The notes beneath the pieces were generated by a model. That model was given only the letters and a program-made list of their open reading frames with translations, was not told the origin of the DNA and did not search any database. From an uncultured Candidatus Peribacteria bacterium (GTDB lineage Bacteria; Patescibacteriota; Gracilibacteria; Peribacterales; Peribacteraceae), in contig CAYTNJ010000001.1 in NCBI GenBank assembly GCA_964439155.1, forward strand, positions 1 to 38,543: a stretch of 38,543 nucleotides of DNA. The letters run 5' to 3'. The position numbers and the translations under genes are program-made. This document shows positions 1 through 38,543 of this stretch, in pieces (within the stretch, counting starts at the first letter, position 1; each line of letters opens with the position of its first letter).

Positions 1-1273
1 GCCCCAGCACGTTCGTGGCGTTCTCGCCGTTGGTGATGGCCGCCACGTCGTACACCGTCACGCGGTTTTGGCTACTTTGAGAGGCGAAAAGACGATTTGT
101 GGCACCGTCATACAAAAGGCCGCGCGGCGCACGCATGCCCGGCTGGTTGTTGCCCGCCGTGACGCCCGTATACGTCGTCTGCCCCAGTACGTTCGTGGCG
201 TTTTCTCCATCGGTGATGGCGGCGACGTCGTACACCGTCACGCGGTTTTGGTTGAATTGCGATACGAATAGGCGACTCGTGCCGTCATACGACAGACCTG
301 CTGGCGCGCTCATACCCGGCTGGTTCGCGCCCGCGGCATTTCCCGCATACGTCGTCTGCCCCAGCACGTTATCCGGAATGCGGTCCACGAACGTGCCGTC
401 GCCGTTCATGGCATAGACAAGGACGCGGTTATTGGTGCTGTCCGAAAGGAACAAGCGCGAGTTGCTGGTATCAAAAGCGAGGTTGGTAGGGGCGTTGAAG
501 CCGAACTTGTTAGGGCCGTTATTCGCCACAGCCGCTTTGGTATACAGAGGAATCGGATCGACGAAATTCGTCTCGTCGTACTGCCCTATCAAATCGACTG
601 CGTTTTGCCCGTTGGTGATTTTTCCCGAATACACCAGCACGCGATTGTTGCCTTGATCACTGACGAACACGCGCTTGTCGTTGGGGTCGAAGGCGAGGCC
701 TTGGGGATTGTTCAGTGCATTCACGGCTGTAGCAGAGCCGCTGGAGGTGAAATTCGTTTGGCCGAACACCAGCAGGGCATTTTCTCCATCCGTGATCGCC
801 GACACGGAGAATGCGAGCACGCGGTTATTGCCGCTGTCGGTCACGAAGAGGCGATTGTCAGTGGCATCGTACGTGAGAGAGCGGGGCGCGCGCAGGCCGT
901 TTTGCGTGGTAGCCGCGGCATCGCCATAGTACGTGGATTGCCCGAGGATGTTGTCGGGCACATGATTGAGCAGCGTACCGCCGGTGTTGGTACGAAACAC
1001 CAAGACGCGGTTGTTGCCCGTGTCCGAAACGAACAAGCGGTTATAGGTCGAGTCATAAGCGATGCCCGTGGCCGCATACACGCCGAAGATGTTCGGCCCA
1101 TCGTTGGCGCCGGCTTTGGTGAACACCGGCACGGGGTTAGAAAAGCTCGTTTGGTCGAACTGTTGCAGCAGATCTATGGCATTTGCCCCGTTGGAAAGCG
1201 CCGCCAGTGTCGGTGTCGCCGGAAGAAGCACGTTGAAAAGCGCGAGAGACACCACAAGCAGCGCGCTGCTCAT
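1..1273 (-). CDS. NHL-repeat / beta-propeller secreted protein, N-terminal part (C-terminus lies beyond the window start)
   Basis: Open at the window edge, so absent from the ORF track. Reverse-strand ATG at 1273-1271 gives MSSALLVVSLALFNVLLPATPTLAALS (signal-peptide-like). Repeats follow, such as GIAYDSTYNRLFVSDTGNNRVLVF and NRVTVYDVAAITNGENATNVLGQ. I translated both ends by hand; the middle is inferred from the mirror + strand ORFs. DNA shows ~180-nt periodic near-repeats (1-70 vs 181-250). Confidence 0.75.
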   Translation of the reverse strand, partial: MSSALLVVSLALFNVLLPATPTLAALSNGANAIDLLQQFDQTSFSNPVPVFTKAGANDGPNIFGVYAATGIAYDSTYNRLFVSDTGNNRVLVFRTNTGGTLLNHVPDNILGQSTYYGDAAATTQNGLRAPRSLTYDATDNRLFVTDSGNNRVLAFSVSAITDGENALLVFGQTNFTSSGSATAVNALNNPQGLAFDPNDKRVFVSDQGNNRVLVYSGKITNGQNAVDLIGQYDETNFVDPIPLYTKAAVANNGPNKFGFNAPTNLAFDTSNSRLFLSDSTNNRVLVYAMNGDGTFVDRIPDNVLGQTTYAGNAAGANQPGMSAPAGLSYDGTSRLFVSQFNQNRVTVYDVAAITDGENATNVLGQTTYTGVTAGNNQPGMRAPRGLLYDGATNRLFASQSSQNRVTVYDVAAITNGENATNVLG

Positions 1274-1413
1274 TGTTGTAACGCCGACAGACAATGACTT
1301 ATGACGCAAGAAGGGCAAGAATACAGATCCTGCAAATGTACCAAATCGTCTAGCTGTTACGGAAATACCCTCGCTTGCGAGAATGAGGGGAAATGTCTTA
1401 AACGTCGCGGCAA

Positions 1414-4400
1414 TTACCTCGGCGCGGCTTGTTGCAGCAGGTGCTCGATCGGGGACACGTCTTTGCCGAGCTCTTTCGCTTTTTGTATATGCGGCTTCGC
1501 TGCTTCGCTATCGCCCGTCTGCACGAGCAAGAGAGCCAGATTGTAGTGTGCGTCGGAATACTCCGGCCATTCCTTCAACGCCCGTTCATATTCTTCCTTC
1601 GCCTCGTCATATTTTTTCTCAAAAAACGAGAGCGTGGCCAGGTTGTTCCAGGCTTGGGGGTTGCTGGGGTTTAGGTGGATGGCGATTTGAAAATTCTCCC
1701 TCGCTTCTGCGTTGCGGCCTTGCTGCGCCAGTTCCAAAGCTTTGGCGCCGAATTCGAGAGCGTCTTGCGCGGGATTGACCATCGGCACGTCCCGCGATGA
1801 GGCGGAGGATTGGGAAACAGAAGACTGCGCTGCGGCAGAGAGAGGCAAAGTCGGCGGGAGCTCCGTCACGGGCTGATCGGATACCGGGGATGCCCTCAAG
1901 GTCAGCCCGGCTTTGTGCGCATAGCGTCGTGCCTGCCGCAGGCGGCCCGCTTTGGTGAAGACTTCCGCCAGGTACCCATAATCCATGTCGGGATAATCCT
2001 TGTCGGCAAGCTTAAGCATGATGTCCAACTCGTCCGCTGCCTTCTTCCACTGCTGTTGCTGCACAAAGATGGCGGCGAACATGGCATGAGGTTCCGGCAC
2101 GCCCGGCTTGACGATGGCTGCGTCCTGCGCCATGGCCTGGGCTTCGTTTAAGCGCTTCTGCCGGATGAACATCTTGCTCAGTTCTATGCGGGCCTTGATG
2201 GAGCGCGGGTCGTCTTTCACCGCGCGCAGCAGTTCGGCTTCGAGCGCGGGCCATTGTTCCACGGGCACGTCGGCGAGTACCGATTTGTATTCGAGGTTTT
2301 CTGCTGTGAGCAGCTTAAAGCTCAGGCGCTCGATCAGCGGCAAGTTGGCGGGCGTCCTCTTCAAATACACGGCGACCCAATCGTCCACGTACACCATCGC
2401 CCACTCGGGGTCCTGTTCCAAAATCATCGAATAAAAGAGGCGGTCATGCTCTTTGTCTTTGTTCGCGAAGTAGTCGACTACGGCAAAGTCGAACGGATAC
2501 TTCTCCTGCAACTTCTTCCATTGCACGGAATCTTTTCCCGCAAGGAAATTTAAGTTCATGAACGCAAAGCCGTAATCGACGTTGCGCCCGTCGATGAACA
2601 CTTGCCTGTCGGGATAGCCGCGGTACAGCAGATAGGCGCCGATGCCGTAAGTATTGAACATCTTGCCGCTCAGTTGCTCACGCTCTACGAAGTCAGCCGC
2701 ACTCTTGCCGTAATCGAAGAGACCATAGCCTTGGATTTGATCCGCATGGGTGAAGGAAACGTACTGCGTGCGTGCATACGTCGTGCAAGCCGCGAGCATC
2801 AGACAGGCCGCGATCGCGGTAAAGGTCCGGCGCTTGAGCAGCCAATCATGCAGGTGTTTCCAAGACGCCATGTTCGACACTTGGTGCAGCGTGACGGCGA
2901 GAGTCGTGAGCACGAAGAACGATTCATGCCGCAGCGCCTTGAGCGATAGCCAGCCGGTCAGGCCGAACAAAAACAGGCTGGCGAGCATGTGCTTCCTGCC
3001 CGAGGCAATGGCCGTGAAGCCGATGATCCACAGCGGTACGATCAGCTTGAAATACTGATCGAGCGGCCGCGGCTGCCATTCGAGAATGTAGATGATCGTG
3101 CGATCGGTGAGCAGGTTCCAAAGATACGTGGCGTTATGATAGGTGGTGGGCGATACGAAAAATCCAATGGCCAATGCGGCACCGAGGCCCGCGATCCAGA
3201 GCGATCGCGCGGGCAGCGCGGCGAGTGGCTGCCGCGAGCCGAGGGTACGCGCGAGTGCGTCGATACCAAGCGCCACGGGAAAGAAAAACGCCAGCATGCC
3301 GGCACCTCCGTGCGTGTTCACCCAAAGGATTTGCAGCAGGAAAAATGCCAGCGCCGTTCCGTATTTTTCGCGCTTGGTCGGCGCACGCTTGGAGCAACTG
3401 TCGAGCAGGCTGAACGTCAGGGTCAGGAACGTCGAATAGATGACGAAAGAAAACAGTTGCGGACGTTCCATCATCGTCGGCTGCAACGCGATGATCGCCA
3501 AGACGAACACCGGAAACAGCAGCCACAAGCCCCGCCTGCACAAGCGAGCGATGATCGCGAGGCAAGCCGCCAGTACGAACGTGCGAAAAACAATGAGAGC
3601 GGTCGAGCCGCCTGCAGACCACAGCAGCGTCAAGATTATCTGCGCCAACCATTCGTGCGTGGCCAGGTACGGCAGGCCCGCACGCGTCCAGGCGAACGGC
3701 TCGGTGGCGATGAGCGAACCCGTTTGCAACATGATCTTCCCCGCGGTGATGTGCCACCAAATATCCCTGTCGGTCATCTTGAACGCGCACATGCCGATGA
3801 CGAGCGCGAGCAGCGACGCGACGGCCGCCCAAATGAGAAGCCTGCGGAAACTCTCGGCAGAGCCCGGGCTCTCGCGCAGCACGGCGCGGGGAACGCTTAA
3901 GCGCAGGGCGCTCATCGCGACCAAGACTGACGGATGCTTACGGATACGGAAGAGAAGACGCCGGAGTGAAGCCGCGACAGACGGAACGAACCCGTATCCG
4001 CTCCAAAGAACCGTGGACACGCACGCCGCGAGCAGGAGCAGCGTGAGCAGGTCGGCGGCGCGCTGCAGAGGCGAAAGGCGCCACGTCGTGGGAAGGCCGT
4101 TGCGGAACGCCAGCAAGTTCTGCGCGTCGGCGCCCGCTATGCGGTCGCCCGGCTTGCAGTCGTTTTGGGCAGGATACTGCAGGCAGGCCGGATTGCGCAG
4201 GTTGTAAAAGCCGTCGCTCAAGTGCTCCACCGATCCTTCCGTAAGCGGCTGCAGGATCGTGACACCCTTCAAGAGCGGTTCATAGCATCCCGGGCTGGTG
4301 GTGCCGGCGAACACCGATCGTAAATCCGAAGGCATCTCCGCCGGGAGGATATGCACGTTGTCCACGGCTTTGTGGAGATAGCCCGAAAGGGCGATCCCCT

Positions 4401-5769
4401 CTTGCACTTCTTGATACTTCACCGACTGCAACGGATGGAGCTTGATGAGCATGGGCGCATAGGCGCACAGGAAGGCTCCCACCGTCGCGAGTCCCACCAG
4501 AGGAGCGGCGAATGCGCGCGACGAAGCCCGAAGACGGTGCTCGCTGAGCCATGCCAGCCCCAGTACGCCGCCCATGCCGAGCAGTAAAGAAGGGGCATAC
4601 AAAAAGCGCACCACCACCCGCAGAGACGAGAAAATCGGCAGGCCGTGAAGCACCGTCGGGAACACGCCGTATCCGCGCGTGAGCTGTGCAAACAAGAAGA
4701 CAAGGACAAGCGAGTACACAAAAATCAGAGCTGTTTTTCGCGCGCCTATACGCCGGTATTCCCGCAATGAGTGCCAAGCCAAGCAGGCCAAGCCCACGAG
4801 GATGACCGGTGAAAGGAACATGCTGTACTCATGGATGCCCCAAATCTTCTCGTCGGATGAAAAGAGGAACGATCCTTGCGGCATGGCAAAGAAGGCCTTG
4901 AGCATGAACGCGAGCGCGGAAGTGTCCGGCGCGAAATGATCGAACGCGGTCGAACGCGGCAAAAAGCGCATCAAGCTCCACACGGCGACCAGCTTGCTGG
5001 CACAGAGCGCCAATGTAACGACGCCATAGCAAAGTGATCGCATGCCCACTTGCGCGGCGCGTCTCTTGGGATTTGCCGCATGCAACAGATCGAACGGCAA
5101 AAACAGCGCCGCAGTGATACCCGTAAGAAGAAGCGCGAAGTAACCCGCCTGATAGAGCGTGCATGCAGCGAGCAAGGCAAAAGCCGCCATGCGAGCGAAT
5201 GACGGGCGAAGGAGTCTGTCCGTACGGTCAAAGAGCAGCCACAGGAACCATCCTGCGAGTGGCAGCATGGCAAAGGACAAATGTCCGGCGATCACGTGCA
5301 TGAAGTAGTACCCGTTGGCGAGCGTTACCAATGCGAGCGCGTGCGACCAAGCAGCATCTAGGCGCAGCACGTCACGCCCCATGCGGTACCACCCGGCGTA
5401 GCCGAGCAGCATGGCGCACAGCACCGTCAGCTGTACCGATGTCCACAGGCCCAATACCAAACTGAGCAGTTGCGGCAGCGAGTAAAACACGTCATGAGGA
5501 TTGCCGTACACCGGAAAGCCTCCGCACAGTTGCGGCGCCCAGCGAAGCGGCGACCAGCCGCTGCCGAGCGCGTGCCACCGGCCCACTAGCAAGCGCGGGA
5601 AGAAGTAGTACCAATCGTGCCCAAGCAGCGGATACGCCGCGTTGAGTCCGCAAAAAAACGCCGCCAAAAAAAGCGCCAATACCGCATAAGGAATAAGCGG
5701 GGAGCCGGGAGAAAAACGCATCCTTCGCATCGGTGCGCATGAGTGTAGCAAACTTGCTATCGTTCCCAC
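1414..5769 (-). CDS. Giant polytopic membrane protein: two GT-C-like modules fused in frame, plus C-terminal TPR repeats
   Basis: 1451-aa ORF starting at GTG 5769 (ATG alternatives at 5730 and 5721). aa ~1-620: many TM helices, GHDWYYFFP and GGFPVYGNP (YfhO/DUF6311-like flavour, from memory). aa ~640-1150: second TM module with MTDRDIWWHITAGK, LQILWVNTHGG and MFNTYGIGAYLLYRGYPDRQVFIDGRN, collinear with ORF 10170..12104. aa ~1150-1451: TPRs (AWNNLATLSFFEKKYDEAKEEYERALKEWPEYSDAHYNLALLL). Confidence 0.7.
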   Translation of the reverse strand: MGTIASLLHSCAPMRRMRFSPGSPLIPYAVLALFLAAFFCGLNAAYPLLGHDWYYFFPRLLVGRWHALGSGWSPLRWAPQLCGGFPVYGNPHDVFYSLPQLLSLVLGLWTSVQLTVLCAMLLGYAGWYRMGRDVLRLDAAWSHALALVTLANGYYFMHVIAGHLSFAMLPLAGWFLWLLFDRTDRLLRPSFARMAAFALLAACTLYQAGYFALLLTGITAALFLPFDLLHAANPKRRAAQVGMRSLCYGVVTLALCASKLVAVWSLMRFLPRSTAFDHFAPDTSALAFMLKAFFAMPQGSFLFSSDEKIWGIHEYSMFLSPVILVGLACLAWHSLREYRRIGARKTALIFVYSLVLVFLFAQLTRGYGVFPTVLHGLPIFSSLRVVVRFLYAPSLLLGMGGVLGLAWLSEHRLRASSRAFAAPLVGLATVGAFLCAYAPMLIKLHPLQSVKYQEVQEGIALSGYLHKAVDNVHILPAEMPSDLRSVFAGTTSPGCYEPLLKGVTILQPLTEGSVEHLSDGFYNLRNPACLQYPAQNDCKPGDRIAGADAQNLLAFRNGLPTTWRLSPLQRAADLLTLLLLAACVSTVLWSGYGFVPSVAASLRRLLFRIRKHPSVLVAMSALRLSVPRAVLRESPGSAESFRRLLIWAAVASLLALVIGMCAFKMTDRDIWWHITAGKIMLQTGSLIATEPFAWTRAGLPYLATHEWLAQIILTLLWSAGGSTALIVFRTFVLAACLAIIARLCRRGLWLLFPVFVLAIIALQPTMMERPQLFSFVIYSTFLTLTFSLLDSCSKRAPTKREKYGTALAFFLLQILWVNTHGGAGMLAFFFPVALGIDALARTLGSRQPLAALPARSLWIAGLGAALAIGFFVSPTTYHNATYLWNLLTDRTIIYILEWQPRPLDQYFKLIVPLWIIGFTAIASGRKHMLASLFLFGLTGWLSLKALRHESFFVLTTLAVTLHQVSNMASWKHLHDWLLKRRTFTAIAACLMLAACTTYARTQYVSFTHADQIQGYGLFDYGKSAADFVEREQLSGKMFNTYGIGAYLLYRGYPDRQVFIDGRNVDYGFAFMNLNFLAGKDSVQWKKLQEKYPFDFAVVDYFANKDKEHDRLFYSMILEQDPEWAMVYVDDWVAVYLKRTPANLPLIERLSFKLLTAENLEYKSVLADVPVEQWPALEAELLRAVKDDPRSIKARIELSKMFIRQKRLNEAQAMAQDAAIVKPGVPEPHAMFAAIFVQQQQWKKAADELDIMLKLADKDYPDMDYGYLAEVFTKAGRLRQARRYAHKAGLTLRASPVSDQPVTELPPTLPLSAAAQSSVSQSSASSRDVPMVNPAQDALEFGAKALELAQQGRNAEARENFQIAIHLNPSNPQAWNNLATLSFFEKKYDEAKEEYERALKEWPEYSDAHYNLALLLVQTGDSEAAKPHIQKAKELGKDVSPIEHLLQQAAPR

Positions 5770-6728
5770 AGCGGCACGCCGCTCTGCCGGTGATCATTCC
5801 ACACGTCGCGCACGATGGCGCGCGGCCGCTGCTTGGTCTCCTCGAAAATGCGCCCGACGTACTCGGCGATCACTCCCAGCGATAGCAGCTGCACGCTGCC
5901 GAGAAACAGCACGAGCACGAAGATGGTGGTAAGCCCGCGCGGCGTGCCCGGCAACAAAAAGAACGTCGCGATGTAAAACACGATGGCGCCGCCCGACAGC
6001 AGCGTCACGATGCCGGCCAGCCACGACACCCACTCGAGCGGTGCGTAGGAAAAAGAAAAAATCGCTTTCCGCGCCCAGCGGAGATTTTTCCAGAAACTGT
6101 TCGTCGACACGCCGGCAAACCGCTCGGGCCGCACGTAGTCGATGCCCGTTTGGCGAAAACCCACCCACGCCCGCAACCCTCGTATCAGCCTGTCGCGCTC
6201 GGGCAGGGCGTTGATCCACTCCACCACTTTCCTGTCGAGCAAGGAAAATTCGCCGGCGTCGGGCGGGACCTTGATGTACGACAAGCGGTGGAACAGTACG
6301 TAGAACGAGTGGTACAGCCACTGGTTGATCCTGCCCAAACTGCGCTCCCGCTTGCGGCGAACGCCGTACACCACTTCAAATCCCTCGCGCCATTTGGCCA
6401 CGAACTCCGTAATCAACTCGGGCGGATCCTGCAAGTCGCCGTCCAGCAAAATCACGGCGTCGCCCGCGGCTTGCAACATGCCCGAGGTAAAGGCGGCCTG
6501 CGCCCCGAAGTTGCGGGAGTGATGCAGTACCGTCAGGTGCAAGTCGCGCGCCGAAAGCTCTTGGAGAATCTGCGCGGAATCATCAGGACTGGCGTCGTTC
6601 ACGTAGATGATCTCGTAGCGCGGAGTGATGGCCCTTAAGGCGATACTCAGCCGTTCATGAAGCGCCCGGATGGTCGGCGCATCGCGATAGCAGACGACGA
6701 CGGCGGAGAGGGAGAAGGGCTGGTCCAT
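5757..6728 (-). CDS. GT2-family polyprenol-phosphate glycosyltransferase (DPM1/GtrB/ArnC-like)
   Basis: The track ORF (to 6803) starts at GTG. The first ATG, at 6728, gives MDQPFSLSAVVVCYRD, YVNDASPDDS, RNFG, DGDLQDPPE (DxD) and two C-terminal TM helices. Confidence 0.85.
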   Translation of the reverse strand: MDQPFSLSAVVVCYRDAPTIRALHERLSIALRAITPRYEIIYVNDASPDDSAQILQELSARDLHLTVLHHSRNFGAQAAFTSGMLQAAGDAVILLDGDLQDPPELITEFVAKWREGFEVVYGVRRKRERSLGRINQWLYHSFYVLFHRLSYIKVPPDAGEFSLLDRKVVEWINALPERDRLIRGLRAWVGFRQTGIDYVRPERFAGVSTNSFWKNLRWARKAIFSFSYAPLEWVSWLAGIVTLLSGGAIVFYIATFFLLPGTPRGLTTIFVLVLFLGSVQLLSLGVIAEYVGRIFEETKQRPRAIVRDVWNDHRQSGVPLWER

Positions 6729-6762
6729 GAGAGAAGCAGGATAGACGCCTCGCGCCGCGCCG

Positions 6763-7476
6763 TCACGGATGAAGCAGCAAGCGGCTGGCCGCCGCAAACG
6801 CACGATCGGGTAGCCACAAGCTCAGTCGCAGCAACACAGTCGAAAGCCGCGGAAAATAGAGACTGTCGCCTTTGCCGCATGCGAACGTCGCCAAAGCCGA
6901 GGCTGCGCGCTTCGCGGAGGGAACGAGAGGATGATGTTTGCCTTCCCACATGCCGGCATCTACCGGTCCTAAGAACACGTTGCCGAAGGTGAGTCCGTGC
7001 GTGGCATAGCGCAGTCGCAACGAGCGAAACGCCATCGCCAAAGCCGCCTTCGAGGCTCCGTACGCGGCCGATCTGCGCGAAGGACGCAGCGCAGCCGTAG
7101 AGCAGATCGCCACGAATCTCCCTCGTCCTCTTGCCGTGAAATCCGGCAGGAATAACTCCACGCAGGCAAGCGGCGCTTCCACGTTCACCCGTAGCATCCT
7201 GTTCGCAGCCGCGGCGTCGTATCCGTTTGGCGTCATGTCTTCCTCTTGGAGTGCCGCAAGCAACACAATCGCATCGGGCAGCCAATCTTGCGCGTGCATT
7301 TCCTCTTTCCATGCAAGCAGGGAAGCGGGGTCAGCCATGTCTACGCGGGACACGCGCATGCCTTCGTCGTTCCCTGCCGAACGCGATATGCCCCACACGT
7401 CGTGACCGCGGCGCATAAGCTCGGCGCAAAGCTCCCGCCCGATGCCTCCCGTTGCTCCCGTGACAGCGATACGCAT
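6763..7476 (-). CDS. Short-chain dehydrogenase/reductase (SDR)
   Basis: The track start at 7512 is GTG. ATG 7476 gives MRIAVTGATGGIGRE (TGxxxGxG), CSTAAL and YGASKAAL (YxxxK). Confidence 0.8.
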   Translation of the reverse strand: MRIAVTGATGGIGRELCAELMRRGHDVWGISRSAGNDEGMRVSRVDMADPASLLAWKEEMHAQDWLPDAIVLLAALQEEDMTPNGYDAAAANRMLRVNVEAPLACVELFLPDFTARGRGRFVAICSTAALRPSRRSAAYGASKAALAMAFRSLRLRYATHGLTFGNVFLGPVDAGMWEGKHHPLVPSAKRAASALATFACGKGDSLYFPRLSTVLLRLSLWLPDRAFAAASRLLLHP

Positions 7477-7505
7477 GTGGCCAGGATAGGCTACAATCGT
7501 TCTCC

Positions 7506-8339
7506 ATGACACCTGTGGCGACCGTCATTGCTCCCGGCACTCTTGCGAATAGCGCGCGAGATTTGCGTCTCAAGGTATTGGAGATGGCTCACCGCGCGCA
7601 TAGCGGGCACATCGGGTCCGCGTTTTCCGTGATCGACATTTTGGCAACACTCTACGGCGGATTTCTGCGTATTGATCCCGCGCATCCGCAAGCACCAGAC
7701 CGTGACCGCTGCATTCTGAGCAAAGGCCACGCGGCCTCCGCGCTGTACGCGGTGCTGGCGGCGAAAGGATTTTTCCCGGAGGAGGAATTGCGGCACTACC
7801 TGCGCGACGGCGGACGGCTGCCCGCGCATCCCTCTCCCTCCTTGCCGGGAGTGGAAGTGGCCACCGGATCGCTCGGACACGGGCTTTCCATAGGAGTTGG
7901 CATGGCGCTGGCAGGCAAAATCGCGGGCAAGACATACCGCACGGTGGTGATCGTGAGCGATGGCGAGTGCGATGAAGGATCCACGTGGGAAGCCGCTTTG
8001 AGCGCCGCACATCACGGACTCGGAAATCTTCTCTGCATCATCGACGCCAATGCCATCCAGGCGCTCGGACGTACCGAAGACGTACTGGCCCTGGAGCCGC
8101 TGGCGGAAAAATGGGCCGCCTTCGGCTGGTCGACGCAGGAGGTGGATGGCCATGACGTCGAGGCGCTCTCGGCCGCACTCGCCCGATGCGACGTGACATC
8201 GGCACGCCCGCATGTGATCGTCGCACGCACCGTCAAAGGCAAGGGGGTGTCGTTCATGCAACACTCAATCGATTGGCACTATTTGCCTCCCGATGACGAG
8301 CGGTACGCGCTCGCCCGAAGCGAGCTTTCCGCATCCTAA
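7506..8339 (+). CDS. Transketolase, N-terminal (ThDP-binding) subunit of a split enzyme
   Basis: LEMAHRAHSGHIGSAFS, GSLGHGLSIGVGMALAG, VIVSDGECDEGSTWEAALSAAHHGLGNLLCIIDAN (ThDP motif). 277 aa. TACAAT at 7492-7497 lies 8 nt before the ATG. Confidence 0.9.
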   Translation: MTPVATVIAPGTLANSARDLRLKVLEMAHRAHSGHIGSAFSVIDILATLYGGFLRIDPAHPQAPDRDRCILSKGHAASALYAVLAAKGFFPEEELRHYLRDGGRLPAHPSPSLPGVEVATGSLGHGLSIGVGMALAGKIAGKTYRTVVIVSDGECDEGSTWEAALSAAHHGLGNLLCIIDANAIQALGRTEDVLALEPLAEKWAAFGWSTQEVDGHDVEALSAALARCDVTSARPHVIVARTVKGKGVSFMQHSIDWHYLPPDDERYALARSELSAS

Positions 8340-8344
8340 ACCCC

Positions 8345-9355
8345 ATGCGTTCTGCCTTTCTTGCCGGCCTGCTCGCATGCGCGGAGCGCGACCCTTCGGT
8401 CATGCTGCTCACGGGCGATTTGGGTTTTCATGTGCTGGAAAAATTTCAGACGCGCTTTCCCGGGCGTTTTTTCAACATGGGCATCGCCGAGCAGAACATG
8501 ATCGGCGTGGCCGCCGGGTTGGCACTGAGCGGACACCGGGTATTCGTGTACTCCATCAGCCCTTTTGTCAAGCTGCGCAGCGCCGAGCAAATCCGCAACG
8601 ATGAGTGTTTCGCCCTCTTGCCAGAGTGCAACGTAGGCCTTGGCGGCGGTTATGCGTATGGCCATAACGGCGCGACCCATCACGCACTCGAAGACATCGC
8701 CGTCATGCGCGTGCTGCCACAGATGACCGTGGTCTGTCCGGCGGATCCCGTAGAAGCATCGGCTCTCGTCGGAGACATCGCGCGATTGCCGGGTCCCAGC
8801 TACCTGCGCCTCGGTAAAGACGGCGAACCTGCGTTGCACTCCTCATCCAACGGCATCGCCTTAGGCTCCGCTTTAACCATGCGCGCGGGAACCGATGTCG
8901 CGCTGCTCGCCACTGGGTCGATGGTGGAGACCGCCCTGCGCGCAGCCGAACTCCTCGCAGGGCGTGGCATCTCGGCGCGAGTACTAAGCGTGCATACGGT
9001 CTCCCCTCTCGACGTTGCCGCCCTGCGCACTTGTGCTGCGGATGTCGCGCTCATCGCCACCGTCGAGGAGCACCGCCGTGCCGGAGGATTCGGCGCCGCC
9101 GTCGCGGAAGCCCTTGCTGACGCTCAAGCACGACCGCCGCACCTGCTATTGTGCGCCCCGGATGAAGTGGAGCATCGCTCAGGGTCGACTGTCTTCCTGC
9201 GGGAGCAAGCCGGCCTCACGCCCGAAGCCGTCTGCGCGCGCGTCGGCGACGCTTTCGCTATGCTGCCCGCATGGCCGAAGCCGTCTGCGCTCTCTGCGGC
9301 ACCAACGAGCATGCTCGCACGCTCTACGCATCAACGCTCCGCCCGGGCGACCTAA
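8345..9355 (+). CDS. Transketolase, C-terminal (pyrimidine-binding plus C-terminal domain) subunit
   Basis: FFNMGIAEQNMIGVAAGLALSGHRVFVYS. Starts 5 nt after the TK-N stop. The last ~28 codons overlap the next gene and look like unselected read-through. Confidence 0.88.
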   Translation: MRSAFLAGLLACAERDPSVMLLTGDLGFHVLEKFQTRFPGRFFNMGIAEQNMIGVAAGLALSGHRVFVYSISPFVKLRSAEQIRNDECFALLPECNVGLGGGYAYGHNGATHHALEDIAVMRVLPQMTVVCPADPVEASALVGDIARLPGPSYLRLGKDGEPALHSSSNGIALGSALTMRAGTDVALLATGSMVETALRAAELLAGRGISARVLSVHTVSPLDVAALRTCAADVALIATVEEHRRAGGFGAAVAEALADAQARPPHLLLCAPDEVEHRSGSTVFLREQAGLTPEAVCARVGDAFAMLPAWPKPSALSAAPTSMLARSTHQRSARAT

Positions 9356-10197
9356 CCCCCGAGGTATTTTCCGCACGCCGCGCACCCGACCGCGTGCATG
9401 GCGAAATACTGCGCTGTGAAGGCTGCGGTCTCGTGTATCCGCGCACGCTCATCGACGAAGCAGCGCTCGCGCGGTTGTATCGCGATGGGGCGTATACCTA
9501 TGGCGATCTCGAACCGCACATTCGCGCCATTTATGCACGCCATATCCGCCGCGCCATGCGTTCGCTCCCCACAAAGGGAGAACGGCGTTCCATCGACATC
9601 GGCTGCGGCAACGGCTTCATGCTGGAGGAGATGCGCCGACTGGGTTTTGAAGCGAGCGGCATCGAACCCTCCGCAGATGCCATCGCGCTTGCCGATCCGT
9701 CCGTGCGCCCGCATATCGTGCAAGGCCTGGCATCGCCCTCCCTGCTGCCGGCGGAACGTTTCGATCTCCTCACGTGCTTTCAAACGCTCGATCATGTTCC
9801 CGATCCCGCCGCGTTCGTCGCTCTTTGTTTAAGCGCGTTGCGCCCGGGAGGAGTGGCGCTGTTTATCAATCACGATGTCGGTTCCTTCACTGCGCGATTG
9901 CTCGGCGAACGTTGCCCCATGATCGACGTGGAGCACACGTTCCTGCACACCAAACGCACCATGCGCCTGCTCTTCGAGCGCGCAGGCTTCGAACAAGTCA
10001 CGGTGTTCCCTGTGGCCAATGCCTATCCGCTGCGCTACTGGCTGCACCTGCTGCCCGTTTCTCCCAAGGCACGCAAAGCAGCACTCTCCATCGCCGGTTT
10101 GTTGCATGCCCAGTCGCTCGTGATTCCGCTGTTCGCCGGCAACCTGGGGCTCATGGCGCGGCGTCCGCTTCATTCGTCCATAACCGGGCTCGACTGA
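9271..10197 (+). CDS. Class I SAM-dependent methyltransferase with N-terminal CxxC...CxxC zinc-ribbon
   Basis: CALCG...CEGCG pair, IDIGCGNGFMLEE (SAM motif I), LRPGGVALFINHD. 85-nt overlap with TK-C; 28-nt convergent overlap with ORF 10170..12104. Confidence 0.8.
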   Translation: MAEAVCALCGTNEHARTLYASTLRPGDLTPEVFSARRAPDRVHGEILRCEGCGLVYPRTLIDEAALARLYRDGAYTYGDLEPHIRAIYARHIRRAMRSLPTKGERRSIDIGCGNGFMLEEMRRLGFEASGIEPSADAIALADPSVRPHIVQGLASPSLLPAERFDLLTCFQTLDHVPDPAAFVALCLSALRPGGVALFINHDVGSFTARLLGERCPMIDVEHTFLHTKRTMRLLFERAGFEQVTVFPVANAYPLRYWLHLLPVSPKARKAALSIAGLLHAQSLVIPLFAGNLGLMARRPLHSSITGLD

Positions 10198-12104
10198 CCG
10201 GCACGCACGGCTTTGAGGTGATACGCGTCCGCTTTGTCTTGCTGCCCGGATTTGGAAAAAATCATCGCGAGATAATCGTAGTTGATACCCGGGCCTTCGC
10301 CCGCCGACAGCCGTACCGCGCGCTCCAGGTACTCTCCCGCCTGCAACCAATCTTGGTTCGCCGCGGCAATGCGCCCAAGGAGCTCGTAAGGTTCCGGACG
10401 CAGCGGTTGTGCCTGCGCCGCTGCGAGCGCGAGCGCATCTGCTTCCTTTAGGCGGCCCGTGGCGAAATAGCGGTCGCCCAACTGCAGCCTGGCCTTCATG
10501 CTCGCAGGGTCTTCCGCGGCCGCCCGCCGCAATTCCATTTCGGCCTGGGGCCATCGGTCCTCCGGCAGCGCGGCGAGCGCGTCGGTAAATTCCAGGGCGC
10601 CGGGACGCACGATGCGGTAGGCATGCTTCTCGATCAGCGTTGCGTAGCGCGGAAGGTCGCGCACGTACACCGCCGCGTCATCATCCACGTACACGAGCAC
10701 CCAGGAGGAATCCGATTCCATACTGTTGATGTACGGCAGCAGCGAGCCGTAATCGGCCACGGCCTTATATTCCACCACGGCGTAATCGAAACGATGCTCC
10801 GCCTCCAGCTCCTTCCAGCGCACGGGATTCGTGCCGGCATCCATCAATTTCTGCAGGAAAGGATAGCCGTAGTCGATGTTGCGCCCGTCCACAAACACCT
10901 GCCTGTCGGGATACCCCCGGAAGAGCAAGTACGAACCCTGGTTATACGTGTTGAACATCTTGCCCGTTATGCCCTCTCGCTCCACGAAATCGAAAGCTTT
11001 TTCCACCGAAATCCGCACGCCGAAACCGAACACCCCTTCCCGGCGCAGCGATAAGTCCTGTCGGTACATGCCGGCCACGAGCAGCGCGAAGGCCGTCAGG
11101 CCGAGGCTCAGCGTCAGCGCCGTCTCCTTTCGTGTCCCTTTCCATTGAAAAAACGTCACAGCCAGACACGCCGACACGAAGAGTATGCAATGCCGAAACG
11201 ATTCGAACGACATCAGAAAAAGCACGGCCAGCACCGTCGCGCACAGCACCCAAAACCGCCGTCGGAGAAGCACGCTTACCGCTGCCAAAAAGCCGAAAGG
11301 CACCACCTTGAGAAGGTAATCCCCCCAACCCATCGGCATCCACTCTCGCACCAGCGGAATCGTGCGATCAAAGCGGTGGGCATACATGTCCGCCAACGTA
11401 TAAACGCCCTTGGGAGAGAGCAGCAGCGCCGCCGCGCACGCCGCCAGCAGCAGTGCGAAAAACCGCACGGAGCGCAGTGCGTCCTCCGCCTCGTTCTCTC
11501 GGGCTCCGTACCAATCGGCCAACGCCTGCAGGCATAGCCCCGCAACGCACAGCACGCCGAAGATCGCGGAAGCGCCGTGCAGATTGACCCACAGAATCTG
11601 GATGCACAGCACCGCGGCAAAGTACGCCCAATGCCTGCAAGCATAACGGAGCGTCAGCAGTAACGATGTGCACAGCAGCAGCAGCGTGAACAGCTGCGGC
11701 CGCACCATGAAGCTTGCACGAAACGCATAGAAGGCGATCACCACGAGCAGCGACTGCCAAACGAACGCACGCCTGTCGATGTGCAGCAGCGCAGCCGCCG
11801 CGCCGGCGACCAAAAGGCCGCGAAGCACTATCGCTCCTGTAACACCGCTCGCGGCGTACGTGAGATAAAACACGATCTGCGCGAGCCACTCATGCAGCGC
11901 CGTATAGGGCCGCCCGTCCAAGGTCGCGGAAAAAGGTTCGACCGTGATCAAGCGCTTCGTCTTCCACAAAATTTCTCCCGCTTTCACGTGCCACCAAAAA
12001 TCGCCGTCGATCAGGTGGAACGCGCAGATGTAGAGCGCGCATGTCACGGTCAGCGCCAAAAATACCCAAAACCACAGTCGTTGCATGCGCGGCGAAGCAT
12101 ACAC
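10170..12104 (-). CDS. Polytopic GT-C-like membrane protein with C-terminal TPR-like repeats; paralog of the second module of ORF 1414..5769
   Basis: Start at GTG 12104 or ATG 12086. Motifs HLIDGDFWWHVKAGE, IQILWVNLHGAS, MFNTYNQGSYLLFRGYPDRQVFVDGRN and WVLVYVDDDAAVYV, then helical repeats (KARLQLGDRYFATGRLKEADALALAAAQ). These match the giant ORF motif by motif. Confidence 0.7.
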   Translation of the reverse strand: MYASPRMQRLWFWVFLALTVTCALYICAFHLIDGDFWWHVKAGEILWKTKRLITVEPFSATLDGRPYTALHEWLAQIVFYLTYAASGVTGAIVLRGLLVAGAAAALLHIDRRAFVWQSLLVVIAFYAFRASFMVRPQLFTLLLLCTSLLLTLRYACRHWAYFAAVLCIQILWVNLHGASAIFGVLCVAGLCLQALADWYGARENEAEDALRSVRFFALLLAACAAALLLSPKGVYTLADMYAHRFDRTIPLVREWMPMGWGDYLLKVVPFGFLAAVSVLLRRRFWVLCATVLAVLFLMSFESFRHCILFVSACLAVTFFQWKGTRKETALTLSLGLTAFALLVAGMYRQDLSLRREGVFGFGVRISVEKAFDFVEREGITGKMFNTYNQGSYLLFRGYPDRQVFVDGRNIDYGYPFLQKLMDAGTNPVRWKELEAEHRFDYAVVEYKAVADYGSLLPYINSMESDSSWVLVYVDDDAAVYVRDLPRYATLIEKHAYRIVRPGALEFTDALAALPEDRWPQAEMELRRAAAEDPASMKARLQLGDRYFATGRLKEADALALAAAQAQPLRPEPYELLGRIAAANQDWLQAGEYLERAVRLSAGEGPGINYDYLAMIFSKSGQQDKADAYHLKAVRAGQSSPVMDE

Positions 12105-12116
12105 GAATTTTTTCTC

Positions 12117-13052
12117 TCAATACGCGCGTACGCCCTTGAGCATGATGGTGAGTCCGTTGCCCGCCGTACCCGACCCCACTTGGTCGATGTCGATGGTGAT
12201 TTCGGCGCCGGCCGCGAGCGACGTATCCGACAACGCATGATTGCCGTCCTCGCGCGTGGCTGCCGCGTCTATTTCGGGGCGCGTGGAAAAAATCGTGGAG
12301 CCTTGTTCGTTGATGTCGACAATGAGTTGCTGGCCCGTCGGAGCGGTTTTTACCTTCAAATCCACATCGGTCACGGTCATGCCGAACGGCATGATTACCA
12401 CGGCGCTCTTGCCGTTACCTATGGTCAAATCGCCGTCGATATACCACATCACGGCGCCGGTCGGGCTTTTCCATTCGGGGGTGTTCGCCGTACGCGACAC
12501 GAGCACCGATCCGGAGGTCGCGCTCCGCGAGTTGACGAGGTCATAGGTGAACACCGACGAACCCGACACCGTGCCCACGACATCGAGAGGGGTATCGGGC
12601 GAAGCGGTACCTATGCCCACGCGGTTATTGCCCGCCTGCACCACGAGCGTGCCGTCGATGTACGCACCCGATTCGGTGACGAGCGATCCTGACGATCGAA
12701 GCAGCGTGTTGGCATGGATCGTGGTGCCCGAGGCGGTCCCCAGAATTTCCAAGTCATCGTCGAAGCGGAACTGTCCCGCCGTGCGTTCGTACGTCAGCGA
12801 TTTATTGATGGTATCTCCAAAGCGCAGCACGATGTCGGCTGTCGTATCGTCGTCATCGATCACCTGGAAGCCTTCGGTATTCACCAGCAGGCTTGGGCTC
12901 CACGAACTCGCCGCGAACGCGCTCGCGCCCCACGAAAACGCCGTAAGGCACAGGCATGTTGCCGCGATGCCGCGAGCCCGGCTCATCCAAGCACTGCCGG
13001 GAGGTTCGGGACGGCCCGCTCGGCGCGATAATGGTGCGTGTGTTCGTGGCAT
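12117..13052 (-). CDS. Secreted/cell-surface protein of unknown function
   Basis: ATG 13052 (alternative 12986). Signal peptide SRARGIAATCLCLTAFSWGASAFA. NNRVGIGTASPDTPLDVVGT resembles motifs of fibre-like surface proteins (from memory). No enzyme motif. Confidence 0.6.
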   Translation of the reverse strand: MPRTHAPLSRRAGRPEPPGSAWMSRARGIAATCLCLTAFSWGASAFAASSWSPSLLVNTEGFQVIDDDDTTADIVLRFGDTINKSLTYERTAGQFRFDDDLEILGTASGTTIHANTLLRSSGSLVTESGAYIDGTLVVQAGNNRVGIGTASPDTPLDVVGTVSGSSVFTYDLVNSRSATSGSVLVSRTANTPEWKSPTGAVMWYIDGDLTIGNGKSAVVIMPFGMTVTDVDLKVKTAPTGQQLIVDINEQGSTIFSTRPEIDAAATREDGNHALSDTSLAAGAEITIDIDQVGSGTAGNGLTIMLKGVRAY

Positions 13053-13066
13053 GAGAGTATCCCGTT

Positions 13067-13095
13067 ATTATACCAAAAAACCGTAGTTTTGTCTG
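13067..13095 (-). promoter_or_regulatory. sigma70-like promoter with extended -10 for the 311-aa gene
   Basis: Reverse strand CAGACA-N17-TGgTATAAT. The -10 ends 14 nt before ATG 13052, giving a very short leader. Confidence 0.45.
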
Positions 13096-13218
13096 TGCGC
13101 AGGTATTGCAAATACGCAGAAAAAGGGTGTGAATATCTATTGATACAACAGCCTCACAATAGCCATGGAAACAAGGAAAATGGCCTGATTTGGCAGGCCG
13201 CGATGGTGACAATTGTGA

Positions 13219-13294
13219 TGGCAGGCGCGGTAGGGCTCGAACCTACGACCCTCGGTTTTGGAGACCGATGCTCTACCAGCTGAGCTACGCGCCT
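13219..13294 (-). tRNA. tRNA-Trp: tRNA-Trp (anticodon CCA), CCA end encoded
   Basis: Reverse strand AGGCGCG-TA-GCTC-AGCTGGTA-GAGC-A-TCGGT-CTCCAAA-ACCGA-GGGTC-GTAGG-TTCGAGC-CCTAC-CGCGCCT-G-CCA. Complete cloverleaf, 76 nt. Confidence 0.93.
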
Positions 13295-13435
13295 ACGATG
13301 GGAAGGAAAGCTTGCCGTTGAAACGAAGGATGCACCAGCTGCTTGTCCGCCGTAGCCCGCTGGCGAAGGGGGAAGCTACGCGCCTAGGGGGTCCGTACCA
13401 TGACAGTATAGCGTTTTTGGCCACCGGAACACAAT

Positions 13436-14332
13436 TCATCGTTCGTCGAGCCACTCCCCGAACATCCCCTTCCCCACCTTCCAATGTCCCCGTTCCCGAA
13501 ACGCCGGCAGCGCCTGCTTTTTCGCGGCGTTGAGCAGACTTTGGGGAGACAAGGCCGACTGCTCCTTGCCAATGTCGATGAGCGCCACGATGTCATCGCC
13601 CCGCAGGTAGGCGATGCGTTTGTGAAAGCTTTCTTTCAGCAGCGCGGCGATGATGCGCTCGTAGGCCTTGGTCGAGCGGTCGGCGTCGTACGAAGAGAGT
13701 GCGGCGTAGTACGTTTTCTTCTCCTTATTGCGGATGATGATGGGCGGGTAGCCCGCGGCTTTCAGCTGAAAGTTGAGGAGCGCGCGGCCCACTCTGCCGT
13801 TGCCGTCGCAAAATGGGTGAATGTGCTCGAAGGCGAGATGAAAATTCACGATGCTCTGCAGCGGGTCCTTCGCGTCATGAAAATCCTGCACCAAGCGATG
13901 AATCAAATTGGGCACGTGTTCGGGGGGAGGCGCTATGTGCCGCCCCACGCGCACATACTCGCCGGGATGACGAAACCTGCCCGCCACTTCATCGCGAATG
14001 TGGCTTAAGAGCGTTCTGTGCGCGAGCAAAATCAAATCCTCCACGAGCGGTTCGTGCTTGTCGATCTTCGTGTTCAAATACTCCGTCACCCGCGCCAAGT
14101 TGATCGCTTCGAATACTTCGCGCTGCGAGTGATAGGGAGGAATTTCCTGGTGATGCAAAATACGCTCTGTTTCATCGAGCGTGAGTGTGGAATTCTCGAT
14201 GGCGTTGGAGTTATACACCGATTCCGGCAGCTCGGCTTCCTCCAAAAGCGTCAGCAGCGATTGTTTCCCCTGGCGCAGTTTGTGGTACTCCGCCTGCAGA
14301 TCGCCGATGTGTTTAAGCGTGGTGGCGTGCAT
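13436..14332 (-). CDS. fic: Fic-family protein (putative AMPylase), class II auto-inhibited type
   Basis: Fic motif HPFCDGNGRVGR. N-terminal inhibitory motif SNAIEN ([S/T]xxxE[G/N]). The C-terminal ~45 aa (ALSPQSLLNAAKKQALPAFRERGHWKVGKGMFGEWLDE) look like an excisionase-type HTH; that part is inference. Confidence 0.9.
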   Translation of the reverse strand: MHATTLKHIGDLQAEYHKLRQGKQSLLTLLEEAELPESVYNSNAIENSTLTLDETERILHHQEIPPYHSQREVFEAINLARVTEYLNTKIDKHEPLVEDLILLAHRTLLSHIRDEVAGRFRHPGEYVRVGRHIAPPPEHVPNLIHRLVQDFHDAKDPLQSIVNFHLAFEHIHPFCDGNGRVGRALLNFQLKAAGYPPIIIRNKEKKTYYAALSSYDADRSTKAYERIIAALLKESFHKRIAYLRGDDIVALIDIGKEQSALSPQSLLNAAKKQALPAFRERGHWKVGKGMFGEWLDER

Positions 14333-14334
14333 TT

Positions 14335-14438
14335 ATAGATGAAAATATAGAGAAAGTATAGAAAATTCATCTATTAAAGTCAAGTGCCAAGCAGGAAAAT
14401 AGATGAATTTAGAGAAAAAGTATTAAAAATTCACCTAT
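14335..14438. repeat. Two 40-bp palindrome-armed direct repeats in an AT-rich spacer upstream of fic
   Basis: R1 14335-14374 ATAGATGAAAATATAGAGAAAGTATAGAAAATTCATCTAT. R2 14399-14438 ATAGATGAATTTAGAGAAAAAGTATTAAAAATTCACCTAT. They are 33/40 identical and start 64 nt apart. Each has inverted arms ATAGATGAA / TTCA(T/C)CTAT. An extra palindrome CACCTATAAAATAGGTG lies at 14432-14448. Confidence 0.85.
14355..14383 (-). promoter_or_regulatory. sigma70-like promoter of fic
   Basis: Reverse strand TTGACT-N17-TATACT, ending 22 nt before ATG 14332. The -10 and spacer lie inside repeat R1. Confidence 0.5.
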
Positions 14439-14548
14439 AAAATAGGTGTAAGAGCTTTCGCTGAAGGCACGATGATCTCCCCATCCTAGGAAGCAAAGTT
14501 TCCCGCACATGGCTCTCCACAGAGAGAACTGCTATACTGACCAGATAC

Positions 14549-15457
14549 ATGTCGATCGAGATTCACGTTCCCCGGCCGCTTCTCACCCTCGGCGTCATCG
14601 CCGTGGCGACGTGGTTTGCGCTGGGCGGAAGGCTCGCTTGGCAGCCTGAAGCAAACGGAAGTGCTCAGGAGCACGTGCACGCGCAACTGCAAGAGAGCGA
14701 GGAAGAAGAACTGCAAGACGCCGGCGGGTCCGACGGCGAAGACGTGCGCAAAGCGCGCGAGGCGGAGGAGACCGTGAGGGATTTACGCGTGAAGCAAGAA
14801 GTGCTCAGTCGTCGCGAGGAAATTTTGCGTTACGAACTCGGGCTGCTCGAATTGGAAGATTCCGACGATCCCCTCGACGCCGCGACAATCCAAGAGCGCC
14901 GCCGAGAACTTGTGGCGTTGCTTCAGGATAAACAAAAAGCCGAAGAGCAGATCTTGGCCTCGCTGCAGCAAATGTGGGACGCCCGCGGATTCGCCATGGA
15001 GATTTCCAGGGAACGACGCGGAGGAACGCGCCCGCAATTGCTCGCCTGGCCGGTAGAGCCGCTGCTCGGCATTTCCGCGCACTTCGAAGACGCGGGCTAT
15101 CGCAAGCGCTTCGGGTTCGATCACCATGCCGTCGATATCCCCACGTCGCAGGGCACGATCATCTTCGCGCCGGCGGACGGCATCGTCGCCCAGGTGTCGG
15201 ACAACGGCTTGGGATTCAGTTCCCTCACGGTCGATCACGGGGGCGGCATGGCCACCCTCTACGGCCACGTATCGGCATTCCTCGTGACCGAAGGCCAGCA
15301 AGTACGCAAAGGCGACCCCATCGCCAAATCGGGCGGTCAGCCCGGCGGCAAGGGCTCGGGACGCATCACCACGGGGCCGCATCTGCACTTCGAAGTGTTG
15401 ATCGACGGTGAGAAGGCGGATCCGCTGCAGTACTTGGAGGAAAGCCCGAACTTGTAA
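14549..15457 (+). CDS. M23-family metallopeptidase with N-terminal TM anchor and coiled coil (EnvC-like)
   Basis: HHAVDIPTSQG (HxxxD), GPHLHFEV (HxH), glutamate-rich coiled-coil segment. TATACT at 14533-14538 lies 10 nt before the ATG. Confidence 0.88.
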   Translation: MSIEIHVPRPLLTLGVIAVATWFALGGRLAWQPEANGSAQEHVHAQLQESEEEELQDAGGSDGEDVRKAREAEETVRDLRVKQEVLSRREEILRYELGLLELEDSDDPLDAATIQERRRELVALLQDKQKAEEQILASLQQMWDARGFAMEISRERRGGTRPQLLAWPVEPLLGISAHFEDAGYRKRFGFDHHAVDIPTSQGTIIFAPADGIVAQVSDNGLGFSSLTVDHGGGMATLYGHVSAFLVTEGQQVRKGDPIAKSGGQPGGKGSGRITTGPHLHFEVLIDGEKADPLQYLEESPNL

Positions 15458-15460
15458 AGA

Positions 15461-15528
15461 ACGTAAAACGTAAAACACACAAATACGACTCGTATTTTAC
15501 GTTTTACGTTTGTGTGTTTTGCGTTTTT
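15461..15528 (+). terminator. Intrinsic terminator between convergent genes
   Basis: Perfect 15-bp stem ACGTAAAACGTAAAA / TTTTACGTTTTACGT (15461-15475 / 15495-15509), followed by TTGTGTGTTTTGCGTTTTT. Overlaps the last codons of dgt. Alternative pairing AAAACACACAAA / TTTGTGTGTTTT is possible. Confidence 0.7.
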
Positions 15529-16556
15529 CCAAGCATCTCCTTGGCATACGCATCGGTCATGCCAGCAACATAATCTTTCACCGCTTCCGGCAGGCTGCTC
15601 TTTGTGCGGTTTTGCAAAGTGAGAATTTTATCCGCGGGATTGGCGAAGTAGTGCTGGCATAAAGCGATCAAAATTTGCTGCCCCTCCTGCATGGGGGCGA
15701 TCACTTTGGGATGCACGTAGAAGTTGCTCCACAAAAACGTGCGCCATTCATCGAGCAAGTCGTGCACGTTTGGAGAAAACCCGACGAGCGGCTCGGCGCA
15801 CGATTGCACGTCTGCGAGAGTGCGCACGCCGTGCGCATCCAGACGCTTGCGCGTTTCGGCCAGCACGTCGGCATGCAAGATGCGAATCAGCCCTCCCCTT
15901 AGCGACGTACCGCGTGGCTGCGTGAGCGCATAAGCCTGGCGAATCAAGGGAATATCTTTGATCTGCTCGAAGGGGAAAAGTTCCGCTTTCAATCCGTCCT
16001 CGCAATCGTGCGCGGTGTAGGAAATTTCATCGGCGATGTTCACCAGCTGCGCCTCCAGCGTGTGCTGCTTGCCCGTGAGTGAATGCTTTTGCAATCCCTC
16101 CACGATTTCCTTTTGCAGATTGAGCCCCGGCTGCCCGGGAATGTGTTCTTCCAACAACGTGATGATGCGCAGCGATTGTTCGTTGTGTTCAAAGCTGAGT
16201 CCGTGCGTGCGCATCCAGGCGTCCAGAGCTTCTTCTCCCGCATGGCCGAAAGGCGGATGACCCAAGTCATGCGCGAGCGCTATGCACTCGGCCAAGTCTT
16301 CGTTCAGCCCCAGGGTGCGCGCCAAATCGCGGCTCACGAGCGCCACTTCCAAACTGTGTGTCAGGCGCGTGCGATAGTGGTCCCCTTCTCCGGCAACGAA
16401 CACCTGAGTCTTCCCCTGCAGCCTGCGAAACGCCTGCGTATGCACGATGCGGTCGCGGTCACGCTGAAAGGGCAAGCGGTGAGGGTCGGCTTCCTCGCGA
16501 ATCTCACGATCAAGATAGCCCGAAGGAGGAACGGCGTAGGAAGCGAGAGGATTCAT
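15504..16556 (-). CDS. dgt: dGTPase-like HD-domain dNTP triphosphohydrolase
   Basis: FQRDRDRIVHTQAFRRLQGKTQVF, HYRTRLTHSLEV, ALAHDLGHPPFGHAGEE. Confidence 0.9.
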   Translation of the reverse strand: MNPLASYAVPPSGYLDREIREEADPHRLPFQRDRDRIVHTQAFRRLQGKTQVFVAGEGDHYRTRLTHSLEVALVSRDLARTLGLNEDLAECIALAHDLGHPPFGHAGEEALDAWMRTHGLSFEHNEQSLRIITLLEEHIPGQPGLNLQKEIVEGLQKHSLTGKQHTLEAQLVNIADEISYTAHDCEDGLKAELFPFEQIKDIPLIRQAYALTQPRGTSLRGGLIRILHADVLAETRKRLDAHGVRTLADVQSCAEPLVGFSPNVHDLLDEWRTFLWSNFYVHPKVIAPMQEGQQILIALCQHYFANPADKILTLQNRTKSSLPEAVKDYVAGMTDAYAKEMLGKTQNTQT

Positions 16557-16561
16557 AGAAG

Positions 16562-16645
16562 AGCTTCTTAGCTTATCAGCTTGTTAGCTTCTTAGCTTTC
16601 TTTTTTCCTAATAAGCTAATTAGCTAAAAAGCTAACAAGCTAACG
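16562..16645. repeat. Inverted repeat built from 8-nt-phased AGCT octamers
   Basis: AGCT cores at 16562, 16570, 16578, 16586 and 16594 (TAGCTTNT-type units), and at 16614, 16622, 16630 and 16638 (NNAGCTAA units). The arms 16568-16598 and 16613-16643 are complementary at 26 of 31 positions (hand count). T-rich loop. The element ends 6 nt from the dgt ATG. Confidence 0.85.
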
Positions 16646-16812
16646 ACAAAATCGTCCCAACAGGCCGTCGAATCGGACACGCTTGTCCCTGATTGTACAG
16701 GTGGGTGACCGCAACCCGATACCACGGTACCGAGTGATTAAGCCTCCCGTGACAAGATATTAGAGAAGAAACGTATCCGTTCTAACGAGACGTCGAGACT
16801 GTGCCAAAGGTA

Positions 16813-17502
16813 TCACGCCCGAAGTCGGCACGCGAGAACGTTCCGCAACTTTTTTTCCATCTCCGCCTTATGGCCGCCGCGCAGGGTCCAATAGCGGTTC
16901 GGCAGGCAGCGCGTACAGTCCGGTTGCAGGTCGATCCGCTCGGATCGCACGCCCAAATCCGTGAGGTGTTTGTGCGCGATCGCGCGCAGGTCGGCGTGCT
17001 GGCCCTCGATGAACGGCGCCCAATCTGCGGGCAATTCTTTCGCCGGGTCCGTGAAGTCCGCGCACTTCTTGCAAAGTGACGGACCGGAGCCCACCCACGT
17101 CTCTTTCGGCTCGATGTTCCATTCCTGCTTCAGCGCTTCGTACAGGGCTGGAAGGATAGTAAGCGAGAGCCCTTTCCATCCCGCATGCACCGTGGCGATC
17201 ACGTGCTTATCGGGCGCATAGACGACGAAGTTCTGACAGTCACCCCAGCGCACGGTAAGCCACAAGTCCGCTTTGTCGGTGGCGATGGCATCGGCCGCAG
17301 GTCCGTGCGTTTCGCTCTCTCGCATCTCCGCTTCACGCACGATGCGCACGGTCTTTCCGTGCACCTGGTCCGTCGACACGATTTTCCCATCGCCAAGGGC
17401 TGAAACGGTAGCGTCATCGCTGGCGATCGCATCTTCTTTTTCGAGAATGCAAACGTCCAATTCCGGGAACGCGGCCAGCAAGGGGAAAGGAGAGCGTTGC
17501 AT
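16813..17502 (-). CDS. pgeF: YfiH/PgeF family (DUF152, laccase-domain) protein
   Basis: DQVHGKTV, GDCQNFVVY, TVHAGWKGL, GPSLCKKCADF. Confidence 0.85.
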   Translation of the reverse strand: MQRSPFPLLAAFPELDVCILEKEDAIASDDATVSALGDGKIVSTDQVHGKTVRIVREAEMRESETHGPAADAIATDKADLWLTVRWGDCQNFVVYAPDKHVIATVHAGWKGLSLTILPALYEALKQEWNIEPKETWVGSGPSLCKKCADFTDPAKELPADWAPFIEGQHADLRAIAHKHLTDLGVRSERIDLQPDCTRCLPNRYWTLRGGHKAEMEKKLRNVLACRLRA

Positions 17503-17505
17503 GAC

Positions 17506-18327
17506 TTAAGCGATGAGCGTGCCGCGTCCCGGCAGATCTTGCTGCAGGCGTCCGCCGCCGTGGAGAATCATCGGGATCGTCTCTATGACGTCCTGCGTGC
17601 GGTAAGAAAATCCTTGCCGCGCCTGCAGATGGTCGCCGGCTTTTTTGATCGTCAACGATGCAAGACGGCACGCTTCGGACCACCGCATGCCCTGTGCGAT
17701 CAGCCCTGCCGCAAGCCCCGCAAGCGCATCTCCCGTGCCGCCGACGGTCAGGCCGGCATTGCCTCCTTCCACTTCCTCCACCTGTCCATCCGGCGATGCG
17801 ATCCGATCGATTTGTCCTTTGCAGAGCAGCGTCACGCCGAACTTCTTTGCTGTCGCCGCCAAGTCTTCCTGCGCGATGCCCATGCGTTCCAACTCTCCCC
17901 TGTGCGGCGTGAGCACGACTGTCTTCTTTCGGACAGCGGCAAGCGTGAACGGCTGCAAGGCCGAGGCATCAAGCACGAGCGGGCATGATGCCGAGGCGAT
18001 AATCTTTTCGATGCACGAAAGTTGCGCCGCATCTCTTCCCAGCCCCGGCCCGATCACCGCGCAGTCGACGGTCGCGAGCAATTCCAAAATAGCATCCACG
18101 TCTTCGCCGCATAGTTCGTCACCCGCGAAAGAGTGGACCTGCGCATTGAGACAGTGCGCCTTCGCCGTTTCTGCATGACAAGCCGGCACGCAGGCGAAAA
18201 GCAGATCGACGCCGCTCGCTTCGGCTGCCAGCAGCGAAAATAGGGGTGCCCCGTGCTGATGGCGCGACCCGCCGATGATGGCGACTTTTCCGTTTTCTCC
18301 TTTGTGCGAATCAGGTACGCGTTGCAT
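17506..18327 (-). CDS. nnrD: ADP-dependent NAD(P)H-hydrate dehydratase (YjeF C-terminal domain type)
   Basis: HKGENGKVAIIGGS, VIGPGLG, LTPHRGE, GGTGDALAGLAAGL. Confidence 0.85.
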   Translation of the reverse strand: MQRVPDSHKGENGKVAIIGGSRHQHGAPLFSLLAAEASGVDLLFACVPACHAETAKAHCLNAQVHSFAGDELCGEDVDAILELLATVDCAVIGPGLGRDAAQLSCIEKIIASASCPLVLDASALQPFTLAAVRKKTVVLTPHRGELERMGIAQEDLAATAKKFGVTLLCKGQIDRIASPDGQVEEVEGGNAGLTVGGTGDALAGLAAGLIAQGMRWSEACRLASLTIKKAGDHLQARQGFSYRTQDVIETIPMILHGGGRLQQDLPGRGTLIA

Positions 18328-18331
18328 GAGG

Positions 18332-19483
18332 TCAGTCTACGGGAGGGGTGCTGCGTTGTCTGCGCTGAAAGTCTTCATAGGCTTCGCCGATGGCGCGCGT
18401 GATGCGCTCGCGGAACACCGCTCGCGAAAATCCTCGGGCGTGCGCTCGTATCGCTTCGCGGTCCCAGGCGTGCTTGTCAAATTGCTCCATGGCCGCTTGC
18501 ACGCTCGCCACTTCCTGCGCGTCGAAGAACAGTCCCGTCTTTCCTTCCACCACCGCGTCCGTCGCGCCGCCCGCGCGGTAGGCGATCGCCGGCGTGCCGC
18601 TGGCGTGCGCCTCGAGCAGCACGATGCCCGCGTCTTCATACTGCGGAAAAAGCAGCGCCTTAGCGTTCGCGTATAAACCGGGAAGCTCTTTGTCCGGCAC
18701 GAAGCCGAGGAATTTTACAGTAGGCCCGGCGAGAGATTTCAAACGTGCTTCATCCTGCCCCGTCCCCGCGATCCACAAGGGCAACTGCAGAACATTCGCC
18801 GTCTCAATCAATAAATCGAAGCGCTTATAGGGCACAAGCCGTCCAACGGCGAGGAAATAGCCGTTCTCACTGTCCTCTGTCCTCCGTCCTCTATCCTCTC
18901 GAATCGTCGTCGCAAAAAATCTGTCGTCGACGGGCGGCGGAATCACGGTGCTCTCGCGATTGTAAATGCGCGAAATCCTTTCCTGCGTCGTCGCCGAGTT
19001 GGCAAGGAACACATCCACTCTCTTGGCCGTCGTCAAATCCCATTTGCGTATCTTCATGAGCTCGCGCTTGATGGGGCGTTGCAGCAATTTCGGCACGCGG
19101 AAGTCGCGCAGGTACAGATCTTCCATTTCCCACGCATAACGAATCGGCGTGTGGCAGTAACACACGTGCAGACAGCCGGGCCGGGGAACGATCCCTTTGG
19201 CCACCGCATGCGACGAACTCAAGACCACGTCGTACCCCGACAGATCGAAACGCTCGATCGCGCGCGGCATCCAGGGCAATAAAATCTGGTGGTTGCCGAG
19301 CAACTTGTACCATCGCTGCAGCGGCGACGTGCGAATGTCCGCTTTATCGATGGGGCCGAGCCGGCCTTTGCGCGCCACGGTGGTGAAGAGCGGGGCTTCG
19401 GGAAACAGTTCGATCAGTTCCGCCAGCACGTGTTCCGCGCCGCCAAAAGTGGTGAGCCAGTCGGCGACTAACGCAAGTCTCAT
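18332..19483 (-). CDS. GT4-family (GT-B fold) glycosyltransferase
   Basis: MRLALVADWLTTFGGAEHV and EDAGIVLLEAHASGTPAIAYRAGGATDAVVEGKTG (E-x7-E region). Confidence 0.85.
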   Translation of the reverse strand: MRLALVADWLTTFGGAEHVLAELIELFPEAPLFTTVARKGRLGPIDKADIRTSPLQRWYKLLGNHQILLPWMPRAIERFDLSGYDVVLSSSHAVAKGIVPRPGCLHVCYCHTPIRYAWEMEDLYLRDFRVPKLLQRPIKRELMKIRKWDLTTAKRVDVFLANSATTQERISRIYNRESTVIPPPVDDRFFATTIREDRGRRTEDSENGYFLAVGRLVPYKRFDLLIETANVLQLPLWIAGTGQDEARLKSLAGPTVKFLGFVPDKELPGLYANAKALLFPQYEDAGIVLLEAHASGTPAIAYRAGGATDAVVEGKTGLFFDAQEVASVQAAMEQFDKHAWDREAIRAHARGFSRAVFRERITRAIGEAYEDFQRRQRSTPPVD

Positions 19484-19507
19484 GGAGCGATGGTATCATG
19501 ACTCCCG

Positions 19508-20461
19508 ATGCTTAAGTCGCCTCGCCGGCTGCCGCAACGGTACAACCGCCGCGTGACGTCGTATACCGACCGTCTGGTGAAGTCCCGCAACATGCGCCAT
19601 CGCAAGTATGCGCGCGAGCGGTTTTTCCGCACGTTCCAGCGGTTTCAGCGAAAGTTGCCGGCGCTGCGCAAGACCGTGCTGCGCTTCGGCGGATTGCTCG
19701 GGCTTGGGCTCGTGGCGATGCTGGTCGGCCTCGCGTTTTGGTCCCCCATCCTGCAGCTGCGCGACATCCGCGTGGGCCGCACCGATCCGCGCATCGAGGA
19801 AGAATTGGTGCAATCGGCGCTTCGCCCGTTGCTCGGCAAGCACATGCTCTTCTTGAATACGCAAGACATAGCGCCGCTCCTTACGGCCGCCCTCCCCCGC
19901 GTCGACCGCAGCGCCGTGCCCGACTTGCTCAGCGTCACCGTGCGCAAGGATTATCCGTCGTCGCTCTCCGTGCGCATCGCCCTCGATCCCCTCATTGCGC
20001 GCCTGGCCATGCGCGAGCCCGCCGGGCAAGCCGATACCGCGCCCAAAACGCAAACCGGGGAGGTGATCACGAGTGATTTTCTCACGAGCAAAGGCATGTA
20101 CGCGCCTTACCTGCCGTCGCAGGTGGGAAGCGGCACAGCGCTGCCTCTCTTCACCATCGTCGACTGGGGCGCGCGCCCGGTGCCGTGGACAACACTCATC
20201 GAGCCCGATTTTTTAAAGACGATGCAGGATGCTGAAAAAGAACTGAAAGACCAATTCAGCCAGCCCGTTTCCGAACGCCAAATGTTCATCCGCGCCCGCG
20301 AGTTCCATCTCAAAACGCCCGCGCACGAACTGTGGTTCGACGTGCGCAGTCCCCTGGCCGAACAACTCGAACGCTACCGTCTTTTCCTCCGCACCGTCGG
20401 CGCCCCGATGGCCAAACAGTACGTGGATCTGCGCTTGGCGGACAGAGTGGTCTATCGCTAA
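19508..20461 (+). CDS. ftsQ: FtsQ/DivIB-like cell-division protein (basic N-terminus, TM, POTRA)
   Basis: TM helix LGLGLVAMLVGLAFW, then LQLRDIRVGRTDPRIEEELVQSALRPLLGKHMLFLNTQDI (POTRA-like). TATCAT at 19494-19499 lies 8 nt before the ATG. Alternative start at M29. Confidence 0.6.
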   Translation: MLKSPRRLPQRYNRRVTSYTDRLVKSRNMRHRKYARERFFRTFQRFQRKLPALRKTVLRFGGLLGLGLVAMLVGLAFWSPILQLRDIRVGRTDPRIEEELVQSALRPLLGKHMLFLNTQDIAPLLTAALPRVDRSAVPDLLSVTVRKDYPSSLSVRIALDPLIARLAMREPAGQADTAPKTQTGEVITSDFLTSKGMYAPYLPSQVGSGTALPLFTIVDWGARPVPWTTLIEPDFLKTMQDAEKELKDQFSQPVSERQMFIRAREFHLKTPAHELWFDVRSPLAEQLERYRLFLRTVGAPMAKQYVDLRLADRVVYR

Positions 20462-20546
20462 GCCTGTTTGACAGAGAAAGAATTATAGGGTCATAAACCT
20501 ATTCTTTCAGTAGTCTGCCCCCCTCCCATCCGCTAGACTGCGACCA

Positions 20547-21407
20547 ATGTACGGACCCGTACTTTCCGTCTTACTGATGGGCATGATTCCCGTGTGGGGA
20601 GCGCAGCCTGCGGCGAGCATTTTGCCCGCCTCGATCGGCGTGGCCGCACCCGCGGAAACGGAGCATTTGCAAGCGTTGCAAGAGGCGGCAAAAACCCTCA
20701 CCGCCTCGGGCATTGTGGTGGTCGACATGGATAGCGGCCAGACCATTTTCGAAGCGGGAAGCAGCACCTCGCGCCCCATGGCCAGCCTTACCAAGCTCAT
20801 GACGGCCCTGATCATCGCCGAGAACCACCAGCTCGACGAGCAAGTGCGCGTTCCCTCCGGTATCGACAAAGTCGACGGCACCGTGGCCCGCTTGAAAGCG
20901 GGCGACGTGTACACGGTGGGCGACATGCTTTCCATCACGCTCATCATGTCCGCCAACGACGCCGCGGTGGCATTGGCCACGCATCACTCGGGCTCGGTGC
21001 CCGATTTTGTCGACGAGATGAATGCGCGAGCGCGCAGCCTGGGGCTCAAAGATACCCTCTACGAAAATCCCACGGGCCTGGACGCACCCAAACAAGTCTC
21101 CTCCCCGCGTGACATCGCCTGGCTTGCCATGTACGTGCTCCGCCACCCCGACATCGCCCAGCGCATGGGCACCAAGGCCGCCGTCATCACCAGCCGCGCG
21201 GGCACCCAAATTTCCCTCTCCCACACGCATGACCTTCTGCATTCGTCGTCCGACGTGATCGCCGGCAAAACGGGCACCACCGACGAAGCGGGCCAATGCC
21301 TTTTCTCCGTCGTCATCCACAAAAATCGGCGCTACGGCATAGTGTTGCTACATTCCGCCGACCGTTACGCCGACATGCGCAAAGCCCTGAAAGCCTTCGA
21401 AGTCTGA
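20547..21407 (+). CDS. D-alanyl-D-alanine carboxypeptidase, S11 (PBP5/DacB-like)
   Basis: SLTK (SxxK), SAND (SxN), KTGTT (KTG), N-terminal signal sequence. Confidence 0.85.
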   Translation: MYGPVLSVLLMGMIPVWGAQPAASILPASIGVAAPAETEHLQALQEAAKTLTASGIVVVDMDSGQTIFEAGSSTSRPMASLTKLMTALIIAENHQLDEQVRVPSGIDKVDGTVARLKAGDVYTVGDMLSITLIMSANDAAVALATHHSGSVPDFVDEMNARARSLGLKDTLYENPTGLDAPKQVSSPRDIAWLAMYVLRHPDIAQRMGTKAAVITSRAGTQISLSHTHDLLHSSSDVIAGKTGTTDEAGQCLFSVVIHKNRRYGIVLLHSADRYADMRKALKAFEV

Positions 21408-21414
21408 TCCTCTC

Positions 21415-22455
21415 ATGCAACATCCGCTCCGTCGCTGGCTCTCGCTTCGCATCCGCATCCTCTGCGCGGTGTGCTTGCTGACGGGTTCCCTGCTGCCGCC
21501 GTATATTCCGCCCGACGCGTTGGCCAACCAAGAGGCGATTGATATCGACACGCCCCAGCTGCTACTGGTGGAAGACGGCTTTCTCATGAAATCATCATCC
21601 CTTACCGAACAAGGCTCGCGCAGAATCTACGCCGAGTGGCTCACGCACGTGGTGCGTGACGGCGAAAAACTCACGCAAATCGCCGCGCAATACCAGGTGA
21701 AACCCGAAACCATCATCTGGGTGAACAAGCTCCCGGCTAATACCCCCGTCAAAGCCGGGCAGGAGCTCATCATTTTGCCCGTCGACGGCGTGCTGCACAC
21801 CGTTACCCGCGGGCAAACGCTTTCACGCATCGCCGAACTTTACAGTATACCCACCGCCGACATCCGCGCCCAAAATAAATTGGAAGGCGACTTCATCCTC
21901 GCGGGCCAGGAACTCATCGTCCCCGGCGCAAAGCCCATCGTCGATAAACCCACGCAAGTCGCCGCGGTGCCCGGCACCACTCCCAAGCCCGGCGCCAAAC
22001 CCGTGCAAGTCTCTCCCGGCAAAAAGCCCGACGTGGCCGCCACTCCCAGCTACGGCGTGCTGCAAATGCCCTGCAACAACTGCTACTACACGCAATACTT
22101 CGGCCCCGGCCACTACGCGGTCGACATTCAAACCAAAGGCGGCGGCCCCATCTTCGCGGCCGAAGACGGCACGGTCATCCGCGCGGACGGACGCAAGGGC
22201 GGCGAAAACGGCGGCAGCGACCAGTGGAACGGCGGCTACGGCAATGTGATCGAAGTCTCCCATGGCAACGGCCTTGTCACCCTCTACGCCCACAACAAAG
22301 AGCTCTACGTGAACAAAGGCGACACCATCAAGCGCGGCCAAGTGATCGCCTGGATGGGCCGCACCGGTCGCGTGTACGGCAAAACCGGCATCCACACACA
22401 CTTTGAAGTGCGCGTGAACGGTGTCAAAAAGAATCCGCTGCTTTACCTTAAATAG
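21415..22455 (+). CDS. LysM (x2) plus M23 peptidoglycan hydrolase
   Basis: Two LysM units (HVVRDGEKLTQIAAQYQV..., HTVTRGQTLSRIAELYSI...), HYAVD (HxxxD), GIHTHFEV (HxH). Confidence 0.88.
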   Translation: MQHPLRRWLSLRIRILCAVCLLTGSLLPPYIPPDALANQEAIDIDTPQLLLVEDGFLMKSSSLTEQGSRRIYAEWLTHVVRDGEKLTQIAAQYQVKPETIIWVNKLPANTPVKAGQELIILPVDGVLHTVTRGQTLSRIAELYSIPTADIRAQNKLEGDFILAGQELIVPGAKPIVDKPTQVAAVPGTTPKPGAKPVQVSPGKKPDVAATPSYGVLQMPCNNCYYTQYFGPGHYAVDIQTKGGGPIFAAEDGTVIRADGRKGGENGGSDQWNGGYGNVIEVSHGNGLVTLYAHNKELYVNKGDTIKRGQVIAWMGRTGRVYGKTGIHTHFEVRVNGVKKNPLLYLK

Positions 22456-22470
22456 GGGAAAGAGTGGGAT

Positions 22471-22499
22471 TTGCCAAAAAGTACTAAATAGTATATAAT
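22471..22499 (+). promoter_or_regulatory. sigma70-like promoter
   Basis: TTGCCA-N17-TATAAT, ending 15 nt before ATG 22515. Confidence 0.45.
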
Positions 22500-22514
22500 A
22501 GTAAAGAAACACCC

Positions 22515-22634
22515 ATGGACTCCCAAACACCCCACGCGCCCGCTTCGCTCTTCCGTCCGCACTTCATCGCGGCTGTCATCGCCTGGGCGCTATTCGCGGG
22601 CGTTTGCGTGATCGTGGCGAATGGGATTGCATGA
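22515..22634 (+). CDS. Possible 39-aa single-TM small protein
   Basis: ATG..TGA gives MDSQTPHAPASLFRPHFIAAVIAWALFAGVCVIVANGIA. Below the track cut-off. GC-rich third positions and a good promoter upstream. No SD. Confidence 0.35.
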   Translation: MDSQTPHAPASLFRPHFIAAVIAWALFAGVCVIVANGIA

Positions 22635-22677
22635 AAAAAGCCGAGAGCCGCATTCACGGGATCGGCGGTTATAACGA

Positions 22678-22754
22678 TGGCGGGACCGACGGGACTCGAA
22701 CCCGCGACCTCCACAGTGACAGTGTGGCGTTCTAGCCAGCTGAACTACGGTCCC
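22678..22754 (-). tRNA. tRNA-Asp: tRNA-Asp (anticodon GTC), CCA end encoded
   Basis: Reverse strand GGGACCG-TA-GTTC-AGCTGGCTA-GAAC-G-CCACA-CTGTCAC-TGTGG-AGGTC-GCGGG-TTCGAGT-CCCGT-CGGTCCC-G-CCA. 77 nt. Confidence 0.93.
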
Positions 22755-22889
22755 AATTGATGAACAATCCGAAAGAGCAGTCCTTCCCTACGGGAAGCTG
22801 CGAAACCCTACCAGGAACCCCAGGGGGGCGCAATATGGTCTGGATGCTTTTTGGCTACCCCTGCGTATCCATGCAGAGATTCCGTGAAT

Positions 22890-22918
22890 TTGACAATATT
22901 ATAGTTTTAAATTTAAAT
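22890..22918 (+). promoter_or_regulatory. sigma70-like promoter in an AT-rich spacer
   Basis: TTGACA-N17-TTAAAT (or N18-TAAATA). About 85 nt upstream of GTG 23007. Confidence 0.45.
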
Positions 22919-23006
22919 ACTAATAGTCTGATAACGGGATCGAAACTTGGAAACGCGGCATTTCCCGTTTGGGATGTCGCTCATTCACCCACAGAAGGAG
23001 TGCGAA

Positions 23007-24107
23007 GTGACGAAGAGCGTTCTCTTATACGGAAACGACAAAGGGGCCATGACAGTTCTTCAGGCAGTGGAACAGGCGGCGCAAGCGACGGAATTTGGCG
23101 AGCTGAACCTGTACCGCATCCAGGGGGACAATGTGCCCGTGTCGGAGGAGGATTGGGGGCGCCTGGCGACAAGCGATGCTGTCATTTTCGGCATTTCCTC
23201 GGGAATGCCCGAAGCACTGCTCGCCTCCTGGGCATTGGGCAAAAACCCAGCCCTCGCCGGAAAAATCTTCTTCATGGAAGACTTTCCCGGGAGTTCCGGC
23301 ATCCACAGCGATGTGCTGAAGGGCATCGGCAAACAACTGCGGCTCTGCAGCATTCTGCCGCTGCCTCTCGATGCGCCGGAGCGCGATGTCTATGGTGCCG
23401 TCCACACTGTCGGCTGCCCGGATCATTGGGTGCCGTCCATGCGGCAGATCCAAGAGGGAACCACTGCGCGGCAGGGTGCGACACTGAGGAAACGGCGACG
23501 CGGAATGGAAGAGGCGGTGTCGCTTTCGCCCAACGAGCTGGTGGTCTACGTCACGGGATTCAAGGATCCGGTGATGGAACTCAAGGCTCTGCGGCATCTG
23601 CGGTCTCTCAGTTCCATGGAAGGACCGCCGTTCCTCGTCCACTTCCGCGCTCATCCTGGCGAGCGGGCCAATCCCAAACTGGCAGAGGCGATTCTGGAGC
23701 GCGATGCCCTGCTCCAGGGTGACTGGGAAATCGTGGTTCCTCCGCACGTCGATCAAAAGCTCGTGGAGCCATGGATGATCGGCGTCGCTGATGTCACGGT
23801 GGTCTTCTCGGGCTCAACCTCTCAATTCTGGGGGGCTGCCGCTCGCAAGAAAATGGTCTGCCCCAGGGAATTCGAACTGGGAAGGACCACCAAAACCTCG
23901 TCCTACGACTACGCGCTCGTGGAGCGTAGTGTTCACGTCGTCAAACGCGTGGACGAACTCGGCGGCGCGATCGGGGCGTTGGTCGTCAAGAACTCACCCG
24001 AGGCGGCCGCGCTGCTTGCCAAGCAGGAGAAAAATGCCTTTTCCTTCGGTGATGACGACGGGGTCAGTCACGGAAAAAATGTCCTGCAGCTCGTGAAAGA
24101 TTCATGA
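23007..24107 (+). CDS. Orphan protein with a two-Rossmann-half, GT-B / UDP-GlcNAc-2-epimerase-like pattern
   Basis: The track ORF starts at TTG 22947. GTG 23007 is in frame and preceded by AAGGAG (22995-23000, 6-nt spacer). The C-terminal half (FLVHFRAHPGE ... ADVTVVFSGSTSQFWGAAARKKMVC) resembles the HP...(D/S)SGG..E.. layout of GT-B/epimerase_2 proteins. This is a weak, by-eye call. Confidence 0.55.
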   Translation: MTKSVLLYGNDKGAMTVLQAVEQAAQATEFGELNLYRIQGDNVPVSEEDWGRLATSDAVIFGISSGMPEALLASWALGKNPALAGKIFFMEDFPGSSGIHSDVLKGIGKQLRLCSILPLPLDAPERDVYGAVHTVGCPDHWVPSMRQIQEGTTARQGATLRKRRRGMEEAVSLSPNELVVYVTGFKDPVMELKALRHLRSLSSMEGPPFLVHFRAHPGERANPKLAEAILERDALLQGDWEIVVPPHVDQKLVEPWMIGVADVTVVFSGSTSQFWGAAARKKMVCPREFELGRTTKTSSYDYALVERSVHVVKRVDELGGAIGALVVKNSPEAAALLAKQEKNAFSFGDDDGVSHGKNVLQLVKDS

Positions 24108-24124
24108 GCTGAACTACCAACAAG

Positions 24125-24154
24125 GGGTCATCGGTGGAACCGATGGCCCTATTT
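24125..24154 (+). terminator. Intrinsic terminator after the 23007 gene
   Basis: GGGTCATCGG-TGGAA-CCGATGGCCC (10 bp, one G-U), then TATTT. Confidence 0.5.
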
Positions 24155-24268
24155 AGCATTGTGCTCATCAATACCGTTCGCCCGCATTCGCAAAACTATG
24201 ATGTTTGCCAAGTAATTGGACACCGGCGCAATTTCTCTCGGTGACTCATACTCGTACACTTCCCAGCC

Positions 24269-24985
24269 ATGCGTCCCCTGCACAGGTGCATGGCCAGTAT
24301 CCCCTTGTATTTCGCGCTGGCGGGATGCGCCATCACGGCGGCATCGGTGCCTTTGGTAGAGCAAGGAAAAGGCGAAAACCTTGCGGGCGTGATGAATCAT
24401 TCCTGGGCGCGCCAAGCGATCGGCGAGAGCGGGGTGAGCATCGAATTTCCCACGGCGTTAACGGTGCAAAAAGTGGGCGGCGAAACGGGCATGTCGGCTT
24501 TTTACGAACTCCTCGGTTCGGGCGCGCATCTGTACGCCCTCAATGTGCCGGGCCAAATCGCACTCAAGGATTTGCAGTGTGACAATCTGCCCGACGGCAT
24601 CACGGCGTTGCTCTCTGTCGATCTAAAGCAGCACCACCGGTGCTCCATCATCGATGGTGCACTCATCGTGATCGGCTTCGGCCAGGCAGGTGAAGGCGCC
24701 ACTATCGATACGCAAATGCTGCTCGCGGGAACAGACGAAGTGGTGCTCCTCGAAAACTTACTCTCGATCGAGCAACTCAGCCCCGCTGCCGATCGTGCGT
24801 TGAAAGACTATTACCTCAAACACCCCGAACTCACGCAGATCTGGCTCACCGAGCCGAGCGGCAAAGCGATCGATGCGCAGTTGCGCAAAATTCTCCAAGG
24901 AGATTTACAAAAGCCCTCCGTCGGCATCGTCTCGGCGATGGCCTTTTTGGAGCGCGTGGCGCAGAGCGCGCGGTGGGAGGAGTGA
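24269..24985 (+). CDS. Putative lipoprotein, unknown function
   Basis: MRPLHRCMASIPLYFALAGC has an LAGC lipobox. No recognisable domain. Confidence 0.6.
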   Translation: MRPLHRCMASIPLYFALAGCAITAASVPLVEQGKGENLAGVMNHSWARQAIGESGVSIEFPTALTVQKVGGETGMSAFYELLGSGAHLYALNVPGQIALKDLQCDNLPDGITALLSVDLKQHHRCSIIDGALIVIGFGQAGEGATIDTQMLLAGTDEVVLLENLLSIEQLSPAADRALKDYYLKHPELTQIWLTEPSGKAIDAQLRKILQGDLQKPSVGIVSAMAFLERVAQSARWEE

Positions 24986-25010
24986 GGCTGTAGAGAATGG
25001 AAGGGTTCGG

Positions 25011-26087
25011 TTATTCCCGCGGCGGAAAACTCACCTGCTTGAGCGTGAATGGGCCGGGAACGACATCTGCAGCGATGCGTCGCAAGCGTAGAGCATTGCT
25101 CCCCAATGTCTCTTCGATTGTCGCTATTTCCGTCGCAGTAAGATCCGTGCAATCCGTGATCTGGCAGCCACCGCGACGGAATACGAGATTTGCTCTGCAG
25201 GAATGCGCCAAGCGAATGTCGGGCTGACGCACGATGAAACGCAGAGTGATAGTCGTGAGATGCAACGCAGCCGGCTGCTCACCGTCCACGACGGGAAAGC
25301 ACTGCACGTCATACGCATCCAGCGGCAATTCGACGCTGCGTTGCACGGGGATCTCTCGCGAGAGTGTGTCGGCTGCTTGATCGTGTTGCGGAGTTTTTCC
25401 TGAAAACAGAGCCTCTGCGATGATTTTCTGTCGATCGTCATCCATCACCAATGTTCCTTCATGAGTCACGGCTTGCGGTTGTCGTGTCTCGACAAGGGGC
25501 GCCACAAGCTGCTGTCGCTCGGGAACGAACGGCGCCGGCGTGATGATGCCTCTTTCCTGGAGACGCTTGATGATGTCGTCGGGCGAAGGTCCATGCTGTT
25601 TCGGCTGCGCCGTTTTCATCGCGGCTTCTCTGATGCGCGCATCCGCCTGCGCAGCGTACCGCTTCTGCTCTTCTTTCAGTGCTCTCGCCGTTTCCTCACG
25701 AATATTGCGCTGAATATCCTCCAGCGATTTTCCCGTATCTATTACCTGCTGCCGAAGGACGAACAGCCGTTGCTGCGTCTCCAACTCGTTCGCCGACGCC
25801 TCATGTTGTTTGGCATCCTTCGTTTCTTTCAAGCGCCTTCCCACTTCCTCGATTTTTTCTCGGAAGGCGATGAGCGCCACCACCAAGGCAGGAAGAGCCT
25901 GCTCAGCTGCGGCCTCTTCGACCGCCTGCTTATCCAAACAAAACTGCACGCTTTGCTGATCATGCCTTCCCGCGAGGCCCATCCATGTTTGATACATGGC
26001 GGCTGTTTTCTTGGCCGCGGCAAAAGGCTTTTCGGCGATTTCCCACTGCTTTTCCAAATCGGCCCAGTCCTTATGTTCCTGACTCAT
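25011..26087 (-). CDS. Hypothetical coiled-coil protein with a Cys-containing C-terminal domain
   Basis: 358-aa ORF from an ATG. The N-terminal two-thirds are E/K/Q/A-rich helical sequence. No motif recognised. Confidence 0.6.
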   Translation of the reverse strand: MSQEHKDWADLEKQWEIAEKPFAAAKKTAAMYQTWMGLAGRHDQQSVQFCLDKQAVEEAAAEQALPALVVALIAFREKIEEVGRRLKETKDAKQHEASANELETQQRLFVLRQQVIDTGKSLEDIQRNIREETARALKEEQKRYAAQADARIREAAMKTAQPKQHGPSPDDIIKRLQERGIITPAPFVPERQQLVAPLVETRQPQAVTHEGTLVMDDDRQKIIAEALFSGKTPQHDQAADTLSREIPVQRSVELPLDAYDVQCFPVVDGEQPAALHLTTITLRFIVRQPDIRLAHSCRANLVFRRGGCQITDCTDLTATEIATIEETLGSNALRLRRIAADVVPGPFTLKQVSFPPRE

Positions 26088-26093
26088 AACCGC

Positions 26094-26121
26094 ATAATGA
26101 ACTGTTTATTTACTCAGTCAA
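26094..26121 (-). promoter_or_regulatory. sigma70-like promoter placed for a leaderless transcript
   Basis: Reverse strand TTGACT-N16-CATTAT. Only 6 nt separate the -10 from ATG 26087. Confidence 0.4.
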
Positions 26122-26149
26122 GTGCCTCTGAAAGTCGACGAAATTCGTC

Positions 26150-26353
26150 ATGCCTTTTTCCGCCCCGCGTCACCAGTGGCAGATGCCTTCCTTCGCCCAT
26201 CAATTCCGGGGATTTCACTCCTCCCATCCCCTTACGGATGACGAGAGAAGCGCCATTTTAAGCAATATCAAGTTTTCCATGCTCCGTTTTCCTGTAAGAC
26301 TCCCCGCCCCGCATCGTCTACAACTGTGGTTCCGCCACATCACTCTCCAATGA
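26150..26353 (+). CDS. 67-aa ORF: upstream partner, or detached N-terminal segment, of the DUF5667-like gene
   Basis: ATG 26150. Its stop TGA (26351-26353) overlaps ATG 26350 of the next ORF (ATGA). Contains LTDDERSAILSNI, which resembles the cytoplasmic N-termini of DUF5667/anti-sigma-like proteins (from memory). Confidence 0.3.
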   Translation: MPFSAPRHQWQMPSFAHQFRGFHSSHPLTDDERSAILSNIKFSMLRFPVRLPAPHRLQLWFRHITLQ

Positions 26354-27039
26354 GTGGCGCAGCCGTTTTGGTTTCCTTCCCCCTTATTCGTATGGCTATC
26401 AATACTCTCGCCATCATCGGTTTAAGCGCGGCTACCATCGTTGCCGCGGGAGGCGGTCTCTCCTACGCCGCAGAAAATTCCGTGCCGGGTGACATGCTCT
26501 ACGGCATCAAGACCAACGTGAACGAAGGCTTGCTCTACAGCTTAAACGGCACCGCCTCCGAGCGCGCCGATGCCGAGCTGAAGCTGGCCGAACGCCGCAT
26601 GGACGAAGCCCGCACGCTCCAGACCAACGGTGAGCTCACGGCCGATGTCCAAGCCGACATCGATTCCCAAATCCGCACGCACCTCGCCAACGCCGGCACC
26701 TACGCCATCTCGGCCGAACAGGAAGGCGATGACGCCGACATGGTCACGGACATCCGCTCCAGGCTGAACGCGGCCACCTCCGCGCAGGGTACGCTGTTCC
26801 TCGGCGGCTCCGCGGCCAGCGATAGCTCCGTCTCCTCCGATGCCGATGCCTCGGACGACATCAGCGAAGGCACGGATGCGTCTCTCGACAATGACGGCGA
26901 CACCGATGCGAGCGTCAGCGGCAACGCCGACGCCTCCGTCGACGCCGAGTCCAAAGTGAAAGTCGATGATGACATGAACGGTTCCGTCGATGCCGAAGGC
27001 TCCCTCAATGGAGCCGTGAACGGCACGATGAACTACTAA
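26350..27039 (+). CDS. DUF5667-like membrane-anchored protein with a D/S/A-rich low-complexity tail
   Basis: TM helix AINTLAIIGLSAATIVAAGGGL, then PGDMLYGIKTNVNEGL (DUF5667-type motif, from memory). Tail of DASV-like repeats. Alternative starts at GTG 26326 and ATG 26392. Confidence 0.6.
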   Translation: MSGAAVLVSFPLIRMAINTLAIIGLSAATIVAAGGGLSYAAENSVPGDMLYGIKTNVNEGLLYSLNGTASERADAELKLAERRMDEARTLQTNGELTADVQADIDSQIRTHLANAGTYAISAEQEGDDADMVTDIRSRLNAATSAQGTLFLGGSAASDSSVSSDADASDDISEGTDASLDNDGDTDASVSGNADASVDAESKVKVDDDMNGSVDAEGSLNGAVNGTMNY

Positions 27040-27095
27040 AGTCTCAGCGGGCAGAAATGCCCGCACCAACACTGCTCACCACGCATGAGCGAAAA

Positions 27096-27122
27096 GAGGG
27101 AGGCTCAAGTCCTCCCTTTTTT
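27096..27122 (+). terminator. Intrinsic terminator (usable from both sides)
   Basis: GGGAGG-CTCAAGT-CCTCCC followed by TTTTTT. A second GAAA-capped hairpin GCGGGCA-GAAA-TGCCCGC lies at 27047-27064. Confidence 0.7.
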
Positions 27123-27150
27123 CGTAGATGCCGTTTATGCCCTGCTGCTC

Positions 27151-28095
27151 CTAGTCCACCACCCTAATCCTTGCCCCGATCGCCGGCTTCGCAAACTGGA
27201 AGAACGCGGACTTGTACAGGCGGTCGTAGCTGTCCTCGCCTTCTTCCCACTTGCGCAGAATGTCCAAGTCGCCGGAGCCGCCGTTAGGGTAGAGCACCAG
27301 GCTGCCCGGATCGGCGTCTTTCAGCGATGAACCGATGGTCACGTACTGGCCCACGTTGCCAACCAGCACGTTCACCTTGCCGTCCGTTTTCTTGGCGGAT
27401 GCCTGCACTTCTTCCCAAATTTTCTCGGGGTGCATGCAATAGGTGATCATGTTGCCGAAGCGGTCGATGTACGCCAGCTCCCATTTGTCTTCGGGATAGT
27501 CGGGGATGAGGTCGACGTCGCGGTCTTCGAGCTCGTGCCCGTGATCGGGGTGCAGCAGGAACGGTGTGTAGCTGGAGCGGAATTGCTCCGTTGGGGAGTA
27601 GATCTTGTTATCGAGGTTGTTGAGTACCTGCAGTGTTGCAATGCGGTCTTTCACCGTGGAGAGCGCGGTTAAATCCGTCGTCACGATGCGGATGTTCAAA
27701 TCCTTCGGGATGGCAAGGTAAAACGGCGCGCCGTTCTCGCGGCTGACGCGCGGGGCCGCATTGATGAATACTCCCGTGCACGTCTCCTGGAACTCCTTCT
27801 GAATCTCCTTCGACACGTATTTGTAATCCAAAAACGCGTCATGCAGCGCGAAGATCAGGCGAATCATGTGCGCCGTAATCGCCTCGCGCCCGTAGATGTC
27901 GAACTCGCGGCGCACTTCTTCCAATGGGAAGGACCGGAAATCGGTGCACACCAGCGCGTCGGCGTCATCTTGCAGGAAGGGATTTTTGCTTCGTCCGTAC
28001 GTATCCGAGAACGCGTAAACCCGCCGCAACGTAGTGTAGGACATGCAGGGAGGAGGGAAAGAAGTGGATGGATGATAGGGAAACTGCGTTCTCAC
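27151..28095 (-). CDS. Divergent SAM-hydroxide-adenosyltransferase (DUF62)-like protein, function unknown
   Basis: GTG 28095 overlaps the gatA stop (GTGA); alternative ATG at 28044. Landmarks in DUF62 order: VCTDF, VFINAAPRVSRENG, TEQFRSSYTPFLL, AYIDRFGNMITY. The canonical DPGVG loop is absent. Confidence 0.5.
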   Translation of the reverse strand: MRTQFPYHPSTSFPPPCMSYTTLRRVYAFSDTYGRSKNPFLQDDADALVCTDFRSFPLEEVRREFDIYGREAITAHMIRLIFALHDAFLDYKYVSKEIQKEFQETCTGVFINAAPRVSRENGAPFYLAIPKDLNIRIVTTDLTALSTVKDRIATLQVLNNLDNKIYSPTEQFRSSYTPFLLHPDHGHELEDRDVDLIPDYPEDKWELAYIDRFGNMITYCMHPEKIWEEVQASAKKTDGKVNVLVGNVGQYVTIGSSLKDADPGSLVLYPNGGSGDLDILRKWEEGEDSYDRLYKSAFFQFAKPAIGARIRVVD

Positions 28096-29552
28096 GCAAG
28101 AGCGGGCTTGCGCTCATGCCACTTGGTCGCCTTCTCATACGCGTCCGCCGCCCTAAGAATCGTCCCCTCGCCCCATTGCGGGCCCATCAACTGCAGCCCT
28201 ATGGGCAGCCCTTCTTTCGAAAATCCTCCCGGCACGGATAAGCACGGGATGCCCGCCATCACTTGGCCGTCCAAGAAAATATCTTCCAAGTACATCGCGA
28301 TCGGATCATCGGCGTGGGCGCCCACTTTGAACGCCGGCGTGGGCGATACGGGAGAGAGGATGACGTCGACGGTCTTGTAAGCTTCTTCGAAATCGCGGCA
28401 GATGAGCGTGCGCACTTTCTGGGCTTGGCGGTAGTACGCGTCGAAGTAGCCGGCCGAGAGCGCGTAGGTGCCCACCATGATTCTGCGCTTCACTTCTTTG
28501 CCAAAGCCTTCGCTGCGGGCCGATTGATAGTAATCCACGAGGCCGTCGGCGTTGTTCACGGTGTGGCCGTACCGAATGCCGTCGTAACGGGCCATATTGG
28601 AACTGACTTCCGAAGGGCACAGCACGTAGTACGTCGGCGTCGCATACTTGGTGTGCGGCAACGAGATATCGGTAAGAATCGCCCCCAGGCTTTCGAGCAC
28701 CTTGGCGGCCTCGCGCACGGCACCTTCCACTTCGGCGTTCATGCCATCGATGAAATATTCCTTCGGCAGGCCGATCCTCATCCCCTTCACATCTCCCGTC
28801 AGCAGTGCACGGTAATCCGGTACGGGCTTGTCCGAAGTCGTGGCGTCCAAGGGGTCCTTGCCCGAAATCGCCTGCAGGATGATCGCCATATCCTCCACGG
28901 TCTTCGCCAGCGGGCCGATCGTATCGAGGGAGCTGGCCATGCTGAGCACACCGAAGCGGCTGGTGCGGCCGTAAGTGGTGCGAATGCCCGACACGTTGCA
29001 AAACCCTGCGGGCTGGCGGATGGAGCCTCCGGTATCCGTTCCAAGTGCGAATAGGCACTCGTCCGCTGCGATACCCGCCGCAGAGCCACCGGACGATCCT
29101 CCGGCTACGCGAGCCGTGTCCCAGGGGTTCCTGGTGGGTCCGTAGCACGAGGTCTCGGTAGAAGCACCCATGGTGAATTCGTCGGTGTTCGCCTTGCCGA
29201 TGCTGATCGCGCCCGCGGCCTTCAATCTCTTGGTCGTCGTGGAGTCGAAAGGCGGCAGGTACGTCTTCTTGCGCAGCATGTTCGAACACGCTGTGGTGGG
29301 TACGCCCTCCTCGCAGTACACGTCCTTGGCCAGGTAAGGGATGCCCGAAAGCGGGTGCGAAAAGTCTTTCGTTGCATCTACCTTCTTGGCTTGCTCCAGG
29401 GCTCTCTCAAAATTTTTGTAGATGACGGCGTTCAACGCTCCATCCACTTTTTCCACGCGGTCGATGCACGCCTGCATGAGCTCGGTCGCGGTGAGCTCCC
29501 CTTTTTTGAGCGCCTCATGCGCCTGCGCGATGGTGAGAGCGTTGGGCGTCAT
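28092..29552 (-). CDS. gatA: Glu-tRNA(Gln)/Asp-tRNA(Asn) amidotransferase subunit A
   Basis: Amidase signature GGSSGGSAAGIAA. 486 aa. Start lies 2 nt after the gatC stop. Confidence 0.92.
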   Translation of the reverse strand: MTPNALTIAQAHEALKKGELTATELMQACIDRVEKVDGALNAVIYKNFERALEQAKKVDATKDFSHPLSGIPYLAKDVYCEEGVPTTACSNMLRKKTYLPPFDSTTTKRLKAAGAISIGKANTDEFTMGASTETSCYGPTRNPWDTARVAGGSSGGSAAGIAADECLFALGTDTGGSIRQPAGFCNVSGIRTTYGRTSRFGVLSMASSLDTIGPLAKTVEDMAIILQAISGKDPLDATTSDKPVPDYRALLTGDVKGMRIGLPKEYFIDGMNAEVEGAVREAAKVLESLGAILTDISLPHTKYATPTYYVLCPSEVSSNMARYDGIRYGHTVNNADGLVDYYQSARSEGFGKEVKRRIMVGTYALSAGYFDAYYRQAQKVRTLICRDFEEAYKTVDVILSPVSPTPAFKVGAHADDPIAMYLEDIFLDGQVMAGIPCLSVPGGFSKEGLPIGLQLMGPQWGEGTILRAADAYEKATKWHERKPALA

Positions 29553-29554
29553 AA

Positions 29555-29854
29555 TCAGCCATGGGCAGAAGGTGTTTCGATTTGATGGTCGACGATCGGC
29601 AATGGGCTCGTGGCCAACAAGGCATCCGGCTCCGCGATGGGCTCCGCGCGAATTTCGTCTTCTCTAAAAGCATTCTTCAATCCCGCAACTTGCAGCGTCG
29701 GCTCCACGCCGGTCGTATCCACCTCACGCAGCATGTCGATGTACCCGAAAATGCCGCTCAACTGCTCGGCGAGCACGGGCACCTCCTCATCGCTCAGCTT
29801 TAGCCGAGCGAGTTTCGCGATATGCCGGACTTGGTCGTTGGTCAGAGACGCCAT
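29555..29854 (-). CDS. gatC: Glu-tRNA(Gln)/Asp-tRNA(Asn) amidotransferase subunit C
   Basis: MASLTNDQVRHIAKLARLKLSDEEVPVLAEQLSGIFGYIDMLREVDTTGVEP. 99 aa. Sits immediately upstream of gatA. Confidence 0.85.
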   Translation of the reverse strand: MASLTNDQVRHIAKLARLKLSDEEVPVLAEQLSGIFGYIDMLREVDTTGVEPTLQVAGLKNAFREDEIRAEPIAEPDALLATSPLPIVDHQIETPSAHG

Positions 29855-29897
29855 AAGAAAGAGCTGCGATCATACGAGAATGCCTGAAAGGGTGAGA

Positions 29898-29926
29898 TTG
29901 ACAAAATATACCAAAAATACTATAAT
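29898..29926 (+). promoter_or_regulatory. Consensus sigma70 promoter placed for a leaderless mRNA
   Basis: TTGACA-N17-TATAAT (perfect hexamers). Only 9 nt separate the -10 from ATG 29936. Confidence 0.6.
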
Positions 29927-29935
29927 ATTAACAAT

Positions 29936-31063
29936 ATGGATCACACACAAAAACAGTCCGAACAAAGAACAGAAAATCCGATTTCGCAGGAGACTCTCAT
30001 AGAGAGCGTGAACAAGACAGTCCGAGGCCTGCAAACGCGCAATGCGGATGCCGCAGAACGGGTGATGGAATTATGTGCGCTTGTTGAAGATGTCACCGGG
30101 CGTGGCTTAGGGATGGATTTTTCCGAGAAACTTTATGGAAAAAATCATATGCAGGAACCGGGCGCGGAGCAGTCGCTTGCGAAAGTGCGCTACGAATTGA
30201 AGCAACTGTTGGCAAACGGCTTGGACGAAGAGAACCGGAGAATGGCCGACGCTTATGCGAACCTTGCGGAGGAAGAGGAGGAAACGCTTGTAGCAGAAGA
30301 AGAGGGCGACTTGCCGGTAAAACCTTTGCTGCCCAAACACAAAGAGGCAGTGGGCGAGCGGAGCGATGATATTTTTGAAATCGATGCGGGTGATGCGGCA
30401 TACACGATCAACGGCCACAGCCTTGAGCACGCCTACATGTATCCGAAGGGTGAAATCATGGCACCCCTCACGCAGCGCCAAATGGACTTTAAAATGTCGC
30501 AAATCAGGGCCGACAAACGCGACCGCGCGGTCAAGGAAGAGGAGGCCGTGCTAGATGCTCTTCGGCTGAATCCCTATAAGGAGAATCCTATAGAACCCGA
30601 TACAAGCTGGCTGAAGAAAGTGCTTTATCACCTATGGGACGAAATGAAATATTTCACCGATGAAACGGAGCATATGATGCAAAATCTGTACCTTGTTCCT
30701 GCAGTTGGAACCGATGCCGATCTTTATGGCGCGGATTGTCTTGCGGTGTACACCGATCCCGTCACCGGCAAGCACGTTGTTGTGACCATAGACATTACGG
30801 CGCAACCCGATGGCAAACTGGATGGTAAGGCCGATATCGTGGTTAGTCCGAATCATGCATTCGTTCATCATGATATTAAAAACAAGGCATTGGATGGCCT
30901 ATTCACCGATAAAGAAAGCCAGAAAATCAGTGCGCCAAAAGCCAAAGAGAGGCGCGCGCTGATCGGTAAAGCAATCGGCATCATCCTCAAAGAAAAGCTC
31001 AAGAAAATCGAACGCGGGCAGGTCGTGCATCATTTCCGCCTCCCGGGAAAAGGCAAAGCGTAA
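29936..31063 (+). CDS. Hypothetical protein (acidic helical N-half, beta-rich C-half)
   Basis: 375-aa ORF in a visibly lower-GC segment. No recognisable motif; HAFVHHD is the only His cluster. Confidence 0.6.
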   Translation: MDHTQKQSEQRTENPISQETLIESVNKTVRGLQTRNADAAERVMELCALVEDVTGRGLGMDFSEKLYGKNHMQEPGAEQSLAKVRYELKQLLANGLDEENRRMADAYANLAEEEEETLVAEEEGDLPVKPLLPKHKEAVGERSDDIFEIDAGDAAYTINGHSLEHAYMYPKGEIMAPLTQRQMDFKMSQIRADKRDRAVKEEEAVLDALRLNPYKENPIEPDTSWLKKVLYHLWDEMKYFTDETEHMMQNLYLVPAVGTDADLYGADCLAVYTDPVTGKHVVVTIDITAQPDGKLDGKADIVVSPNHAFVHHDIKNKALDGLFTDKESQKISAPKAKERRALIGKAIGIILKEKLKKIERGQVVHHFRLPGKGKA

Positions 31064-31064
31064 G

Positions 31065-31394
31065 CTAGGAAATGTTCAGGATATCGCTGACCAGCTGCTC
31101 CATTTTCTGCTTAAAGGGATTCCCGTCACCTCGTAACGCTCTGGAACTTTTTGCAAAAGCATCATCATCGGGACCAATGGCGCCATTCTCTACCAATGCA
31201 GCCACGGCGATGCGCACCGTCTCCGTTATCTGCTCCCGTGCACTCAGCCGCTGGAGCAAGATGTTTACCGAAATAGCGTGGGCTTTCCTTGCTGCAGGTT
31301 CAACGGTCTTGAGAGCAGCCAAAGCGGCATTCACACACAAGCTCTGTGCGAGAACTTCATAATCATCGCCGGATAAGACGTCTTTGGCAGACAT
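31065..31394 (-). CDS. Hypothetical small helical protein
   Basis: 109-aa ORF from an ATG. Its stop codon is separated by 1 nt from the convergent stop of the 375-aa gene. Confidence 0.5.
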   Translation of the reverse strand: MSAKDVLSGDDYEVLAQSLCVNAALAALKTVEPAARKAHAISVNILLQRLSAREQITETVRIAVAALVENGAIGPDDDAFAKSSRALRGDGNPFKQKMEQLVSDILNIS

Positions 31395-31472
31395 AGTCGG
31401 GCAACATAGAGGAAATGCGCCCTAGGACAAAGAAGATTTGACGCTTTGCCCGAAAGCCGCGAATCTCCTCCC

Positions 31473-31865
31473 ATGCCCCTGCAACGCCTCCGCGGCCGGA
31501 AAATATGCGATTTCGTGCTGCGTAAAGGCAAGGTATGGAAAGGCAAAACCCTGTCCGTGCGCTTTGTGCTGGGCGCACCAAGGCATCCGGCCGTGGACCC
31601 CGAAGCGCAGGCGCTGTATGTCGGCTGCTTCGCTTCGTCCAAACTGGATAAATCCGCCGTGCGCCGCAACCGCATGCGCCGCCGGTGCCGCGAGGCACTG
31701 CGCATCAGCCTGAACAAACACGGCGATTTGCCTGCCGCGCAGTTGTTGCTGTGTCCTAAAACGGCTAGTCTGGATGCTCCGTTCGAAGACATCCTCGGCG
31801 ATGTCTCGACGTTCCTCTCAACTCTCGCCCAATGCCCGAAGCCTCCAAAAAATCACGTTTCATAG
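31473..31865 (+). CDS. rnpA: Ribonuclease P protein component
   Basis: The track start at 31446 is TTG. ATG 31473 gives MPLQRLRGRKICDFVLRKG ... KSAVRRNRMRRRCREAL (RNR-motif). No rpmH upstream. Confidence 0.8.
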   Translation: MPLQRLRGRKICDFVLRKGKVWKGKTLSVRFVLGAPRHPAVDPEAQALYVGCFASSKLDKSAVRRNRMRRRCREALRISLNKHGDLPAAQLLLCPKTASLDAPFEDILGDVSTFLSTLAQCPKPPKNHVS

Positions 31866-33088
31866 ACATCGCGCTCATCTTCGCTGTCGTGTACCTGGTG
31901 TCCACGTTCGCCGTGCGCTGGTTCTTTCCCCCGGCCGATCCTCGCGGCAACGGCATTTTCCTGACTATGGAAGACGCCTCCGTGCGCGCCGGCTTGCACC
32001 CGGTTGCCGTGGTGGAAAACCTCACGGGCAAACCCCTGGTCATTCCCGCGCGCTGCCCCGCTCCTCCCCTCGATACCTTCCGCGTCACCTCTTCCGCGCA
32101 AGGCAGCGGCACCGTGGCTCCGCTTTCCAGCGACCAGCCGCCCGCCGTGGAGTGCCCCGGCGACATCACCGTCGAATCCGGTAAAAAAGGAAAAATCTCG
32201 CTCGCGCCCTGGAAGTATTCTCTCTTCGGGGAGAAGACCAAGTACGAAGTGCGCTTGCCGGCGGAAGTCGCGGCCAAAGCAGGTACCGGGTCCGTTACGG
32301 CCTCCGCGCGGTTCGACGTGTACGAGCCGGGCGCCGTCGTCAAACTGTACCGCGCCATCATTACCAAGCCCTTTCTCAACTTCCTCATCTTCATCGCCTC
32401 GGTGGCGCCGGGGCACAGCTTGGCCGTGGCCATCATCGTGCTCACCCTTTTGGTGAAACTCCTCCTCTTCTTCCCCACGCAAAAATCGCTTGAGGGACAA
32501 AAGAAGATGCAGTTGCTCCAGCCCAAGCTGGAAGAAGTACGCAAGAAATACGAAGGCGATGCCACGCGCCAGCAGCAGGAAACCATGAAGCTCTGGAAGG
32601 AGCACAAGATCAATCCCTTCCAATCCTGCCTGCCGCTTCTGCTGCAATTCCCCATCCTGATCGGTCTCTTCCACGTCATCCGCGACGGCTCCACCTTGGC
32701 GCTCTCGCGCGATCTCATCTATCCGATCTACCAAAATCTCGATTGGTCCTTCGGCACCGGGTTTTTCGGTCTCGATTTAACGCTTCCGAACTATTACTTC
32801 TTTCCGCCCCTGCTCGTCATTCTGCAATTCCTGCAGATGCGCCTTTCCTTCGCCATCTCCGATCGCAAAAAGGCGAAGCAGATCGAAAAGATCGAACACG
32901 GCGGCGTGCAGACGCCCGAAAAAACCGCGCAAGACATCCAACAAAAAATGATGATGTACGTGCTGCCGTTCATGATCGGCTTCTTCGCCATCCAGTTCCC
33001 AGTGGCGGTGTCCCTCTACTGGGGCATCTCGACACTCTTCGGCATCGGGCAACAATTGATCGTCAACAGGGAACACCTCCGCGTCTAA
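31832..33088 (+). CDS. yidC: Membrane protein insertase YidC
   Basis: LVKLLLFFPTQKSLEGQKKMQLLQPKLEEVRKKYEGD...MKLWKEHKINPFQSCLPLLLQFPILIGLF. Overlaps rnpA by 34 nt. Confidence 0.88.
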   Translation: MPEASKKSRFIDIALIFAVVYLVSTFAVRWFFPPADPRGNGIFLTMEDASVRAGLHPVAVVENLTGKPLVIPARCPAPPLDTFRVTSSAQGSGTVAPLSSDQPPAVECPGDITVESGKKGKISLAPWKYSLFGEKTKYEVRLPAEVAAKAGTGSVTASARFDVYEPGAVVKLYRAIITKPFLNFLIFIASVAPGHSLAVAIIVLTLLVKLLLFFPTQKSLEGQKKMQLLQPKLEEVRKKYEGDATRQQQETMKLWKEHKINPFQSCLPLLLQFPILIGLFHVIRDGSTLALSRDLIYPIYQNLDWSFGTGFFGLDLTLPNYYFFPPLLVILQFLQMRLSFAISDRKKAKQIEKIEHGGVQTPEKTAQDIQQKMMMYVLPFMIGFFAIQFPVAVSLYWGISTLFGIGQQLIVNREHLRV

Positions 33089-33116
33089 ATCCGCCCCGAC
33101 CAAGGGCCTACGTGTT

Positions 33117-33139
33117 CCCTCTCCCCTCGCGGGAGAGGG
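33117..33139 (+). terminator. Hairpin after yidC followed by a G-rich tract
   Basis: CCCTCTCCC-CTCGC-GGGAGAGGG, then CTAGGGTGAGGGGGC. No U-run. Confidence 0.4.
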
Positions 33140-33323
33140 CTAGGGTGAGGGGGCAGGAGAAAACTTCCACGCACAGTCCCCACGAGTGGCTTCCCCATAA
33201 AAAGCCCCTTTAAACACACCAAAACCCCAATTAAACCCCAAACCAGGATACTTGCTAAAAATAAGATAAGTTTTATGATAGTACTTATCCTCTCCAGTAG
33301 AGGTCAACAACTGGGTCTTTGCA

Positions 33324-34085
33324 ATGAACGGCTGCAACCAAGAAAGCGAGAAAGACATGAAGAACAACGAAGAAGTGAATCAAGAGCGGTGGGTCGGCAT
33401 CGGATTCTTCACGATCATCGCCCTGATCGTGATCCTGGCCATCGCCCAGAACGCCCCGTCCGCCGAAGACAAGCCCGCTACGAAAGTCACGGACGACTTC
33501 AAGCAATTGGACTCGGACAAGTGGCACGTCCGTAGCCCCAACGAAGCCCTCGTCGGAGTTAAAGACGGCGAGTTGATCTTAATCAACCGCGGCTACGTCT
33601 TCTCCAAAAGGCAAGTCGTGAAGAAGGTCACCATCACGCTGGACTGGGCATGGAAGGACCGTACAAAGAACGATCAAAAGTTCTTGTATGCGGATCACCT
33701 TCTAGTGCTCCTGAGGTCGACAGGTGAGGTGAATAAGGCCCGCTCTTACGAGAGCCTGGACGGGCTCAGAGTAAGGATCATTGCAGGGACAGGCGCCGTC
33801 CGCTTGGAGAAGGCCAATGGGGAAAAAGAGGGGGACATTCTTAAGGAAGAATTGTTGCCCAAGGAAGCCGGACAACCAGCCCTGGCGTCCGATACCTTTC
33901 ACAACATCGTCGTATCAGATGATGGCACGGAAGTCATCGTCAGCGTCAACGGCAAGGAGGCCCTCAAGCACAAGTATAAAGGAGAATTCAAAGGAAAACT
34001 TCTCGGCATCGCCAACCGGGAAAGCGTCGGCTTCCCGCACGAAAGCAGGATTAAGAACATCGCCCTGGAATTCGTGGACAAGTGA
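33324..34085 (+). CDS. Membrane-anchored protein with a LamG/DUF1080-like jelly-roll pattern
   Basis: TM helix WVGIGFFTIIALIVILAI, then FKQLDSDKWHVRSPNEALVGVKDGELILINRGYVFSK. Alternative ATG at 33357. Lower-GC segment. The fold call is weak. Confidence 0.5.
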   Translation: MNGCNQESEKDMKNNEEVNQERWVGIGFFTIIALIVILAIAQNAPSAEDKPATKVTDDFKQLDSDKWHVRSPNEALVGVKDGELILINRGYVFSKRQVVKKVTITLDWAWKDRTKNDQKFLYADHLLVLLRSTGEVNKARSYESLDGLRVRIIAGTGAVRLEKANGEKEGDILKEELLPKEAGQPALASDTFHNIVVSDDGTEVIVSVNGKEALKHKYKGEFKGKLLGIANRESVGFPHESRIKNIALEFVDK

Positions 34086-34118
34086 TCGTATGAACAAGCA
34101 GCCGTAGCAAAGAACCCG

Positions 34119-34147
34119 CCGGAACGACTCGTTGTCGTTCCGGTTTT
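34119..34147 (+). terminator. Intrinsic terminator between convergent genes
   Basis: CCGGAACGAC-TCGTT-GTCGTTCCGG followed by TTTT. Confidence 0.65.
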
Positions 34148-34157
34148 AGCGTGACTC

Positions 34158-35228
34158 CTAGGCAACCGTCACCGCCTCACACAAATACACATCCTGAATC
34201 GCGTGCAGCAACTTCACCCCTTCTTCCCGCGATTTCTGGAAGGCTTTGCGTCCGGCGATGAGCCCGCTGCCGCCCGCGCGTTTGTTGATGACGGCCGCGC
34301 GCACCGCGTCCTCCAAGTCGTTCTTGCCCGAGGCGCCGCCGGAGCTGATCAGGCCGATGCGTCCCATGTAGCAGTTGGCCACTTGATAGCGCGCCAGGTC
34401 GATCGGATGCATGCTCGAGAGTTTCGTGTAAATGCGCTCGTCGGTTTTGCCGTATTGGGAGCCTTTGATATTGAGTGCGGTGAAGCCGCCATTAGTCTCG
34501 GGCAGTTTCTGCTTGATGATGTCCGCCTGGATCGTCACGCCAAGGTGATTCGCCTGTCCCGTCAGGTCCGCGGCGGCATGATAATCCTTGCCCCCCTTCT
34601 TGAAGCCGGGATTGCGCAGGTAGCACCACAGCACGGTGAACAGTCCCAGCCTGTGGGCCTCCGCGAAGGCCGCACTAACTTCCTGTATCTGCCGCGTCGA
34701 TTCGGGTGAGCCGAAATAAATCGTGGCGCCAACTCCGAGCGCTCCCATGTCTTTCGCTTGGCGCACGGAGCCGAAGAAAATTTGATCGAACTTGTTCGGG
34801 TACGTCAGTAATTCGTTGTGATTCAACTTCACGATGAACGGGATTTTGTGCGCATATTTCCGCGACACCATGCCAAGCACTCCCACCGTCGAAGCAACCG
34901 CGTTGCAGCCGCCTTCCATCGCCAACTTCACGATGTTCTCGGGATCAAAGTATGCGATATTCGGCGCGAACGATGCGCCTGCCGAGTGCTCGATGCCCTG
35001 GTCCACGGGACGGATGGAAAGATATCCCGTGCCGCCCAGCCTCCCGTGCCCGTACAGCGTCTTCAAATGCCTCTGCACGGCGTAAGACCTGTCGGAGTCG
35101 GCGAACAGCGTGGCGGCCGCCTTGGGGCCCGGCACGTGCAGCTGCTGCTTGGGGATCGTCTTGCACGCATGCGAAAGCAGGCTCGCCCCTTTCGGTCCGA
35201 GCAGGCGTTTGATATCGGCGTAGGTCAT
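34158..35228 (-). CDS. fbaB: Class I fructose-bisphosphate aldolase, DhnA/FbaB type
   Basis: The track start at 35255 is TTG. ATG 35228 gives [11 protein letters not shown]. End-to-end resemblance to E. coli FbaB as I recall it: [86 protein letters not shown]. Confidence 0.92.
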
Positions 35229-35353
35229 GAAGCGAGGGGAAGGGGCGGGTCTCAACCTAGCAAAACGCCCAGCCTCTGACCAGTTTTAGCGCTTGTCACG
35301 ATGCGCTCGTCCCGTAGTGAGCTCGTCGAACTATCGAACTGCATGACGAATGA

Positions 35354-35422
35354 GCCCGATCCCCCTTCTCCGATAGTGCGTGTAAACGTGGGCACGGCAG
35401 GAGAGAAGCGTGGGGATCGGGC
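35354..35422. other. Long imperfect hairpin (candidate structured RNA element)
   Basis: Perfect 11-bp outer stem GCCCGATCCCC (35354-35364) / GGGGATCGGGC (35412-35422). Inner CTTCTCC / GGAGAGAAG pairing with a bulge. Apical GCGT-GTAA-ACGT, which is a GNRA loop only on the + strand. Confidence 0.5.
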
Positions 35423-35492
35423 GGCTAAATAGGAAAAAAGGTGTGACCTCGAACAACGTCGGAGTTGCTCGAAGCGGTCTGGTGCAAAAGTG

Positions 35493-35540
35493 CCGCCGGC
35501 GGATTTACGCCCGCCGGCGGAGATGGATCACCTCCCTTCT
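35493..35540. other. GC hairpin plus 16S rRNA 3'-tail look-alike (on + strand); equivalently a 15-nt super-SD (on - strand)
   Basis: CCGCCGGCGG-ATTTACGC-CCGCCGGCGG (35493-35520), then AGAT, then GGATCACCTCCCTTCT (35525-35540). The widespread 16S 3' end is GGATCACCTCCTTTCT, so 15/16 match. Confidence 0.6.
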
Positions 35541-35697
35541 ATCCTAAGGAGTCATAACTATGGAAAAACATTTGCATGTATGGACCTCCTTCGAAAACAA
35601 AGGATTGTGATAGTCCTGGCAACATCTTCGATGCTGCAGCAGGCCGCTTGGAGCAATAAATCAAAGAGCGGGAAATAGATCTGCGATGTCTAAAGTG

Positions 35698-35729
35698 TTC
35701 CAGCTGGCGCGCGTTCGCGCCAGCTGGAA
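35698..35729 (-). terminator. Strong hairpin 17 nt downstream of the 67-aa ORF
   Basis: TTCCAGCTGGCGCG-CGTT-CGCGCCAGCTGGAA (14 bp). No clear U-run on either strand. Confidence 0.5.
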
Positions 35730-35745
35730 TGAGAGTCCTGAGATG

Positions 35746-35949
35746 CTACTCGTCTTCGTCGCAGTCGTAATTGACGCTGATGAGTGGCTTTGCGGTGGGT
35801 TGGAGCTCTTGATCCTCTGCCCTGGGATCAAAATATCCTCCTTGAATCACTTGTTTCAGCTTACTCTTTCCGGCACGCCGATCAGACCGGGTTTCCTGTC
35901 TCTTGAGCCGGCTGACGCGCTCGCGCTTGTTAGAGTTGAGCTTGGACAT
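35746..35949 (-). CDS. 67-aa small protein, basic N-half and acidic C-tail, unknown function
   Basis: GGAGGG-7nt-ATG at 35949. MSKLNSNKRERVSRLKRQETRSDRRAGKSKLKQVIQGGYFDPRAEDQELQPTAKPLISVNYDCDEDE. GC3 about 42/67 by hand count. Hairpin downstream. Confidence 0.5.
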   Translation of the reverse strand: MSKLNSNKRERVSRLKRQETRSDRRAGKSKLKQVIQGGYFDPRAEDQELQPTAKPLISVNYDCDEDE

Positions 35950-36108
35950 GAAATTTCCCTCCGTGCTAACGGACAATCCTGACGTCTTTTCTCCCTGCAC
36001 ATACAGGAACAACGCAGGTCCATTTCTCCTGAGCGATGCTGTGAAAAAACAACGGAAAACGATCTGCTTTCGAAAGGAAGAATGGTAGCTTCCAAATTCT
36101 TAAGGGAC

Positions 36109-36169
36109 GGACGCCGAGACTCTTCGTGAATCTCGGCGTCCTCTATGGTCAACCCCTCGTCATGAGGGG
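36109..36169 (-). terminator. Two hairpins downstream of the 42-aa ORF
   Basis: GGACGCCGAGA-11nt-TCTCGGCGTCC (36109-36141) and CCCCTC-GTCAT-GAGGGG (36153-36169). Confidence 0.4.
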
Positions 36170-36185
36170 TGCTAAAAGGAAGGCA

Positions 36186-36314
36186 TTAGACATGCGCTCG
36201 GCGGTGAATCTTGCGCGGGTTCCAGGTGGTTATCTTCATCCGAAGCGGCAGTGCGACGTTGCTCAAAATGTGCGTCGGGAAGGAAGAGACGTGGTACGGG
36301 AAGTGCCGATACAT
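36186..36314 (-). CDS. 42-aa His/Pro/Arg-rich micro-protein, unknown function
   Basis: AAGGAG-6nt-ATG at 36314. MYRHFPYHVSSFPTHILSNVALPLRMKITTWNPRKIHRRAHV. GC3 is 33/42 by hand count, against 37/71 for the overlapping + strand ORF. Confidence 0.4.
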   Translation of the reverse strand: MYRHFPYHVSSFPTHILSNVALPLRMKITTWNPRKIHRRAHV

Positions 36315-36460
36315 GTTTTGCTCCTTCTTACGATGGGGCTGACCGACTACCGTCGCTATCGTAACCAACGTGGTTACGGACGAAGGCAGGTCGTTTTCTG
36401 CGTGCCATGAACGTAAGCGTGGTTCATGGAGGCTGTGCTGTGAAGGTCCGAAAGAAGCAA

Positions 36461-36490
36461 AAAGGCCCCGATCTTGCGAGAGGGGCCTTT
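36461..36490 (-). terminator. Rho-independent terminator reading on the minus strand
   Basis: AAAGGCCCC-12nt-GGGGCCTTT. On the minus strand it is followed by TTTTTGCTTCTTT. Confidence 0.6.
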
Positions 36491-36691
36491 AGAGTTCGAG
36501 TTTCTGCGTTACATCACTCTTGCCCCTTTGTAAGGTGCTTCGTAAGGCGGGCCGAAATGACAAACGACAGGTGCATTGCGGCCAGGGTATCATCGGTTTT
36601 CTCACTGTCAACAGCGAAATTTCGATGCGATGGAGCTAAAAGAAAAGACGACTGTGGGCGACCGAACGGCTCTTCGCTATGCTCTTTGACG

Positions 36692-38179
36692 ATGCCGCTG
36701 AAGCTCTATAACTCCTTGGCCAAGCAGGAAGAAGAGTTCCGCCCCTTAAACAGGAGCGTCGTGAGCATGTATACCTGCGGCCCCACCGTGTACGGCCGCC
36801 CGCATATCGCCAACTATTCGGCGTTCCTCATGGCCGATCTTTTGCGAAGGTGGTTGCAGTTTGGGCACGGGCTAAAGGTGATCCACGCCAAGAACATCAC
36901 CGACGTGGGGCACTTGGTGCGCGACGCCGATACGGGGGAGGACAAAATCGAGAAGCAGGCGCGCGAAGAATTCGGCGAAGTCACCCATGATTCCGTCATC
37001 GGCATCGCGCGCAAATACGAGGCGATGTACCTGGAAGATGAGAAGGTATTAAACATGCTCGAGCCCGACTTCCGCCCGCGGGCCACCGAGTACATCGACC
37101 AGATGAAAGAGATGATCGAAAGTCTTCTCCAAAACGGTCACGCATACGTCACCGACGACGGCATCTATTTCGACGTCACTTCTCCCACGCTCACGCCCTA
37201 CGGAACACTCTCCGGAAACACGCTCGAAAACCTCGCCGCCGGCTCGCGCGTGGAGGTGAACGAGGCAAAGAAACACCCCGCCGATTTCGCCCTCTGGAAA
37301 TTCTGCGTCGGCCCCAATGAACACCATGCTCTAAGGTGGCCTTCCCCTCAGGTCGGCGGGAGCGGGTTTCCTAACCCGCGGCTCTTGGATCCCCTACCCG
37401 ACGGCTTCCCCGGTTGGCACATCGAATGCTCCGCGATGAGCAGGTCGCTACTCGGGGACTCCATCGACATTCACACCGGCGGCGAGGACAACATTTTCCC
37501 GCATCACGAATGCGAAATCGCGCAGAGCGAATCGGTCACCGGAAAGCCGTTCGTGCGAACGTGGCTGCACAAGAGGCGCATCGATCTCGCCGGTGAAAAG
37601 ATGTCAAAGAGTCTTGGCAACGTGTTAACTATTATTGACATTTCGGAGAAGGGCTATTCCCCCCTCGATTTGCGCTACTACTTCAGCTCCGTGCACTATC
37701 GCACCAACTTAAAATTCAGTTGGGAGGGTTTGGAGGCCGCACGCAAGGCGAGGCGCACGATCATGGAGTGGATGGAGGAAATTTCCGCCATGCAGGCCGC
37801 TGCCGAAGGGAAGCAAACGGAGGTCAACGCCGCGCACGAATGGAAGCAGATGTTCGCTTCGGCGATGGACGCCGATCTCAACGTTTCCCAAGCTCTCGCA
37901 GCCGTCTTCGGATGCGCCTCTTGGTCGCGCGTCGCGCCGTTGAATGACGAAGCACTTTCCGTCGTGCGCGAGTTCATCACGCTGATACGGCACACGTTCG
38001 GTTGCTTCACATTCGAGACGAAAAATATTCCGGAAAACGTACAACGATTGGTTGATGAAAGAGCTGCCGCCCGCGCCGGAAAAAATTTCGCGGAGTCCGA
38101 CAGATTGCGTGACGCGATCGACGCCCTCGGCTACGAAGTGCGCGACGGAAAAGAAGGACAAATCGTGAAGAAAAAATGA
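36692..38179 (+). CDS. cysS: Cysteine--tRNA ligase
   Basis: ATG 36692 gives MPLKLYNSLAKQEEEFRP, CGPTVYGRPHIANY (HIGH-region variant), WHIECSAM, FPHHECEIAQ, KMSKSLGN. The 95 codons from 36407 in the track ORF are hairpin-rich non-coding leader. Confidence 0.92.
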   Translation: MPLKLYNSLAKQEEEFRPLNRSVVSMYTCGPTVYGRPHIANYSAFLMADLLRRWLQFGHGLKVIHAKNITDVGHLVRDADTGEDKIEKQAREEFGEVTHDSVIGIARKYEAMYLEDEKVLNMLEPDFRPRATEYIDQMKEMIESLLQNGHAYVTDDGIYFDVTSPTLTPYGTLSGNTLENLAAGSRVEVNEAKKHPADFALWKFCVGPNEHHALRWPSPQVGGSGFPNPRLLDPLPDGFPGWHIECSAMSRSLLGDSIDIHTGGEDNIFPHHECEIAQSESVTGKPFVRTWLHKRRIDLAGEKMSKSLGNVLTIIDISEKGYSPLDLRYYFSSVHYRTNLKFSWEGLEAARKARRTIMEWMEEISAMQAAAEGKQTEVNAAHEWKQMFASAMDADLNVSQALAAVFGCASWSRVAPLNDEALSVVREFITLIRHTFGCFTFETKNIPENVQRLVDERAAARAGKNFAESDRLRDAIDALGYEVRDGKEGQIVKKK

Positions 38180-38246
38180 CCCGGCTACGTCCGCTCAGGC
38201 GGACTACGCCGCGGTCACCTCGGCGTAATCGACAGATGAAGCCGGG
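38180..38246 (+). other. Branched stem-loop element immediately after the cysS stop
   Basis: Outer CCCGGCT / AGCCGGG encloses GTCCGC-TCAG-GCGGAC (38189-38204) and TACGCCG-9nt-CGGCGTA (38205-38227). Confidence 0.35.
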
Positions 38247-38543
38247 TAGCCCAACAAAACCACCCCATTTGCAGCCCTTTTGAGCGTTTTTTTCGATCTT
38301 TCCGCTATATCCACTCATCCCAAAATCCAAACGCGTCCTGGCGCATTTATTGAAGGTTTCTTAGTCGGCGAAAAGAATGCGGAGAACTATGGTGGGGGAA
38401 TGCGCGAGGCAGGGGAGTGGTGACAGCGTTATTATTACGTAAAATAAAAAATATAAAGAATTGCTTATATGTATTGCATGTTCTGTATTTTAAAAATAAT
38501 CGTATGCGCATCTTCTGAAATACCTCGTGATTCACGTACTAAC

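Follow-up and report, generated by a model that had tools for sequence, protein, structure and literature searches.

The 1.4 kb that lie between the conserved promoters of fbaB and cysS in this uncultured Candidatus Peribacteria bacterium are best read as the species-specific fill of a small-gene hotspot, made up of four independent units on the minus strand. We give this reading a probability of about 0.5. Unit 0 would run from a promoter of the sigma-70 type through an ORF of 20 codons, or an RNA of ~125 nt, to a canonical intrinsic terminator. Units 1 and 2 would be leadered mRNAs, one encoding a 42-aa protein (p42) and the other a 67-aa protein (p67) that combines a basic helix with an acidic tail, and unit 3 would consist of an 84-nt palindromic hairpin with its terminator. 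Three additional hairpins would protect the fbaB promoter against read-through. The products of the p67 and p42 units may be small regulators or nucleic-acid binders. The observations comprise the anatomy of the spacer, its contrast in Shine-Dalgarno (SD) sites with the surrounding genes, the conservation of the promoters on both flanks, the absence of homologues and the occupancy of the same place by csrA in relatives. In what follows, the window is the whole stretch of DNA that was analysed (38,543 nt) and the spacer is its part from 35229 to 36691.

Anatomy of the fbaB-cysS spacer

The features of the spacer and of its flanks are, in order of position:

34158-35228, minus strand: fbaB (NCBIfam class I FBA, 620 bits)
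within 35229-35253, minus strand: CU-rich 5′UTR of fbaB, roughly 20-25 nt
35254-35262, minus strand: fbaB promoter TGCTAGGTT, ~26 nt upstream of the fbaB ATG; left-hand edge of the extra DNA
35259-35283, minus strand: weak fbaB-proximal hairpin with a U-tract
35354-35422, minus strand: 69-nt hairpin (inverted repeat) with outer stem GCCCGATCCCC/GGGGATCGGGC and inner stem CTTCTCC/GGAGAAG; z -4.9 for 35345-35480
35434-35474, minus strand: second hairpin (fold), then a CCTTTTTTCC tract
35485-35520, minus strand: predicted terminator of the 84-nt-hairpin unit, stem CCGCCGGCGG/CCGCCGGCGG then CACTTTTG (inverted repeat, fold)
35528-35611, either strand: 84-nt imperfect palindrome, one long hairpin; z -4.5 (minus) and -3.6 (plus)
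35539-35577, minus strand: 12-aa micro-ORF inside the palindrome
35560-35610, plus strand: 16-aa micro-ORF inside the palindrome
35698-35729, minus strand: perfect 14-bp hairpin, 16 nt past the p67 stop; z -6.25, U-tract absent
35746-35949, minus strand: p67, 67-codon candidate gene, basic N-terminal helix and acidic tail
35957-35962, minus strand: SD of p67, GGAGGG, 7 nt before ATG 35949
36109-36141 and 36153-36169, minus strand: two hairpins 3′ of p42; z -6.1, U-tract absent
36186-36314, minus strand: p42, 42-codon candidate gene MYRHFPYHVSSFPTHILSNVALPLRMKITTWNPRKIHRRAHV
36321-36326, minus strand: SD of p42, AAGGAG, 6 nt before ATG 36314
36451-36490, minus strand: predicted intrinsic terminator of unit 0, stem AAAGGCCCC/GGGGCCTTT then TTTTTGCTTCTTT
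36514-36576, minus strand: 20-codon ORF MHLSFVISARLTKHLTKGQE, predicted 5′ end of unit 0
36584-36611, minus strand: predicted promoter of unit 0, TTGACA (36611-36606), 16 nt, TACCCT (36589-36584), 7 nt to ATG 36576
36678-36683, plus strand: -10 box TATGCT of cysS, 8 nt before ATG 36692; predicted leaderless cysS promoter and right-hand edge of the extra DNA
36692-38179, plus strand: cysS (TIGR00435)

The relatives of CysS are Peribacteria without exception, at 66-68% identity for the best full-length sequences and 71% for two partial ones. Nearly every one of 23 relatives keeps the -10 box of fbaB followed by the CU-rich leader, and a TATCCT/TATGCT box stands 7-8 nt ahead of the cysS start in 21 of 34. 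Between these edges no ORF exceeds 100 aa, the longest one in 35229-36691 having 98 aa, and GC is 0.51-0.55 vs 0.583 in the whole window; the preliminary description had been right on both points. It had also listed seven strong hairpins (35354-35422, 35449-35472, 35493-35520, 35698-35729, 36109-36141, 36153-36169 and 36461-36490), all of which were recovered, five of them as inverted repeats and the others in folds.

Against dinucleotide shuffles the spacer hairpins, which include perfect stems of 10-14 bp, stand out by their far greater stability (z -4.5 to -6.3), and across 120-nt windows the mean z is -1.05 in the spacer vs -0.11 elsewhere in the window (Mann-Whitney p = 7e-5). The U-tract directly after the stem that characterizes an intrinsic terminator is present on the minus strand at 36461-36490, 35493-35520 and 35449-35472 and absent at 35698-35729 and 36109-36141. 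Host genes are followed by hairpins of the kind seen behind p67 and p42. We infer that the hairpins of the spacer terminate transcription.

The purine arms of the 84-nt palindrome are the SDs at 35546-35551 (plus) and 35585-35591 (minus), so that two of the four SDs of the spacer (35546 plus, 35591 minus) form the two arms of one hairpin. Its 3′ arm is largely overlapped by AAGGGAGGTGATCC (35525-35538, minus). The idea that 35525-35540 is a piece of the 16S 3′ end, or imitates it, was rejected, since the stretch has no rRNA homology and differs from the tail reported for the lineage, GAACACTTCCTTA.

Exact look-ups of the spacer ORFs returned one additional contig only, the near-identical strain contig L081, and conservation of the spacer content is thus seen at strain level only. 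Of the 6 SNPs in L081, 4 fall in p42, the highest density. The 12-aa micro-ORF at 35539-35577 has Tyr8 replaced by Asp there.

The promoter of unit 0 is the sole match to TTGnnn-N16-18-TAnnnT on either strand of the spacer, with an estimated chance expectation of ~0.03. The ORF behind it may be either a leaderless micro-ORF or the body of a ~125-nt sRNA; its codon log-likelihood is 0.26 per codon at a length too small to judge, and the RNA (36450-36578, minus) folds at z -2.7.

p42 and p67 are built as SD-led modules, in which an SD at 6-7 nt, the ATG and the ORF are followed by a strong hairpin 15-16 nt past the stop, and both show GC position periodicity, GC2 being low. The GC3 of p42 (0.77) is host-gene-like, and its frame is unbroken in L081, with two synonymous and two conservative changes, while the antisense ORF acquires a stop. 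p67 (GC1/2/3 = 0.59/0.38/0.63) is unchanged in L081 and has already been called as a gene on its source contig in the protein collection. A promoter scan of units 1 (p42) and 2 (p67) gave no convincing candidate. As read from their sequences, the 12-, 16-, 20-, 42- and 67-aa peptides have no hydrophobic helix of the type I toxin-antitoxin kind. A 90-codon ATC-initiated frame after GGAGGTGATCC was rejected for its lack of codon periodicity.

Several properties count against the gene model. Both frames are homologue-less: in collections of 5.8e9 and 1.84e9 proteins the sole match of p67 was p67 itself, metagenome and viral-contig scans gave no relative of it, and the search of protein collections with p42 gave no match. 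Their codon log-likelihoods (0.12 and 0.04 per codon for p67 and p42) lie between those of host genes (0.34) and wrong frames (-0.20). The AF2 model of p67, a helix at 3-22 with the rest coil, is of low confidence (pLDDT 66), U-tracts are missing after both p67 and p42, and the SNPs are concentrated in p42.

At gathering score, Rfam 15 finds two tRNAs only in the whole window, both outside the spacer; within the spacer, matches up to E = 5 number three, all unrelated and at the level of chance, the best at 24 bits vs a gathering score of 75. Sequence searches against Pfam, NCBIfam, PHROGs, PADLOC and PDB gave no match, and neither did blastn against phage and plasmid DNA. Comparison of the spacer with the loci of 80 relatives by blastn and nhmmer yielded chance matches only, and tblastn of 14 spacer ORFs against relatives gave nothing below E = 0.05. 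On its lower GC, atypical codon usage and missing homologues a foreign origin of the spacer is possible and unproven.

The preliminary description had not recognised the locus as any described system, and with Rfam, Pfam, NCBIfam, PHROGs and PADLOC all blank we agree; no known RNA was identified in the spacer. Its view that this is not ordinary spacer DNA is also upheld: the spacer contains separate modules of SD, ORF and hairpin and one or more units that run from promoter to terminator. Its suggestion of one dedicated locus gives way to small units that are independent of one another and are flanked on both sides by promoters which relatives conserve.

SD sites and the initiation mode of the lineage

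The four SD-start pairs of the spacer stand as first described, and so does the contrast with host genes: AGGAG or GGAGG at -4 to -18 occurs in 0 of the 29 long window genes, and gatC, which starts at ATG 29854, has no SD. The further claim that the spacer holds nearly all canonical SDs of the window fits SDs with a correctly spaced start outside long genes, which are concentrated there, and not bare SD-like hexamers, of which the spacer has only 4 of 26 (AAGGAG) and 5 of 98 (GGAGG). Counting (AGGAG or GGAGG)-N4-9-ATG on both strands, 4 of 18 distinct starts lie in the spacer, which is 3.8% of the sequence; with overlapping motif matches the count is 5 of 20 (binomial p about 8e-4). Nearly all pairs outside it fall within long genes, and GTG 23007 was correctly singled out as the other clear SD.

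Pairing energies with the 16S tail agree with these counts. Upstream of long genes they average -1.7 kcal/mol, with none at or below -7, vs -3.8 for random ATGs; the upstream regions of host genes avoid SD-like pairing. The four spacer SDs reach -8.0 to -12.9 kcal/mol, and when the variant tail of Peribacteria takes the place of the canonical one, the pairing of p42 weakens from -8.0 to -6.0 and that of p67 from -10.6 to -7.3. For the host's own tail there are two alternatives, CACUUCCUUA or CACCUCCUUA; neither the window nor the fetched loci of relatives contain an rRNA gene. Both p67 and p42 have a 16S-complementary SD 5-10 nt before the start.

How, then, do the other genes begin? A TANNNT box ending 7-12 nt before the ATG is found in 14 of 30 window genes; among background ATGs the share is 3.8% (p about 1e-12). 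Because the -10 box sits at this distance, the mRNAs of about half of the window genes, cysS included, are probably leaderless. In relatives, a Pribnow-type box precedes 17.6% of starts vs 4.8% of the background, and an SD occurs in 3.0% of 165 genes, which is the background level. The leaderless-rich 'group C' of GeneMarkS-2 is defined by a Pribnow box ~10 nt before starts and the absence of an RBS motif (PMC6028130), and the window, with its 14 of 30 genes, resembles it. Ca. Peribacter riflensis is listed as SD-scarce, with 7% SD genes and the 16S tail GAACACTTCCTTA (PMC10783764). With class iv, 'SD-scarce lacking conserved CCUCC', to which that species belongs, as with group C, the window shares the pre-start Pribnow box and a background SD frequency. 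As in leaderless-rich, SD-scarce genomes generally, canonical SDs are rare here and limited to a few leadered genes.

The different initiation regime that had been proposed is thus real, the surrounding genes being leaderless or SD-less, and it is a known property of the lineage (PMC10783764) instead of a peculiarity of this locus. The cause of the SD contrast of the spacer is largely known. p42 and p67 would be translated through ordinary SD/anti-SD pairing, because their mRNAs are predicted to have leaders, and they would look exceptional because most genes of this genome start on leaderless or SD-less mRNAs. The window offers a clean case, with numbers, of a CPR bacterium in which leaderless or SD-less initiation predominates. 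SD-trained gene callers would mis-start most genes in such genomes and may over-call or under-call small ORFs.

The spacer in related Peribacteria

By manual count, csrA lies in the fbaB-cysS spacer or just 3′ of cysS in 16 of 34 relatives. These genes were identified by Pfam (E 4e-26), and approximately 15 of 18 copies, again counted manually, have a strong SD. The spacers of relatives also carry further SD-led small ORFs, and they range from ~0.1 to 3 kb with variable content. A search of the syntenic spacers in 23 relatives gave no homologue of p67 or p42, and csrA was not found in the 38.5-kb window by tblastn or HMM. A degraded csrA was rejected by running the HMM over the six-frame translation. 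Pairwise comparison of p67 and p42 with the small basic ORFs of relatives' spacers revealed compositional similarity only.

The window thus shares with the csrA locus of relatives the position between fbaB and cysS and genes of 40-90 codons behind strong AGGAGG boxes. It differs in having neither csrA nor any CsrA-like frame, and its ORFs are encoded on the other strand and show no sequence relationship to those of relatives. Because relatives' spacers hold SD-led csrA paralogues and other small genes, the fbaB-cysS spacer appears, on comparative sequence grounds, to be a variable small-gene hotspot across the lineage. Lineage-specific small proteins and candidate sRNAs of bacterial intergenic regions offer the same picture of short SD-led ORFs, terminator hairpins, lack of homologues and a variable neighbourhood, and the window differs from them just by its background of SD-less genes.

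Taken alone, the locus gives a CPR genome two more orphan candidates for small proteins, together with one or two candidate sRNAs. In Peribacteria more widely, the rare canonical SDs are clustered at csrA and adjacent small genes in one syntenic spacer. If SD boxes remain under a mutated anti-SD, then we can ask a question that has become testable: Are they ribosome-binding or regulator-binding sites?

Alternative explanations

Functionless DNA, decaying or recently acquired, could keep expression-like signals by descent, as the remnant either of an insertion or of the ancestral csrA region. The lack of homologues over the whole 1.46 kb, a GC 3-6 points below the window average, the atypical codon usage, the variable spacer content (~0.1 to 3 kb) among relatives and the clustering of SNPs in p42 would all suit such an origin. 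As leftovers, however, one would hardly expect three SD-ATG-ORF-hairpin modules and a promoter-to-terminator unit that are all intact; by our estimate a random SD-ATG pair gives an open frame of at least 67 codons ~6% of the time. The perfect 10-14-bp stems, the ORFs intact in the second strain, and the absence of csrA traces and of mobile-element, phage or plasmid similarity also argue against decay, which we regard as a tentative alternative of perhaps one chance in a few.

CsrA binds GGA. The spacer could be a non-coding RNA locus, whose SD boxes, which contain GGA, would not be ribosome-binding sites and would instead bind proteins or shape the structure of sRNAs that are CsrA targets or sponges. 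Relatives keep csrA in this spacer or just after cysS (16 of 34), and it is almost the sole SD-bearing gene of a lineage that is poor in SDs and has no CCUCC in its 16S tail. Consistent with such a locus, the spacer is hairpin-dense, two of its SDs are hairpin arms, its ORFs are homologue-less with atypical codon usage, and ANGGA is enriched 2.6-fold on the plus strand. On the minus strand, however, GGA density equals the window average. Nearly all GGA sites are base-paired in minimum-energy folds, with none in a hairpin loop, and on this placement a CsrB-like sponge was rejected. The sponge sRNAs CsrB and RsmY/Z resemble the spacer in being hairpin-dense, GGA-containing, non-coding by homology and associated with a csrA locus, but the spacer has no repeated array of stem-loops with GGA in the loop. 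It also matches no Rfam family at gathering score, none of its matches up to E = 5 is to a Csr/Rsm family, and csrA itself is absent from the 38.5-kb window. We consider a CsrA-linked RNA locus unlikely. A wider version, in which AGGAGG in Peribacteria, with no SD on ordinary genes, would survive mainly as a CsrA operator in place of a ribosome-binding site and the spacer would be a Csr hub that has here lost csrA, leaving units 0-3 as GGA-box targets or decoys of CsrA, seems to us quite improbable.

A long regulatory leader of fbaB, in which tandem terminators and hairpins that sequester SDs would act with a leader peptide of 12 codons (35539-35577, minus) to control read-through into fbaB, deserves very little credence. 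SD, mini-ORF, second SD-like box, terminator, further hairpins and fbaB do follow one another on the same strand, and the 392 nt from 35229 to 35620 (minus) fold at z -5.3. However, the hairpins upstream of the fbaB promoter are not an fbaB leader, because that promoter and its short CU-rich leader, at 35229-35262 in the window, are conserved in nearly all of the 23 relatives, and these relatives lack the upstream structure. No alternative antiterminator structure was found, and the 12-codon peptide carries the change Tyr8 to Asp in L081. A leader or attenuator of the trp/erm type was rejected on the ground of fbaB's own conserved promoter (35254-35262).

A chromosomal replication origin, suggested by the lack of ORFs, the vicinity of rnpA and yidC (the latter 2 kb away) and a cumulative GC skew that drops across the window and levels off near 34-36 kb, close to its local minimum, is hardly credible and was rejected by the DnaA-box scan, which with at most one mismatch found 0 boxes in the spacer and 3, the chance level, in the whole window, while clustered repeated short boxes and an AT-rich unwinding element are absent (minimum GC about 0.43-0.48) and no dnaA gene was noted nearby.

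Finally, the best Rfam match in the spacer, at the 84-nt hairpin, is the Caulobacter sRNA CC2171 (RF01867), which likewise pairs a 5′ GGAGGUGAUCCA box with a GC-rich terminator hairpin behind it. The spacer scores 24 bits vs the gathering score of 75, with ~105 model positions absent, and the resemblance is limited to the SD-like box and the terminator.

Composition of the spacer and initiation signals of the host

The divergent genes fbaB (34158-35228, minus strand) and cysS (36692-38179, plus strand), both identified by NCBIfam and Pfam, enclose a spacer at 35229-36691. The preliminary description of this spacer as lacking ORFs above 100 aa, low in GC and rich in hairpins is borne out: its longest ORF has at most 98 aa, its GC is 0.51-0.55 versus 0.583 for the window, and all seven hairpins were recovered, being far stabler than dinucleotide shuffles (z -4.5 to -6.3). 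Folding in 120-nt windows gave a mean z of -1.05 in the region versus -0.11 in the rest of the window (p = 7e-5). The four Shine-Dalgarno (SD)-start pairs are likewise present as described; the region holds 4 of the window's 18 (AGGAG or GGAGG)-N4-9-ATG starts in 3.8% of the length, and SD-ATG pairs elsewhere are nearly all internal to long genes.

All relatives found by CysS matches are Candidatus Peribacteria (Peregrinibacteria, CPR). Searches of 185,579 species genomes and 5.8 billion proteins gave a top full-length identity of only 66-68%, with two partial matches at up to 71%, and therefore no close relative is public. The host genes do lack SDs (0 of 29 long genes in the window), and pairing with the 16S tail upstream of them is weaker than at random ATGs (-1.7 vs -3.8 kcal/mol). 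In 14 of 30 window genes a TANNNT box ends 7-12 nt upstream of the first ATG, whereas background ATGs have one in 3.8% of cases (p about 1e-12); examples are the -10 boxes of ATG 14549, 18327, 19508, 20547, 24269, 29936 and 36692. Such a box just before the ATG is a leaderless-mRNA signature, the 'group C' of GeneMarkS-2 (PMC6028130). Together with SD avoidance, the boxes suggest that the mRNAs of this CPR genome are for the most part leaderless or nearly so.

Among the loci of 34 related Peribacteria, SD frequency is 3.0% (background 3.3%), and the -10 box precedes 17.6% of starts (background 4.8%). A published survey placed Ca. Peribacter riflensis, where 7% of genes have an SD, in the class 'SD-scarce, lacking conserved CCUCC', and reported the Peribacteria 16S tail as GAACACTTCCTTA (PMC10783764). 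Spacer and host genes thus do differ in SD use as proposed, but this is a lineage trait. The window's only long gene with a plausible SD (AAGGAG-6-GTG 23007) lies at 22947-24107, and its 366-aa product belongs to no Pfam family.

Four units on the minus strand

Four short units, all on the minus strand, and the hairpins beyond them were delimited as follows.

Features of the spacer and its flanking promoters
Upstream of ATG 36576, minus: unit 0 promoter, TTGACA-16-TACCCT, 7 nt from the ATG; the region's only TTGnnn-N16-18-TAnnnT match
From ATG 36576, minus: unit 0 body, 20-codon ORF
36461-36490, minus: unit 0 terminator, textbook, with U-tract
36186-36314, minus: unit 1, AAGGAG-6-ATG 36314, 42-codon ORF (p42), then two hairpins
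35746-35949, minus: unit 2, GGAGGG-7-ATG 35949, 67-codon ORF (p67), then a hairpin
16 nt past the p67 stop codon, minus: unit 2 hairpin, perfect 14-bp stem
35528-35611, minus: unit 3, one long imperfect palindrome
35493-35520, minus: terminator after unit 3
35449-35472: hairpin with U-tract before the fbaB promoter
35354-35422: further hairpin before the fbaB promoter
35269-35283: weak hairpin before the fbaB promoter
35254-35262, minus: fbaB promoter TGCTAGGTT, then GAGACCCGCCCCTTCCCCTCGCTTC-ATG
8 nt upstream of the cysS ATG, plus: cysS -10 box TATGCT

The predicted unit 0 transcript is about 125 nt long. Unit 3 folds on either strand (z -4.5 and -3.6), and the SDs at 35546 (plus strand) and 35591 (minus strand) form its purine-rich arms; the box AAGGGAGGTGATCC lies mostly over its 3' arm. 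Host genes are followed by hairpins like those of the spacer, with the U-tract present or absent. The 11-nt GGAGGTGATCC at 35525-35535 (minus strand) complements the canonical bacterial 16S 3' tail perfectly, where chance would give about 0.02 such matches in the window. It fails to match the variant tail that Peribacteria are reported to have, and it is base-paired within the 84-nt hairpin of unit 3.

In favour of p67 and p42 as genes, both have ideal SD spacing, a strong hairpin shortly past the ORF end and coding-like GC1/2/3 (0.59/0.38/0.63 and 0.49/0.42/0.77, respectively), and p67 had been called as a gene in the contig's own annotation. A 910-nt Logan contig of SRR13287447 from a near-identical strain (L081:1-910) corresponds to window 35461-36370 with six SNPs. 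None falls in p67 or in hairpin stems, four lie in the 129-nt p42 ORF, which keeps its frame with two synonymous and two conservative changes, and an antisense 94-aa ORF acquires a stop codon. Against their being genes, codon usage is intermediate between wrong frames and host genes, and homologue searches returned only p67 itself (5.8e9 and 1.84e9 proteins) and nothing for p42; Pfam, NCBIfam, PHROGs, PADLOC, PDB, phage, plasmid and viral-contig searches gave zero matches. The AF2 model of p67 has only a basic N-terminal helix (pLDDT 66).

The same spacer in related Peribacteria

Conservation in relatives, to which the preliminary description had looked, is confined to the flanking promoters; between them the spacer has no DNA- or protein-level likeness to relatives' spacers, whose length varies from about 0.1 to 3 kb. 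A TATCCT or TATGCT box lies 7-8 nt upstream of cysS in 21 of 34 relatives, and nearly all 23 relatives carry upstream of fbaB a TG-n-TAnnnT box, after which comes a leader rich in pyrimidines and about 25 nt long (CACTTTCCCC...). This CU-rich 5'UTR (window 35229-35262; L001-L034) often contains CACTTTCC or CACTTCC, in the same sense as the Peribacteria tail CACUUCCUUA and not complementary to it; the motif may be a non-SD translation signal. Short tandem repeats occur just 5' of cysS in two relatives: 'tacacttctatactt' units with repeated TATACT boxes (L007:5955-6000) and 'cacctaaaac' units (L025:1250-1296).

In 16 of 34 relatives csrA, often as several paralogues, lies within the spacer or directly past cysS (Pfam CsrA, E 4e-26), and about 15 of 18 csrA starts have a strong AGGAGG-type box. 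CsrA-like products account for 19 of 112 SD-ATG-ORF combinations (>=40 aa) in these loci, the rest being mostly internal methionines of long genes. Other spacers hold unrelated small ORFs or one of two further families. The window itself has no csrA and no CsrA-like frame. The spacer is thus a conserved hotspot of SD-led small genes with variable content.

Several Peribacteria have two to four tandem csrA paralogues adjoining cysS (L008:2736-3869, L022:4842-5690, L027:5114-5905, L028:4883-5814, L001:5243-5871); one in L022 is a fusion of two domains, and some divergent copies are found by HMM alone. The two further families, which recur in the spacer of relatives without csrA there, are a helical one of about 60 aa ('PTPAFxRLA...') and one of about 67 aa ('MANKKKLSGVEQQFHQDKTGRW...'); Pfam has no match for either (L013:5457-5672, L015:5323-5499, L019:5697-5900, L002:5440-5589; L020:5496-5693, L023:2384-2587, L026:5481-5681).

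SD scarcity and a variant anti-SD in Peribacteria are already published, and variable spacers are known to hold orphan small ORFs and candidate sRNAs. We infer a lineage-level pattern that may be new, in which the few canonical SDs cluster within one syntenic spacer, at csrA and the genes beside it; it rests mostly on loci outside the window.

Readings of the locus

In the most likely reading (probability about 0.5) the locus consists of small, mutually independent units specific to this species. Two orphan small proteins would be SD-translated from leadered mRNAs, one promoter-to-terminator unit would give a micro-ORF or sRNA, one element would consist of a hairpin and a terminator, and the extra hairpins would set the units apart from fbaB. 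That the spacer is acquired or decaying DNA without function is a less likely alternative. A CsrA-related non-coding RNA locus is improbable, weakened by the placement of GGA motifs in stems and by the lack of any array of repeated stem-loops. An fbaB attenuator was rejected as very improbable: the fbaB promoter and its short leader are conserved across relatives, and therefore the hairpins upstream are not an fbaB leader. Least credible is an oriC, as DnaA boxes are absent. Cumulative GC skew (30000-38543) falls across the window and is flat near 34-36 kb, close to yidC; with no DnaA boxes nearby, this flattening, seen in one window, is probably a gene-strand effect.

Follow-up and report, generated by a model that had tools for sequence, protein, structure and literature searches.

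The stretch of DNA analysed here, referred to below as the window, comprises 38,543 nucleotides from an uncultured Candidatus Peribacteria bacterium. It carries fbaB, which encodes a DeoC/LacD-family class I aldolase, at positions 34158-35228 of the minus strand, and cysS, which starts near 36692 on the plus strand. The motif under study therefore lies within a divergent spacer of 1.46 kb. On the plus strand, a hairpin at 35493-35520, with CCGCCGGCGG/CCGCCGGCGG arms of 10 bp (35493-35502 and 35511-35520) and a loop of 8 nt, is followed by the 4-nt spacer AGAT and then by GGATCACCTCCCTTCT at 35525-35540, which resembles the 3' tail of 16S rRNA. The coordinates and letters that an earlier note had given for this hairpin and tail-like motif were all confirmed, and the plus-strand AAGGAG, the ATG at 35560 and the 16-codon ORF that it had described are all present. 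The distance to fbaB, which it had put at about 270 nt, was measured as 265 nt from the gene start to the hairpin. The 11-mer GGATCACCTCC has a single exact occurrence in the window. A search for the canonical 16S tail GGATCACCTCCTTTCT as a 16-mer with up to two mismatches gave one match in the window, versus a mean of 0.01 in 100 dinucleotide-preserving shuffles at the same tolerance.

Apart from this tail, nothing of an rRNA operon was found. At the gathering score, Rfam recognises two tRNAs in the whole window (tRNA-Trp and tRNA-Asp) and no rRNA genes, and a permissive Rfam scan of 35150-36500 gave no SSU rRNA similarity at E<=10. SSU similarity does not extend past the last 16 nt to helix 44/45 or to the GGGGAACCUGCGG loop, and the plus-strand hairpin has the loop AUUUACGC on a stem of CCGCCGGCGG. 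The statement that no 16S-like sequence lies nearby is thus upheld by the SSU search, and the idea of a decayed end of a former rRNA operon was rejected given that these scans, extended around the motif, detected no further 16S similarity.

Read on the minus strand, the motif becomes AGAAGGGAGGUGAUCC (35525..35540), a 16-nt complement, with one G.U pair, of the canonical 16S 3' tail, and no start codon lies within range of it. It is referred to here as the orphan SD. Its duplex with GGAUCACCUCCUUUCU has a predicted energy of -30.0 kcal/mol, this tail being the near-universal bacterial one, assumed here for the host. The next-best of the 77,050 window positions reaches -21.3 kcal/mol, 9 weaker, the mean being -5.1 with a standard deviation of 2.7. 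This second-best complement, at 20052 of the plus strand, is part of an FtsQ-like coding region and was set aside. The duplex energy, the shuffles and the retention of the motif in related genomes agree with the earlier claim that it exceeds chance.

The genes of the window make little use of such sequences. An SD core, even one of 4 nt, was found at -18 to -4 in none of the 20 long genes. A TAnnnT hexamer lies near the ATG in 14 of these 20, mostly at -12 to -20 and often with an upstream TG, a position which implies very short, pyrimidine-rich leaders. The intergenic pairs of SD and ATG in the window are all in the cysS-fbaB spacer and on the minus strand. They lead the mini-ORF described below, a 67-aa ORF (35949-35746) and a 42-aa ORF (36314-36186), and for the 67-aa ORF no homologue was found among 5.8 billion proteins and no match in Pfam or PHROG. 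Peregrinibacteria often lack bS21, and most CPR bacteria, Peregrinibacteria included, keep the anti-SD (PMC9297842).

The closest FbaB relatives compared are Candidatus Peribacteria/Peregrinibacteria MAGs with at most 82% FbaB identity to the window (82% for L081/L082, 81% for L083, 79% for L084 and 78% for L085, which is identical to L202). Gene order cysS-fbaB-yidC-rnpA is kept in these Peribacteria/Peregrinibacteria MAGs. An alignment of the window with four genomes shows GGAGGTGATCC as the sole invariant island in cysS-fbaB spacers that otherwise cannot be aligned. A sixth sequence, L182, came from a metagenome pattern scan with GARRGGAGGTGATCCAYYT, among the matches listed, where L085 was found again. 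Most of the matches listed with this pattern are noise, namely a recurrent long frame encoding ...GGDPFIFGRG... and reverse complements of 16S ends. The comparison thus rests on six independent sequences (the window, L081/L082, L083, L084, L085=L202 and L182), one of which breaks off at the motif. Further copies in relatives, which the earlier note had proposed to look for, therefore exist in four Peribacteria-like genomes and in L182, and the motif is not missing from the orthologous spacers.

To judge from the sequence comparison, function resides on the minus strand, on which fbaB also lies, because the best Rfam match, the conservation in the spacers and the pairing-neutral variation all point there. 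The best match of the permissive Rfam scan falls on this strand and is the sRNA CC2171, matched at the 5' GAAAGGAGGUGAUCCA and the terminator alone, and all four of the closest genomes carry GGAGGTGATCC on the fbaB strand of their orthologous spacers. The A/G changes found in GA[AG][AG]GGAGG (GAAG, GAAA, GAGA) preserve pairing with the U's of the ...CCUCCUUUC tail, which holds only for a reading as an SD. In a local hairpin, the seven bases 3' of the loop, CAYYUYY, vary by C/U changes, and their fold-back on GGAGGUG is kept only in the minus-strand RNA: over the six sequences, 40 of 42 positions pair in this RNA whereas 30 of 42 do so in the plus-strand RNA. The plus-strand 16-codon ORF occurs in the window only and is absent from every relative, and was rejected as a functional gene for this lack of conservation. 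The proposal that the plus strand carries an anti-SD mimic, pairing with the adjacent SD or titrating Era-like factors, is not supported, given the unconserved ORF and the C/U changes that break its pairs. The other proposal of the earlier note, that the minus strand carries a maximal anti-SD complement lacking a start codon, serving as a stand-by, pause or decoy site and followed by a GC hairpin, is supported by the conservation.

In its minus-strand orientation, 5' to 3', the element appears to be a small RNA module composed of an SD-led mini-ORF, an orphan SD of maximal length and a hairpin. In the window, the module begins with a pyrimidine-rich tract, AAUCCUUUGUUUUC (35593..35606), located just 5' of SD1 and a potential pairing partner of SD1 or of the 5' half of the orphan SD. 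SD1 itself, GAAGGAGGU (35584..35592), lies 6 nt before the ATG (35577) of the mini-ORF (35539..35577), which has 12 codons (MQMFFHSYDSLG) and ends with the stop TAG at 35541-35539. The final two bases of this stop are the first two bases of the orphan SD. A local SD/anti-SD hairpin (35519..35535) is formed by GGAGGUG at 35535-35529, the loop AUC and CAUCUCC at 35525-35519. Next comes HP1 (35493..35520), a GC hairpin of 10-11 bp with the loop GCGUAAAU, followed by CAC and then UUUU at 35489-35486, which gives it a terminator-like appearance. A second terminator-like hairpin, HP2 (35479-35445), is followed by CACCUUUUUUCCUAU at 35443-35429, the whole occupying 35429..35479. The U-rich tail of HP2 is also anti-SD-like and is predicted to be able to pair with the orphan SD. 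Given that terminators elsewhere in the window are GC hairpins with just 3-4 U, HP1 followed by UUUU is a plausible terminator here. Neither the SD-led mini-ORF whose stop runs into the motif nor the local anti-SD hairpin had been noticed in the earlier note.

The architecture of the module is conserved to a larger extent than its sequence. All five sequences with upstream DNA have an SD core 6-9 nt before an ATG that opens a mini-ORF, with 12 codons in the window and 22, 10, 13 and 10 in L081, L083, L085 and L182, respectively. The encoded peptides (MQMFFHSYDSLG, MIPQAPPGRVHVHAPIRFVGVR, MEVHSSARSH, MKFRKEPYFPERR and MRGSLNPERR) have no common motif except the one forced by the SD. The stop abuts the orphan SD in L081 (TGA-AAGGAGG) and L083 (TGA-GAGGAGG), and in L085 and L182 the TGA contained in GGUGAUCC serves as the stop. 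The mini-ORF thus varies twofold in length with its end fixed to the orphan SD, and this fixed adjacency argues for a coupling in cis. A hairpin is found 4-12 nt past the orphan SD in all six sequences, with stems that differ in sequence and z-scores of -1.2 to -3.9. The equivalent of HP1 in L182 is a canonical terminator with U6. The term terminator is not general, because HP1 of L081 and of L084 has no U-tract.

Folding predictions for the free RNA place the orphan SD in a paired, masked state. The unpaired probability of its GGAGG core is near 0 in all five folds (MFE ensembles), and two or three bases of the trailing UGAUCC are predicted to be unpaired in some members. The predicted partner is a 5' CU-rich tract in L081 (13 bp) and L083 (15 bp), in which case the helix encloses the mini-ORF, an internal GGAUCACU in L182 and a 3' CACUUUUU in L085. 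In this respect, the element resembles fourU thermometers, in which a short U/C-rich strand covers the SD core with the help of G.U pairs, as in AGGAGGUG/CACUUUUU of L085. The SD does lie in a weak hairpin (GGAGGUG/CAYYUYY, 40 of 42 positions paired), but the start codon that fourU and ROSE elements have 5-10 nt past the masked SD is found in none of the six sequences.

Initiation at the orphan SD appears improbable from several observations. No ATG, GTG or TTG lies 4-13 nt after it in any of the six sequences, as had been described for the window, where the hairpin and CACTTTTG then follow. The triplets at P-site distance are ATC, ATC, ATC, ACC, ACT and ATC, the frames opened after the orphan SD have 89, 4 and 44 codons and are mutually dissimilar, and no conserved start or ORF was found downstream of it in the six sequences. 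The use of ATC as a near-cognate start, which would open the 89-codon frame in the window, was rejected given that relatives have ACC or ACT and frames of 4 and 44 codons that show no similarity. An initiation bridged by the hairpin, past HP1, was rejected as well, given that only unrelated frames of 20-31 codons with TTG or GTG starts are available there.

Among the loci searched, the element is confined to one subclade and a phage-like contig. More distant Peribacteria loci lack it, as do two further loci with an FbaB identity of 77%, and the motif was found in none of 80 genome loci around fbaB homologues. Since it is missing from Peribacteria whose FbaB is at most 77% identical, the element is not essential to the lineage. 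Relaxed matches to the motif in Peribacteria loci were discarded as coding (e.g., L007 at 7925, within a membrane protein). The L182 module sits between two canonical intrinsic terminators, away from fbaB and beside unrelated small genes, and it is preceded by a TGCTATTCT box of the extended -10 type. L182 is the only member with a convincing predicted promoter upstream of SD1. A protein encoded next to it has 47% identity to one from an uncultured Caudoviricetes genome, and for this reason L182 is probably phage-derived. L182 and L084 have in common an 11-nt apical sequence of HP1, CCCTCGTAAGG, which argues for common descent. A scan of viral sequences gave 23 matches and no clear family member, and the motif is absent from the 8.4 kb examined of the phage MW202647.1, a relative of L182.

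The relation of the element to fbaB is one of position. In four genomes it precedes this gene by 200-300 nt; in L083, with an extra ORF between the two, the upstream distance is about 700 nt. Nonetheless, the element most likely forms an independent transcription unit and is not a leader of fbaB, given that fbaB has its own box, that hairpins intervene, that HP1 is a plausible terminator and that L182 is away from fbaB. The fbaB box is a conserved TGCTAGCCT/TGCTATACT-like sequence (TGnTAnnnT) found 25-35 nt before the ATG in all Peribacteria loci, those without the element included. This -10-like box precedes a CU-rich leader, and in the window it reads TGCTAGGTT (35262-35254) and is conserved in Peribacteria. 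Between the element and the box there are one to three more hairpins, several with U-tracts, and in the window the box is preceded by HP1 with U4 and HP2 with U6. The fbaB gene itself has no SD. The earlier suggestion of an attenuator upstream of fbaB on the minus strand thus stands as far as the GC hairpin is concerned, and its link to fbaB is doubtful given the -10-like box of the gene, the intervening hairpins and the location of L182.

The best explanation of these observations, to which a probability of roughly 0.4 is given, may be a capture of ribosomes in cis at the orphan SD, coupled to the translation of the mini-ORF. Ribosomes would load at SD1 and translate the mini-ORF and, on nearing its end, they would unwind the helices that mask the orphan SD. 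A terminating or recycling 30S subunit (or a scanning 70S ribosome) could then be captured through an SD/anti-SD duplex of 13-16 bp. Having no start codon, the captured ribosome would be unable to initiate and would be parked with the 5' arm of HP1 in or at the mRNA channel. In terms of geometry, GGAGGUGAUCC paired to the 16S tail would put the P site some 5 nt farther downstream, over the beginning of HP1. With the whole 5' arm of HP1 in the mRNA channel, the parked ribosome and HP1 would be mutually exclusive. In L085 and L182 the first part of the hairpin would be covered even by a ribosome that is terminating on the mini-ORF. Parking could lead to read-through of HP1, to a STAB-SD-like protection of the RNA, or to plain retention of the ribosome. 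The fate of the transcript (formation of the hairpin or terminator and/or protection from nucleases) would in this way be tied to translation and would report on ribosome availability. Counted against this mechanism is the position of the stop in the window, L081 and L083, 2-3 nt before GGAGG, from where a terminating ribosome does not reach HP1. Capture in these three members assumes a forward movement after termination. A further point against it is that the genes farther downstream seem to have promoters of their own.

Ribosome capture in cis has features in common with several known systems. As in leader-peptide attenuators (trp/pyrBI, erm), an SD-led short ORF directly precedes a hairpin or terminator, and hairpin formation could depend on where the ribosome stands when it finishes the ORF. 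A short ORF with its own ribosome binding site is present in all five sequences with upstream DNA (SD1 and ATG), and a hairpin in all six. As to the terminator, its tract is U6 in L182, U4 after a gap of 3 nt in the window, and missing from L081 and L084. No conserved antiterminator pairing was found in the folds of the family members, and neither regulatory codons nor an arrest peptide are conserved across the five mini-ORF peptides. Unlike in attenuators, the SD behind the ORF serves no cistron, and the genes downstream seem to be transcribed from promoters of their own. The resemblance to stand-by and entrapment sites (tisB; rpsO/S15) lies in a 30S subunit held on the mRNA without accommodation of a start codon, with a stable structure at the channel entrance. 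The sites of tisB and rpsO serve or repress a real start nearby, whereas here there is none.

To our knowledge, orphan SDs that bind ribosomes without initiation are known from few Gram-positive examples, such as STAB-SD. The present element is a maximal orphan SD under clear purifying selection, fused to a mini-ORF, in an uncultured SD-poor CPR lineage, and no description of such an element in CPR bacteria was found in the literature. If ribosome capture is real, it would provide a concrete and testable reason for SD-poor bacteria to keep the anti-SD tail, and the module would be a compact device of natural origin for sensing or parking ribosomes. Given that the RNA is short and the 16S tail near-universal, assays are feasible with heterologous components despite the uncultured host.

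A different reading, which is unlikely but deserves attention, is that of a trans-acting sRNA that works as a sponge or decoy for the anti-SD. A transcript of about 120-175 nt ending at HP1 or HP2 would bind free 30S tails through an SD of 15-16 nt placed beside the terminator, sequestering 30S subunits or blocking SD-dependent initiation and leaving the SD-less mRNAs of the host unaffected. In an SD-poor genome, such a block of the anti-SD would be selective. L182 has the appearance of a free-standing unit, between two terminators and with its extended -10 box, in a phage-like context, and the layout of a seed beside a terminator is sRNA-like. The CC2171 match of the permissive scan is of the same kind, given that the consensus of this Caulobacter sRNA (RF01867) begins with GAAAGGAGGUGAUCCA and ends in a GC terminator. 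Membership in this family was rejected: the match has 24.2 bits versus a gathering score of 75, covers only model positions 1-24 and the terminator, with 105 of 159 model positions deleted, and the family is alphaproteobacterial. The literature on CC2171 gives no function for it. On the other side, a sponge would have no need for a translated mini-ORF whose stop is joined to the SD in every case, folding of the free RNA predicts a masked orphan SD, and there is a single copy per locus.

A related and rather improbable variant is a regulator that acts on the ribosome as 6S RNA does on RNA polymerase. In CPR bacteria, where nearly every gene is translated with no SD and bS21 is often lacking, the RNA would occupy the anti-SD tail of 30S subunits, which is otherwise idle, with its release gated by the translation of its own mini-ORF. 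If this were true, the element would serve for storage of 30S subunits, or for a selective block of SD-dependent messages such as those of invading phages, and the copy on the phage-like contig would be a counter-move.

The closest analogue of the element is STAB-SD, the stabiliser of the 5' end of cry3A mRNA of Bacillus thuringiensis. In PMC12970973, which cites Agaisse and Lereclus (1996), STAB-SD is described as a perfect SD far from the start codon, this being its defining feature, and as protecting the RNA. Both are complements of the 16S 3' end, located in untranslated RNA far from a start codon, and thought to bind the 30S subunit and not to initiate. The window has such a full complement of the 16S tail that is not used for initiation (16 nt, -30 kcal/mol), with no start codon in range and no conserved ORF downstream in the six sequences. 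The likeness makes it conceivable that the element acts in a similar way at the 5' end of a long fbaB transcript, as its stabiliser or as a stand-by site, where a bound 30S subunit blocks 5'-to-3' decay of the RNase J type or supplies ribosomes to the SD-less start of fbaB. The kept strand and position, 200-700 nt upstream of fbaB in five genomes, and the lack of an SD in fbaB would fit such a role. It is nevertheless improbable, given that the TGnTAnnnT box of fbaB is present in all Peribacteria loci with or without the element, that one to three terminator-like hairpins intervene before the gene, and that L083 has an extra ORF in between and L182 is not beside fbaB. The element also differs from STAB-SD itself, in that its complement has 15-16 nt versus 9, it is fused to the stop of a mini-ORF, masked by a local anti-SD hairpin and directly followed by a hairpin or terminator, it is probably outside the mRNA of the downstream gene, and its host is an SD-poor CPR bacterium.

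The element could also be a relic without function, either the strong SD of a former small gene that lost its ATG or a chance purine tract beside the terminator of an upstream small ORF. The cysS-fbaB spacer is indeed rich in SD-led small ORFs, and in the same spacer of L231 a GGAAGGAGGTGGGCC-ATG heads a real small ORF. The invariance of 11-13 nt in five or six lineages whose spacers cannot otherwise be aligned, the lack of a start codon in all six sequences, and the pairing-neutral flanking changes together with the conserved mini-ORF architecture make this quite improbable. A still smaller likelihood is attributed to a site for a GGA-binding protein of the CsrA type, with SD1 and the orphan SD as its two sites: two AAGGAGG motifs are found 45-85 nt apart and csrA adjoins cysS in L085, but the invariance runs through GGUGAUCC, well past the GGA site and in exact match to the 16S tail, and there is no csrA within the window.

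The least probable reading, already largely refuted, takes the plus strand as a mimic of the 16S 3' end (helix 45 and anti-SD tail), which pairs with the neighbouring SD or titrates a protein that binds the tail, or as the decayed end of an rRNA operon: the strand does read as a hairpin followed by GGAUCACCUCC(C)UUCU, a match to the canonical tail in 15 of 16 positions, and some metagenomic 16S genes end in ...GCAGATGGATCACCTCC, having AGATGGATCACCTCC in common with the window, but SSU similarity stops at the tail, neither loop nor stem resembles that of helix 45, the plus-strand ORF is unconserved, the substitutions would break plus-strand pairs, and both the selection and the conserved SD-led mini-ORF are found on the opposite strand.

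At least eight loci of other metagenomic lineages (L097, L100, L101, L128, L141, L174, L177, and L206) carry an SD-led small hydrophobic peptide, e.g., MLLQFLFWWIGSIFAYGNRRPERKF, with a conserved core LFWWxGxxFAYG, whose TGA is fused to GAAGGGAGGTGATCCACTTCTCCC. A hairpin comes next, and a start codon is absent nearby. This layout is identical to that of the window element, although the peptide is conserved at these loci, unlike that of the element. Two related arrangements were found in phage contigs (L116/L131, which are the viral-scan contigs L221/L207; L091, L111, L117, L187, and L189; and viral-scan contigs L213, L214, L218, L222, L225, and L226). In the first, the TGA of a small membrane protein is fused to AAGGAGGTGATCCATCT and a canonical terminator comes after, while in the second, the TGA of a holin-like gene is fused to GAGAGGAGGTGATCCATCTATCTCCCGG, and the gene that follows has its own SD approximately 80 nt downstream. 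In both arrangements, an orphan extended SD lies immediately 3' of a stop codon.

On the plus strand, the window has AGATGGATCACCTCC in common with the 16S rRNA genes of metagenome contigs L118, L144, L163, L181, and L188. These genes, which are among the matches listed, end in ...GGAAGGTGCAGATGGATCACCTCCTTTC, an unusual helix-45 3' strand.

The cysS-fbaB spacer that contains the element also holds two SD-led small ORFs on the minus strand, one of 67 aa (35949-35746) and one of 42 aa (36314-36186). The 67-aa product has a basic N-terminus and an acidic C-terminus; no homologue was found among the 5.8 billion proteins searched, and neither Pfam nor PHROG gave a match. For the 42-aa ORF, no match was obtained in PHROGs, the sole family set compared. 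Small proteins that are similar as judged by eye are found in the same spacer of the Peribacteria-like locus L081 (64 aa) and of the further locus L232 (72 aa, MSKRERVS...). In L231, from a genome without the element, GGAAGGAGGTGGGCC-ATG heads a small ORF of the cysS-fbaB spacer (about 1541-1320, minus strand). This GGAAGGAGGTGGGCC is nearly identical to the orphan SD, yet it has a real start codon and lies on the cysS strand.

The cysS-fbaB spacer of the window encodes a candidate small RNA of approximately 120 nt (36611-36455, minus strand) with a predicted promoter, which is near-consensus (TTGACA at 36611-36606, 16 nt spacing, TG-A-TACCCT at 36592-36584), and a predicted terminator of canonical form (AAAGGCCCC...GGGGCCTTTTT, 36490-36459). 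Its homologue in L081 (1231-1324; 72% over 96 nt, E 6e-5) shares the promoter form TTGACG...TGATACCTT, and in Rfam no family was matched, the terminator aside. Directly upstream of fbaB, a TGCTAGCCT/TGCTATACT-like box located 25-35 nt 5' of the ATG is conserved in nearly all Peribacteria loci and is followed by a C/U-rich, anti-SD-like leader (box and leader at 35262-35229 in the window; also in loci L001-L011, L037, and L081-L086).

None of 20 long genes of the window has GGAG, GAGG, or AGGA at -18 to -4. Window genes instead present -10-like TAnnnT boxes, frequently TGnTAnnnT, just 12-20 nt 5' of the ATG, as in the SD-less genes at 7506, 13052, 14549, 19483, 19508, 20547, 29936, and 35228. 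This position of the boxes implies that the mRNAs either have very short, pyrimidine-rich leaders or are leaderless. Elsewhere in the window, a perfect hairpin of approximately 20 bp, made of ACGTAAAAC-like repeats (15457-15530; predicted -27 kcal/mol), lies between two convergent genes and is unusually AT-rich and long for this window.
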